From the NCBI RefSeq assembly GCF_964213995.1, contig NC_135816.1, forward strand, positions 51,522,001-51,586,000: DNA of 64,000 bases, read 5' to 3'. The position numbers and the translations under genes were made by a program. The stretch comes from Mustelus asterias. Taxonomy: Eukaryota. Of the stretch, positions 1 to 64,000 are shown in pieces (positions within the stretch are counted from its first letter, which is position 1; the number at the start of each line of letters is the position of its first letter). The notes under the pieces were generated by a model. That model worked only from the letters and a program-made list of their open reading frames with translations. It made no database searches and had not been told where the DNA came from.

Positions 1-1025
1 AGAACTTTTACCTCACTTATCTTCGCGCTCATTCCTAAATCTTGCTTCAGTTGAGGTTCATTTTCTATAGTTCCATGAGAGCTACTCGCATCTATAGACG
101 ATTGATTATTTGAGCAGTTCTGATTGCCAGCAACATTTTGGGAAGAGTCCTGCTCCCCCATTTTGTCTGGCAGTTTTGCTTTTCTCAACTTACTTCTCAA
201 GTTGGAGATATCGACTTCAGATTCAGATTGACTTTCACCTTTTGTGGCAGGAAGTGGCTTAGGTCTCAATAGAGGTCTTGGCTTCAGTGGTAGGTTTGGA
301 GACAATTCCACTGATTTGTCTTCTATTTCAGGCTTTGGCTTTGATTGTCTTCCCACAGGCTTTAGATTAGGCCTGGCAATTTCACCTGCTAATGTCTTGG
401 GCCCCGTTTCAAGTCCTTTTGACTGTGAAATTTTACTTGCTTCAGCATTCAGCTTCTTGTCTCCTTTAGGTGCCATTTTTGGGGGCAACAGGGGTAAAAT
501 ACCTCCGGGCACAGCAGGCTTGGGTGGAAGTCCCTTTGAATGCTTATCCACTGCTTCTACCTCAAACCTGTTGTTATTCTGTTCTTTCTTTGAAGGAAGA
601 ACTGGCTTCTCTTTGTTAAACCTGGAAGAGTCATTACTCATTATATTTGAAGGAGAAAAGTGCTTGGATTGGGATTCTACATTTGAGGGAGAATTGAATT
701 TATTGTCAGTTGATGGGGATTTACTTGCATCCCTCCCTCTCCAATCCTTCAGTCGGTGTTGAATTATGGTCTCATTGTCAATATCATTTGATTGTGGCTC
801 TTTGGGCAGAGGTCTAGTTAAAAAGGCACTATCTCCATTAGTACTGCTTCCTGTAGCTCCATCTGAAAGTTTAAGTTTTGCCAGTTCTTGTGCTAAAGGT
901 GGAAGGAAATTTGCCCTTGAAGCATTACTTGATTTCTTGTACTTGTCAATGAAAGACGCTGGGGCCCATCCTTCCTCGTCATCTATCTGAATGTACCACC
1001 AACCACTTAAGTTCTTTTCTATCAC
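1..1025 (-). CDS. SH3PXD2B: SH3PXD2B (Tks4) large 3' exon, partial: end of SH3-3 plus proline-rich region; runs off the window start
   Basis: Acceptor tttctttatag|GTG at 1027/1026. Phase-0 translation VIEKNLSGWWYIQIDDEEGWAPASFIDKYKKSSNASRANFLPPLAQELAKLKLSD...VDISNLRSKLRKAK...ISEVKV is open to base 1 and matches Tks4 motifs (IEKNLSGWWYIQI, NLRSKLR). Confidence 0.95.
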   Translation of the reverse strand, partial: MIEKNLSGWWYIQIDDEEGWAPASFIDKYKKSSNASRANFLPPLAQELAKLKLSDGATGSSTNGDSAFLTRPLPKEPQSNDIDNETIIQHRLKDWRGRDASKSPSTDNKFNSPSNVESQSKHFSPSNIMSNDSSRFNKEKPVLPSKKEQNNNRFEVEAVDKHSKGLPPKPAVPGGILPLLPPKMAPKGDKKLNAEASKISQSKGLETGPKTLAGEIARPNLKPVGRQSKPKPEIEDKSVELSPNLPLKPRPLLRPKPLPATKGESQSESEVDISNLRSKLRKAKLPDKMGEQDSSQNVAGNQNCSNNQSSIDASSSHGTIENEPQLKQDLGMSAKISEVKV

Positions 1026-1789
1026 CTATAAAGAAACAAAAAATACATTTACCTTGAGCAGCAGCATAATGTAATAATACAATAAGCAAGGGGCACTAAG
1101 ACCATTCCTGCTCAGTAGTGACTCAAGAGCAAACCTACTGAATGAAATGAAAGCTCAGGAATTCAAAATAACACTGCAGAATCACAAACTAATTCAAAGA
1201 TGATCCTAGTTTATGTGGCAATAAATCAATTTCTATTATTTCAAATGTGTATATATATAGCATTTTATTCAGTAAGATTTTGGATCTAGAATGTGTACAT
1301 CTGTTCACATTCCCAGAACAAGTAAAACAAAATTAGTTAGCCATCAGAAAATTATTAATACTCCCCAGGCTTAACTATTAAATGTATTTACATGGGATGA
1401 GGTTCTAAAGGATCACCACTGAAATATGAACTGCTGCCTTTAGGAGGGAGAAGAAAAATGTGGAGGGACTGCAAGCTTTAACTTCCCATTGTTTAAACAA
1501 TGAATTAAAGATGCAAAAAATACAGCATTTCGTTGGGTGTGAGTCACTCTTTATGTTAACTGCAGACGCTTCAAATTGAACCGATTAAACTTGGTGCTGT
1601 CCTTGTAACAATTTTTTAAATTAAACTACTAACAACTGCAGGCTGCACCCTCAGGTATCCAGTTTATAATTATTATGAAGTAGATCTTATAGTTTGAATT
1701 TTAATGTTGTTCTAAGTTTCTATTATCAGCACCTTTATAGCTTTCACACTGTACCCTGTGTCTACTATTCAACATGTGCCCACTATTCA

Positions 1790-2815
1790 GCATTCATTAA
1801 AGGGGGTAACAGGAAAACTGTTGTTCAAGGCTACCGAGTCCCCTGGACCCGGTGACCTGCATCCTATGGTCCTAAAAGAAGTGGCTGCACAGATAGTGGA
1901 TGCATTAGTTATAATTTTCCAAAATCCTCTAGATTCAGGAAAGGTTCTAGCCAACTGGAAAACTGCAAATCTTACACCACTATTCGAATAAGGAGGATGA
2001 CAGAAAGCAGGAAATTATAGGCCAGTCCAACATCTGCCTTTGGGAAAATTATGTAATACATTATTAAGGAAATAGTTGCAGAATATTTAGAAAATCATAA
2101 TATAATTGGGCGGTGTAAACATGGTTTTACGAAAAGGAAACTTGCGTTTAAAAGTTCTTTTAAAGATGTAACAAGTAGGGTGAATAAAGGGGAAATGATA
2201 CATGAATAGGGGACATGAATAGGGACGGAATAAAGGGATACGGTCAGTGTAAGGGCAGAAGGCTTTTTTTTTAGTTTAGTTAGGGCATCATGATCAGACT
2301 GGCTTGGAGGGCCGAAGGGCCTGTTCCTGTGCTGTACTTTTCTTTGTTCAGTAGATATAGCACATTTGGATTACTAAAAGGCAGTTGCTAAGGTGTTACA
2401 TAAAAGGTTATTGCACAAGAGCTCATAAGAGCTGATATATGAGCGTGACTAGAGGATTGGCCAACAAACAAGTTATTATTAAAGACATTATCACAAGGCA
2501 CTTGGAAAAATTCAGGACAATCAGGCAGAAACAACATGGTTTGTGAAAGGGAAATTATGTTGAACCAATTTACTGGAGTTCTCTGAAGAAGTAACATGTG
2601 CTGTGGATAAAGGGGAACTGGTGGATGTACTGTATTTAGATTCCAAAAGGCATTTGATAAGATGCCACATCAAAGGTTATTGAGAAAAATAAAAGCTCAT
2701 GGTGGAGGGGTTAACAGATTGGCATGGATAGAGATTGGTTAGCTAACAAGAAACAGCGGGTAGCCAGAATTGGGTCTTTTACTGATTGGAAAGAAGTGGT
2801 GTGCCACAGGGATTA
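1790..2815 (+). mobile_element. Decayed CR1 LINE fragments (RT region), several pieces
   Basis: SPGPGDLHPMVLKEVAAQIVDALVIIFQNPLDSGKVLANWKTANLTPLF (ORF 1758..1991) is classic CR1 ORF2. Many stops and frameshifts follow. Confidence 0.85.
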
Positions 2816-2819
2816 ACGA

Positions 2820-3210
2820 TCAGATATCCACAGAAGTTCTATTGGGTGGCATCAGCCACTTGGCTTCAGACTGTGGAGTGTCTGACAACAGTAGGCCTAC
2901 TGGTTTACATGAATTGTGTTCTTACCAAGAACATTAGAGTATAAGATACATTTTATAACTTGTGTAATCCTTATAAAACTATATGTACCTGCAAAGGTAT
3001 AGCTGAAGTGAAGGAGTGGTGTATTATAGTTTTCTTTTCTATTATCATTTATTGTTTAATAAATGTTTTATTCTTTTGTTAAATTTAATTGGCAGTCCGG
3101 TGACTCTGTTCATCCTTGCCCCTAAACAGAAGGTAAAAGTTAGGATCTGTCAAGTTGGGTTCCATTCTGGGACCTCACTGTCCAGTAGTACCATCAGCTG
3201 GGATCATAAG
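2820..3210 (+). mobile_element. LTR-like fragment interrupting the CR1
   Basis: Contains AATAAA and ends ...ggttccattctgggac...cagctgggatcataa, which matches in reverse complement the TG-starting terminus at 30698. It splits a CR1. Confidence 0.4.
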
Positions 3211-3925
3211 AGACTACAGAATGCTGCAGTACAGAGGGATCTGGGTGTCCTTGTACATGGATCACAAAAAAGGCTACAGGTATAGAAATAATTAGAAAGG
3301 TAAATAGAATGTTGGCCTTTATTGCAATGGCATTGGACTATACCAGTCGGGAATTCTTGCTCCAACTAAGTTGGTCAGACCACATCTAGGGTACTGCATA
3401 CAATTTTGGTCTCCTTATTTAAGGAGGAATAAATCTGGATTGGAGGCAGTGTTGGGTAGTTACTCAGGTTGGTTCCTGTGATTAAGGTATGTCTCATGAG
3501 GAAAGTTAGGGTGTATACTCATTTGAGGTTAAAAGAATGAGTGGTGACTTTATTTGAACATACAAGATTCTGAGAGGGCTTGTCAGGGTAGATGCTGAGA
3601 GGGTGTTTCCCCTTGGTATAATCTAGAACTAGGGTACACAGTTTCAGAATAAAAGGTCTCTCATTTAAGATGAAGATGAGGGGGAGTTTCTTATCTTAGA
3701 CCGTCATCAATCTTTGGAGTTCTATACCCCAGAGAGCATTAGAGGCTGAACTATTGAATGTGTTAGAGGCTGAGTTAGTCAGATTTTTGATCTGAAAGGG
3801 GGGGTCAAAGGTTATGGGGGGAGACTGGAAAGTGAGGAGGCCATGATCAGATCAGCTACGATCTTATTGAATACAGGAGTTGGCTCAAGCGGCCAAATGG
3901 CCTTCTCCTGCTCTGTATCTGACCT
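3210..3925 (+). mobile_element. CR1 LINE 3' end
   Basis: VQRDLGVLVH motif, degenerate LVRPHL..CIQFWSPYL, and the typical shark CR1 3' UTR (gatcagatcagc...ggccaaatggcct). Confidence 0.85.
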
Positions 3926-4413
3926 TCATGCACATTAAACATATGTCTGGGTAATGGAATAATATCTATTCCAGACACCCAACATGATCCTGTTTAAGGG
4001 GGAGAACTTCCTCAGGGATATTTCCATTCCAGCAATATAACTTCAGTGGAATCTCTGGGACTTTTGCCAAAGTTAGGTGGAGCCGGAGAATTTAAATTAG
4101 TAATTAACAGTAAACTTAACTCCCGTTTTACTGTTAATTATAGGTATTAAGCATGAGGTTTGGGTGTATTTGGAACTGGATTGAGAATGCCCAGACTGAA
4201 TTCCCAAAAGGCCGAGGAGAGTTTTGGCCATTAGTCTGTGCTGGCTTTGAACTCTGCGTCCCGAAGAAAAAGAGTGCACTTTTTTCCCCCCCAGTAAAAC
4301 TCTTTCAGACCAGCGCATCAGAATGAGCTTACAAAGGCATCCACATCACTGGTGTATATATATTATACATATGTGTGTATATATGTAGACACACAACATT
4401 TTCATTTGCTTAC

Positions 4414-4539
4414 CTCAACTTTTTGTCCTGCCTGAAAACTGATGCCGTCGGGAATGGTTGTCTGGAAAGCAGCAATAGTATAAAACTCTTCTTCTACTTC
4501 AGGGGGAGTTGGTGGTTTGGGAAGATTCAATCCACGTGG
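4414..4539 (-). CDS. SH3PXD2B: SH3PXD2B exon (126 nt): PxxP linker and first half of SH3-3
   Basis: aaacag|CCA...GAG|gtaagc; phase 0-0; [42 protein letters not shown]. Confidence 0.96.
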
Positions 4540-5136
4540 CTGTTTATAAAGTTAGTGAAAGCCAAAATCATTTACTTAGCTAGCCAAATAGATGCATTGT
4601 CATTCATGTTTCTTATTCTCTATGTTTTCTAAATAATAAATAGCTTCACAGATAAGAAAAGCTATCAGGTTAGGAAACAATTAAAAGATTCGAAAGAAAA
4701 GTTGTTACTATTAACTGTACATACTTTAAGACACCTAAAGCCTTTCAAAAAAAAAATTAAAGCCATGAAAAATACAGCAACAGTAGGCTATCAAATTGGT
4801 CATTAACTGCAACCCTAACCCAGACTACCTTACTGCAACGAGGGGCTGCAGGTAAGAAACTGATATCTATTTCCCCAGGCATAAAATGGGTACCAAAGAT
4901 TCTAATTTAACAGTGGCATAAGCCCTGTCCAATCTAGGCAGGCATAGGTTGCACTGTTGAATTCATGAGGCATATTTATAAGGTGTCCTCGAAAGATACA
5001 TAAAGCAGAGCTTTAGTGCTTTGAATGTTAAGATAGTGACCTGACACCTGTTCAAGGACCCCTGTCGAAATTAGTCAGCAATGAAAGGGGCAGGCCCGGC
5101 ACCCAGCCTCACTCAGAATTCTTCATTAATCCACAC

Positions 5137-6800
5137 TATAGAAACGTAGAAACATTAAAAACTAGAAGCAGCAGTCGGTCATTTGAGCCTGTTCTGCCAT
5201 TCATTTGATCATGGCTGATCATTGAATTCAATATCCTGATCCCCTCTTCCCCCCCATATCCCTTGATCCCTTTAGTCCCGAGAGCGATGTCTAAATTCTT
5301 CTTGAAATCAGACAATGTTTTTGCTTCAACTACATTCTGTGGTAGTGAATTCCACACATTCAGCACCCTCCGGGTGAAGAAATTTCTCCTCACCTCAGTC
5401 CTAAAAGGTTTACCCCTTATCCTCAAACTATGACCCTTCCTTCTGGATTCCCCCATAATTGGGAACATTCTTTCTGAATCTACCCTGTCTAACCCTACTA
5501 GAATTTTATAAGTATCTATGAGATCCCCTCTCATTCTTCTAAGCTCCAGTGAATATACCCTAACTGACTTAGTCTCTCCTCATATGACAGACCTGCCATC
5601 CCAGGAATCAGCCTGGTAAACCTTCGCTGTACTCCCTCTATAGCAAGAACATCCTTCCTCAGATAGGAACACCAAAACTGCACACAATATTGCAGATATG
5701 GCCTCACCAACACCCTATACAATTGCAGCAAAACATCTCTATCCTCAAATCCTCCCACTATGAAGGTCAACGTACCATTTGTCTTTATTGCCTGCTGTAC
5801 CTGCCTGCTTACTTTCAGTGACTGATGCACGGGACACCTAGGTCTCATTGAGTATCCACCTCTCTCAATTCAAGTAATAATCTGTCTCCCTATTATTGCT
5901 GCCAAAGTGAATAATCTCACATTTATCCACATTATACTGCATCTGCCATGCATATGCCCACACACTCAGCCTGTCCAAATCACGTTGAAGAATCTCTGCA
6001 TCCTCCTCACAGCTCACCCTCCCACCCAACAATGTACCATCTGCAAATCTGGAGATAATACATTCAGTTCCCTCTTCCAAATCATTAATATATAATGTGA
6101 ACAACTTGGGTCCTAGCACAGTTCCCTGTGGAACTCCACTAATCACTGACTGCCAATCAGAAAAAGACCCACTTATGCCAACTCTTTGCTTCCTATCTGC
6201 TAACCAGCTTTCTTTCCACCTCAAGACATTACCTTCAATTCCATGTGCTTTAACGTTACATAGTAGCCTGTTATGTGAGACCTGGTTGAAAGCCTTCTGA
6301 AAGTCTAAATAACCCACATCCAGTGGTTCTCCTCGGTCAACTCTACTAGTTATATCCTCAAAGAATTCCAAGAGATTCGTCAAGCATAATGTCCCTTTTG
6401 TAAATCCATGCTGACTTTGTCTGATTTTATCACTGCCTTCCAAATGCTGAGTTATGAAATCCTTGATAATGGACTCTAGCAATTTCCCCAGTACCGATGT
6501 CATGCTCACTTGGTCTATAATTCCTTGTTTTCTCACTACCTCCTTTTTTGAATAGCGGGCTTACATTAAGCTACCCTCCAATCTGTAGGAACCAATCCAG
6601 AGTCCAAAGAATTTTGGAAAATAACTACCAATCGATTTACTATTTCCAGGGCCACTTCCTTAAGTACTCTGGGATGAAGATTATCAGGACCTGGAGATTT
6701 ATCCACCTTCAAACCCATCAATTTCTCCAAAACCATTTCTCTACTAACGGTGATTTCCTTCAGCTCCTCATTAAAACTTGTTTCTCTCAGAACTTCTGAT
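5137..6800 (-). mobile_element. 5'-truncated CR1 LINE (RT domain plus 3' UTR), frameshifted
   Basis: Consecutive ORFs 6566..6805, 5865..6536 (QHGFTKG, YLDFQKAF, GVPQGTVLGP, FADGT), 5531..5848 and 5136..5534. Short-repeat tail near 5140. Confidence 0.95.
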
Positions 6801-7811
6801 ACCACCTTAAACTCAAGTTTTAATTTTTAAGAATCTTCCTGTAGAGCCACAAAGAGCAGAAGATTTTGAGAAGGGAAATACAGCAAGTATAAAATCCTCA
6901 AAATGATATAACAGCACTTTATCACAAAGACTGTGTTGTGGTTATTTTTAAAACTTTTAAGGGCTAATGAAGCAACTCATGACATTCTGTCCCATGACAT
7001 GACTAGAGAGTGCTGGCTACTGTCTGCTGTTGGATTCATAATGTCACTACAGCAGAGAAACCCTCCGGAGAAACAAGTCGGTTTTCTTTCCAGATCATAC
7101 AACACTGCCAAAAGGAAAATCAAGGGGACGTGTTTCACACCATCGTGCAGGGGGCAGTATTACAAAACTCGGCTGCACAGAGATCGGGGCACCATTTATA
7201 AAGGGCCCCTTGATCATAACCTGTGTAAACCACCCCCATCCCACCACTGAGGTCTCAGGCACTTCTCTGCCTCTGCCACCGCCCCCCCCCCCGATCATCA
7301 GCTCCTTGCCCCCCACCGATCATTAGCTCCTTCCCTCCCCTGATCACTGGCCCCTCCCCTACCCCCCACACCCCCCCTTGGTCAATGGCCTTTCCCTTCC
7401 CTCCCCAATTATCTCTTCCCCCCTCCCCCCCCATCCCTCACAGTCGAAGCCAGCACCATCCCTTTCCCCCCTCACCCACCCATCCACCCCCACCAATGGC
7501 AATTGACGGCAACCCCTGCTCCATTCCTGGGCACCATCACATACAAACGTACTGCCTGCCCCATGAGGCTTGCATTGGGGCCTGCCCCTGGCGCAGGTTG
7601 GCATAATGCCAAGCAGGCAGTGCTGGGAGAGCAGTGTCAGGTCACTGTCTGGCCATCTCCCTTTCCCCTGCGAGCTATACTCATCTTTGCACCTCCAAGG
7701 AGACCCCCATGAGTGGTTCACATCTAGGTGAACATATTGTAAATTGCATTGGCGCGGTGTCAATATATGGCAGGAGGTCAATATCTGGCAAGGGTGCCAA
7801 AATTCCTGGCA

Positions 7812-8094
7812 ATTCCTGGCTTGGGTCACTGTCTGTGTGGAGTTTGCACATTCTCCTCGTGTCTGCGTGGGTTTCCTCCAGGTGCTCTGGTTTCCTCCCA
7901 CAGTCCAAAGATGTGCGGGTTAGGTTGATTGGCCATGCTAAAAATTGCCCCATAGTGTCCTGAGATGTGTAGGTTAGAGGGATTAGTGGGTAAAATATGT
8001 AGGGATATGGGGGTAGGGATTGTGGTCGGTGCAGACTCGATGGGCTGAATGGCCTCTTTCTGTACTGTAGGGTTTCTATGATTTCTATGATTTC
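7812..8094 (+). mobile_element. HE1-type V-SINE, 5'-truncated
   Basis: V-domain core gtctgtgtggagtttgcacattctcc...gggtttcctcc; CR1-like tail (tttctatga)n. Confidence 0.9.
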
Positions 8095-9025
8095 TCAGGG
8101 CCGTGGGTTATTAAAATGTATTGAAATTCATGTAAATCAGGTTTATGCCCATCATGTGTGTGAATCGGCTGACATTGCTGGTGAGGGGCGGGGAAAATCC
8201 AAGATCACAATCTCATTGGCGAGAACTGCAACTTTCAGATCTTCAGCCCCCGCCAGCATTCGCATGGATGGTGAACACAGGTTCAAGAGCGCACCCGTGG
8301 TCAAATCAGGTACAGAAAGTAAAATACAGAGTGAAAGGAAGATTGGATTAAGAGAAAGAGAAAAATAAATCAAAAGAAAATGTAAAAAAAAAGTTTTAAA
8401 TTGCCTGCAACAACTCAAAGTTGAAGGAATGAGACTCCATACTTATAACAGTCCATAGACACTGGCAGTAATTAAAACTGTTAAAAAGGGCTCACAGACA
8501 GAAATGGACAAGGCTTAATTGTTGATGGCAAGTTTGTGTCTACAGTACAGGAACTTTATGTTACTCACTGTTGGATTGGTGTAGCATACAGCAAAATGGC
8601 ATTTTTGGAAAGCTAACAGCCAAATAGTGCAATTCAAGACAGCTTCTGGGTTTTCAAATTTAATCACACATCTGATCTCACCTGAAGTGGATATGCAATT
8701 TGTGCATAAATTACAGTGAAGACCGTTAACCTCACTGTTACTTTGACAGTGAGCTCTGCAATCTGCTTCATAACTATACCTGCCCCTTACAAACCACTAT
8801 TCTTTGACTCAGTGATTTTGTCTGCAAACCCCTCCACCACTGATCAAAGTACTTGTTTGCAACTGACTTGTCCACTTTACAAGAAAACTTTTAAAAACAC
8901 AATTTTAATTAAGCTTTTGGTCACCAGCCATAATTTCTCCCTTCCCGTTATGCCCATTTTCTGTTTTGTGAAGTGATTTGGGACTTTTTGTGTTAAAGAC
9001 TCCAAATTAATCTGCTGATACTCAC

Positions 9026-9075
9026 CACAGTAAGATCTCTTCTTGGAGGTGGTCTTTGTCTCATGTTTGGTAACT
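9026..9075 (-). CDS. SH3PXD2B: SH3PXD2B small exon (50 nt)
   Basis: aatacag|AGTTA...GTG|gtgagt; phase 1-0; (K)LPNMRQRPPPRRDLTV, matching the Tks4 MRQRPPPRRD motif. It restores frame between the flanking exons. Confidence 0.95.
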
Positions 9076-10042
9076 CTGTATTGTTTAAAAGAAATGTAAT
9101 TAACTTTTGTTGTATAGATAGCCAAGACTCCTTCTAATTTTCAATATAATTAATAGCGGAACAAGAATTTTCATCTTTCTTCAGACGATGAAAGTTAAAT
9201 GTGATACATATCATATTCTGAAAAAGGTTAAACACACAAGAATGATCCACTGGCCTTTAGATTATAAAATTTGAAAGTTTCAATTGGAAACTTGGAAAAG
9301 TGAGGAAGTACCTGAAGATATCAATTCTCACAGGTCACCGTTGGCTGAGAAAAAGCCTAAATGAAAACAGACAATTTGGATGCACGGATGCATGGAATTC
9401 CTGTGGTGATGTGGAATTACAGTGCAACTTAAGAGGAAGGCCCCATTTGACTCGCGAGAACACTGAAGTCAGCAATTATCAGACGACTGGTATTTGGGAA
9501 TGTCAAATCAACAATGGGTACAGTTTAACTCCACATAAAAATATGAAGCCATATTTTAAAAGGATCCAGATGGAAATGGATGCTTATTATGGAACACTTT
9601 TCAGTTTGCCATAGAAGTGACATTTCTGCAAGCCCTTGTAACTTGACATCTCAAGTTTATAGCCATGAAAATAGAATTCAATAAATTTTCCCATCAAAGC
9701 AATTAGGAGTGGAACACAAAACATCATCTTGTTGTCATTCATTCCCTCAGGTTAGACCTCCATATACAACACCTGCTCAATTTTCACCTATTCCAGAAGT
9801 GCTGAGTCATACAGGAAAGGAGACTCAACTTTTGCTTTACCTTTTCAATGAGCAACATCAAGTAGATGGATGAGTTTCAACTATTGCCCATTCCTATTAT
9901 CTGTTCTGTCACTGGCAATATTCTGAAATGGAACCTCTGACGTGAGAACTCCTATGGCTCCGACAAGTGACATGCCATCTGTTTCTCATCACAGCTAATG
10001 AAGACATTCTATGCGCCTGCATAGTTCCAAGTACATACTTAC

Positions 10043-10275
10043 TGCTTTTCGCATCAGCACATGCGGCTCCTCGGATTGCGATTTTTTCATCTTTCTGGTC
10101 AAATAAAGATGTCTTCTCTCTGATCTCTTTAGGGCAGGCTGACTGTTTGCCAATTCCATCAAGGTCAGTTGCACTTGAATGGATAGATTGCCCCGAAGTT
10201 ATTTTCTGACCCAAGAGATCATTGGTAGCCTTTTTCAAGTATGAGGCAGGGGCCCATCCCTCTCGGTTTTGATAT
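10043..10275 (-). CDS. SH3PXD2B: SH3PXD2B exon (233 nt): end of SH3-2 and linker
   Basis: ttgaacag|ATATC...AAGCA|gtaagt; phase 2-1; (R)YQNREGWAPASYLKKATNDLLGQKITSGQSIHSSATDLDGIGKQ...ADAKS (inside ORF 9909..10322). Confidence 0.95.
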
Positions 10276-13201
10276 CTGTTCAAGAAGAAATAAATACTTT
10301 CTGAATGAACTCGCTTAGTCACTGTGGCATTGCTGTCCCTGAACTCTCAAAATCGGTTCTGTAAACCTGGGTAAATGTGCACTTAATTTAAAATAGAGGC
10401 CAATAATAAGTAAGTTAGGGAATGGGATGGATTTAAGATTGCTACTTTCTGAAGAAAGACATAATCAAGAATCATCAGCTCTCTGAAAACACAACTGCCC
10501 TGTCTTTCCCCTTCCCCCATTATAAAGAAAAACCTTTAAACATTGTACAAGCAGTCACGCTATGGGTTTTTCCTGACATTTTGAGTCACATTTGTTCCAA
10601 TTTCAACCATCAGTGACTGAAAGGATGTGTCAGTTCCTGTTCTCAGATCTGTAACTAAACAGGCAACTAGGGAGAACTGTTTCTCCAAGTTTCTGATTGA
10701 GATTGCATTCATTATATGGGAATCTCACAGAGGAACCCCATGGCACAATGGAGAGAACTTTAAACCACTCCCCTCCCCATGACAAGTTGAGAGCGGGTGG
10801 AGGGTAGATTTAATAGTCCGATTCCTGAAATCTGACCCAAACCCGACATCAACCTATCTGTTTTAACAGTGACAGTTTTAAGGATGCCTGAGTAATCCAC
10901 ACTGGAAGGGTGGGTGAGTAGTTAGATGTAAACAAGGCTGTACTCCTGATATTTTCAAAACTATTTGAATTTAACACCTCCTGCATGAGTTTCATGAGGT
11001 TCAGGAAACCCAGCAACTAAAGGAAGCTAGGAACAGCTGGATTCAGCAGTTGAGTACTTTTTTACGGCACTGCTTGTGGGTCGGGAGAAGATGTGCTGCT
11101 TCACACAGCCTCTCAAGCAAGTCTTTTGACATGATTTCTTGGACCAAATACCACCCAATTCAAACCCTCAAACTCTCCTGGTCCCCTGTCCTTTCCTTTT
11201 GCCAGTCTGACTAGCCCCAGCCCAGTGGATCTTTTCTGGTTTTCTGCCAATCTGATCACTGGTTGGCAGTTGGGTGGAAGTAAATGAGGTTGTACCATTA
11301 AACTTGGCAAGACCTTCAGCCTCCTGGGAAATCACCCCTGCTCCCTCGCCTCACAAACTTTACTCCCCTGCTTCCTCCCCGCCAATATTGGGGCCAATGG
11401 ATAGGAATGCAAAAATGACAAAGTACTGTCACCACCTCTCACATCTTTATTAAATGGTACATGATACTAGCACTGGAACTTTGTCCTTTGACACTATCTA
11501 AAATGTTGAAAACATCCTGGCTGAAATAAAGCAAAATTAGAATTGCACTTGATAGCAAGTAGCCAATTAATGTACCAGGATTCCAGGGCCAAGTGTTGTA
11601 AAAGATCGATCAAAACAAAATTCCCATCTATCTTGGCAAACTGCTGACATTCAACTAATATTGGAGAATGGGGAAAACATTAGTGGAAGTTTGGGCCCAA
11701 TCTTCCAAGGAAAGATTGTTCGATTACTGCTCTGCTCCTATTTTCTTACCTTACACTGGAGTTCCATATGCCTTGCCCAGTGAACCGGGCCTCCTGAGAA
11801 ACATGGAACTTACCTGCTCCTGGACTCCTTTCCTCACAGGCTAGAACATCGAAGGCAGCCAAGACACGCCCATTTTATTTTACAGCACTAGCTGCCATAT
11901 TCCAATAAGTTTAAATGTCCCTTTCCTTAAAAACCACTTTGACAAGCTAAGAGAAGGTAAGTACGTAAGGTAAGTGGGTGTGGGAGGTCAGAGGTGAGGG
12001 GGTCGGAAGATAGGGCTAGAATGGTTGGTGATGTCAAGGTAGTTGGGGAGTGGTCAGGGGTCGGGATAGTAGTGGTGTTGGAGAGTCAGAATATGTGGGA
12101 CCTGGAGTGTAGGAGGAGTTAGTTGGGTTGGGGCATTAGTGGAGGGTTTGGGTGGTCAGAGGTCGGGATGTGGGTAGTTGAGGGGTCAGGTGGGTATTTG
12201 GGGGCATCATTGAAATAGATACCTAAGAGTTAGAACTAATTTGAATCTCTCTCTGTTTTCCTGGATAACTATTCTGCTAACTGAGTCAGAAGCATTCAAA
12301 ACTTCTCATTTCAAATCAAAGTTTCAGAGGGTTCCAGATGAATGGTAATTTCCAAATGAAAGTTGAAACTTCCCAGCTAATTCCTGCGCATCTTCTGTGG
12401 TAACTCTGGAGTATGATCAGCCTTAAGAGTTTCTGTTCAGTTTACACTGGATTGCTGCTGCTGTCGGGAACTAGAAGTACAAGCACTCCTTTAAGACCAA
12501 TGAATAAGCAGCGACCAAGAACTGTCTGTTGTTCCCACCATTCAAAGTGCCACCACTGCAAAGGGACTGTATACAAAAAAATGACAGTTCTGCATTAAAG
12601 GTCTCGGAGGAACGCTGTCATGGGAATCAGAACTGGGATTTTTTTCACACATGTGCGTGAAACGGATGTTAATCCTTCCTCAGCTGGTTACATCAAAAGG
12701 ATATTACATAACATTTATTTCAACAAATTAATCATATCCTGTCATATAATGAAAGACAGCTCATTGATTAAAAAGGAAGTCATCAAAATCTGGCACATCT
12801 AAGCTCAAACCAATTCAGCTACTGCTAGGTGGGAACATCTGGTAAATAGCTTAAATATAATTTTAAGACATGAACAGAATCTATCACAAAATATTGACAT
12901 ATTTCAAGATTTTATTTGTTGCAAAGTAACCTCTACTCTTTGTCCCAGATCCATATTACCCTTAATTGGGAGATGGGGACAGTTTTACCTTGTATCTCTT
13001 TTGCCCAGTAGTATTGCCATATCTCCATCCGATGAATGCTATAGAAAGGCAGCCCTTCCTCCAGTAAGATGCAGCAGGAGGAAAAAATGCCAATATTTGT
13101 TTTAAAGACAGGGGCTGCAAAATTTGGGTGCATAGTGTCCATTACTTTGGGTGTTGTTTTGCATCTAAAATGTCATCTGTGGTGCAGGGAGTGTTGACCA
13201 G

Positions 13202-13508
13202 ATCATAGAATCCCTACAGTGCAGAAGGAGGCATTCGGCCTATCGAGTTTGCACTGGCCACAATCGCACCCAGGTCTTATTCCTGTAACCCCATATATTT
13301 ACCCTGCTAATTCCCTTTAGCATGGTCAATCAACATAATCTGCACATCTTTAAGACTGTGGGAGGAAACCAGAGCACCCGGAGGAAACCTACACTGACAC
13401 AGGGAGAAAGTGCAAACTCCACACAGACAGTGACCCGAGGCCGGATTTGAACCCGGGTCCCTGGCGCTGTGAGGCAGCAGTGCTAACCACTGTACCACCG
13501 TGCCACCC
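13202..13508 (-). mobile_element. HE1-type V-SINE
   Basis: tRNA-derived head (box A/box B: tggttagcac, ggttcaaatcc), V core and CR1-type tail. Confidence 0.9.
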
Positions 13509-13819
13509 ATGTTTGTCAAGTAGGTAGATCATGATGTTAATCAGTGCGTAAAACAAATTTAACACCAGTGCTGCTATTATGGACCTCAATATCCAGGCAT
13601 ATATCCTTTTAGCAGAAAGGATCCCCGGCCAATGCTATATGTATGGATCATCAACTGCTTATAGGCTATTTGCTGATTGATTTCTGCTAGCTCTTACTTT
13701 AATTGTAAACATTTTGGTGCTTCTGGAGTTGTTTGAAACTGATGTCTAAGAAGGAGTGAAGTGGTATGTGAGGATCTTTGCCCTGACTTTAAGAATTCTG
13801 CACAGATCACTTGCACCCA

Positions 13820-14720
13820 TAGATGATGAGAGTAATTTGCATCTCCCTCAGCCTACTGCAAGGCACAGAGAGCAGCAGCAAGAGCAGGAAGGAAAAGTTG
13901 CTGGTAGAGGAAGGAAGGGAAGAAGGAGAAGGTCTCTCAGCAGGAGAGGTGTTCGAGGGGCAATTCTCCTACCTGAACCTCAGCAAGGAACAGTGCTTTG
14001 GTAATCTCCCCAACACTATGAGGTCTGCAGTGAAATCTGTCACCTGCTTTCGCCAATCTCAGAATGGTGCAAGGACCACATTGCCACTGGTTGTGAAGGT
14101 GATGTTGGCTGGAAAGAAACAGGCAGAGCAAGCACTTGGCATCGCAGGCCTCCCCATGGTGCAGGGTGCTATAGGCTGCACACAAAACACCTTGTGGTGC
14201 CACATGTCAACTCTGAGATGTACCAGAACCGAAAGTGATCCCTTAACATCCAGCTGCTGAGAGACCATACATAGCACATTATACAGGTGACTGCCCAGTG
14301 TTATGACAGCAGTCACAATGCCTGTATTCTGTGCTAGTCTAGTGTACCATCTGCATTTGAACCAAATTGGGTGACAAAGGCTATTTGCTGATCACATTGC
14401 TCCAGTGCACAAGCCACACATAGGTGAGCAGCCTTTATACAGCAAGAAACCATGTTGCCACACAACATGTCATTGAGCACTGGTGTGCTAAAACAATGCT
14501 TCCACTGACTGAACCTTACTGGAGGAGCCCTGCAGTCCTTAGCAGAGCATGTATAAAGATTCGGCGTGGTCTGCTGCATGCTGCACAACATGGCCATCAT
14601 GAGGCTATATGGTGGCCAACTGATGAGGAGAAGGGCGGTGGGGTGGAAGAAAGACGAAGGAAGAAGGCAACCCACTACTGCTCCCCTTTCTGGCCGAGTT
14701 GTCTGTGATCAACTCATCGA
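13820..14720 (+). mobile_element. Decayed PIF/Harbinger (HARBI1/DDE_Tnp_4-like) transposase relic
   Basis: VFEGQFSYLNLSKEQC, TTLPLVVKVMLA, GIAGLPMVQGAIGCT (cf. GFPxVxGAIDCTH) and RNHVATQHVIEH..LKQCF (cf. HxxTRxxIExxxGxLKxRFRCL). Catalytic Asp is mutated and the frame has deletions. Confidence 0.75.
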
Positions 14721-15810
14721 AAGCTACTAACAACATAAACATTCCAACAATTTTTATAACTCAAACATTGCATCAAAGTCAACTAATGACCCTAGTCATC
14801 AATGTGCCTTTGATTGTCCGAGTGTGCCTATGTAGTGCTACCCTTATGGCTGTAGTGTGTTAGTGGAAGGTTGCTGACTTTTATCTTGTGGGGATGGGGG
14901 GGTGGGTGAAATTGCAAATAGTCCTACAGAATAACCTCGAGCTGCCTTGGGGCCTAAAGGCCAAACTTTGGACCACAACATCGCAGCATGGATCACAACA
15001 GTTTGGGCTTGCTGATTCACAGTGAGGTGGCAATTACTTTGGTATGGTTGAGACCAACATTACAGTGGCAATAACCATTCAGAAATTTGTGGAGATTTAG
15101 AACTCATAGCCAATCTGTCACAAATTGCTCTGTTGTCTTTTAAAGACACTAACTGTTAGCACTATGAACATACCAATATTTTGTCCAACAATTTCTGGGT
15201 CATTGATTCTCAAGTAAAATTCTGCATGATGTAGCAAATTCAAAGAGTGAGATTTGATGCAAGATGAACTTCTATGACCATACAGTTATTTTGGATTATA
15301 TATATGAGGCAAATCTGGCAACATAGCAATCTGCAAACTTGCATTTCTGATTTAAAACCTCATGTATATTAGAATGAGAGGACATGTATGAGAGTATTCT
15401 TATAAGTTACCCCAGATAGGAATATAGGTGGTGCTGTTGCACATCTATTTCTCTTTTTCCTCTAGTCCAAATCATTGTGGTAACTTAATGCATAAGATTA
15501 CCATTTATGGGGCACATCATCATTAGTCAATAACTGGCATGAAATCTAAAGTGTGTGTTTATGTATGTATGCATGTATCTATGTGTGCGCGTGTGGTGTG
15601 CGTAAGTTTGTCTGTTTAGTGTGTGGGTGTGTGTTTGTGTGCATGCATTTGTCTGTCAGGAAAGTGATACTCAATCTCTCTCAGCTTTCATTGATGCATC
15701 ATGCCCAAATTCCCTTCCACTTACAGTAACACTACATACACAACAGGAGTGAACAGTCCAGCTTCAATGCATTTGAGTGAGTTTGTCTGTGTGTGAGTTG
15801 TGAGTTAATC

Positions 15811-15848
15811 TGTGTATGTGTGTGTGTGTGTGTGTGTGTGCGTGCGTG
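15811..15848. repeat. (TG)n microsatellite, with degenerate TG-rich tracts at about 15550-15655
   Basis: Read directly: tgtgtatgtgtgtgtgtgtgtgtgtgtgtgcgtgcgtg. Confidence 0.95.
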
Positions 15849-16833
15849 CCTCACCAACCTTATAACCAATGTCCTCATAACTGTTACCCCCCTTGCTGTT
15901 CTGCCAGATGAAGTGAGCATGCAGCAGGCTTCCCATCCTCTGCTCATCCATTTTTGGGCATAAAGTGAATTTTTCAGCCCTGGCACAATGCTTTCTCTAA
16001 TTTACTGTGGACCCCCGCTTACATACAGCCTGTCTGCTCCTTTAACAGCATGGTCCCAATTGCTGCACACCCACATCCTCATGGCTCAGAGGGAACACTG
16101 ATCAGGAATCTGGTTTTGCTTGGGGAAGGTATACATTCAATGGCTATTTTTGTCACCATGCCTTAATCTGGAGTTCACACTTCTACCTTGCTACTTTTAC
16201 ATGGTGGGTATATATATTTGTATATCACATGAGCATATATAATATATATTCACACACACATATATATCCAAGAACGGAAAACTGGAAAAGAAACAATAAT
16301 TGCAGAACCTCAAGCGATTCTGTTCCTTACATCTGTTAGTCCTAACTCCAATGACTCATTATCCACATGCTCATTATTTGCTCAGTGTACGATAATAAGC
16401 TCTATTCTGGAGAAGAAGCCGGAAAAAGGAAGTGGTACCATGAGGCCAAACCACTTCAAGTAATGAAAAGTTGACTAAGATGGTAGTTTTTGTACAAGGA
16501 AACATACATCATAACCCTCTATATTTATCTGGCTGGAGTTTAACCATTTAAATACAAAATTCTCTGTAGGTCTGTTAATACTGTATTAACAGTGGTTTGT
16601 TCCAAGCATCACCAGTGACAACGGTTCTCACTGTTAACAGGTAAGATGCTGTAAAATTGCATAACTGACTTGTAGCATGTTAACCTTTTTCTACGGTCAA
16701 CTTGAAGGGCAAAACAAAAATCACAGCAAGCAGCAGCATTTGATATGCCTGACTGAAATGAACAATTCTGTACCACACCAAATCTTTAGCTGAAGTTGCA
16801 TTCATAGTGCAGGGAATTCTTGAACTGGCCTGT

Positions 16834-17174
16834 AATCATAGAAATCATAGAAACCCTACAGTACAGAAGGAGGCCATTCGGCCCATCGAGTCTGCACCAA
16901 CCACAATCCCACCCAGGCCCTACCCCCACATATTTACCCACTAATCCCTCTAACCTATGCATCTCAGGACTCTAAGGGGCAATTTTTAACCTGGCCAATC
17001 AACCTAACCCGCACATCTTTGGACTGTGGGAGGAAACCAGAGCACCCGGAGGAAACCCACGCAGACACGAGGAGAATGTGCAAACTCCACACAGACAGTG
17101 ACCCGAGCCGGGAATCGAACCCGGGACCCTGGAGCTGTGAAGCAGCAGTGCTAACCACTGCGCTACCGTGCCGC
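16834..17174 (-). mobile_element. Young full-length HE1-type V-SINE
   Basis: Nearly identical to the copy at 33590-33934 in reverse orientation; intact A/B boxes and (tttctatga)n tail. Confidence 0.95.
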
Positions 17175-17311
17175 TCAGATTTCTGGACAAGATTTTAGGG
17201 CAGCATGGTGGCACAGTGATTACCACTGCTGCCCAACAGTGCCTGGGACTTGGGTTCAATTCCGGCTTCAGGTGAGTGCCTGAGTGGAGTTTATGCATTC
17301 TCCCTGTGTCT
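17173..17311 (+). repeat. 139-bp duplicate of 18401-18539 (unique flank plus SINE 5' part)
   Basis: Direct alignment at offset 1228 with 3 mismatches. Confidence 0.95.
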
Positions 17312-18425
17312 TCTTAACAGGAGATGAGAGTTTAAGTTATGGACAACACAAGTGTTTGCTTTTTTTCAACTCTTCCAATGAGCTCTATTCCCTTTTCCCT
17401 CACGTACTTATTGAGCTTCACCTGAAGTGTCTCAACTACTCCTTAAAGTTCTTTTACTGTTCTTGGTTGCGCCTGCCATTTAAACCACAAGAAGGTTTTG
17501 AAATTGAGCGTTCCTTAAGCTGGTTTTGAATGGGCTGCATGATTTTATATGCTGCTCATGAGATGCACCCTGAGATCCACGTGGGTAGCCCCCTCCACAT
17601 GTGCCTAGGCACCTTTGCCACCTGGATTTCACAAAAGAGGCCATTGGAGAATTTGACCATCTGCGACAGAATGACAGCTGGAACAAGTCCACAGAAATGG
17701 AGATTATCACAAGAGTCGATCTACCGGATTTTTCAAAGCCACCCAAGGGACATTTTGCACAGCTGGATGGCTGTCTGCAGTGCCCACAGGTAACAAGTAA
17801 TGTGCCCTGTGTTTGCAGGCACCACACCATCAGCAATTGCCCTCTGAAAAGGTGTCAGCCAGACAAGCAAGTTTTCACCAAATGACAAGATTTCTCAAGT
17901 GCAAGACACGATATATGGTCTCTGCCAATGGACAGATTGAAGCATACACATGCAAAAGACAGAAATATTTTATTCAGATCACAAGGAAGTACTATTATTA
18001 TATCCCCAAGTCATGTTATCTCACAGGTAGAGGTATAGGACCATGTGACTCCTATAAAAACTCCAATTAGGAGCAAAGAAATTCAGACCCATGTCCTGGA
18101 ACAACTGAAACCACTAAACCTGAGAGGGGAGCAATGGTAGACCTCAATGTGTAACAGTAGTTGTTGTGGCTCCAAATAGGGCTAACTTTCTTTTAGTGCA
18201 ATCCTGCAGCAGAACTTCTGAACTCTACAGAATAACAGGAGCAGTGTTCTCCACAAGTCTCCACTGTGACTTTGTAAACAATTAATGCACAATTCTGCCA
18301 TCATCAATGCTTCACGTTAAAGTTGGGCCCTTTAAGAGTTGGCACCCCATTGGAATTTATGTCCTCCACCACCCTCAATCCCAATTCAGCTGTTCTACAA
18401 GCTCAGATTTCTGGACAAGATTTTA

Positions 18426-18749
18426 GGGCAGCACGGTGGCACAGTGATTACCACTGCTGCCCAACAGTGCCTGGGACTTGGGTTCAATTCCGGCTTCAGG
18501 TGAGTGCCTGTGTGGAGTTTATACATTCTCCCTGTGTCTGCATAGGTTTCCTCCCACAGTTCAAAGATGTGCAGGTTAGGTGGATTGGCCATGCTAAATT
18601 GTCCCTCAGTGTCCAAAAGATGTATAGGTTACAGGGATTAGCAGGGTAAATGTGTGGGGTTATTGGGATAGGGCCTGGGTGGGATTGTTGTCGGTGCAGA
18701 CTCAATGGGGCGAATGGCCTCCTGCAATGTAGGGATTCTCTGATTCTAT
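18426..18749 (+). mobile_element. HE1-type V-SINE (older, diverged)
   Basis: gggcagcacggtggcacagtg head, V core, tagggattct tail. Confidence 0.9.
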
Positions 18750-19001
18750 CTGGCAGAAGATTCAACCTTTGTGGGAGTGTTCTCCTGCTGCCAGATCAAC
18801 AAATTTTCTTTGCCATTCGCACAAAATTATATGAAAATAACATTTAATAAAATAAGTTCAATTTATAACTTAAAATTGCATACAGGGCATTTCACCAAGA
18901 TATAATGAAGTAAGGATAAGCCCACAGTCATGAAGTCCTATACCACAAATTTCCCTCGTATCATTGTAAAATAAGGAATCACATTAGGGTCTTTGACTCA
19001 C

Positions 19002-19119
19002 CTGATCTTCCACCAGCCTTCCAGGTTCTTCTGTATAACCTCCACCACTGCACCCCTTTCCAAGTCAATCTCATCATTATCTCTTGCTGAGTATGGATAG
19101 ATGACAATAAAATTCTCTT
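19002..19119 (-). CDS. SH3PXD2B: SH3PXD2B exon (118 nt): first part of SH3-2
   Basis: ttttttccag|AAGAG...ATCAG|gtgagt; phase 1-2; (E)[38 protein letters not shown](R). Confidence 0.96.
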
Positions 19120-19829
19120 CTGGAAAAAAACAAGTTTATATGACATTTACAATCAAAAAAGCACATGTCATGCAGGAGACCAGTATTTATGCAGCCAGCA
19201 AAATTGAACTATGATTAATAATGATGCTTGAAGCTCTGTAAAATTAATTCACATAAAAAGCTCAACATAAAAAGCTCAATGCACATGACCAACAATTTCA
19301 TCAGTGTGGAATTTTACAGTAAAGCACATTTGTTTTGATTCAGGGCAATTTTTTTTTAAAGTGTTAACACTTCATGCTGCAGCAGGAGGCAGGGTGGAAG
19401 AAAGGGCTGGTTGCGTAGGAGAAAGACTGCAGGAAATATGAACACCATGCAAGGTTTTTAATTACATTTCCACTATCCAGATGTTGTGGCAAATTTCATC
19501 AGAGAAATGAATAATCATTGTGCCTCAGTCCCCTGACATAAACTATTGCATGCATTGAGGAAAGCAATTTCTGACCATTCTGCACAGGAAGTAATGTCAG
19601 CATTTCACTTTTGCCAGAGCACTTAGGGACTTTTGGCAAAAGTGAAGAAACAGACTACTCCCGTTATGAGATAAAACATTGAACTGAAGTCTTATTTAAC
19701 TGGTTTAATTCTTCAGCTCATTCATTGCCAGTTTTGGACCTGACCTTGGGAACAGACATAAGGGTTAGGATCGGGAGGCTATGTCGACCTATAAGGATTA
19801 GGATAGGGAGGTAAGTCACAATCCTTACT

Positions 19830-20128
19830 TTATAGCTCCTGCTCCTTCTAGTATCATGGCCTTAGTGGGCATTGGCAACCATGGACTTCCATTGGATTGG
19901 TCCATGATTAGGCTTGGCAAAGTATTGCAGAGCCTAGTGCGGTATGGTTGACGAGGAAACTCTTCTGCTATTACTATCTGTCATCAGGTGTAATGGGAGG
20001 ATTTCTACAGTGATAATCAACCTCTTTAGCTACATTATAAACACGCCATCATGGTCATCAAGTCCTGAAGTGGGGCTTGAACCTGGAGCTTCTAGTCCAT
20101 AGGTAGTGACGCTGCCACTGTGCCACAA
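19830..20128 (-). mobile_element. Probable old tRNA-derived SINE (different family)
   Basis: The minus strand begins gtggcacagtggcagcgtcac...ccaggttcaagcccc (A/B-box-like). The 3' boundary is uncertain. Confidence 0.4.
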
Positions 20129-20779
20129 GGTAGCCTTTACTTTATTTCACAGGGGCAATTAGTATTTATTAAATTTAAGGGGCACCTATAATTTTAATGC
20201 TTTCTCACAGCAGTGCAAAATATTATTGCTGCTTTCCCCTGTATAAAAGAATGAATGCAATGAATTACAACTTTATTTGATAGTACATCAATTTGACTGG
20301 AACTACAGAGGGCTAGGGCAACATAACTGAGGAGTCTATTGTATGTCTATTGTAGGGAAAAGTCTTGAAGTTGGATATAGATCTGGTAAGAGAGGCATCC
20401 TGCTCAAACTTAAAAATAGTAATGCAGCTTATCAAAAGCTACTTATCTAAAGCCATTTGTTACAGGACCAAAAATGTGTGCCCTTCCACTCCTGTAATTA
20501 GTTTGGGGAAATAGTGCCTAGATGGGTTAGAAATTAGGCAAGACCTTGGATATGGTGGGTCTCATTTTGCACTGGAATTCTCTCCCAACCTTGTGGAAGT
20601 AAAGCCTTAACTTATCCCCAACAAGGTCAGCTATGTAGGGGGCCGAAGGGGGAAAGGACAGGGACATTTCACGTCAAAGGTTTCCGTGACCCTTGTTTCT
20701 TAAAGTTGGAGCATCAAGCTAGGGCAGAACTGTAGACTAGAAGGAGGTAACAAAAACAATACAAAGAGAATTCAAGATG

Positions 20780-21500
20780 ACTTGCCCCTTGGTTAGCTGG
20801 CGATAAATGAATTTCAGTGTAAATAAATACAATGTTCTTTATATTTTGGATGTTCAATAGGAATCATATACTCCATGAGTGGAATAGAACTTGTGTGGAC
20901 GTCCGAAAGAGACATAATGGCATTAGTGGAACTGTCACTTGCCGTGTCTGATGTGAAGTAGCGATAATGAAAGTAAAGAAAATGCTGACTCGGCCCCTAA
21001 GTTCAAATTCCCCATAGGCATGCTGAACCATCACATCCAAACTTTAGAGCATGCACAAGAGATTAATCCCAATAATCAAAGGGTACACTATGAGGGACTA
21101 TTCAATAAATTAGTCACAAAAGAGATATTTCAGTGCAGACCCACAGGTAAATAAGATAGTGAATAGAGTATAGGAAAGTAAACTCGAAACATTACGTTAT
21201 GGTATGTAAACAAAGTAGAACAAAAAGGCTTAGATTCAGGATTGGTGAAGGGCAAATTTGGAAAAGACACCTGAAAGATAGTGATAAACAGCTGGAATAG
21301 GATGTCATGAACATCAGTCAAGGCTAACTGACATATTTAAGCAACTCTAGATACCAGATGGGAAGACGGTAGATTTGAAATTCTGGAACAGCAAGATCTA
21401 AAATTGGTGAAGGGAATTTTTCATCTGAATTTAGGAGCTTGTGAAAGCACATTAACAGGTTATTGCATTAGGCCTTATCGTACATATAGATTAGACAGTT
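20780..21500 (+). mobile_element. Highly decayed LINE (CR1-like) 3' fragment
   Basis: Degenerate remnants resembling W.M.F.V.KC.V, RA.RLIP and Y.ERL motifs. Confidence 0.4.
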
Positions 21501-21870
21501 ACAAAATGGCTTTCCTCTTCAAATAGGTCAATATCTGCTGGACAGCTAACATGACATTGTTAAGCTTACATTACAGCAAAGCATGGTTTTATGGAAAACG
21601 CCATTATAAACTGAATTGCACAGTTGTATCTATTGGATAAAAGGTTCAGCAGTCTATGAACATAGGAGAAGTAGACAAAGCTACCTTTAACTCCAGATTC
21701 TAACTGAGGTACATTGCTAATGCAAACATAAAATTACATTAAAAGAGCAAATTCTGCTAAACATGTTCATGCAAAACACGTAAATGAGACACAAGTGCAG
21801 CACATATATACATACAGCAAGCAACGACAAACACAGACTACTGTAACAGCAAGCACTTGTCTCCATCCAC

Positions 21871-21954
21871 CTTGGCCCCAAACACTGATGTACAAATCTC
21901 CTAAAGTCCGTCGACGGCCCACATGTCTTGGCAGAGACCAGAATGTCTTAGGGA
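21871..21954 (-). CDS. SH3PXD2B: Candidate 84-nt alternative (cassette) exon of SH3PXD2B between SH3-1 and SH3-2
   Basis: ttcctactccccaacatgctgtcag|TCCCT...GCCAAG|gtggat; phase 1-1, 28 codons, no stop: VPKTFWSLPRHVGRRRTLGDLYISVWGQ. Same position and length as the Tks5 insert containing RRWTLG (from memory). TGCATG lies about 100 nt downstream. Confidence 0.8.
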
Positions 21955-22880
21955 CTGACAGCATGTTGGGGAGTAGGAAGTGATCACAGAGTACAAAAAG
22001 CTCATTAATGATTCATCATGTCACTGTGATAAAATTGCTATTGTTAAAATATTAGAATGGGCAGTCAAAACTCCTGACCCATTGATAAGTAGAATCATAC
22101 TTGCAAGATGAACAGGAAATGCCCGATACATATTAAATCACATTATTTTATTCGCGAACAAGTCCCTGCGACGGATGTATTTTTAAAAAAAAATGTATTT
22201 AAAAGCATTAAGGTGACAAACTAAGTGGAGACATGATGACATCTGAATATATAGTGGCCAAGACAAATAAAACAGTACCTGTTGTTACAAAAGTCAAACA
22301 TTAAGATAAGGAAATGTTCCTTATTCTTTTGAAGTGGTTAAGTGGTTCTAGCAAAAATAATTGATTCTATAGTCTATAATCTTCCAGTCCTGCTGCTGTG
22401 AATGGGGGTTTTCCCATTGTTTGCGCACTGCGGCTGGTGGAGTGGGGGGGGGGGGGGGGGGGGGAGGGGTTGCTGTCAGCGGGATCAGAAAACGGCTGGA
22501 AAATCCTGCCCTTTGATTCAAACCTGGGTAGAAACAAACTTCCACCCTAATGCCAGTGGCAAATTTCCAAGCACTCAAAGAAAATTGCATTCCAAATTGA
22601 CAGGAGCCATTTTTATCGGATTGCTGTTTGTTTTTAAAATGTTTGAGATTACTTTTACATATTGGAGATTTGGGAATTTTTAACATCTTTAGTTTGGTTT
22701 AAGAGCATTTTTTGTGTTTCCATATAAAATATATGCTTGTACATAATGGTAGTTTGATAATATTCCAGCATTAAAAAATAAAGTGTTCATTCAGTTCCAG
22801 AGTAAAGCTAAAAATAAGCCTTTCAAGTTGTAACACAAGTATTATCTGAATACAACTCTTTGTTAGTTTTGGCTGCTTAC

Positions 22881-22994
22881 CTTCCCCTGGCTTGGCACTA
22901 ACAATTGAAAGGTCATCCTGAGCTCCATCCTGGGCCTCCAGACACGTGGCAGGGACCCAACCCTGCTCATCAGCTGTGCTCACAAACCACCATC
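22881..22994 (-). CDS. SH3PXD2B: SH3PXD2B exon (114 nt): second half of SH3-1
   Basis: gcttccag|GATGG...GGAAG|gtaagc; phase 1-1; (G)[43 protein letters not shown] is Tks4-type. Confidence 0.96.
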
Positions 22995-24565
22995 CTGGAA
23001 GCACAAGAACTTCATTTCACCAAACACATCAATCTATTTAATAACTGCTTAATGCATTTGGTATCATTACTGTTCCAGCTGATTGTTCCCTCAGCGCCTT
23101 AATATTCCAGTGCTGCATTACTGTTTCATTTCATTCCACACACAGTCTCTCTATCTCCACGCTTGCTGCTTTAGTTGGCTGGGCAGAATTATCACGATCT
23201 AAAGACTTCTTCCATTGCTGTAGTCTAACATCTCTCTTTCCGGGGTTGGGGAAGTGGCCATTTGAATTAAATGATGCTTCTATGGAACAAACTAAATGAA
23301 TGCTTCTATGGAACAAACGCTCACTGTAAAAGTTAAAATTAGCCCAAAGCAAGTACGTTGGGCTCACAACACATGCTTCTAGTGAAGGGCAAATTGCTTG
23401 CCCACTTCATTGCTTGCCTCAGAAATTAGATTGCGTCTGAAAATAGGTACACAAGGTATGGGGTGTGCAATGCGAGTGCAGGCACACGTAATATCCTCTT
23501 ACTTTATACGCGAAGACAGATTAAATAGCATTATCAACATAACCCTTGGAAGAAATGGTCTCAGGGAAATAATGGCCTCCAAGAAGAAGACCTAAGATAG
23601 CAGAAGTAAAATTGGAAAATGGGGGAAGGAATAATCATGATTATTATCTTGTATTACATTTTACTGATACAGATTAGCAATCATATTCTACAAAGGGGCT
23701 AGAATTTGGGTGACCAAGCTACACTTATTTCATGATTAGTATAAACCAATTCATCAACTCAACTTAGTTAAGAGAGTTACAACGGAATGGAACTGTAGCA
23801 TGAACAAATGGAGATGGAACACTGCCAACAGTCTAGACTTATTTCCTTACAATCCAGATTGCCTTGAATCTGTTCCATGTTTGTGTCAATGCCTTTTCAC
23901 TGTGGACTGACCCCTATTATTTCCTTCTGTTTGTACAGGGTTATTGCTTTACATTATGACTTTTCCATACATCTTTAAATGACAACATTGAGCTCAATAT
24001 CAAGAAACACAGAACATCATAAATCATGGCGTTAGATAAACATATTCCTTTTGTTTCTGTAATCGAAACACATGGATTATAATTAATGGGTAAGGGAGAA
24101 CCTATATTTTATCATATGTTACATTGTATATCAATCATTTCCTAGCCATCTTCAATTTTTTTATAGCTATGAAAAATGATGACATATTGTTCAGATAATT
24201 TCATTTTAAATATTTTCTTTTATATTACAGAATATAAAAGATAATGATTTTATTCCACCAAATATGAAACATCTTTTTTTTTGGCTATCACAGAAAATGA
24301 AGTAAATTGAGGAAAGCCGACTTCTGTAACTCCCCAAATCATCAGGACACAAATTCGGAGAGATTGGAAAGTGCTGGAGAGCAAGTTGGTCCGAGATGCA
24401 CATCCTTGCACTTGATTGGAATAGCACAGCCCTGCTCAACTGCTTAATAACAAATATATATTATGCAGCTGATCGGGAGGGAGAAAAAGTCAAAGCGAAT
24501 ACAAAAATCGAACTTCTATTTAAAAAGGGAAAAATTAACACCCATTCTCAATCCATATAACTCTT

Positions 24566-25010
24566 GGGGGAGGGGGACCTTACCAGCTTGTCATGCCGGT
24601 CAATCAGCATGGTGAGCCGGTAAGATTGTGAGGGGGCAAAAAATCAGGATCGCTCCTGGTTTCTTGCCTCTTGCAATATTACCGGTCCTGTTAAGCCGGC
24701 ATAATCAGCCTCGCGCCTGTGAAGGGCATGAGGCTGATTCAAATTTTTATAAGTCAATTTAAATATGATTAGTGAACCCAGGACACAATCGTCTAGGCTC
24801 AGTTGCCTAAACAGCCTTGCCAGTGGAGGTCCTCACGGGCGAGGAACACATATAGTCCCACCAATGGGGACCAGATGTGATGGTCTCACCGGTGGGACTA
24901 GAGGCCATTGAAACCCCCTGGTGGTCATGGGCAGACCTTGATAGTACCCCTTGTCCAGTGCCAGCCTGGAACTGCCCACCTGATAACCTGGCACTGCTCA
25001 CTGCAATCTC
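24566..25010 (+). mobile_element. Partial GC-rich MITE (same family as 42538 and 56584)
   Basis: gggg..accttacc terminus and shared internal motifs (tttaaatatgattagtga, tggggaccag.tg). Confidence 0.6.
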
Positions 25011-26206
25011 CCAATGTACAATGTACTGTGTACTCTTGAAAAAAGGATAAAAAGGAAAATGGATTGAAGACGCACCTGAGAACTCAGAACACCATGGGTA
25101 CAGCAGACGCAAGCTGAGACATAGACCAGGAGTCTGGACAGATTGAGCACAGATCACAATCTACAAGGCAAACCACTAAATAAGCAACAGATCTTGAGCT
25201 TAGGATAAGTAAGGAGTCTACAAAGCCACTCCCAGAACATTTCCAAAGGGCTCAAGTCTGTCAACAAGCTCAACATTGAGACAACTGGAGAAAGTGATTT
25301 TCCATATACAGAACATCTTCAGGTTTACACAACATGGAACAAAAGGATCAGGTCAGTACTCTTTTGTATGCAGTAGGAGCTATTGGAAACGATATAATGA
25401 TGAGATAGGGAGTCGATGTGGCTTCATGCTCTTACAATTGAGTCTTCCAGGCACTCCATGCAAACTTCAGTGTTCAAATCATGGAAAAAGCAACATTTAA
25501 TCAGAGGAAAACAAAAACTGGGTGAATGCATTGATGTATTCATAATTGACCTGTTTAGGCTGTGAGAAATTTACAACTATAGAGATGAATAATAATGGTT
25601 AGCATATTAGCTGAAGCTCCATTACACCTCTTGCAAACGAGGGAACATTTAACTCTCAGTGGCATGAGATAGCATGATAGACCAAGCTTAGGAAGTAAAA
25701 AGGAGCTGTTCTTCATGAGAAAAGTGACGTCCTTTGGAAAAGGAGTGAGCAAGGCCATTCAATATATTGAACTGAAATGAGAAAGTGCATTAAAGCAAAA
25801 GCCTGTGAAATTGAGGAAAGGCTGTCAACATCATCTTAAAATGCTTAGGTATGGTGGAAAATACCTGCAGATGTGGGAAGAATGCTCAGTGTGGGCACAA
25901 AGTGCCACAACTGCGGAAAGTCAGGACATTTTAAATTTGTGTGCCAATTTAAAATACAAGTAGCTCACAAGGAATGAAAGAAAATAACATGGCCAAATCA
26001 AATACGGCAAGTGGAGGAATCACAGAAAAAACAACCTTCTTAGGAGAAGTTTAACAAAAGAGATAATAACCACTGGAACATTAAGTTAGAAGTGGATAGA
26101 CACCCATAGATACAGAGTTTAAAATCAGACACAGGTGCAGGTGTTTCAGTCTTATCTTAAGTAAAGTAGCTTAGAAAATATTACATTACAGCTATTCTTC
26201 ACATAG

Positions 26207-26950
26207 TGTGATGATACTGTGCCTTTAAGAATTATATGTATATCATGTCTCTTGTAAGGAGTATGTTTAGAATTCAGATCTGTTTTGCAGGATGCTGATT
26301 TGTCTAAGGAATCTTTTAAAATTAGTAGCTGGGAGAACAGGATAAATAAATGATGTGTTTATCTAAGCAGGGCTAATGCCTTTGTGTTTACTCAGGTTTC
26401 CTCTGGGGTTTCAAAGTAGAAGTTTGGTTAAGTTGATTAACAGGGACAGAGTCATGTACTTAATGGGAGGAGTAAAGCTTGCAGAGAAAAACAGTTTCTC
26501 TTTCATTTTTAAAACAGCATTTACTGCCTGGTTCTGAAAGAAGCAGGACGTGTCTCTCTCACTCTTGAGAGGTTGTCTGAAAGCTCCAAAACTGGTAACC
26601 TAAGTCACAGTCACATCGCTGTGTTTTACTAACTAATTTTAAAGAGGGGATTTACGTCTAAAAGAGGAATATTGATTGACTTAGAACTCATAGCGATAGG
26701 TTAGCAGTTAAGAGTTGCATCTTGTCATGTTTAAATGTTGTCTAATAGCGAATGGTTAAGCCAATTCATTTGTTATAGTTAAACTGTGTTGTTAAATAAA
26801 GTTAGTTTTGATAAAAGCTTCCACGTGTATCATCAGAATCGTGCCTGAATTGAAACATCTAATCCTCACACTAATGCCGAAATAGAAAATTGTTGGGGTC
26901 TAGTCTGGCTTCATAATATGCCTTGGGATTTCTGATTTAGTACCCTAACA
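26207..26950 (+). mobile_element. Probable solo LTR (about 744 bp) inserted in the Gypsy protease region
   Basis: Starts TGTGATG, ends CCCTAACA, AATAAA near 26795. Pol-like sequence resumes after it (LQGPGG). No clean TSD seen. Confidence 0.6.
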
Positions 26951-27099
26951 ACTATTACAAGGTCCAGGAGGGACTACACTGATAGTAAAAAGTCAATAGT
27001 TGGCCAGAGTAAGATGCAATGGTGAAGAAGCCATTAAACCTTTGTATGTCACGTAGAACCAGAATCATCACTATTAAGCAGGAAAGTATGCTTACAATT

Positions 27100-27196
27100 C
27101 TGTAGAAGAATCATATAGACTCAGAATGTTAATTCTGTTTCTCTCTCCACAGATGCTGCCGGATCTGCTATGTTTATCCAGCATTTTCTGTTTTGA
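27100..27196 (-). mobile_element. Short retroposed fragment with 13-bp TSD
   Basis: TATGCTTACAATT on both sides (27087-27099, 27197-27209). The body matches the repeat at about 52636-52800 in the opposite orientation. Confidence 0.8.
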
Positions 27197-29861
27197 TATG
27201 CTTACAATTGGGAATGATTCACAAGCTTAATGAAATTCCTGATGAGCAATCCAATAATGTATTCAGGAATGAATTCCCAACATTATGTTCAGACTTCGGA
27301 AAGCTGAAGAGAGAATATCATGTAACCTTAAGAGCTGATTCTAAGCCAATTTGCCTTGTTATGCAAAGTCAAGAGCAAGAGTGAACACGTTACAACAGGT
27401 GTTATCTCTCCAATAACCAGATCGATGATATGTTGTTGTGGAATGGACATAATACCAAAGCCTATGATTCAATTAGAATCAGTGTGGACTTGTCTCAATT
27501 AAACAAATCAATAAAGTGTAAGATTCACCTGATGGCATAATTTGATGACAGTTTCAGGAAATTAGGAAAATGTATCCTCTTCACCAAATTAGGTGCAAAG
27601 AGGGCTTTTGGCAGTTGCCTCTGGACAAATAATCCAAACTCTTAACCACTTTTATAATGCCATTCGGTTGTTACTGTTAACAGGTTACCATTTGGAATTG
27701 CTTCTGCACCAGAGATATGCCAAAGAATGATGCCTCAGACCCTTGAAAACATGGAAGGAGTAATACGCAATAGGGATGACATTGTTGTACATGGTTCATC
27801 AAGAGAAGAACATGACCATCAAGTAGAGTGGTCCTCAAAGTTCTACAGGAAGCAAGTTTGACATTGAACGAGCATTTGCAAGCCTATGATAACATTCGTA
27901 AGACACATTATGCAAGCTTCAGGAATGACAGCTGACTCACAGAAAACCAAGGTGATTAGAGAGTTCCCACAGCCTAGGAATTCACAGAGTTGCAAAGATC
28001 CCTGGGCTGGTCAATGAAGTAGGCAAGTTCCTACCTAAAATGGCAGAAATCAATGAGCCATTAAATCAGCTGTTGAGACAACAGTGGTGCTGGAATGTGG
28101 AGCTGCAAAAGATCAAAAAGTTTCTAATTTCATCTGAAATTCTAGTGTACCGTGATCCAGAATGATCACCAATTGTAGTATCGGACTCATAGTCTATGGG
28201 TTTGGCTGCAGTTTTGCTACAAGGTCAACAGATGGAAAAGGCCAGTTTATTAAACCTTAACATCACTCACAGACATAGGGTAAAGGCATACCATCACTGA
28301 CAAAGAAGCATTGGGAGCCACATGGGCATGAAAGAAGTGTTCTGATTGTGCTATAGGATTAAGATTTGAAATTGAAATCAACCACTAATTTTGGTTACTC
28401 TTCTTAATCTAAAGGAGATTGTCGCCTCTAAATCAATGCTTCAGACTCAGGCTAATGAGATATAATTCTGTGCCTGAGTAGATTCAAGGGAAGTATCAGA
28501 CACAGCTGATGCACTATTAAGAAAAGCAGTGGAAGGTATCACGCCGAAAGATTTGAATTTCATTGAGGAAGTGGAAGCATGTGCTTTTCATTAACACACT
28601 AATCCATGAGAATAGACTTCAAGGTATTATGAAAGCACAACAGGGTGATGAATGCATCTAAACAAAAGATTACTGCCAGAAAAGATAACCAGAATATATT
28701 CCTAATAGCACAATACTACACAAATACTTCGAAAAGAGAAAACATCTTCACCGATTTCTTAGTGTTTAAACAAAAGACCAGTCACTCCTAAGACACTTTG
28801 ATTCAAAATTCTCCAAAAATAAACTCAAGGTCATTTGAGAATAGCAAAATGCCGAGCAAGAACCCAGTGGTCAGCCTGGTGGTCAGACATTAGTTGTTCT
28901 ATACAAGTGCTCATCTTAAACTGCCGTAAGTGTGCAGTGAATACGCAGCAACACAGAGGGACCCACTGGCACGCCCCACCTTACCTTTGAGGCCATGGGA
29001 GTGGATCTATTTGAGTTCAAAGGCAAAATATTCATCACTGTCAATGCACAGATGGATTGAAGTGAAAAGACTGCACAGCATCACGGTGGAGGAGGGCATT
29101 CAACTCTGAAGAGAATATTTGTGACACATGTAGCCTGGTCATTGTAGTGTTAGACAATGGTTACCAGTTTGCTAACGAATGATTCAATAAAATTGTGTAG
29201 GAATATGTTTTCATGCATGTGATTATTTCGCCCAGATATCCTCAATTGAATGGAGAAGCAGAAAGCAGAAGCAGTGCATTAAAATGAATACATAGTCTGA
29301 GTTCCACCGTAGAACCATAGACAAGATAAATATTTAGTTAGTGGATAAATCATTTACATAATAATTAAGTCAATAACTATGATTTGTCCAGAGATAAATA
29401 CTTAACTTTTATTGTATTTATCATTTGAGAGCATTCTTCACCATTAAAGCCAATAGGAGTTAAATGAAAAACAAATAATAAATATAATGCTATAAAAATC
29501 TAGTAACGGCACAGCACACTTAAAAAGTGAAGAAGGTTTAATCACATTGCCCTGCAAAATAATCCAACTTGATATCCTGATATTATCAAAGGAATTATTA
29601 GTAGCTACATCCCATCCAAGCAACACTGTTACCACTTCAAGTCTAATAGAACAAACAAATTATTGAAATTCACAGGCTGCAAGGATCACGGATACGTTAA
29701 TGTAGAAGTGTGAGCTTTAGAAACAGGCAAACAATCAGAATATGGGAACTGGATCCACTATTGCTGCATTTTGTGGAAATGGAGGGTGAAATACTTGGAA
29801 AGAGTGTCAGTCCCTCAACTTTAGACAGATAAGTTTGTTTAGTTTTCCAAAAATAACTTAC

Positions 29862-29996
29862 CAGATTCATTTTTCTCAATTACTTCCACGACTTGTCCTT
29901 GATACAGACTGATCTCGGTGCTTTCCTGTTTATCATAATTAGTCACTGCCACATACTGATCCAGGAAAAACTGGTCAGCAGATGCCCCATCTCCAC
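29862..29996 (-). CDS. SH3PXD2B: SH3PXD2B exon (135 nt): first half of SH3-1
   Basis: tttgatttcag|GTGGA...ATCTG|gtaagt; phase 1-1; (G)[44 protein letters not shown](G). Confidence 0.96.
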
Positions 29997-30697
29997 CTGA
30001 AATCAAAGAATCAACCTTCAGGGAATATCATCAATTATAATTTGGAGCAGGCCACAACAAACTGGCTGCATTACTCTCTGCAAGCAACCATAATATTCAG
30101 ATCACCAACTCCTAGCAATGCATTGCCGAGTCCATTAGGTCAGTGCTACAGAGTGTCTTGTGAAGGTAAGGTGAACAGAAGAATCAGGATCTGGAACAGA
30201 GCTATTTGACTTTGGTTAAACATTACACTTTGACACTTTGAAATAAGGTACCGTACTGTAAAAACATTGTTTTAGCAGTCAAATACAGTAAGGCACTTGC
30301 GCGTTGCACTATATTTCAAAGGAGTACACTCAAAATCTGCACATATAAGAAGAATTACAATAATTCTTAAACAGGATGTTAACCATGATGTAGTTACAAA
30401 CTGATTGTTTCATACAGGACAATCCCAGTAGTCTCGTCTTCAGCCATAGAATCCTACTTCCTGTTGCCCTAGAAACAATCTCAGGTGGAAGTCAACATGA
30501 CTTCAAAATTTGTTCATGTTGGCCTGGCTGCAGGAAAATTATCCCAGCACCTGGAACAGGTAGATCCAAACCATAGCGGCTCCTTTAAATGACAGCTCAC
30601 AGATGTAGAGGCTTGGAATTCTGGGGAGCAGCATTGCTGGGAGAAGCCTTAGATAGGTGCTTAAAGAGGAAGGGAAATGGATCAGGAAGGTGATCAG

Positions 30698-31790
30698 TGT
30701 TATGATCCCAGTTGATGTAAAAGCTGGACAGAAAGATCCCAGAATGGAACCCTGGCTCAAAAGACCATGGCTGGAATTTTACTGCCTCGCCCGCCCTGGA
30801 ATTGCGGCGGGCGAGGCTCGCAGAACGGAATTCTCCATTGGCCTCAGGCGGGGTTTTACGAGCCTCGTCCGAGCGAGGTCGTAAAATCCCGGCCCGTGAC
30901 TTTTACTTTTCTTAGAAAATGTGGAGGAACAGAGTCACAGGACCGCTAATTAGCTTTAACAACAAGAAAATAAATCATTAGACATGAAAAGTTTGATCAT
31001 GATACAATACCCCTTACAACCCCTTCAACTTTACAAATGTGTAGAGTTTTCAAAGATAACACACCGCTCTGAAACCAAATGGCCGATGCCATTCATAGAT
31101 CTTCCATGATTTCTCTCACAATCCCCCAAGATGATTGTCACACAAGGGTTTCCAAACTCCACTCCCAAAAAGACACTCTTTAAAAGCTTCTTTCAAACAA
31201 TGCTTTCCATCAGCTGTTTGCCTTAAGAATCCACTCCAGGTGTTCCAACCATCCTTTCAAACAAAGCTTCTGCTCCACTTTTTAACAAGGAAACCAGCAC
31301 CAGCTTTTCCACCTCCTTTCAGGTTTCCTTTGTCTTAGATGCATTTAGACAAACTCAGGTCTCCGACAGAATACTATTGTTTCAAACACTGGGAACATGG
31401 CCACCAAATCTTATGATTGCTTCAGATATGTGGATTGTCCATAGCCAGCCTCATCAGCTCTGCTCTTCCCAGGTCTGACTAACTTCCATTAACAATACCT
31501 GTTCCTAAAGGCAGTTCCTCTTTGTTCCTTTAACTTCAGACTCCTTGGAAACTTCTTTTCATTTCTCTAGTTTCCTTGACCAACTGTTCTTTAAGTTTCC
31601 TGCGCTTCTTTACTTAATCATGACTCAATTGTATAGTTTTTCTTCTATTATGAATAAGTAATAATTCAAGCACCTTTCATAAACATAAAATGGGACCCGT
31701 ACATATATGAGTTGAGATGCCACAAATTAAGATGCGCACACACAAAATATTTGACCCCCTTTATACAAAATGGTACATCCCAATACATAT
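30698..31790 (-). mobile_element. LTR-like element (same terminus as 2820-3210), interrupted by a mini-MITE
   Basis: tgttatgatcccagttgatg...gatcccagaatggaacc is the reverse complement of 3158-3209. The far boundary is uncertain. Confidence 0.45.
30769..30894. mobile_element. 126-bp hairpin-rich mini-MITE
   Basis: TIRs GGCTGGAATTTTAC / GTAAAATCCCGGCC; internal palindromes cctcgcccgcc...gcgggcgagg and cctcg..cgagcgagg; 3-bp flanks CAT/CGT. Confidence 0.8.
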
Positions 31791-31965
31791 AAAAACCGAG
31801 GCTTTTTTAAAGCCTCAACAAAGGTTGTTGACCAATCAAGGAACAGCTTTTCCAGTCCACTGGACCAGGAACCTTTAACGTTTTAAACTGAAAGGTGCTA
31901 AAGCCAGATGCTTTGCATACAAGTGCAAGGAATATGGAAAATTACATGGGTTTTATTAATCAGAT

Positions 31966-32192
31966 CTGTGCCTGTGTGGGTTTCCTCTGGGTGCTCCAGT
32001 TTCATCCCACACTCCAAAGATGTGCGGGTTAGGTTGATTGGCTATGCTAAATTGCCCCTTAGTGTCAGGGGGATTAGCAGGAAAAATACGTGGTGTTACG
32101 AGGAAAGGGCCTGGGTGGGATTGTTGTCGATGCAGAATCGATGGGCTGAGTGGTCTCCTTCTGCACTGTAGGGATTCTATGATTCTCTGATT
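31966..32192 (+). mobile_element. HE1-type V-SINE, 5'-truncated
   Basis: V core and tagggattctatgattct tail. Confidence 0.88.
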
Positions 32193-32199
32193 CAGTGGA

Positions 32200-33585
32200 A
32201 CTGGTGTTTTTTCAGAGTCAGAGAATTTTGTTTGAGGCCTTAGGCCCAAACCTTTGAAAAGCTATTCACTCATAATCGAATTCTTCTACACTTTCCCCAT
32301 ACCCTTTTATTATTTCATGTGTCAAAAATCTATTTGATCCTTTATAAAAGCGATTACAGATTCTGCTTCCACTATTGTTTTGGGCAGGGCATTCTAGATC
32401 TTGGCAACCCTTTACATAAAAGTTCTCCCAACTTCTCCCTTTCTTCTTTGGTGATAAACTTAAATATATGCCTTCTTGTCCCCAATGCAACTAGCTTGTC
32501 CTGAAATCTCTCATAATTTTCAGTACACCGTATCAGATCTTCTCTTATCTTCCTCTGTTCAAGTGAAAAGAGCTTCAGTGTCCCTTGGCTCTCATCACTG
32601 ATATCATCTTAGTGAATCGTTTTGTGTTTTGTTCATTTTCTTGACATGCTTCTGAAATAGGACACCTAAAACTGGTCGTAAATTAGGATTTCAGCCTAAT
32701 TTATTGTTTAGTATTATTTTTGCATTTGCTCCAAACTATAAAACCTAGGATGCCATATAACCTTTTTCAAAAGAGTTTTATATTGGGATACAGTGAGAAG
32801 TATTGTTTCTTGTGAGCTGCTACAGATAAAACATACCATTCATAGAGCACCATGGGGAGAAGGAAAGGAGAGGATGCAGAATATAATGTTGCAGTTGCCG
32901 ATAGGGTGAAGAGAAAGATCAGTTTAATATGCTCCATTTTTAAAGACTAGCACTGGAACCTCCAAACTTCTCTGTTTTCCTATTTTTAAAGTTGTGCAAT
33001 TTAAAGTAGTCTTTCCCCAAACATGCATCACCTCACATTTTCCCAAATCAAATTTAATCCATATATCCAATCTCCTACCTGGCTTCTGACTTCATGAAAT
33101 TCCTTGCAGGTCTCTTCATAGTTATTCATGTTCCTTATTTCTGTATCATGGAATCATAGAATGATCCAGCACAAAAAAGGCTGTTTGGCCCAACACACAT
33201 GCTGGCTCTTTGTAACAGCTATCCAATTAGTCCCGATTTCCCCATCGCCCATCAAAATTTCCCCTTCTACTTGAGTGGAGCATAAATGCCAGCGTAAGCC
33301 GATTGTCCAAATAGCCTGTTTCTAAACTGTATAAATATTTGCCCAATTACTTTTAGATAGTTACCGTTACATTTGCTTCCATCAACCTTTCTGGCACTAC
33401 AGTTAAGGTCTAACAACGCGTGACACTAAAAAGGACTTTTTTCACGTTACCTCTAGTTCTTTGGCCAATTTTCTAAAAAGTTTAATATTGTAGCCTATTT
33501 TCAGATCACTTATAGGTATTCAGACAAGCAGTGGTCCTAACACAAACTCCTGGGTGATATTGCTGTACACATCCCTTTGATCCCA
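32200..33585 (-). mobile_element. Patchwork of old CR1 fragments with a Rex1/L2-like tail piece (about 32770-32935)
   Basis: Degenerate CR1 3' ends (IKGYGE) and TQEFVLGPLL; one piece is homologous to 34040-34350. Confidence 0.6.
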
Positions 33586-33589
33586 AAGT

Positions 33590-33934
33590 GGGCGGCACGG
33601 TAGCACAGTGGTTAGCACTGCTGCTTCACAGCTCCAGGGTCCCGGGTTCGATTCCCGGCTCGGGTCACTGTCTGTGTGGAGTTTGCACATTCTCCTCGTG
33701 TCTGCGTGGGTTTCCTCCGGGTGCTCCGGTTTCCTCCCACAGTCCAAAGATGTGCGGGTTAGGTTGATTGGCCAGGTTAAAAAAAATTGCCCCTTAGAGT
33801 CCTGGGATGCGTAGGTTAGAGGGATTAGCGGGTAAAATATGTGGGGGTAGGGCCTGGGTGGGATTGTGGTCGGTGCAGACTCGATGGGCCGAATGGCCTC
33901 CTTCTGCACTGTAGGGTTTCTATGATTCTATGAT
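33590..33934 (+). mobile_element. Young full-length HE1-type V-SINE
   Basis: gggcggcacggtagcacagtggttagcac...gggttcgattcccgg; CpG-rich (young); tail gtttctatgattctatga. Confidence 0.95.
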
Positions 33935-34035
33935 TAAAACTGAAATTGTACTACTTTCTGTTTTCTGTCTTTGAATAAACTTAAATTCAGGGTGCCATGT
34001 CCCTCTTGATACATCACAGAAGCCTATGTGCTTTT

Positions 34036-34350
34036 TGATTTGATTTATTATTGTCACATGTATTAAACATGCGGCGAAAAGAATTGTTTCTTGCACACTA
34101 TACAGACCGTACATAGGGAAGGAAAGGTGAGAGTGCAGAATGTAGTGTTTCAGTTATAGCTAGGGTGTAGAGAAAGATCAGTTTAATTCGAGGTAGGTCC
34201 ATTCAAAAGTCTGATGACAGCAGGGAAGAAGTTGTTTTTCAGTCGGTTGGTACGTGATCTCAGACTTCTGTATCTTTTTTCCGATGGAAGAAGGTGGAAG
34301 AGAGTATGTCCGGGGTCCTTAATTATGCTGGCTGCTTTTCTGAGGCAGTT
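34036..34350 (-). mobile_element. Rex1/Babar- or L2-like LINE 3' end
   Basis: HTLFHLLPSEKRYRSLRSRTNRLKNNFFPAVIRLLN (ORF 34183..34398) followed by AATAAA and a (caaat)n tail. Confidence 0.75.
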
Positions 34351-34846
34351 CAAATGCCTTTTGAAAATCCACATTAATAGCATGCACTGTAATTTCATCG
34401 GTAATACATTCTACAAACAATGTTATTAGGTTTGTAGGACACAACTTGCATTTTATAAATCGGTGCTGGTGAGCCAGTTATGCCAGATATTCTTTCTAGC
34501 TGATTGATAATGTTTAAGCTTTCTTAGGCCATAATAAGGTTAAATTGACAATGTTAGACTGACTACTGTGCAGTTATCTGGTTTATCCCCTTCTCCCTTT
34601 TTGAAGGGCAGTGTTACATTTGCAACCATAACCATCCAATCCTCTGATACACATTCTATATACAAGAAAGTTTCAAAAGCTGTGGTTAAAGCCTCAGCAT
34701 TTGAGGACCCATGCCATCAGGTCCCTTCACTTAGTTCCACTTCGTTTTCCTGTGTTACTTCCTTATCTAGGTATCCTTTTTAATTGTCCCAACTCTTCTT
34801 GTATCATTTCAATTCCACTAGAAGCCTCTTGTGAAATGCAAATACA

Positions 34847-35475
34847 GGCATGGATTTTCACCCGTGAGGCTGGGGTCAGGAAATTTCCTAGCTCAGCCTG
34901 CCCACTTTGAGTGCATGCAAAGGTGGTATCTTCAACGCCAGTGCTCAGATGCAGGCTGGAGTTGGCCAGCTGACTCAGGAAAAAGCTTGGAGGCAGCTAC
35001 AGGGTTTGCCGGATACTGAGGTGGGTTGTTTATAGGTCCTCCTCGCTGCTGTGGGACTTCATCCCAGTTAAAATAAAAATGCCAAGGCCCTCACCCCTCA
35101 CACTCCCCATACCCCATCCATGCCACCTCATGCTTCCCACCCACCCACTCTATGTCCTCTCATGCCGCTATGCCATGGGGATGGGTGACATAGCTTAGCA
35201 TAGGGAGTATGAGGGACCATTGGAGTTTGGTTGAACAGCATAGCTTGGCATATTGGCATGGGGGCAAGAGAGGACCTTTTGAACTTGCATTTTAAAAAGG
35301 TCCCCTCATACAGGTGAGGATCCACAATGCTTTTGACAGGAAACAGCCTGCACCCTTTAAAGGTACTCCTGAAAATCAGCCCAGGAATGGGGTCAGGAAA
35401 CCTAGAATCGGGATCCTCACCCCCACCATTTTTGAAGGGTTCCTCAGATATCCTGACTTAGTGAAAATCCAGGCC
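34847..35475. mobile_element. MITE inserted in an old CR1 fragment (about 34350-35990)
   Basis: TIRs GGCATGGATTTTCAC / GTGAAAATCCAGGCC. Confidence 0.75.
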
Positions 35476-36000
35476 AAACTATTTTATTTAGCATCTCCAC
35501 TATTTCTGAATCCTGTAAAGTGACTTCCTTTTAATCTCCAATTATTCTTATAACTACTATTCTATTTTGTATGTGATTACAGAATCCTTTATAATTTCCT
35601 GTTATGATACTTGTCAGTCTTTTTTCGGGTTCTCTTCCTCTTCCCCTGTTTTGTTTCCCTTCAGTGCTTCTAAATTATCTTTTGTACTGTGAGCCCCAGA
35701 TTTGTCACAGGCTGTTTTTAAAGTTCCATTCTAATTTCTCTACTTTTCCACGGCTCTCCTGATTTGCTGCATCATTTGTTACAGGAATATGTATAGACTA
35801 ATCATTTCCTGTTTGAACATTTCCTGTTGTGAGTACCACTTTTAAAACAAAAATCCGAATAAGTTGCCTTTTTATCTCATTGAAATTGGCCTTTATCCAG
35901 TCAAGTATCAATATCAATGGTTGCTTTCCTTTTCCATTTTTATGCAAAACCTAATTTTGTTATGGTAGCTGTTGTCTACCTTTAAATATCTCTTTTTACT

Positions 36001-36286
36001 TAATAGTGTCACAGGTCAGCTGATGTTAACACCGCAATGAAGTTACTGTGAAAATCCCCTAGTTGCCACACTCGGCACCTATTCGGGTACATGGAGGGAG
36101 AAATTAGCCTGGCCAACGCACCTAACCAGCGCCTCTTTCAGACTGTGGGATGAACGGAGCACCCAGAGGAAACCCACGCAGACACGGGGAGAATGTGCAG
36201 ACTCTGCACAGACAATCACCCAAGCCAGGAATCGAACCCAGGCCCTTGGCGTTGTGAGGCAGCAGTGCTGACCACTGTGCTGCCCC
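36001..36286 (-). mobile_element. HE1-like V-SINE with alternative 3' tail
   Basis: Same head and V core but the tail is gtgtggcaactaggggattttcacagtaacttcattgc..gtgacactatta. Confidence 0.85.
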
Positions 36287-37479
36287 TACTTGCCTATTAA
36301 ATGTACTAGAATTACATTCATTTTGCTTTTTCCTGGTTGGACTAGAAAAAACTAACACAGAAAGCAGTCTGGGGACATTGGAGAAACCCTTCCCTTTCTT
36401 TGCCACACACAGTTAAATCTCAATGGGTCAAACTTGGATGACACGGAATTTTGCTTGTGTCACAGTTATCAACACGTTCCCACTGGCAGAACAGCAAAAG
36501 GCATAGAACAATGCCTTTTATATCGCTGAAATTCCATGGTGGTCAATCTGATTTCGCCAAATTTTCGCTCAGCATGTTAAAAAAAAAGCAAAAGTTCCTC
36601 ACAAAGTAAGTGCAAGCAAGCTGGCCTCTTCCACCAGGGGTCGCGTGACCATGCTGACCAATCAGAGCAGAGTGGTTAGATCTAAGCATGCCAAAATATG
36701 AAATGCTGGACAAGTCATCATCTCACATCGAGATCTCTCTGTGAGGCTGCATGCAAGTAAGGAGAAAGCTGTGGGAAAGCTAAAAGCATGGTTGATCGGA
36801 CAGAAGGTGAAGTTGACAGAGGAAGTGGAAAACCTTGGTGAAAAGCGGACATTGTGAAAGAGTGGGATATTCTGCCATCAAGTTTGTCCAGCAGTCTGAA
36901 CACCAAGGACAACATCTTGGAATAATTCAACACACAGACATTGTCTCCAGCCAAGAAAGAGAATGAGAATGACAACTTATCCTGATATCAAAGATGCCCT
37001 GCTTTTTATGGCAGCCTGAGCAGAGAAGATCCCCGTTACGTATGTTGGGCCCCTTTCAGGAAATGGGTTATGTTACCTGGGGTGTGGGTGAGCTGGTTGG
37101 GAACCGCCCTGAGTGGGCAATCAACATTTGGAGTGTGGAGTAAGTAGACTGAATAAAAATCTGTGTTCCCTGACACCTGGCTATGGATTAGTTCTTGAGG
37201 AGACACCTCAGTACTAAGAGATTTAACAATCCCCATCTTGCATTTGTAGGCATATGAGTTACATAGAGACACATTCATGTTGCAAGTCGGGCTTCGACTC
37301 CTATCGCAAAACTGCGTAAGTTGCTGTTCAACATGTTTCCCCTGGGATTTGACTCATCAAGGGATTACATATTACACTTGGCTCCCTACTACAAATCTTT
37401 CCCAAAAAAGCCTGCCAGCAGTGTGTAATTTTTCAACATTACTCTGGTTGCGGGAACAGCTGACTCATAAAAAGCAGGG

Positions 37480-37897
37480 CTGAGCTGAAAGGAACCCAGC
37501 CACTGCAAGCTTGAGTGGCGTTAAATGGACCTCTTTGCAAAGCCTTGATTAAGTGGGCAGGGTGAGACAAGAGACATCCTCCAAATTCAACTGAAGTATC
37601 ATCCTTCTCAAATGTGTGTATGTTGCATAAATGGAAGATCACATCTGCCTGCTCAAGTATTTGAAAGATGCCACATCTTAATTCAAACGAGTATGGTGGC
37701 CTAGTCAACATTTCTTCCTCAATTTACAACATCTGGAATAGTTACCTGGTTATTCATTTATCTACTGAATGCAAAACCTTGCTGTGCGTAAACTTGTTGC
37801 TGTGTTTACCCTACATCAGAATAGTGACTGCATTTCAAAGTAATCAACTGGCTGCAGAGTCTTTTGGGATGCCTTGGAGTTATGGTGAAGTACTATG
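37480..37897 (+). mobile_element. DeuSINE-like (SacSINE1/AmnSINE1-type) relic
   Basis: ccttgctgtgcgtaaacttgttgctgtgtttaccctacatc..gtgactgcatttcaaagtaatc..ctggctg..ttttgggatg resembles the Deu-domain SINE 3' half (from memory). Confidence 0.55.
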
Positions 37898-39720
37898 GGA
37901 GGAACTTTCTGGTCTCTCTACGGTGTCTTTGTGGTGGCGGGAGGTGGCGTGCTGTTCAATGGTGGTGGGATCTTTTGATCCTGCCATTGTCAATGGAATT
38001 TCCCACTGCCTGCACCCCACATTGCTGGGAAACCTGTGGTGGGGTGTGCTGTTGGCGGGAGGATCCCCTGGCGTGAACAGCAGGAGTGTGGCGACTAGAG
38101 GATTTTCACAGTAACTTCACTGCAGCGTAATGTAAGCCTAGTTGTGACTGATAAATAAAATTTTACTTTGGATTGGAGGCATTGGGATAAAGGTTATTGG
38201 GTGTGGGGTGCAGGATCATTCATGGAGGCTCCTCGGGCAGACACCTGAATTCAGGAGGTAGACACACTCACTTCCCAAGTCCTCACCTCCACGAAGCTGC
38301 CTAGACTCAAGAAACCAGGCCAACAGCAGCAGCACCTTCCTGGAGTGGATTAGTCCCCGGCCAACTTCTAGCCTCAGTTAAAGGTGGAAATGGGCCAGTT
38401 GGAGGCTGGTCGGGAAATTGATTTTCCAAGCATTAAATCTCCAACTAACCCATACACATCCTCTTTTTTAAGGTTAACATCACCCCACCCCCTTTTGTCT
38501 CTAGTAGTCTCCCTCAAATAATCAATGTACAGAGCATTGCCTTAAAATATGACTACATGCCATGGGAAATGGACACTTTCCTGCCATGGGTTGGTTCTTG
38601 TGATGTAAGTTGGTGGGGAGCAAGTCCACAAGAAGAAACGCTACCTCGCTGTCATGTAATGGCCAATTAGCCTTTAATAAGCTGGTGGTGGGAGTTTTGC
38701 CCCTCAGGGACAGGAAATCCTGTCTCAGAGAGATCATCGCTGGAGTCAGGCACCAAGGTAAATTAGTGGGGATTTCAGCGGGAACAGGAAGGCCCAAGGA
38801 AGGCGGATAGAAGGATGGGGGCTGGGTTTGAATCGTTAAATGAGATTTCAATAGCCTGAGAGCAGGCGGGCCACCCAATATCTCCACCATTTCCTGTAAA
38901 ATCTAATACAGGTCAGGGTGAGTGGGTGGGCTCAGGCCAAGTGTGGAATCTTGTGCTCTTCTCCAACGGGTTTAGTGGCCATGCGGCATTTCATCAGGCA
39001 GAAGGGTGATGAGTTGGGATCCCACAACCTTCCTGGCTTGTCAACAATTAAGTCCGTGGAGAGATAGCCTGTGGATGGCCTTCCTGACCTCCCTGCCAAT
39101 TGAAGCCCTTAAGTGGGCAATTAATGCCTAATTAAGGGTCTCATCCCAGCCCCGCTGGTATTAACTGAGCAGTTGGGGTGTGGGCGGTGCTGCTTGCTAT
39201 GTGGTGGACATGACAAGCAAACCGTGATATGTTTGCTTGCCGGTTCTTTGGTGGGAGTAGGGAGGGAATCATTGCTCAAAGGCACTGAATGTCTGATCGA
39301 TGGACCTGGCATTGGGAAGGGGGTGAGGGACCTGCTCGGAGCCAACCCCCTGCTCTTGTTCCCCACCCCCACCCCACCACTCACCTTGAGGCCTAGATCC
39401 TGGGCCTTTGGTGGGTGCCGTTCCAGCAACAGCCATCACCTCTGAGTAGAGCTGCCATTCAAAAGAACTGCTGTTTCTGATTGGCCAGCAACTCCCAGCA
39501 GGCAGCTTTTCTGCCCCCAGAAACCTGCTTCCAGGGGAAGGCCCAGCAGGAGCTTGTCAAAGTAGCTAAACTGGAATGCAATACTAACGGGCCTGCCTGG
39601 AAAGAGGCGATGCGGGGCTCTCAACTGCTTTCCAGTTGACAGTTGAAACCCTGTTATGATTCTGCCCATTGGTTTTACAAGACCCCCTCCCTCCACACCC
39701 CCCCCCCCCCGACCCCGCCT
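37898..39720. mobile_element. Cluster of degraded GC-rich MITE fragments plus a SINE tail piece (about 38080-38170)
   Basis: Recurring MITE motifs (gatcttttgatcctgcc, aagcccttaagtgggcaattaatgcc, tgattctgccc). Boundaries are not resolvable by eye. Confidence 0.5.
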
Positions 39721-40689
39721 TCAAACCCTTGAATGACATGGAGGCACAAAATTGAGTTTGTCACCTTGACTGCCAGTAGCGACAGGGGTGTTTGTTAGAA
39801 TGACGACTGTTGCCTCATCATTTTCCTGCTGGCTTTTAGCATGTTAAAGCAGTGCCCAGCTAACTGATGCAAGCAGACCTCATTTCATGCAAAAGGTCCT
39901 CCTCAGCATTCCTTTATTCACCTTCTTCTTTTGCCTCCAAATAAGAGCAGTGGTGAATACTATGCACAATAGCTGTGACAAAAATTGAAATTAAAAGTAG
40001 TTCAGCTTTAAGAAACTGCTGCCATGAATGCCAAAACGTAATTGGGCTTCAACATGCATGTTCCATGGGCAGGTGTTTAACACAACAACACTATTCATGC
40101 ATAAAACTGGTAGAATTGAATAAGAACTCATTACCATTAAACTGTGAAAATGGAACTCTCAGCTGGATAGCAATGAGAAATCAGCACGGACCCAGCAAAA
40201 GTGGAACTTGTGCCATTTCCCGGCACTCAATTAGGCTGCCAGGAATTCCCCTACAACTCTCAAACTCAAAGACTCGAAAATCTGAGCTGCAGCCAGCAGC
40301 CATGTTTTTGTTGCCAAAATGTCTCAATTAATTCTTGAGACTTGTATATTTAAACATGTACTATTTATTGTTAGTCTTTAACTATCTGCAGATCCCAGGT
40401 TATTGCCACGCATGGTGCTGATCACCATGCAGGCAGGTTTCAGAGTATTCGCTCTGAGTCTGTTACCATGCAACTCTTCACATCATGCTATGGGTAGTGC
40501 CATTCTCCATGGTGCCAGTCCCATGTTAACTCTTGCTCTGCTGAGCACCTTTGCAGTCCAAAGACATGCACATAACATCACAACGTCCCACTTTTCTTCT
40601 CCAAAGAAATCTTTCCTCCCTTCCAACAGATTATTACAGTATAATTTTTACTTGCTATTCTTTCTCCCCTAGCCTCAGGTCTCTGACTT

Positions 40690-42270
40690 TATGAATTGAG
40701 ACGATCTTGAGGGTTGACAGCGCTTCCAAATCTCAGTCTGTCCATGTTTGGAGGAATGGCAGTAGTCCTGTGTTTCTGGTCATTCATTATCTCCGTTTGA
40801 TTTGCTTTCTGCGCTCCTTGTGTTTCCCTTTATTAACAATACGTCTGCTCATTTTAGACATTGTAGGTTTGTCCCGTTCCTTGTGAAGGGAGTGTGTACT
40901 CCTTTCATTCCTTGAGTGGACTCGAATTTTCCTTTACCATGGTGTCCACCATGATCTTGATGGATGTTTATGCTTCGCAAATGGAACCTTCACCTTCACT
41001 TGTTTCACAATTTCAGCCACACATCTGTTCGCTGTTTTACTTCCAAATCACTCTGGAAGCTTATGAATCTTTTCATTCAGCTCAATGGTTTTCAGTATGT
41101 CCGAGACATCCAGTGCTTTTTCTTCTACTAGTGCCTTGCGCCTGTGATGGATTTACAGTTTCTGATCTTATTTCTGTCTTTGCTTCCCCTGTCTGCAGCC
41201 TGGAAAGTCTGACCACTTTTCCTTTCAATGCTTCCTCTTTTTCATTCAACTCCTTCTTCTGTTTCTTTATTGTAGTTTTAGGCTTCCTCCTGGAAGATGG
41301 AACATTACTAAGTCTTCCCCGCCAACTATTTCTTCAGTTTGTTCATAATGGCGTGAAACACATTTTGCTTCTCTTAGTAATCTTCCTGAGGAATAAACCT
41401 TGACGTAAGGAGTTTGTGCAACATGTGAAGGCCTTTCAACAGATTTTCTTTTTCTTTGCAAAGCTTGCATGCTTCATCTTGAACTTGACTGTAATTCAGC
41501 AAAGTCTCCTCAAGTTTCTTCTGCCATGCTTCAATTCAGCTTTTAAAGACAGTCTTCATTTCTTCATGTTACTCAATGGCCAGACATTCCCTTTGTATTT
41601 GATCTTGAAGGATAATCAATTGTTCTTTCAACTGTTTATTTCCTTGTTGACCTGGTGCCAACTATCTTTGGGTTTCAATGCTTTTATTTCATTGTTACTG
41701 ATAGTTCCAACACTGAAGTAACATTCAACATTGTGTTTAGTTCCTTATGTTTTTCCACGGCTGCATGTTGATTCTTCAAGGAGTCTTCCAGGGTTGCAGC
41801 TTATTTACATGCCTTTTCTGCCTGCTGATTTGCCTCAGAGTAAATCTGATTGAGTTTTTCCAACTCTTGCCTTGATTTGCCAACTGCGTGATTGAGGGTC
41901 ATTTTTTTCTTCCTGGTACCTTTGCTTTGTTTCTGAAATTTGTTTGTTCAGATCTCAAACAGTTTCGTTCATTGAAGACTTCAGTTCATTGTGCGTTTTC
42001 AAAGATATATACTCAGCTTGAATCTTATGCTTCAAATCTTCCAAATCAGCTCTGATGCAAACGTTTCATGGTAAATCAGTTCAATTGCTTCTTGCATGGT
42101 TTGCTTCTTTGAGTTACCACAGGTAGTTTTCCTTCATTCACAGTCATCTACTCACTCCATTGTGCCACATGCTGTTGCAGTTTGGGTACTGTGGTAGCAT
42201 TTTTAAGGAGTTCTACATTTAAGCCATTCCGCTGCTTTTCAGCCATTTTCTTCTGCGCTAAACCCTTTGG
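40690..42270 (-). pseudogene. Decayed UACA-like (UACA/RAI14/ANKRD24 family) coiled-coil pseudogene
   Basis: Minus-strand pieces: ADLEDLKHKIQAEYISLKTHNELKSSMNETV*DLNKQISE; KQLKEQLIILQDQIQRECLAIE*HEEMK; LLTSRFIPQEDY*EKQNVFHAIMNKLKK*LAGKT**CSIFQEEA*NYNKETEE; ELNEKEEALKGKVVRLSRLQT. The repeated IQxEYIxLxxHxELK motif is typical of this family. Many stops and frameshifts. Confidence 0.7.
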
Positions 42271-42332
42271 CTTGTGCGTGTCATTGCACTCACATGGCCA
42301 GCAAACATCTTGTAACTGATTTAGATGTTGTC

Positions 42333-42462
42333 TCCCTCACTCTGGGGTCTTTAGTTGCCCTCAATGCTTTATTGAGAGTTGCCCTCTCTCTGGAATCTTT
42401 TGTTGTCTACTCTCTCCGGTCTTTTGATGCCCCCTCTCTCTGGGATCTTTTGTTGCCCTCGG
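42333..42462. repeat. Imperfect minisatellite, unit about 22-24 bp (CCCTCTCTCTGGGATCTTTTGTTG)
   Basis: About four degenerate copies read directly. Confidence 0.7.
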
Positions 42463-42537
42463 TGCCTTACTGGACTTTTTCTTTTTAAGAAAAAAGCCAA
42501 AGCAGTGATTATTTCTTTTTTAGCTCCACGGGCTAAT

Positions 42538-43022
42538 GGGGGCGATTCTCCAGCTCCGTGCACTCAGGTTCAAATTACATTATGGCTGGAGAATCTCACA
42601 AGAGGGGCCATTACGCGATTGGCGTCGGAGAGAACCTCTTTTGGGATTCTCCCTGCATTTACCCTCCCCGCGCGATGTAATTTGGTTTATCCCCAGTGAG
42701 GGCGTGAACCAGATTAGCAGATTCAAATCTGCATTTAAATATGCATTTCTGGATTTTAGCCAGATTCACCCGGCTCTCAGGATTAACCCAGCCCCCAGGA
42801 TTCACCGACCCGCCAACGCAACAGGTAGCCTGCAGAAGCCACTACTGGTTTCCACAAATGGAGACCAGGTGTGATGGCAATGCCAGGAGGCTCGGAGGCC
42901 ATTGGAGCTCCTGGATGGCCAAGGACATATCTTGGCATTGCACCCTGGCACTGCCAAGGGAGAAGCCATCAAGGGGCAGGGTCCAAAGTGGACAGAGTCC
43001 ATAGACAAGCTCATAGTGGGGA
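42538..43022 (+). mobile_element. Partial GC-rich MITE, truncated or interrupted by a CR1
   Basis: Terminus gggggcgattctcc; internal gcatttaaatatgc and tggagaccaggtgtgatggc motifs shared with other MITEs. Confidence 0.6.
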
Positions 43023-43746
43023 TATGCAAATGTGAGAGAACTTTGATAGGGGTACATGTTCATAGCTCTTTGAAAGTGGAGTCACAGGTGGACAGAGTGG
43101 TGAAGAAGGCATTCGGCATGCTTGGTTTCATCGGTCAGAACATTGATTACAGGAGTTGGGACGTCTTGTTGAAGTTGTACAAGACATTGGTAAGGCCACA
43201 CTTGGAATACTGTGTGCAGTTCTGGTCACCCTATTATAGAAAGGATATTATTAAACTAGAAAGAGTGCAGAAAAGATTTACTAGGATGCTACCGGGACTT
43301 GATGGATTGAGTTAGAAGGAGAGGCCGAATAGACTGGGACTTTATTCTCTGGAGCGAAGGAGGCTGAGGGGTGACCTTATAGAGGTCTATAAAATAATGA
43401 GGGGCACAGACAAAGTAGATAGTCAATATCTTTTCCCAAAGGTAGGGGAGTCTAAAACTAGAGGGCATAGGTTTAAGGTGAGAGGGGAGAGATACAAAAG
43501 TGTCCAGAGGGGCAATTTTTTCACACAGAGGGTGCTGAGTGTCTGGAACAAGCTGCCAGAAGTAGTAGTAGAGGCGGGTACAATTTTATCTTTTAAAAAG
43601 CATTTAGATAGTTACATGGGTACAATGGGTATGGAGGGATATGGGCCAATTGCGGGCAATTGGGATTAGCTTAGGGGTTTAAAAAAAAAGGACGGCATGG
43701 GCAGGTTGGGCCGAAGGGCCTGTTTCCATGCTGTAAACCTCTATGA
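43023..43746 (+). mobile_element. Young CR1 LINE 3' end
   Basis: GVHVHSSLKVESQVDRVVKKAFGMLGFI...LVRPHLEYCVQFWSPYYRKDIIKLERVQKRFTRMLPG; 3' UTR gggccgaagggcctgtttccatgctgtaaacctctatgac. Confidence 0.95.
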
Positions 43747-44075
43747 CACTGCAGCGAACGGAGATTTGATTGAGTGCTAAATTCTCCATTCTCATTGGCA
43801 GTGCTAGTGGGCCATATGAGAGCAGAGAATTCTGGCTGTAGTCATTTTGTTGGAGAATTGCGCCAAATGATACCAAAGTGTAAATGTGCAGTTATAAGCA
43901 CTGGATACACCCATGAAAAGAACTGCTTATTATTCATGGTAACTTTAAGAACTTTAAAACTTTAAACTTAAACTTGTTTGTGAAGTGCCTTTTATTGATT
44001 TAAATGTATTTGCAGGATTAAAACCTGTGGAAATCTCCATGAATTTTGCAAGAAATATTACTGGAGAAACACAAT

Positions 44076-45494
44076 GGGCCCGATTTTACCATTTTCATTC
44101 TAAGTGCTGAATCTGGGCACAATTCAGATCCGACTTAGAAATCTGCTTTCAGGCACCCCGTATGCACTTCGCCTGAAAAAAAAATCGCCAGTCGGAATTG
44201 CGCTGTGGGCGGGACTTAGCGTGCCCGAAATGATCGGAGCTCTGAACTGCACATGCGCAGTGGGGAAAATAAATTTGAAAATCGCGCTGCTGTCACATCG
44301 CTCCCAGGCAACAAAAAGCGGATAAAGCGACCCGGGAGCGATGGTCTCCACAGACATAACCCCACCCCTGCAACATAACTTTCCCCCTTATCCACCCACC
44401 CTCCCCGCTACCCAGACCGATCGCGACCCTCAGCCCCCTTTCCCCCCACCGATCGCCCGCAGAGTGCAGCGGACACCCCTCCCCCCCCCCTCCCCCCGAC
44501 CACCGGAGATCCATCTGGCCTCCCTCCCAGTATATTTCACATACTCACAGCCGAGTACTTCGACAGTTTCACTCATTAAGTGCATGTGCACTATTATAGC
44601 TGTGGAATTCCTTCTCTCTGCTGCCTGTACTTGCAAAATCCACCGAGGTACATATCCAGGCCTTTATTGAAGTTGTGTAATGAAACATATAGGTGCGTAT
44701 ACAAATAACCGTTGCTTGATTCAACAACCTTCGCAATTGTGTTTAGCAACAGCCAACTTGCAGTAAATTCTAAGTGCTGCATTTCTAAGTTTAGAAGACA
44801 ATTTGGGAAATGGTAATAAGATAATTTCTACTTCTTCTGAACTTGCTGGTGTAGGGGAAAAAAAACAACATTCATGGCAAGTGAAGTATAATCTAAGTAG
44901 CACTTATAACAGGAATGATCAGAATTAGAAATGTAATGGGATAGAATTAACCCTCCCCCTCCCCAGAGAATGATCAGGCCTCCCCCCCCCACCCAGAGAA
45001 TGATCGGGCCTCCTCCATCCACCCCCCCCCCCCCCCCCACCCAGAGAAAGTTCAGGCCTCCCCTGCCCCCCCCCCCCCCCCCCTCAACCAGACAACAATC
45101 TGCCCTCCCTACCCCCCAACCAGAGAATGATCGGGTCCGTCACCGCTCCCCTCCCCCCCCTAACCGATCTGAGTCAGAGAGCCGTTGGAAGCGCTGAACT
45201 TACCTCTTGAGCAGCTGCAGCGCTGAGCAAGTCTGTTTTGCGCTGAATCTGGACGCGCAAACGTGGTGGTAAAGTGGGAAATGCTGATAAAGCTGGGCGG
45301 GCAGTTCATTAATTCAATTTAAATGCATGCAAATTCATTTAAATCGCCGTTGCGCCCGTTTCAGGGGCGAATCGGATCGCGGTCATTCCCGGGTCTCGGT
45401 AAAGTGGGCATCTGCGCAGACGTGGACTGCGTTAATAGCCTCATGCCCGACTTTACCGCGTTTTCGCGCCCGACGCAATGGTAAAATCGGGCCC
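44076..45494. mobile_element. Intact 1.4-kb non-autonomous DNA transposon (probably PIF/Harbinger-type MITE)
   Basis: Perfect 18-bp TIRs GGGCCCGATTTTACCATT / AATGGTAAAATCGGGCCC, 3-bp TSD AAT on both sides, CpG-rich ends. Confidence 0.9.
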
Positions 45495-45497
45495 AAT

Positions 45498-45707
45498 GGG
45501 GTGGGATTTTCCAGCTGTTCCTATTGGTGGGATCTTCCAGTCTCGCTTAGGGCAAGCCCCCCGCCCCTCATGGGTTCCCCGGTAGTGGAGAGTGCATACA
45601 ATAGGTGAACCCTGTTGAAAGTGGCCAGACCGGAAGATTGTTCTGCCTGCTAATGGCAGGGCACCTCCGCAAAACTCGGCGGGGGTGCGGGGGGGGGAAT
45701 CTCACCG
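45498..45707. mobile_element. Short MITE directly adjacent to the 1.4-kb element
   Basis: ggggtgggattttcc ... gggaatctcaccg degenerate TIRs; same family as 22378-22511 and 49976-50989. Confidence 0.65.
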
Positions 45708-46169
45708 TATGTGGTAAGTACCAGTAAAACACATGTGAGTAATTAGTACATGAAGAAATAAATCATTTACAGGAATATCAAATGTTAAGTATGCTGATGT
45801 CAAAATAAATTCTCAACATGTGCCAAATGAATAATCCTGAGTATGAAATACTGATTATTATATCCAAATATTTACACTGAGAATATTAATCATTGTTCAA
45901 GATTCAACAAGAATTGCTGTTGATTTCACATTCCTTAAACTAAGTCATATTTGCAGTATTTGCAAATCATCAGGAATCATAACCTTTGAAAAAGATCTTC
46001 ATTTAAAACTCAATCACACTAATTGTTTGTTTTCCAAATAGCAAAGCTGCCAATTTTTCTGTTTTAACTAGCATTTTGCCTGGCACATGATCCAAAGAAC
46101 TCATTGATGATTGCAACAGTGCCATCAGAAAGCAATTAGAAGTACCTTGACTCTTGCTCAACCCAAGAG

Positions 46170-46271
46170 ATATTTTCCTACTGTCATTGCATAATGTGTT
46201 TATCCTAAAGGAAATTTCCACAGGCTTTAATATTCTCCTACTGTCATTGCATAAAGTGTTTATCCTTAAGG
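46170..46271. repeat. Direct repeat, 2 x 42 bp with 60-bp period
   Basis: atattttcctactgtcattgcataatgtgtttatcctaaagg versus atattctcctactgtcattgcataaagtgtttatccttaagg (3 mismatches). Confidence 0.92.
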
Positions 46272-46314
46272 TTTGAATTCTGCAAGTACATTTTTTAAAA
46301 AATCACAAACAAGT

Positions 46315-46481
46315 TTAAGTTTAAAGCTAAAGTTTAAAGTTTTAAATATTTAAAGTTTATTTATTAGTGTCACAAGTAGGCTTACATTAATATTGCAATG
46401 AAGTTACTGTGAAAATCCTCTAGTCGCCAGGCTTCGGCACCTGTTTGGATATGCTGAGGGACAATTTAGCATGGCCAATCC
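46315..46481 (-). mobile_element. 3' fragment of alternative-tail HE1-like SINE with an expanded (taaactt)n tail
   Basis: aaagtttaaagtt repeats followed by the reverse complement of the alternative tail. Confidence 0.8.
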
Positions 46482-47749
46482 ATTGATATAGCAACAAAGA
46501 TAAACTATATTGAAGTTATTACGGGATAGGGTTTAGCGATGCAAAATTGGCATTTCCTATTCGGCATTTTGTTTAGTAATGCTGGCTGCCGTCACATCTG
46601 AGAATATTACCTTAATATCACAAGCTGTCGAATAAAACCAAAATGTATACAGGTTGGTTGCTGCTTTATCAGCTGAGTTGACAGCCAGGGAAGCCAATGA
46701 AAATGAAGGGATTAAAACTTTAGAAAAATCAGAAGGGAACAAACTGGGATTCCCTACTTCCTTGCTGTGGATTTCCCCAATTCAATTGTAATCTGGTCAA
46801 CCTGCAGACGATCTTTCATTCATTCAGGTACCAAGAGGTTCTCGGAATCACAGGTAAGACTTTGCAGTTTCTATGCACTTTTGGATCAAAAGCCTACCTC
46901 CTTGTAAGTACAATATGATCAAGTACTATTATGTATAGCCTAGTAAGAGTCAGCACCTTTCAGAAGTAGAAGAGAAGAGTTTATGTATTTCTGGTGGGTT
47001 TTTGTATTCATTCAGTGTTATATGGAAACGGAGAATCCTTTGTGATGGCCATGTGGCAAAATGGACACTGGTGTAAACTCAGCACACAATTAAAACATCT
47101 TAATCCCACATGCTTGGCAAATGTTAATGAATTTGTTTTTAAAATAGATGTATAGTTGATACCCCAAAATAGTATACTATGGAAAAGGGAAACTGAAATG
47201 AAAATGATAAAATAAAACTGCTACCCGTCAGTTATCCGGACAACAAGTCATGAGGCAGGCACATGTTTTCTGTGGAAAAATGCATGTCTGCTCTCAATCA
47301 AGGATCTGAGTCATAACCAAATGTCCAATGCCCGCATTAAATTTTAAATGAAAACATGTGCAACAATATCCAACGGCAATACAAGGGGAGTTTAATCCTC
47401 TCATCTTATCTCTGCTAGAGTACTTGTACTGGAGTTACAGAGGGATCAACTGATACTCACATGCTTTTTGCAAGTGGGTCTAATATGTATAAATATACAT
47501 GGTTGCGTATTGAGTCTGAGTTAAAAATTGAAGCCTAAATGTATTATAAATAATTATAATGTTTTGCTTTAACAAGACTGAATTGATGGTATACTGTAAT
47601 TATGCTCATTTTTATTTCACTTACGGTCAGGATACCAAAATTGGACTCTGCATCCTTTGGCTAGGAAGAGTGGGATAGGTGGATAGGAAGCAGCTAGGTT
47701 TCTCAACCTCGATCATATCTAAAGGTTCCTCCTGGATAAAGTGTTTTTG

Positions 47750-47990
47750 TGGACAGTGACATCGTAGTAATGTTACTGGATTAGTAATCCAAAAGGAGGA
47801 ATTCAATTCTCAGCATGCCATTTCAATTCAACTAGTTAAGAAATCTGGAATTAGTATTCGTGGTTATGAAACTAATAGATTGTCACAAAAATCCATCTAG
47901 TACCTGAGGTAATGAACTCTGCTGTCCTTACCCCGTCTGGTCTATGTGTGACTCCAAACCTACCCTCAAATCTGAACAACTATGAGGTGC
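47750..47990 (+). mobile_element. Old tRNA-derived SINE-like repeat
   Basis: gtagtaatgttactggattagtaatcc..ttcaattctc head and gctgtccttaccccgtctggtctatgtgtgactcca body. Confidence 0.45.
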
Positions 47991-48685
47991 TACGCAGAAC
48001 TATAGGAATATTGGAATTAGGAGCAGAAAGAGGCCATTTGGCCCATCGAGCCTGCTCTGCCATTCATTATGATCATGGCTGATCATCCACCTCATCCCTT
48101 TTGTTTTCTCTACCCCAGAAATCTATTAATTCCTGTCCCGACATGTTCAGTGATTGAGCTTCCACAGCCTTCTGCGGTAGAAAATTCCAAAGATTCACCA
48201 CTCTCAGTGAAGAAATTCCTCCTCAGCCCAGTCTTAAATGGCTTGTCCCTTATTCGGAGACGGTCTCCTGTGTCTAAACTCACCAATCAGGGGAAATATC
48301 TTATTCATTTTTACACTGTCACATCCTGTAAGAACTTTATAGGTTTCAATGAGATCGTCTCCCATTCTTTAAAACTCGAAAGAATACAGTCTCCTCAGTT
48401 TCTCCTCATAAGACAATCCTAGCATCCCAGGGAATAATCTGGTGAACCCCCGTTGCACTCCCTCTGTGGCAAGTGCATGCTCCTTTAGATTAGGAGAACA
48501 GAACTGTATACAATGCTTCAGGCTCTATACAATTGCAACAAGACATCTTTACTCCTCTACTCAAATCCCCTTGCGATGAAGGCCAACATACTATTTGCCT
48601 TCTTAATTGCTTGCTGCATCTGCATGCTAGCTTTTGGTAACTCATAAACGATGTCAGCAACCTCTCACCATTAAAGAAATACGCT

Positions 48686-49026
48686 GGGGCCAATCTCATG
48701 AAAAATATTCTAAGTACAGAATGAGCGTGAAAATGGGAGAGTTTCGAATCTGTTTTCTTGGTGAGTCCAAATCTGGTATCTTATGCACTTAGCACAAGAA
48801 AGAAAATCCAGAAATCGGATTTCCGCCTGTAGGGGGAGGGGTTTAAATTGCCAGAAAGCTGGCTGATAGCAGCAAAGGGCGGTATTGTGCATGTGTAGGT
48901 CTTTGCTCTGAGCAGCAGAGACCTGTCACACAGCCTCTGCTGCTTTCAGCTGGCCTCCATGGCCTAAACCCAGGGTGGCCGATCACGGCCTGTCGGCCGG
49001 CAGAGCATGATGGTAAGATCGCCCCC
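48686..49026. mobile_element. MITE inserted in CR1
   Basis: Termini ggggccaatctc / ggtaagatcgccccc; flanks gct/tct; CR1 resumes tctgcctttctg. Confidence 0.75.
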
Positions 49027-49975
49027 TCTGCCTTTCTGTTTTTTCTACCAAAGTGAATAACATCACACTTGTTCACATTATATCTAATCTGCCACACTCT
49101 TGCCCATTCACTTAGCCAGTCCAAATCCTCTTGAAACCTTCTTTCATCCTCTTCACAATTCACATTCCCACTTAGTTTTGTGTCATCAGCAAATTTGGAA
49201 ATATAATGCTTGGTCCCAACATCCAAATCATTTATATAGATTGTGAACAGCTGTGGGCCAAGCAATGATCCTTGCGGTACCCCATTAATAATAGTCTGCC
49301 ATCCTGACATGGACCCATTTATTCATATGCTGTATTTCTGTCTATTAACCAATTTGCAATCCACAATAGTTTATTACCCATAGTTCTATGTGTTCTAATT
49401 TTGTTTACTGGCCTCCTGTGTGGCATCTTATCAAAAGCCTTCTGAAAATCCAAATGCACCATATCCATGGGTTCTCCTTTATCAATGCTACAAGTAACAT
49501 CTTCAAAAAAAAAAAGGACAAGTTTATCAAACATGATTTCCCTTTCATAAATCCATGCTGACTGTCCAATGATATCATTATTTTCCAAGTCCCCAGTAAT
49601 CACATCCTTTATACCAGATTTTAACTTTTTCCCTAACACTGACGTCTAACAAACAAGTTTATAGTTCTCAGTTTTCTCTCTCTCTCTTCCTTCTTAAACA
49701 GTGGGGCTACATCTGCTACTTTCCAGTCTGCAGAAACCTTTCCAGAATCCACAGACTTTTGAAAGATACCCAACAATCTCTATAGTCACCTCCTTTAACA
49801 CTCTGGAATGCAGCTCATCTAGCCCAGGGGATTTATCGGTATTTAATCCAATTATTTATTCAAGCACTACTTCGTTCTTGATACTAGTTAATTTCAGTTC
49901 ATAATTTTCACTGATCCCACAGTTCCCTAATTTTTCTGGGTGATTTTCTGTATCTTCCTCTGTGAGGACCACAAA

Positions 49976-50989
49976 GGCCAAATTTTTCCGGCTGTTCTCA
50001 CGGCAGGATCTCCCGGTCCCGCCGACAGCTTGTGAGTTCCCTGGCGGCAGAGGGTGCGAACAACAGGAAAACCCATTGGGGACAATTTTACCATTGCGTT
50101 GTGCCCGTTTTTGGGCGCAACCCTGTGGTAAAGTCGGGCATAAAGCGCTTAACGTGATTAGCACCGATTTCCGCAGCCGGCGCCGTTTTAAGAGCGCCGG
50201 ATTTCCAGCGCAGTCAGCCTCTGGCCGGAAATGGGCAAGAGGCAGGTTAACGCCTCTTGCCCATTAAAAATTTATGTTAATGTTGTTTTACATTTGCTTA
50301 GTGAGCTTGGCGCTCGATCATCCGGGCCTGCCCTGCTTTATGACCTCGCCGGGAAAGGTTCTCACCAGCGAGAAATAGACATGCTCCCCATGAACAAGGA
50401 GCAGTCGACTTGGCCTCGCCGGTGGAACCAGAGGCCATTGAGGTTCCTGGGAGTAATCGAGGGGAAGAAGGGGTACCCCTTGGGCAGTGCCAGACTGGAA
50501 GTGTCACCCTGGCGCCTGGGCAAAGCCCACAGAGGTCCACAATCGGTGGGGGAGGGAGGACCGCGATCGGTCTGGGCGCAAGCCCCCACGATTGCAGGTG
50601 GGGAGGGGGAGGGGGTGTTGCTTCAAGCTGTCTGCACTATCAGAGGCCTGACAGCTCTCTCTTTTCTGTCAGACCCCTGCTACTGCTAATGCACATATGC
50701 AGTATCAGAGGCCTGCACATGCGCACTAACTTCCTCTGTAGGGTTTCGGGCTTCTGCTGCGAGCAACAGACTTGCTCAAACTTTTGCAGGCGGAGTGTGT
50801 ATGGGGGAGGGGGGGGGGGCAACATGCTCAAAAGACGGATCTGAAACTCTCCCAGTTTCCCCGCCCAGCTCTTAGAAAAAAAAAGGTAAAATCGCCCCCA
50901 TTGACAACGGCGGGAACAGAAGATCCTGCATGTGGTCAATGTCGGGCCATCTTCTCAAAACAGGGGTGGTGGGGTGGGGGAATCCCACC
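49976..50989. mobile_element. Short MITE in CR1, itself split by another MITE
   Basis: ggccaaatttttcc ... gggaatcccacc with AAA flanks. The halves rejoin as aaaacccatt|gacaacggcggg. Confidence 0.75.
50078..50899. mobile_element. MITE (about 820 bp) nested inside a MITE
   Basis: TIRs GGGGACAATTTTACC / GGTAAAATCGCCCCC; TSD ATT (50075-50077, 50900-50902). Confidence 0.85.
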
Positions 50990-51399
50990 AAAAGTGATTG
51001 TTTAGTTTCTCCGCCATTTCCCTATTCTCGAGTAAAAGCTCTCCCATCTTGACCTGGAACGGACCCACATTTTTCCTTGTTAATCTTTTTCTTTTCACAT
51101 TCCTTAAAGAAGCTTTTGCAGTCTGCCTTTATGTTATTCACTAGCTTGCATTCATATTCTCCTTTCCCTTTCTTTATCAGTTTCTTGGTCATCCTTTGCT
51201 GGATTCTGAATTGCTCCCAATCCTCGGGTTTACCCCACTTTTCCTGGCAATCTTATAAAGTCACTTCCTTTGATCTAATGCAGTCTTTAACTTTTTTTAT
51301 TAGCCACTTTGGTATTCCAGTACAACCTGTAACCTCAAGGCCTGACATACCCCTCACTCCATCGTTATCATCAAGTGAGGGGAACAATACTGGTTCAAT

Positions 51400-52635
51400 A
51401 AGACGTTGGGAAAGCATTCAATACGAGCTAAGAAACAATAGAAACACAATGACATTAGTGAGCGCATTCTATTGGTCACCAACTCGAGGAAAAAGGTATT
51501 GAGGAACAAATTTGCTAAGAAATTACAGAGAGGTGCAAAAACTATAGTCTAATTATAATGGGGACAGGACAAGGAAAGAGGTTCTACATAGACAGCATTA
51601 GAATCAATCATTAAGGACGTTATAGCTGGGCACTTAAGTTATTTGAAGGAGTAACATGTGCTGTAGATAAAGGGGAGCCTGTGGGCATGCTGTATGTGGA
51701 TTTCCAGAAGGCACTTGGTAATGTGCTACGTCAAAGCTTATTGCAAAAAATAAAAGCACATGGTGTAAGAGGTAATTAGCATGGATAGAAGATTGGCTGG
51801 CAGGCAGAAAACAGAGAGTATGCATAAATGGGTCTTTTTCTGATTGGTAGAAGGTGTTGAGTGAGTTCCCACAGGGGTCTGTGCTGGGGCTCAACTTTTT
51901 ACAATTTATATCAGGTGACTTAGATGAGGGGAGTGAAGGCATGGTGGCTAAATTTGCAAATGACTCAGGGATAGGTAGGAAAGTATGTTGTGAAAAGAAC
52001 ATAAGGGGGTTGCAGACAGATGTAAATAGGTTGAGTGAGTGGGCAAAATTCTGGCAGTATTATGTGGGAAAAAGGAATTGTTCAGATTGGCAGGAAGAAT
52101 AAGAGGGATCTTGGTGTTCTAATTCATGAGTCACAAAAACTTAGTATGCAGGTACACGTAATTAATAAGGCTAATGGAATGCTAACCTTTATTATGAGAG
52201 GAATTGAACATTAAAATAAGGATATTATGCTTCAGTTATACAGGGCATAGGTGAGAACACATCGCGAATATTGTATGCAGTTTTGGTCTCCTTATTTAAG
52301 GAAGGATGTAAATGCTTTGGAGGTGGTTCAGAGGAGATAACCTGGAATGAGCAGGCTGTCTTAGGAGGATAGGATGGACAGACTGGCCTCGTTTCCATTA
52401 AAGTGAGGATGACTTGATTAAAATATGTAAGATCCTGAATGGATGTGGAAAGGATGCTTCCTCTTGTGGTTGAGTCCAGAACTAGGGGGCACTGTTTTAA
52501 AATTAGGGGTTACCCTTTTATACAGAGGTGAGAAGAAATATTTTCTCTGAGAGTTGTGCGACTTTGGAACATCTGCCTCTTAAGGTGGTCATTGAAAGTC
52601 TTTAAGTCAGAAGTAGATAAATTCTTAAATAAACA
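51400..52635 (+). mobile_element. Decayed CR1 LINE with internal deletions (EN fragment joined to RT and 3' part)
   Basis: ELRNNRNTMTLVSAFYWSP (EN-like), PQGSVLG, VAKFANDS, YCMQFWSPYLRKD. Confidence 0.85.
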
Positions 52636-52805
52636 AAATACTGCCGATGCTGGAATCTGAAACAAGAACATAGGAAGCTGGGAAACTCAGCAGGTCTGCC
52701 AGCATCTATCAGGAGAGAAACACAGTCAACGGACCAGAGAATCCTGTTGCCGTGAACGGCCAGAGAATCCCGTCCAAGGTTTCGAGTCTGGACCCTTCAC
52801 CCAAA
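52636..52805 (+). mobile_element. Short shark interspersed repeat (same family as 27100-27196) containing a ~45-bp mini-insert
   Basis: gatgctggaatctgaaac..aaactcagcaggtctgccagcatct..gagagaaacacagtcaac [ggaccagagaatcc...gagaatcccgtcc] gtttcgagtc. Confidence 0.6.
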
Positions 52806-52851
52806 TAGAATTAAGTGGGGCAGGACTATTATCAGTGTGATGAAAACATAT

Positions 52852-53180
52852 GGGTGGCACAGTGGTTAGCACTGCTGCCTCACAGCACCTGGGACCCGGG
52901 TTCAATTCTAGCCTTGGATAATTGGCTGTGTGGAATTTGCACGTTCTCTTCATGTCTGCGTGGGTTTCCTCTGGATGCTCCAGTTTCCTCCCACAGTCCA
53001 AAAATGTTCAGATTAGGTGATTTGACTTTGCTAAATTGCCCCTCAAGTAGGTAAAGTAGATTAGGGATTACAGGGATTGAGTGGCCGGAGGGTGGGGTAG
53101 GGAGTGGTGTGTGGGCATGGGTAAGATGCTGAGTAGATGTGGACACGATGGACTGAATGGCCTTCTTCTGCACTGTAGGT
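52852..53180 (+). mobile_element. HE1-type V-SINE
   Basis: Head, V core and atggccttcttctgcactgtagg tail. Confidence 0.88.
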
Positions 53181-53459
53181 ACTCCTTCTCCCTGGATTAA
53201 AAAGGAGATAGAAAGTAAGATGAAGAAGAAAATGAAAGCGAGAATCAGGTTGAATGTAAAATGTTCAGAGAGGAATGAAAAAAGTAATAAGAAAAACGAG
53301 AGTATGAGAAGAGACTTGCAACGAACACAGAAGGGAATCCAGAAGTCTTCCATTGGCATATTAATAGTAAAATGGTAATAAAAGAAGAGGTGGGACTAAT
53401 TAGCGGACAAACAGTGGATCTATGAATGCGAGAGGGGATGACTGCATAGCAAATAAGTG

Positions 53460-53742
53460 AAGCATGGTAGTTGGCACTGCTGCCTCACAGCGCCAGGTTC
53501 AATTCCCAGCTTGGGTCACTGTCTGTGTGGAGTCTGCACAGTCTCCTTGTGTCTGAGTGGGCTTCCTTCGGGTGGTCCAGTTTCCTTCCACGGTCCGAAA
53601 GACATGCTGATTAGGTGTATTGACCATGCTAAATTCTCGCACAGTGTACCCGAACAGGCGCCAGAGAGTGGTGACTAGGGGATTTTCGCAGTAATTTCAC
53701 TGCAGTGTTAATGTAAGCCTACTTGTGATACTAATAAAAAAA
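53460..53742 (+). mobile_element. HE1-like V-SINE with alternative tail
   Basis: Tail gtacccgaacaggcgcc..gtggtgactaggggatttt..aatgtaagcctacttgtga. Confidence 0.85.
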
Positions 53743-53744
53743 AG

Positions 53745-55355
53745 TACTTTGCACTGTCTTTACCAAGGAAGAAGATACAACTAAGGCATAGTGAAAGAGG
53801 AAATAGTTGAGACAGTGGTTGGATTAAAAATTGATAAAGAGCAGGTATTACAAAACTGGTTGCATTTATAAGTCACCAGGACTAGATAAAATGCATCTGA
53901 GAATACCAAGGGAAGTATGGGTGGAAATTGCAGAATGGCCATAATCCTCCAATCCTCTTTAGATATAGGGATGTTTCCGTAAGTCTGGAGAATTACAGAT
54001 GTTGTACCCTTATTTAAAAAGGGGTGTAAGGGTTAGAGCAGCGACCATAGACCAATCAGTTTAACCTCAGTGGTGGGAAAGATTTTAGAAATTATAATCC
54101 AAGTCAAAACTAACAGCCACATGGACAAATGGACAAATGAATTAAGGAAAGCCAGGGTGGGTTTGTTAACAGCAAATTACGTCTAATTAATTTGATTTCA
54201 GGTTTTTTGATGAAGTAACAGATGATTGATAAAGGTAATCCTTTAATGTGGTTCACATAGACTTGCAAATAGCATTCGATCAAGTGGCACAGAACAAGCT
54301 CATCAGCAAAGTCCATGGAATGAAAGGGACATGGACGCACAGTTGGCTGAGTGTCAAGAAACGGAGATTAGTGGTGAATGGTTTTACTTGGGAGTGGATG
54401 AAGTTTGATAGTGAGGTTCCACAGGGCTCAATGCTCCTGATTTTCCCAACCTGTATTAAGGATACTAACTTAGCTGCACAGGGTACAATTTCAAAATGTG
54501 TTGGTGACACAAAACTTGGAAGTTTGTGAACTGTGAGGGGAATATTGACAGATTCCAAGAGGACTTATGGACAGGCTCATGGAATAGGCAGCATGGTGGC
54601 AGATGAAATTTTACAGGGAGAAGTGCAAAATGATACATCTTGGTCGGAAGAATGAGCAGAGGCAACATAAAATAAAGGATACAATTCTAAAAGGGATTCA
54701 AGAGCATAGGTACATGGGTTATATGCGCATAATGTTTTGAATGTATTAGGACAAGTTGAGAAAGTTAGTAAGACATATGAACCCTGAGCTTTGTAGAGGC
54801 ATAGACCAGAAAACCACTGTTTCAATCTCAACTGGAGCAGTGTGTCCAATCCTGAGTATCACACTTTAGGAAGGATTTGAAGCCTTTAGAGAGGGTGCAG
54901 AAAATGTTTGTGAAATGGTTGCCAAGATGGAGAGACCTCAGTTAATGGATAGATTGGGTAAGCTCGGGCATTTATTGCTGGAGAGAAGATTCAACAGTGG
55001 TGTTCAAAATCATGAGTGGTTTGGACAGAGGAAATAGGAATAAACGGATGTTCCCACCTGTACAATGTCCACAAATCAAAGGACACCAATTTAAGGTAAA
55101 CAAAGACAAAAGAACCAAAGGTGACACGAGGAAAAACTGTTAGGATCTGGAATGCACTACCTGAGGGTATGATGGAGGCAAATTCAATTGAGGGTCTCGA
55201 AAGAGAACTGATTAATTATCTTAAGAGACAATAATTGCAGGGTTATGGGGAAAGAGTGGAGAAAGAGACAAACGGAGCTGCACTTGCAGAGAGCCGGCAT
55301 GGACATGAAGGGCCACTTGGCTTCCTTTTGTGGTTCAACCATCCTCTGATTCTAT
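53745..55355 (+). mobile_element. Old CR1 LINE (RT plus 3' UTR)
   Basis: IDLQIAFDQV, EVPQGSML, ISKCVGDTKLG; 3' UTR present. Confidence 0.88.
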
Positions 55356-56583
55356 GCCAGGCGCAACACCAGGCATATCAAAGAATGAAGGGCCAACCTA
55401 GTGAAGTTACAACATAGGACACCATGCATGCTAAATAGTGGAAGCAGAAAATATGACCAAGCTAAGTGATTCCACGAACAATCAGATCAAAGTTCTTCAG
55501 TCCTGCACATCCAATGGTAGTGAAAAATTAAACTGTCCAGGGGAGGGGACTACAGGAACATTTCCATTCTCAATGATGGGGGAGCCAGTGCAAAAGACAA
55601 GGCTGAACAATTTGCATCCATCTTCAGCCTGATGAGGCAAGTTGATGATTCATGTGTTACAGATGGACGGATGTATGGGGAGGGTTAAACTGTGCTAATT
55701 TCTCCTCTCATCACCAATCTGCTTCTCCCTTTATAAGAAGTGGTGTATTTCCCAACCCTTCAGTTTTGGTGATATCCAATTTCTATTATCTATAAGACAA
55801 ACTCAGAGGGTTAGTTTATTTGCACACACTCAAAATGCAGGAGAAGGTGTCACTAAATTGCATTCATACAATAAATGAGGAGGATGGAGAAAAAAGGATT
55901 TACAGTCATACAAAGAATCATGTGAGTCCAGAATCAAAAGTCCAGTGGTGAATTCTTTCACAGTGGTTGGCAGGCTGAATTGATGCTGAATAATTCATTC
56001 CTGTAGTAGACTTTTACAATGAGATAGACATGTGGAGTTATTAATTAGTCTACATCAGTCATGTGGGCAATGGTATAGAAGTTCAGAAGTTACAGTAGAA
56101 ACTATGTAGAAAGGGCCAGGCATTCAAACCTGGCAGAGTCCCTGTGTTGCTGCTTGGTAGATGGAAGATGGCAGACTGATTTGCAATACAGGAAGACAGT
56201 ATAACTGGTTCCCTCAGCTAAAGGGGTCATATGACACCCTACTCTCCACTTGGCTTTGACAGAGGGTGTGTATTCCTTTGCCAGGGTTCCTGAGATTGTT
56301 AATGTTCCAACAATTAAGAATTTGAAAGGAAGGTTGCAGGGCTCTTTGCCCAAGCAGATGACTTAGTTCCAGTAGGTCAGGCTTAGCTTATGAAATAAAG
56401 ATGGCATTTGTATAATCCCCTCTGAATTTGGTCTCTGCAGTTCACAGAAATAACGAGGTGCAATTCTTTGCGATACTGCCCTGATAGTTTTATTGTTTGG
56501 GGGTCACAGCTAGACATAGCTTCAATCATTTTGAAGGTCATTGCCCAGTTTTCAAATTTTAGGAATTATACAAAAATCACTGT

Positions 56584-57277
56584 GGGTGCGATATTTCCGC
56601 CCTGCAGCACTGATCGATTAGCGTGGCGGGGCAGGAAACGTGACGGAGAATAAAACTGCGAATCGAGCCTAGTGTCAGGCCATTCACAATCCTCCCAGGC
56701 CATTTTTCAAGACATAATCAGCCTTGCGCTGGGGAAGGGGGCGAGGTTGATTTATATACATCATGTTTATTCAAATATGATTAGTGAGCCGGGGATGCAA
56801 TAGTCCGGGCTCACGTAGCTTTCCGACCACGTTGGTTGAGGTCCTGAGGATCAGAGATGGTCCCCATCAACGAGCACCGGATGTGGTGGCCTCACCAGTG
56901 GGACCGGACGGTATGACTGCCCACTAGGCAGTGCCAAAGGAGTGGGGCTCAAGGGTGCAAGGCCAGATGGTGTAGGGAAGGGAGGTCGGTAGGAGGGAAA
57001 ACTCTGCATTGGAGGTATGGGGGCTGGTGGTGTGGCCGGCAATTGTAGGTTGGAGCGGGGGTTGGTTGGGGGACAGCGGTCTTTGGGGGTGGGTGGCAGT
57101 TGGGAGGGGCAGCACCGATCCAGGGAGGGGGGGAGGTGGGGGGGTGATGTTCGACTGCCAAAAAAATTGATAGTGTGGGAAAATTGCTTGGGATAGCTTG
57201 CTGAAAAATGCCAGAGTGAAACACTCCAGTTTTCAGACTTTAGTGACACTTAGAATTTTGGGGGGAAAGTTCCGCCC
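56584..57277. mobile_element. MITE (about 690 bp)
   Basis: Degenerate TIRs gggtgcgatatttcc / ggaaagttccgccc; cacttagaat subterminal motif shared with 44076 and 48686. Confidence 0.7.
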
Positions 57278-57309
57278 GTATATTTCATAAAAATGTGATG
57301 CAAGGTCTT

Positions 57310-58435
57310 AACCCATAGTTGAGATGAGGCAGACTGATTGTCCTTGACATCAAGACATCATTCAGTGGCGTCAAGAGCCCCAGCAAATATGAAATGAATT
57401 CTGTGATTTTGTTTGTATGTACACAATGAGTGGTTCAGGTCTGGAACACACTGCCTGAGAGTGTGGTAGAGACAGGTTCAATTGAGGCATTCAAGAGGGA
57501 ATTAGATGATTACTTGAACAGAATCAATGTGCAGGATTACGGAGAGAAGGCAGGAGAATAGCACTAGATGAATTGCTTATTCAGAGAGCTGGTGCAGGCA
57601 CAATGGGCCAAATGGTCTCTTTCTGCCCCAGAACAATTCTGTGACTCAATGAAGAAAATTCTCCACTGATTCGAGTCATACCAAACACAAAGGAAGATTA
57701 TTGTGTCGGTGTTAAGAGTCCAATCATCACAGCCCCAATTTACCATTGCAGGAATTCATCATTCTAGGCTCAGCTATAATCAAACAACTTCATCCATGAC
57801 CTCCTTCCATCATGACATCAGAAGTGGGGATGGTCACCGATGATTGCACAATGTTCAGCACGACTTGTGACTCCTCAGATATTGAAGTAGTCCATGTCCA
57901 AATGCAGCAAGGCTTGGGCAACATTTAGGCTTGGGGCAGTAAGTGGCAAGTAACATAGATTAATAGAGCTCCAACAAGATGCAGGAAGTTCAATATCATC
58001 CAAATCAAAGCAGCCCATTTAATTGTTCCCTATTAATTGCCTTGAACACGTAATCCCTACATAAACCAGCCGAGATTGGCAGCAGTGTGTAGAATCTACA
58101 ATATGTACTGCAGCAATTTGCCCAGGTTCCTTCAACAGCGCCTTACAAACCCATGACCTCTACAACCTAAAAGACAAGGGCAGCAGATCAATGGAAACAC
58201 CACCTCTGGTGAGTTCCCCTCCAATTCACACACGTACTGACTCAGAACTAGACTGCTGTTCCTTCATTATCACTGAGTTAAAGTCATGGAACTCCATTCC
58301 TAACAGCAGTGGGTGTACTTGCACCACATGGCTTGCAGCAGTTGAAGTAAGAGGTTTACAACCATCTTCTCAAAGGTAATTAGGGATGGGCAATAAATGT
58401 TGGCTGTGTAGTGATGCTTACACTCTATGAACAAA
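57310..58435 (+). mobile_element. Decayed CR1-clade LINE 3' portion with an inserted CR1 3' end (about 57420-57645)
   Basis: Degenerate RT pieces (gatgattgcacaatgttc = DDCTMF; aagtggcaagtaaca = KWQVT); tail tagggatgggcaataaatg. Confidence 0.65.
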
Positions 58436-59787
58436 TGATGAAAATGAACTAGGTGAGACTTCTTTTTTGCTCAGCAAAGACACCTTCTTCGATAGAACAG
58501 CCTGTTAAAGATCACTGTCTAGGTTAAAGTATGAAGTATGACCACTTTTGGGAGAAATTGAGGCTGCCTCTATATTTGGAACTGCATTCTGACAAAAGGC
58601 AGTTCTTTCAGGAAAGGAAAGTGGGGGCGGGCAGCGGAAGTGGTTATTTTTTTTCCCCCAATAAGTATCCCAGTAGTAGAGTACATAAGAGCCAATTCAA
58701 ACAAACATCAAATGTACCACAAGCAACTTACGATTCACAGATTGCAGGAATATTGGAGAGGATGTGGTCAGACTGTCAAATTTCTGCACATCTTGGTCAT
58801 GTCCTCAATCAAACCACATTCTGGGAATGATTTGGGATAGCAGAATGTCTGTGGCCAATATTGAGATCTCATCAGGCCCATGCTCTTGCCTACTGGACCT
58901 GTCCCCAGAGGCGCCTGGGTCATTTGAGGTTCAGATTAGTACAACCCTAACTACTGGAATGATACAGGAGGAAGCCATATGGCCCATTATGCCTCCACTG
59001 GCTCTTTGATAGAGCTATTCATACATGAATAATTTTGCACTCTAAGCAATCTCAGTTGCTCATGGAAAATCAAATTAGAAAACTGAAGATGGAAGTGCGG
59101 TATGCCAAGCACAATTTTGTGTCTGACATTGGTCAATTTTCATATCATAGTCAAAGGCGATATTGTAAATATATATCACAAGGATCATTTGTCTTTTGTC
59201 ACTCTTTTAAATTTCAAAACATATTTGCCAAAATAACTCTAAAGCTACTTATAAACTAACACTCAAAACTTAAAATAGACTCAGCAATGCTCCATTGTTG
59301 AGTGCTTTATTGTTCTGTAATGCTCTGAGAATTATACTACTGACATTGACTTTTTGTTTTATTGTGCTTTGTGAGAAACATGTCTGTAACTTTTACTCCT
59401 TAATTGATAACATCTTCATCAAAGCAATGGTGTTAGTGCTGGCAGATTTAACACTTTCTCAGCCAAAGTCAAAAACTTGTTTTTATGCAGGGCCTACAAA
59501 ATAAAAATAAATCTCCCGGAGGTGTAATCAGCAAATGGATGCTGAATCAAAGGGATGGTAGGAGAGGTGACCAAAAACTTGGTCTCAATTAGTTACTCCC
59601 AGGTCAGACATGGCATGGACTAGCTATAAAATAATGTTTCTTCTCTGTCTCAATGCTAGCTTCCGAAAAGCTTCTTTCTTATTCAGTGCATTTTTTTCCC
59701 ATTTCATACATCAGTTACCTTTATGGCCTTTCTGAATGATTTAAAGCCAGTGCTAAATTTTAAACTGTAGTTTTAAATAGTAACTTA

Positions 59788-60098
59788 GGTGCAGCACGGT
59801 GGCACAGCGGTTAGCATTGCTGCCTCACAGCACCAGGAACCCGGGTTTGATTCCTGGCTTGGGTGACTGTCTGTGTGGAGTTTGCACATTCTCCCCATGT
59901 CTGTGTGGGTTTCCTCTAGGTGCTCTGATTTCCTCCCACAGCCCAAAGATGTGTAGGTTAGGTTGATTGGCCATGCTAGTGTCAGGGGGATTAGCAGGGT
60001 AAATACAGATTTTTACAGGGATAGGGTCTGGGTGGGATTGTTGTCACTGCAAGCTCCATGAGCCAAATGGCCTCCTTCTGCATTGTAGGGATTCTATG
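59788..60098 (+). mobile_element. HE1-type V-SINE
   Basis: Full head, V core and tagggattctatg tail. Confidence 0.92.
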
Positions 60099-60458
60099 GT
60101 CTGTTCTTCAATAGTTGGGGAAATCTTTTCCCCCAGTGTGATACTAAGCCACATTGATTAGGAAAGTTCCTAATTTGATTTTGTGCTGATGTAACTGAGT
60201 TCACTTTGGACTTGAAGGGGTAATATTACAATGAAGCTCAGTAGTGGGTCATCAGTTGATGTTCACACTCCTACTTTCACTCAAAGATGAAAGGAAGTTA
60301 TATTTTGTAAGATACTGCAGGCATTTGACAACGATGGAACTTCTGCTGCACAAGTCTTCATGAAAGAGGGGGCAAATTTTTTTTTAAAAAACCAATCCAT
60401 TCATCTGATGAAACAGTGAAAGTTATTTATAATAGCTGAAAATTGCACAACTTTTCAA

Positions 60459-60567
60459 AATCATAGAAATCATAGAAACCCTACAGTGCAGAAGGAGGCC
60501 ATTCGGCCCATCGAGTCTGCACCGACCACAATCCCACCCAGGCCCTACCCCCACATATTTACCCGCT
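60459..60567 (-). mobile_element. Young HE1 SINE 3' fragment
   Basis: Matches the 3' end of the young copies at 16834 and 33590. Confidence 0.9.
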
Positions 60568-62506
60568 GTTCTGTGTAACAGCTGTAATGCTTAAAAAGTA
60601 ATAACATGATGAAGTTACACATTACAATTCTGCACTGATCACAGTGTGAGTTAGATACCTTGTGTTGCAGTGAATTCCTGCTTTTTCCAAGATGCTAAAC
60701 GATATGTGTTGATACATGCAGAGACATTTTGAAATAAGTTATCATTCTCCTTGAAAACTTCTAAAGCAGCAATCAGAAATAACAGCAATTGCGCAGTTGC
60801 TTAATTTTGCACATGCCTATATTTTTGGCAAAATCCCCTTGAAACAATATATAAATGAAACTTAAATAAACTAGGCACTGTTTGAGTGAAATTTGGTATT
60901 CAAAACCTATGAACAATCAAACCGTAAAAGCAATCTCATCCCTGCTCTACCACAACTTCCTCTTGTTTTATCCATTTCTTTGGTCTTACATCATGCACCA
61001 TTTTTTGCATGTTCATGCCATTATTCCACCTTTCAAATCCAGTTTGGAGTACAGCTTCAAAACATAATTCAGTGGTTCACATACAACAATTCTGTGAAAA
61101 GTGTTGTGAAAAGAAAATTGCAGACTCAGTGATAACATGTGAGACAGACAGCTCCAAGTAACTTCTTGGATTAAGTGTAGTTTTAAATCCATTGCTGTTG
61201 AATAACCTTCTTACAGGCCACTTGTTTGCTCCAGTCAGAATGAGGTACCGTAAAATCATATTCCAGCCATGTTTTTTTTTGCTATTTTAAAATGACTAAT
61301 TACACAATGAGAGTGGCAGCAATTACATTTGCAGATGTGGCACAAAACATTTTGATTGTTCTGACGGAGAAATTTACCATCCAAGTTGTTTTGTGTCAGT
61401 GAAAAGATTAATAGATGATTACTTGAATAAAAGTGCACCTATATTAAGATTGGAAACATAAATCTTCTTTTGAAGGTGGCAGCTTTTTGAGTGAACCTTA
61501 ACCAAGAAGAAAGTTGAATGCAGTGAAAGAACATATTCAGTCCCAAATTAATCCATTTGTAATCAACAATACAAAAGGTACATGCATGAACCACACCGCA
61601 CTTAGCATTAAGCTGGCCCCCATCCACTGCCAATCAGCTGGCTGCATGGTCCAAAATCATTACAGTTCAAGACCATCCAGCAATGTTAAGAATCATTTAA
61701 GTTATGGCCAAGCGAATTTCTCTAATACCTCTCTTTAGAAACGAAGTCGTTCTCTGGATTATTGCAAGCCCTAATGAAGGAAAATGAATGAAAGTACATG
61801 TGAGGAAAATGAAATCATTTTTCTAAAAGGTTTTGAACTGAGATGTTGAGAAAGCGAACTATATACAACGTAGGAGAATTTACCCTATGCGTGTATAATT
61901 TACGGAATACAGGAATGTAAAATTCATAGCCTGTTTGCTGATCTACACATATGATACATAAGAAGTCCAAGTTATTACACGTACATCAGTTACACAGAAA
62001 CCATGTTAACTTTTTTCTCTATCAATGGTATTATGAAACACTGTTCTTAAGGGAACATGAATTTGAATTCATGTCAATGACATACATGTGCTCTAAATAC
62101 ATCAGGATTGAGTTTCAAATGACCAGTCAGAAGAACCAAACATGGGAACATGCATCTGTTGTAAAGGTTTGCCCTGCCAATAGTACCAATACTATTTTCT
62201 TTTGCTATCAGATCAACTTTTTGCTATGTTTCAGTGACTCGTTTCTGTTGAGTTGTGGCTTTATTTAAGGATTTTATGTTGTTTTGCTTTATAGTCTTAG
62301 TGCTTTTCTTTGGTGTGTTGCTCTCATTGGCATCAATGACATGGTTGGTTAGCTCATTTCTAAAGCATGGAGAAAATAACATATTTTTCACATTATGTCA
62401 CGATCCCCTAAGGTGAGGAACCAGTATATTTATGTTTTCTAATGTAATGTATTTGATTATAAGGCAAAGACCTTGTCAATGAATCTTTCCTATGGAGTCT
62501 TTATGA

Positions 62507-62788
62507 GGCGGCACGGTGGCACAGTGGTTAGCACTGCAGCCTTACAGCAGGGACCCGGGTTTGATTCCCACCTTGAGTCATTGTGCGGAGTCTGCACATT
62601 CTTCCTGTGCCTGCTTTCCTCACACTGTCCGAAAGATGTGCTGGTTAGGTGCATTGACCATGCTAAAATCTCCCTCAGTGTACCTGGACAGGTGCCGGAA
62701 TGTGGCGACTAGGGACTTTTCACAGTAACTTCATTGCAGTGTTAATGTAAGCCTACTTGTGATACAAATAAGTAAACTTTAAACTTTA
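62507..62788 (+). mobile_element. HE1-like V-SINE with alternative tail
   Basis: ggcggcacggtggcacagtggttagcac head; tail gtggcgactaggg..aagcctacttgtga..taaactttaaacttt. Confidence 0.88.
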
Positions 62789-63920
62789 ATGAGGATAAAC
62801 ATTCACTCTCACCTCAATATTGTGATGTGATAGAGTGGATTTTTGATTTGCTGTAGACCAACCTGGTTTCCATCCCATTATATTCAGGAAGGTTCTACAA
62901 AGGGAGGCCAATCTGGTCCTCCATGTTGCCCCAATGTCTTTAAGAAAATAAACATTTTCTCATTGGATAGTATCCACCCTGACCCCTCAGATTTGGGTGG
63001 TCCATTTTGAGGCCTATACATGGATGAATACCTTCCCTATTTCAAACTCTCACACAGTTATGGCACGATAAATATTCTGGTTGGACATGTTATACATAGA
63101 TGGAAGGCTGTTAATAGCTTTCTCATCAGATGTTTCAACATTTGTTCCAATGTGGGCAGCCACCCCACCCGACCCTCTTTAGTGTATTATACAATTTCAT
63201 ATGTTTATTATGTGGTATCTTTGGAACTTTGTCAGGAATTGCTGCCAGAACTTTGTTCCTACTTATTCTTTAAAAATATATAGACAGCTGAATCAATGCA
63301 CTTGGGAGACTAAGTCCAAGGGGGACTGGGTGGGGGGTGGATAGGGCGGTGTCGCATTATCTTGGTGCTTAATTTAGATTGTAATCCGGAGGAGGGAACT
63401 GAACAGGAGGAGGAAACATTATTCAGTCAGGTTAGACCCTGAGCCTGGGTTTTCACTACAAATCTGCCAAAATTTATTTGCACCACACTTGTTACAAATG
63501 AAGCAATTGAAATCCAGCAGCCACATAGTGGGAACACAAAGTACATATCCTTCTAACTCTAGGATTCAGTGCAGCTTTAACTTATTGGATCACTCAGAGT
63601 TATATTTGTGTTTCGAGGGATGGGTATGGACTACCTGTCTTGGACTTATATGTTCAGATAATTTGCACATGGCCATGCTGTCCAGAGATTTCTATTAACG
63701 TTTTGTCACAGATTGCCTTCAATGTGTAGGAATGGCTGCCATTTAAGTGATAAGAGTAAGACACAATTTGAAGCACTTAATAAAATGATCATTCCCCATA
63801 GCATTGTTTAAGATGCCTACAATTAGTTTATGAAGTGGTGATGTGTTTCCTTTAGCATGCTATGAAAAATCACCATTACCAATCTGTTCCATAGCTGAGA
63901 ATCCTTTTTTATTACTTGAC

Positions 63921-63965
63921 CTTTCCTTTTCCTTGAGAGGTCCAAGTACAGTATGTTCGGAATAT
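63921..63965 (-). CDS. SH3PXD2B: Candidate 45-nt (possibly longer) alternative exon of SH3PXD2B between PX and SH3-1
   Basis: cctattccag|ATATT...GGAAAG|gtcaag; phase 1-1; (D)IPNILYLDLSRKRK(G). It joins in frame to the 29996 exon. The frame is also open to the window edge (AQFQKLCDPIPD...), so the true acceptor may lie further upstream. The donor is weak. Confidence 0.45.
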
Positions 63966-64000
63966 CTGGAATAGGATCACAGAGCTTTTGGAATTGTGCT

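Follow-up and report, generated by a model that had tools for sequence, protein, structure and literature searches.

What does an exon of 84 nucleotides, lying between the exons for SH3-1 and SH3-2 in Tks4, do to the protein when it is included, and how old is it? Tks4 is a scaffold protein of cell invasion on which podosomes and invadopodia depend, and its mutation is found in Frank-ter Haar syndrome. The exon lies in a stretch of 64,000 nucleotides from the shark Mustelus asterias (contig NC_135816.1, positions 51,522,001 to 51,586,000), hereafter the window, the minus strand of which carries most of an SH3PXD2B gene with exons at about 61.7, 29.9, 22.9, 19.1, 10.2, 9.0, 4.5 and 1.0 kb (Table 1). 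That the host gene is SH3PXD2B/Tks4, as the earlier note had it, is borne out by a tree of 26 proteins covering the N-terminus through the third SH3 domain. The window's protein P0082 groups there with the named 2B proteins at 100/100 and has sharks and rays as its nearest relatives, while the 2A proteins form a separate group (96/96). The same tree splits vertebrates from invertebrates at 96/94 and leaves two cyclostome groups unplaced beside 2A and 2B. Both GWW triplets and the PPPRR motif are retained in the gene.

Table 1. Positions in the window of the cassette exon, its neighbours and its motifs.
Feature	Position	Strand	Remarks
Upstream exon	22881..22994	-	Second half of SH3-1 (GWW) and acidic linker; donor AAG/GTAAGC
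Acceptor region	21955..21990	-	Pyrimidine tract interrupted
Cassette exon of SH3PXD2B	21871..21954	-	84 nt, phase 1-1, 28 residues between SH3-1 and SH3-2
KTFWSLP codons	21929..21949	-	Tks4-only; like RX(F/Y)X(pS)XP, K replacing R in Mustelus asterias
RRRTLG codons	21899..21916	-	RRxTLG is the core common to Tks4 and Tks5 cassettes
Donor flank	21768..21870	-	Non-consensus AAG/GTGGAT; UG/YGCY-rich; one TGCATG at +98
Downstream exon	19002..19119	-	Start of SH3-2 as far as GWW
PPPRR exon (approximate bounds)	9026..9073	-	Tandem-SH3 autoinhibitory motif; presumed cis ligand of SH3-1/SH3-2

On the minus strand the exon (21954..21871) has CTGTCAG directly before it and GTGGAT after it. Placed between the final G of the upstream exon, which ends at 22881, and the exon starting at 19119, its 84 nucleotides give an open frame with no stops, and the translation matches the 28 residues that the earlier note had read from a stop-free AG..GT segment in frame on both sides. 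Such features alone are not above chance, because the 3761-nt intron contains 45 stop-free, frame-preserving YAG..GT candidates of 30–200 nt, one of them of 84 nt; the proof of the exon comes instead from conservation and from splice junctions. The 221-nt stretch with the exon has one copy in the genome, and a repeat search of the intron returned nothing accounting for the exon. The description of the intron as repeat-poor does not hold throughout: it fails at the dispersed repeats of positions 19830–20130 (approximately) and at a C-run at 22430–22477 in the cassette's intron. The former pieces, which lie in the downstream intron, draw many unrelated contigs. The TGCATG located 98 nucleotides past the cassette donor is presumably an RBFOX-type motif and a candidate regulatory element.

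Transcript evidence comes from a search that listed 22 sequencing runs, none recorded as RNA; eight were aligned as contigs, six of these having been chosen for containing exon words, and the three runs in which all exon words occur, large and of unknown kind, are not among the eight. The aligned runs represent three related organisms rather than the window's species, their sample tissues are coded, and the contigs tell the presence of junctions, not the level of inclusion. A junction was taken as bridged when 31 letters lay on its short side. Under this rule inclusion is seen in run X1 only, where a single contig holds both 22881>21954 and 21871>19119. Its junctions have GT-AG ends, the short side measures 84 nt, and the exon shows one mismatch. 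The skip junction, 22881>19119, is present in six of the eight runs (X2, X3, X5, X6, X18 and X20). It is the sole junction in X5, X6, X18 and X20; X3 adds 22881>21954, where the short side has only 28 letters; X2 adds 21871>19119, where it has only 18, on a contig that retains the upstream intron. All three junctions by which the exon was to be checked are accordingly found in related species, and the coexistence of inclusion and skip junctions in their transcripts gives the exon its cassette status. In X14, from another species, positions 21724–22001 are covered by one unspliced contig with no junction, at very high depth and with few differences, and most of the surrounding intron does not align; this block may be a conserved element captured by targeted sequencing.

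Conservation of the insert is widespread among vertebrates. Of 56 candidates, 54 were matched by a 40-residue query made of the peptide with in-frame residues on either side, and the insert was present in all 54 (43 named SH3PXD2B, 4 hypothetical or unnamed, 7 unnamed read-through fragments). With residues 150–312 of the zebra-shark protein as query, the best 120 of 1453 matches added frogs, a salamander, lizards, a turtle, birds, a marsupial and placentals. The resulting 131 proteins comprise 101 Tks4 proteins with the insert, 12 Tks4 proteins without it and 18 that were not counted (the query, the 7 fragments, 2 truncated proteins and 8 Tks5). Since the set of 101, which spans shark, teleosts, lungfish, amphibians, reptiles, birds and mammals, was baited with the insert and is teleost-heavy, its counts overstate independent conservation. 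Read in this way, S, P, T, L, G and the second L are found in 101/101 inserts and RRxT in 99/101. In the core, which runs from W through the L that follows D, every position but one is kept in 87–101 of the 101; in the preceding linker the range is 49–98. The Arg at −3 or −2 that is shared with the paralogue is His in two proteins, the zebra-shark one among them. Thus the insert, as the proposed check in other vertebrates required, is found across jawed vertebrates. In related species two differences from the exon were listed, one being a synonymous third-position change. The exon appears in only 1 of 24 cartilaginous-fish Tks4 models examined, and the models encoded in the window (P0082, P0297 and P0299) all skip it.

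The exon is nonetheless not hidden, contrary to the earlier note: it is annotated in species from zebra shark to mammals, and in human as exon 8a of SH3PXD2B, which gives TKS4c (NM_001445599.1). According to the accessible part of the 2026 TKS4 isoform paper (10.64898/2026.07.22.740038 / PMC13486968), exon 8a adds a 28-residue insert, TKS4c is functionally uncharacterised, and its longer linker may alter tandem-SH3 autoinhibition. The human and shark exons belong to the same gene, occupy the same position and encode 28 residues each, 19 of which are identical by eye, the shark having K-T in place of human W-R ahead of F/Y-W-S-L-P. Given a Tks4 host gene and a homologous 28-residue in-frame insert between SH3-1 and SH3-2, the shark exon is, on sequence grounds, the orthologue of human exon 8a. 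In the literature search the term TKS4c was found in the isoform paper alone, and beyond that paper nothing was found on regulation of this exon. The parts of the paper available say nothing on conservation, on a Tks5 counterpart or on phosphosites, and a statement of homology between exon 8a and Tks5 exon 10 was not found in the accessible portions of the papers searched. A 2025 survey, in the sections available, gives TKS5 alone as known to vary in its SH3-1/SH3-2 linker (PMC12730246); PMC6991978 and PMC7663256, each in its accessible part, provide context only. What is already known, then, is the exon itself, catalogued as TKS4c in human and in many vertebrates, together with the proposal of a linker effect. 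Useful additions, neither of them found in print, are the common descent with Tks5 exon 10 and the analysis of the motifs. Because the exon was already catalogued, what is gained is a framework for its evolution and a motif that can be tested, and not a new kind of element.

The Tks5 locus of this genome (G000:C164) carries an 84-nt AG..GT exon of phase 1-1 at 571741–571824, between the same two exons. Aligned without gaps, the two cassettes agree at 44 of 84 nucleotides, a value that none of 200000 codon shuffles reached, and at 8 of 28 residues (p about 0.003); for comparison, the upstream exons of Tks4 and Tks5 agree at 78 of 114 nucleotides. The suggestion that the exon is shared with the SH3PXD2A cassette is thereby upheld, by place, phase, length and a similarity above chance. 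Tks5 (SH3PXD2A) exon 10 is like the Tks4 cassette in place, length, phase, bounds of the flanking exons and the pattern V..R..RRxTLG, and it separates the long-linker from the short-linker isoform (Q5TCZ1-3) of Tks5. It is unlike it in residue identity, low as this is within one genome. The commonest residue is the same in the 101 Tks4 and 18 Tks5-type inserts at V1, R4, R10, R14, R15, T17, L18 and G19; what the paralogous inserts share is mainly RRxTLG. The acceptor ends are also alike, CATGCTGTCAG in the Tks4 cassette (21955–21966, minus strand) and CATGCTTGTAG in the Tks5 cassette (G000:C164, approximately 571729–571740, plus strand), which is possibly an ancestral splice signal.

A profile search for homologues (150 representatives) yielded a Tks5-type insert in lamprey (P0137) and hagfish (P0138), and hagfish P0285 carries it too; in the other cyclostome paralogue the insert was not seen. 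The matching Tks5 exon and the Tks5-type insert of cyclostomes provide good support for an exon older than the split between Tks4 and Tks5. Models from amphioxus, a hemichordate, Ciona and an anemone have a short linker. A gain on the vertebrate stem appears likely from these comparisons, the dating being weak because skip forms could hide the exon in the invertebrate models. The splicing defaults of the paralogues appear to be opposite, Tks5 mostly including and Tks4 mostly skipping. In mouse, exon 10 of Tks5 is mostly included, as reported in the accessible part of PMC4178035; from the exon order, that exon would be the 28-residue cassette.

What inclusion would do to the protein may be approached from the linker. 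The insert, of net charge +4, falls within an acidic linker, and the measured linker stretch passes from 22 residues (net −6) on skipping to 50 residues (net −3) on inclusion. Human Tks4 requires both SH3 domains to bind its own PPPRR motif (PMC8348221, accessible part), and only the short-linker isoform of Tks5 tandemizes (section 3.4 of PMC12730246, as available, citing Rufer 2009). By analogy with Tks5 and human Tks4, the two SH3 domains of the skip form would together bind PPPRR-type ligands, such as the protein's own autoinhibitory motif, p22phox and Sos1. In the inclusion form, if Tks5 is a guide, SH3-1 and SH3-2 would stop acting as one binding unit. PPPRR-type binding would then be weaker, autoinhibition loosened, tandem-only ligands dropped and the molecule more open. 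We consider it reasonably probable that this is a mostly skipped Tks4 exon whose inclusion puts a basic 28-residue insert in the acidic linker and thereby uncouples the two domains. A known relation is the tandem-SH3 (super-SH3) module of the p47phox family; p47phox itself opens via phosphorylation of its autoinhibitory tail, whereas the splice choice in Tks4 would alter the linker itself.

Two considerations qualify this reading. The Tks5 result need not transfer to Tks4, because the inserts differ in 20 of 28 residues. Moreover, the near-invariant sequence exceeds the needs of a spacer, so that the effect may not turn chiefly on the length of the linker. Such strong constraint suggests a second role for the insert, which, from its conservation, may double as a phospho-regulated short motif. 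It would consist of R/K-x-F/Y-W-S-L-P, specific to Tks4 and a putative 14-3-3 site, and of the RRxTLG found in both paralogues.

RRxT(L) is a PKA-type basophilic kinase consensus. The RRxTL of the insert fits it and provides a candidate phosphosite. Ten residues upstream of the RRxT threonine stands a serine found in Tks4 only. In 99 of the 101 inserts this serine has a basic residue at −3/−4, an aromatic one at −2 and Pro at +2; in Mustelus asterias position −4 is K and position −3 is T. This segment comes close to the 14-3-3 motifs RSX(pS)XP and RX(F/Y)X(pS)XP, as given in the accessible part of PMC2860806, and is a predicted site. As the serine and the threonine are 11 residues apart, counted inclusively, and 15 are needed, one 14-3-3 dimer cannot hold both. 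Human Tks5 is listed, with its site unmapped, in three data sets of 14-3-3 capture, from all of which Tks4 is absent (accessible part of the PMC3411107 supplement); the Tks5 captures are only consistent with a putative site in the insert.

Alternatively, the insert could mainly dock a kinase-dependent reader, either 14-3-3 on the serine or a phosphothreonine reader, for example an FHA domain, on T-L-G-D, the longer linker being flexible enough to leave the coupling of the SH3 domains largely intact. We regard this as doubtful, although it survives better than any other rival. FHA domains prefer pTxxD, and TxxD occurs in 100 of 101 Tks4 inserts, the threonine never being replaced by serine. Docking would also fit the constancy of the serine pattern and its resemblance to the 14-3-3 motifs, and a site held in common beside a second one confined to a single paralogue is reminiscent of the lynchpin pattern. 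However, the equally long insert of Tks5 is reported, second-hand and in the accessible part of PMC12730246, to prevent tandemization, and the Tks5 insert has neither the serine site nor the Asp at +3; furthermore, no mapped phosphosite for the insert was found in the literature.

Structure prediction bears on a further alternative, an improbable one, in which the insert folds back on SH3-1, adds or exchanges a beta strand and so disables this domain directly. AlphaFold was run once per form, with low confidence, on 97-row alignments (mean pLDDT 54) and with skip and inclusion queries that are moreover unlike in species and in their PX-linker cassette. Compared with 1WLP/7YXW, the rmsd was 8.7 Å for the skip form and 12–22 Å for the inclusion form, super-SH3 geometry being present in neither of these low-confidence models. 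Fold searches did not tell the two isoforms apart, and a predicted complex between the insert and the SH3 pair of the skip form, with a score of 0.01, carries no weight either way. In the inclusion model, insert residues 228–231 form a strand (block pLDDT 66) while the first strand of SH3-1 falls below 50; the skip model, made with a matched alignment, has this first strand folded and scores 93–95 over the remainder of SH3-1. The near-invariance of F/Y-W-S-L-P would agree with such a fold-back. Yet these are single models of mismatched queries, and W-S-L-P is absent from the Tks5 insert. Because the insert does not resemble the first strands of SH3 domains (score −9 as against 7–17 for four native strands; best window p 0.54), fold-back is kept as a minor rival.

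It is very unlikely that the insert serves as a basic patch that binds acidic membranes or directs nuclear import and that RRxT switches off: a net charge of +4 in an acidic linker and a still more basic Tks5-type insert would suit this role, but a simple charge patch would not be expected to have hydrophobic and Gly positions that never vary. Least credible is splicing noise that lacks a role in the protein and is maintained by elements acting at the RNA level, for which the weak donor, the single annotation among the 24 shark and ray models and the unspliced coverage in X5 and X6 might speak, but against which stand the preservation of length, phase and peptide in both paralogues and all the way from sharks to mammals, and the synonymous nature of one of the two listed exon differences.

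Uncoupling of the two SH3 domains thus remains the preferred reading, and conservation from sharks to mammals, together with the common origin with Tks5 exon 10, argues that TKS4c is functional. A more ambitious scenario, which we put forward tentatively as possible, is that an exon gained in the vertebrate ancestor, older than the paralogue split, converts a tandem-SH3 clamp into an open, kinase-controlled linker for 14-3-3 docking; both paralogues would have kept RRxT, Tks4 would have added its own site and the splicing defaults would have become opposite. If this is true, cells would adjust the scaffolding of invadosomes and of NADPH oxidase through splicing together with phosphorylation. 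The accessible parts of the biochemical and cell studies of Tks4 that were consulted describe the skip form; the conserved residues of the insert mark which ones to mutate first.

Other features of the locus deserve mention. The SH3-1/SH3-2 linker of cartilaginous-fish Tks4 (proteins P0081–P0126) is as long as that of Tks5, and the linker of bony-vertebrate Tks4 is three to four residues shorter than in sharks and rays. A second Tks4 cassette exon of 42 nt and phase 1-1 (61729–61770, minus strand) lies between PX and SH3-1 and encodes an RxxSF-type segment; it is present in some shark and ray models and missing from others, and it occupies the site of the other alternative insert of Tks5. Versions of 36 nt occur in teleosts, a lizard and birds, with none among the mammal and amphibian 2B proteins listed. 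Finally, the introns contain LINE-like open frames at approximately 5140–6560 (minus strand), 42875–43666 (plus strand) and 48846–49645 (minus strand), which we take to be fragments of CR1-type LINE reverse transcriptase.
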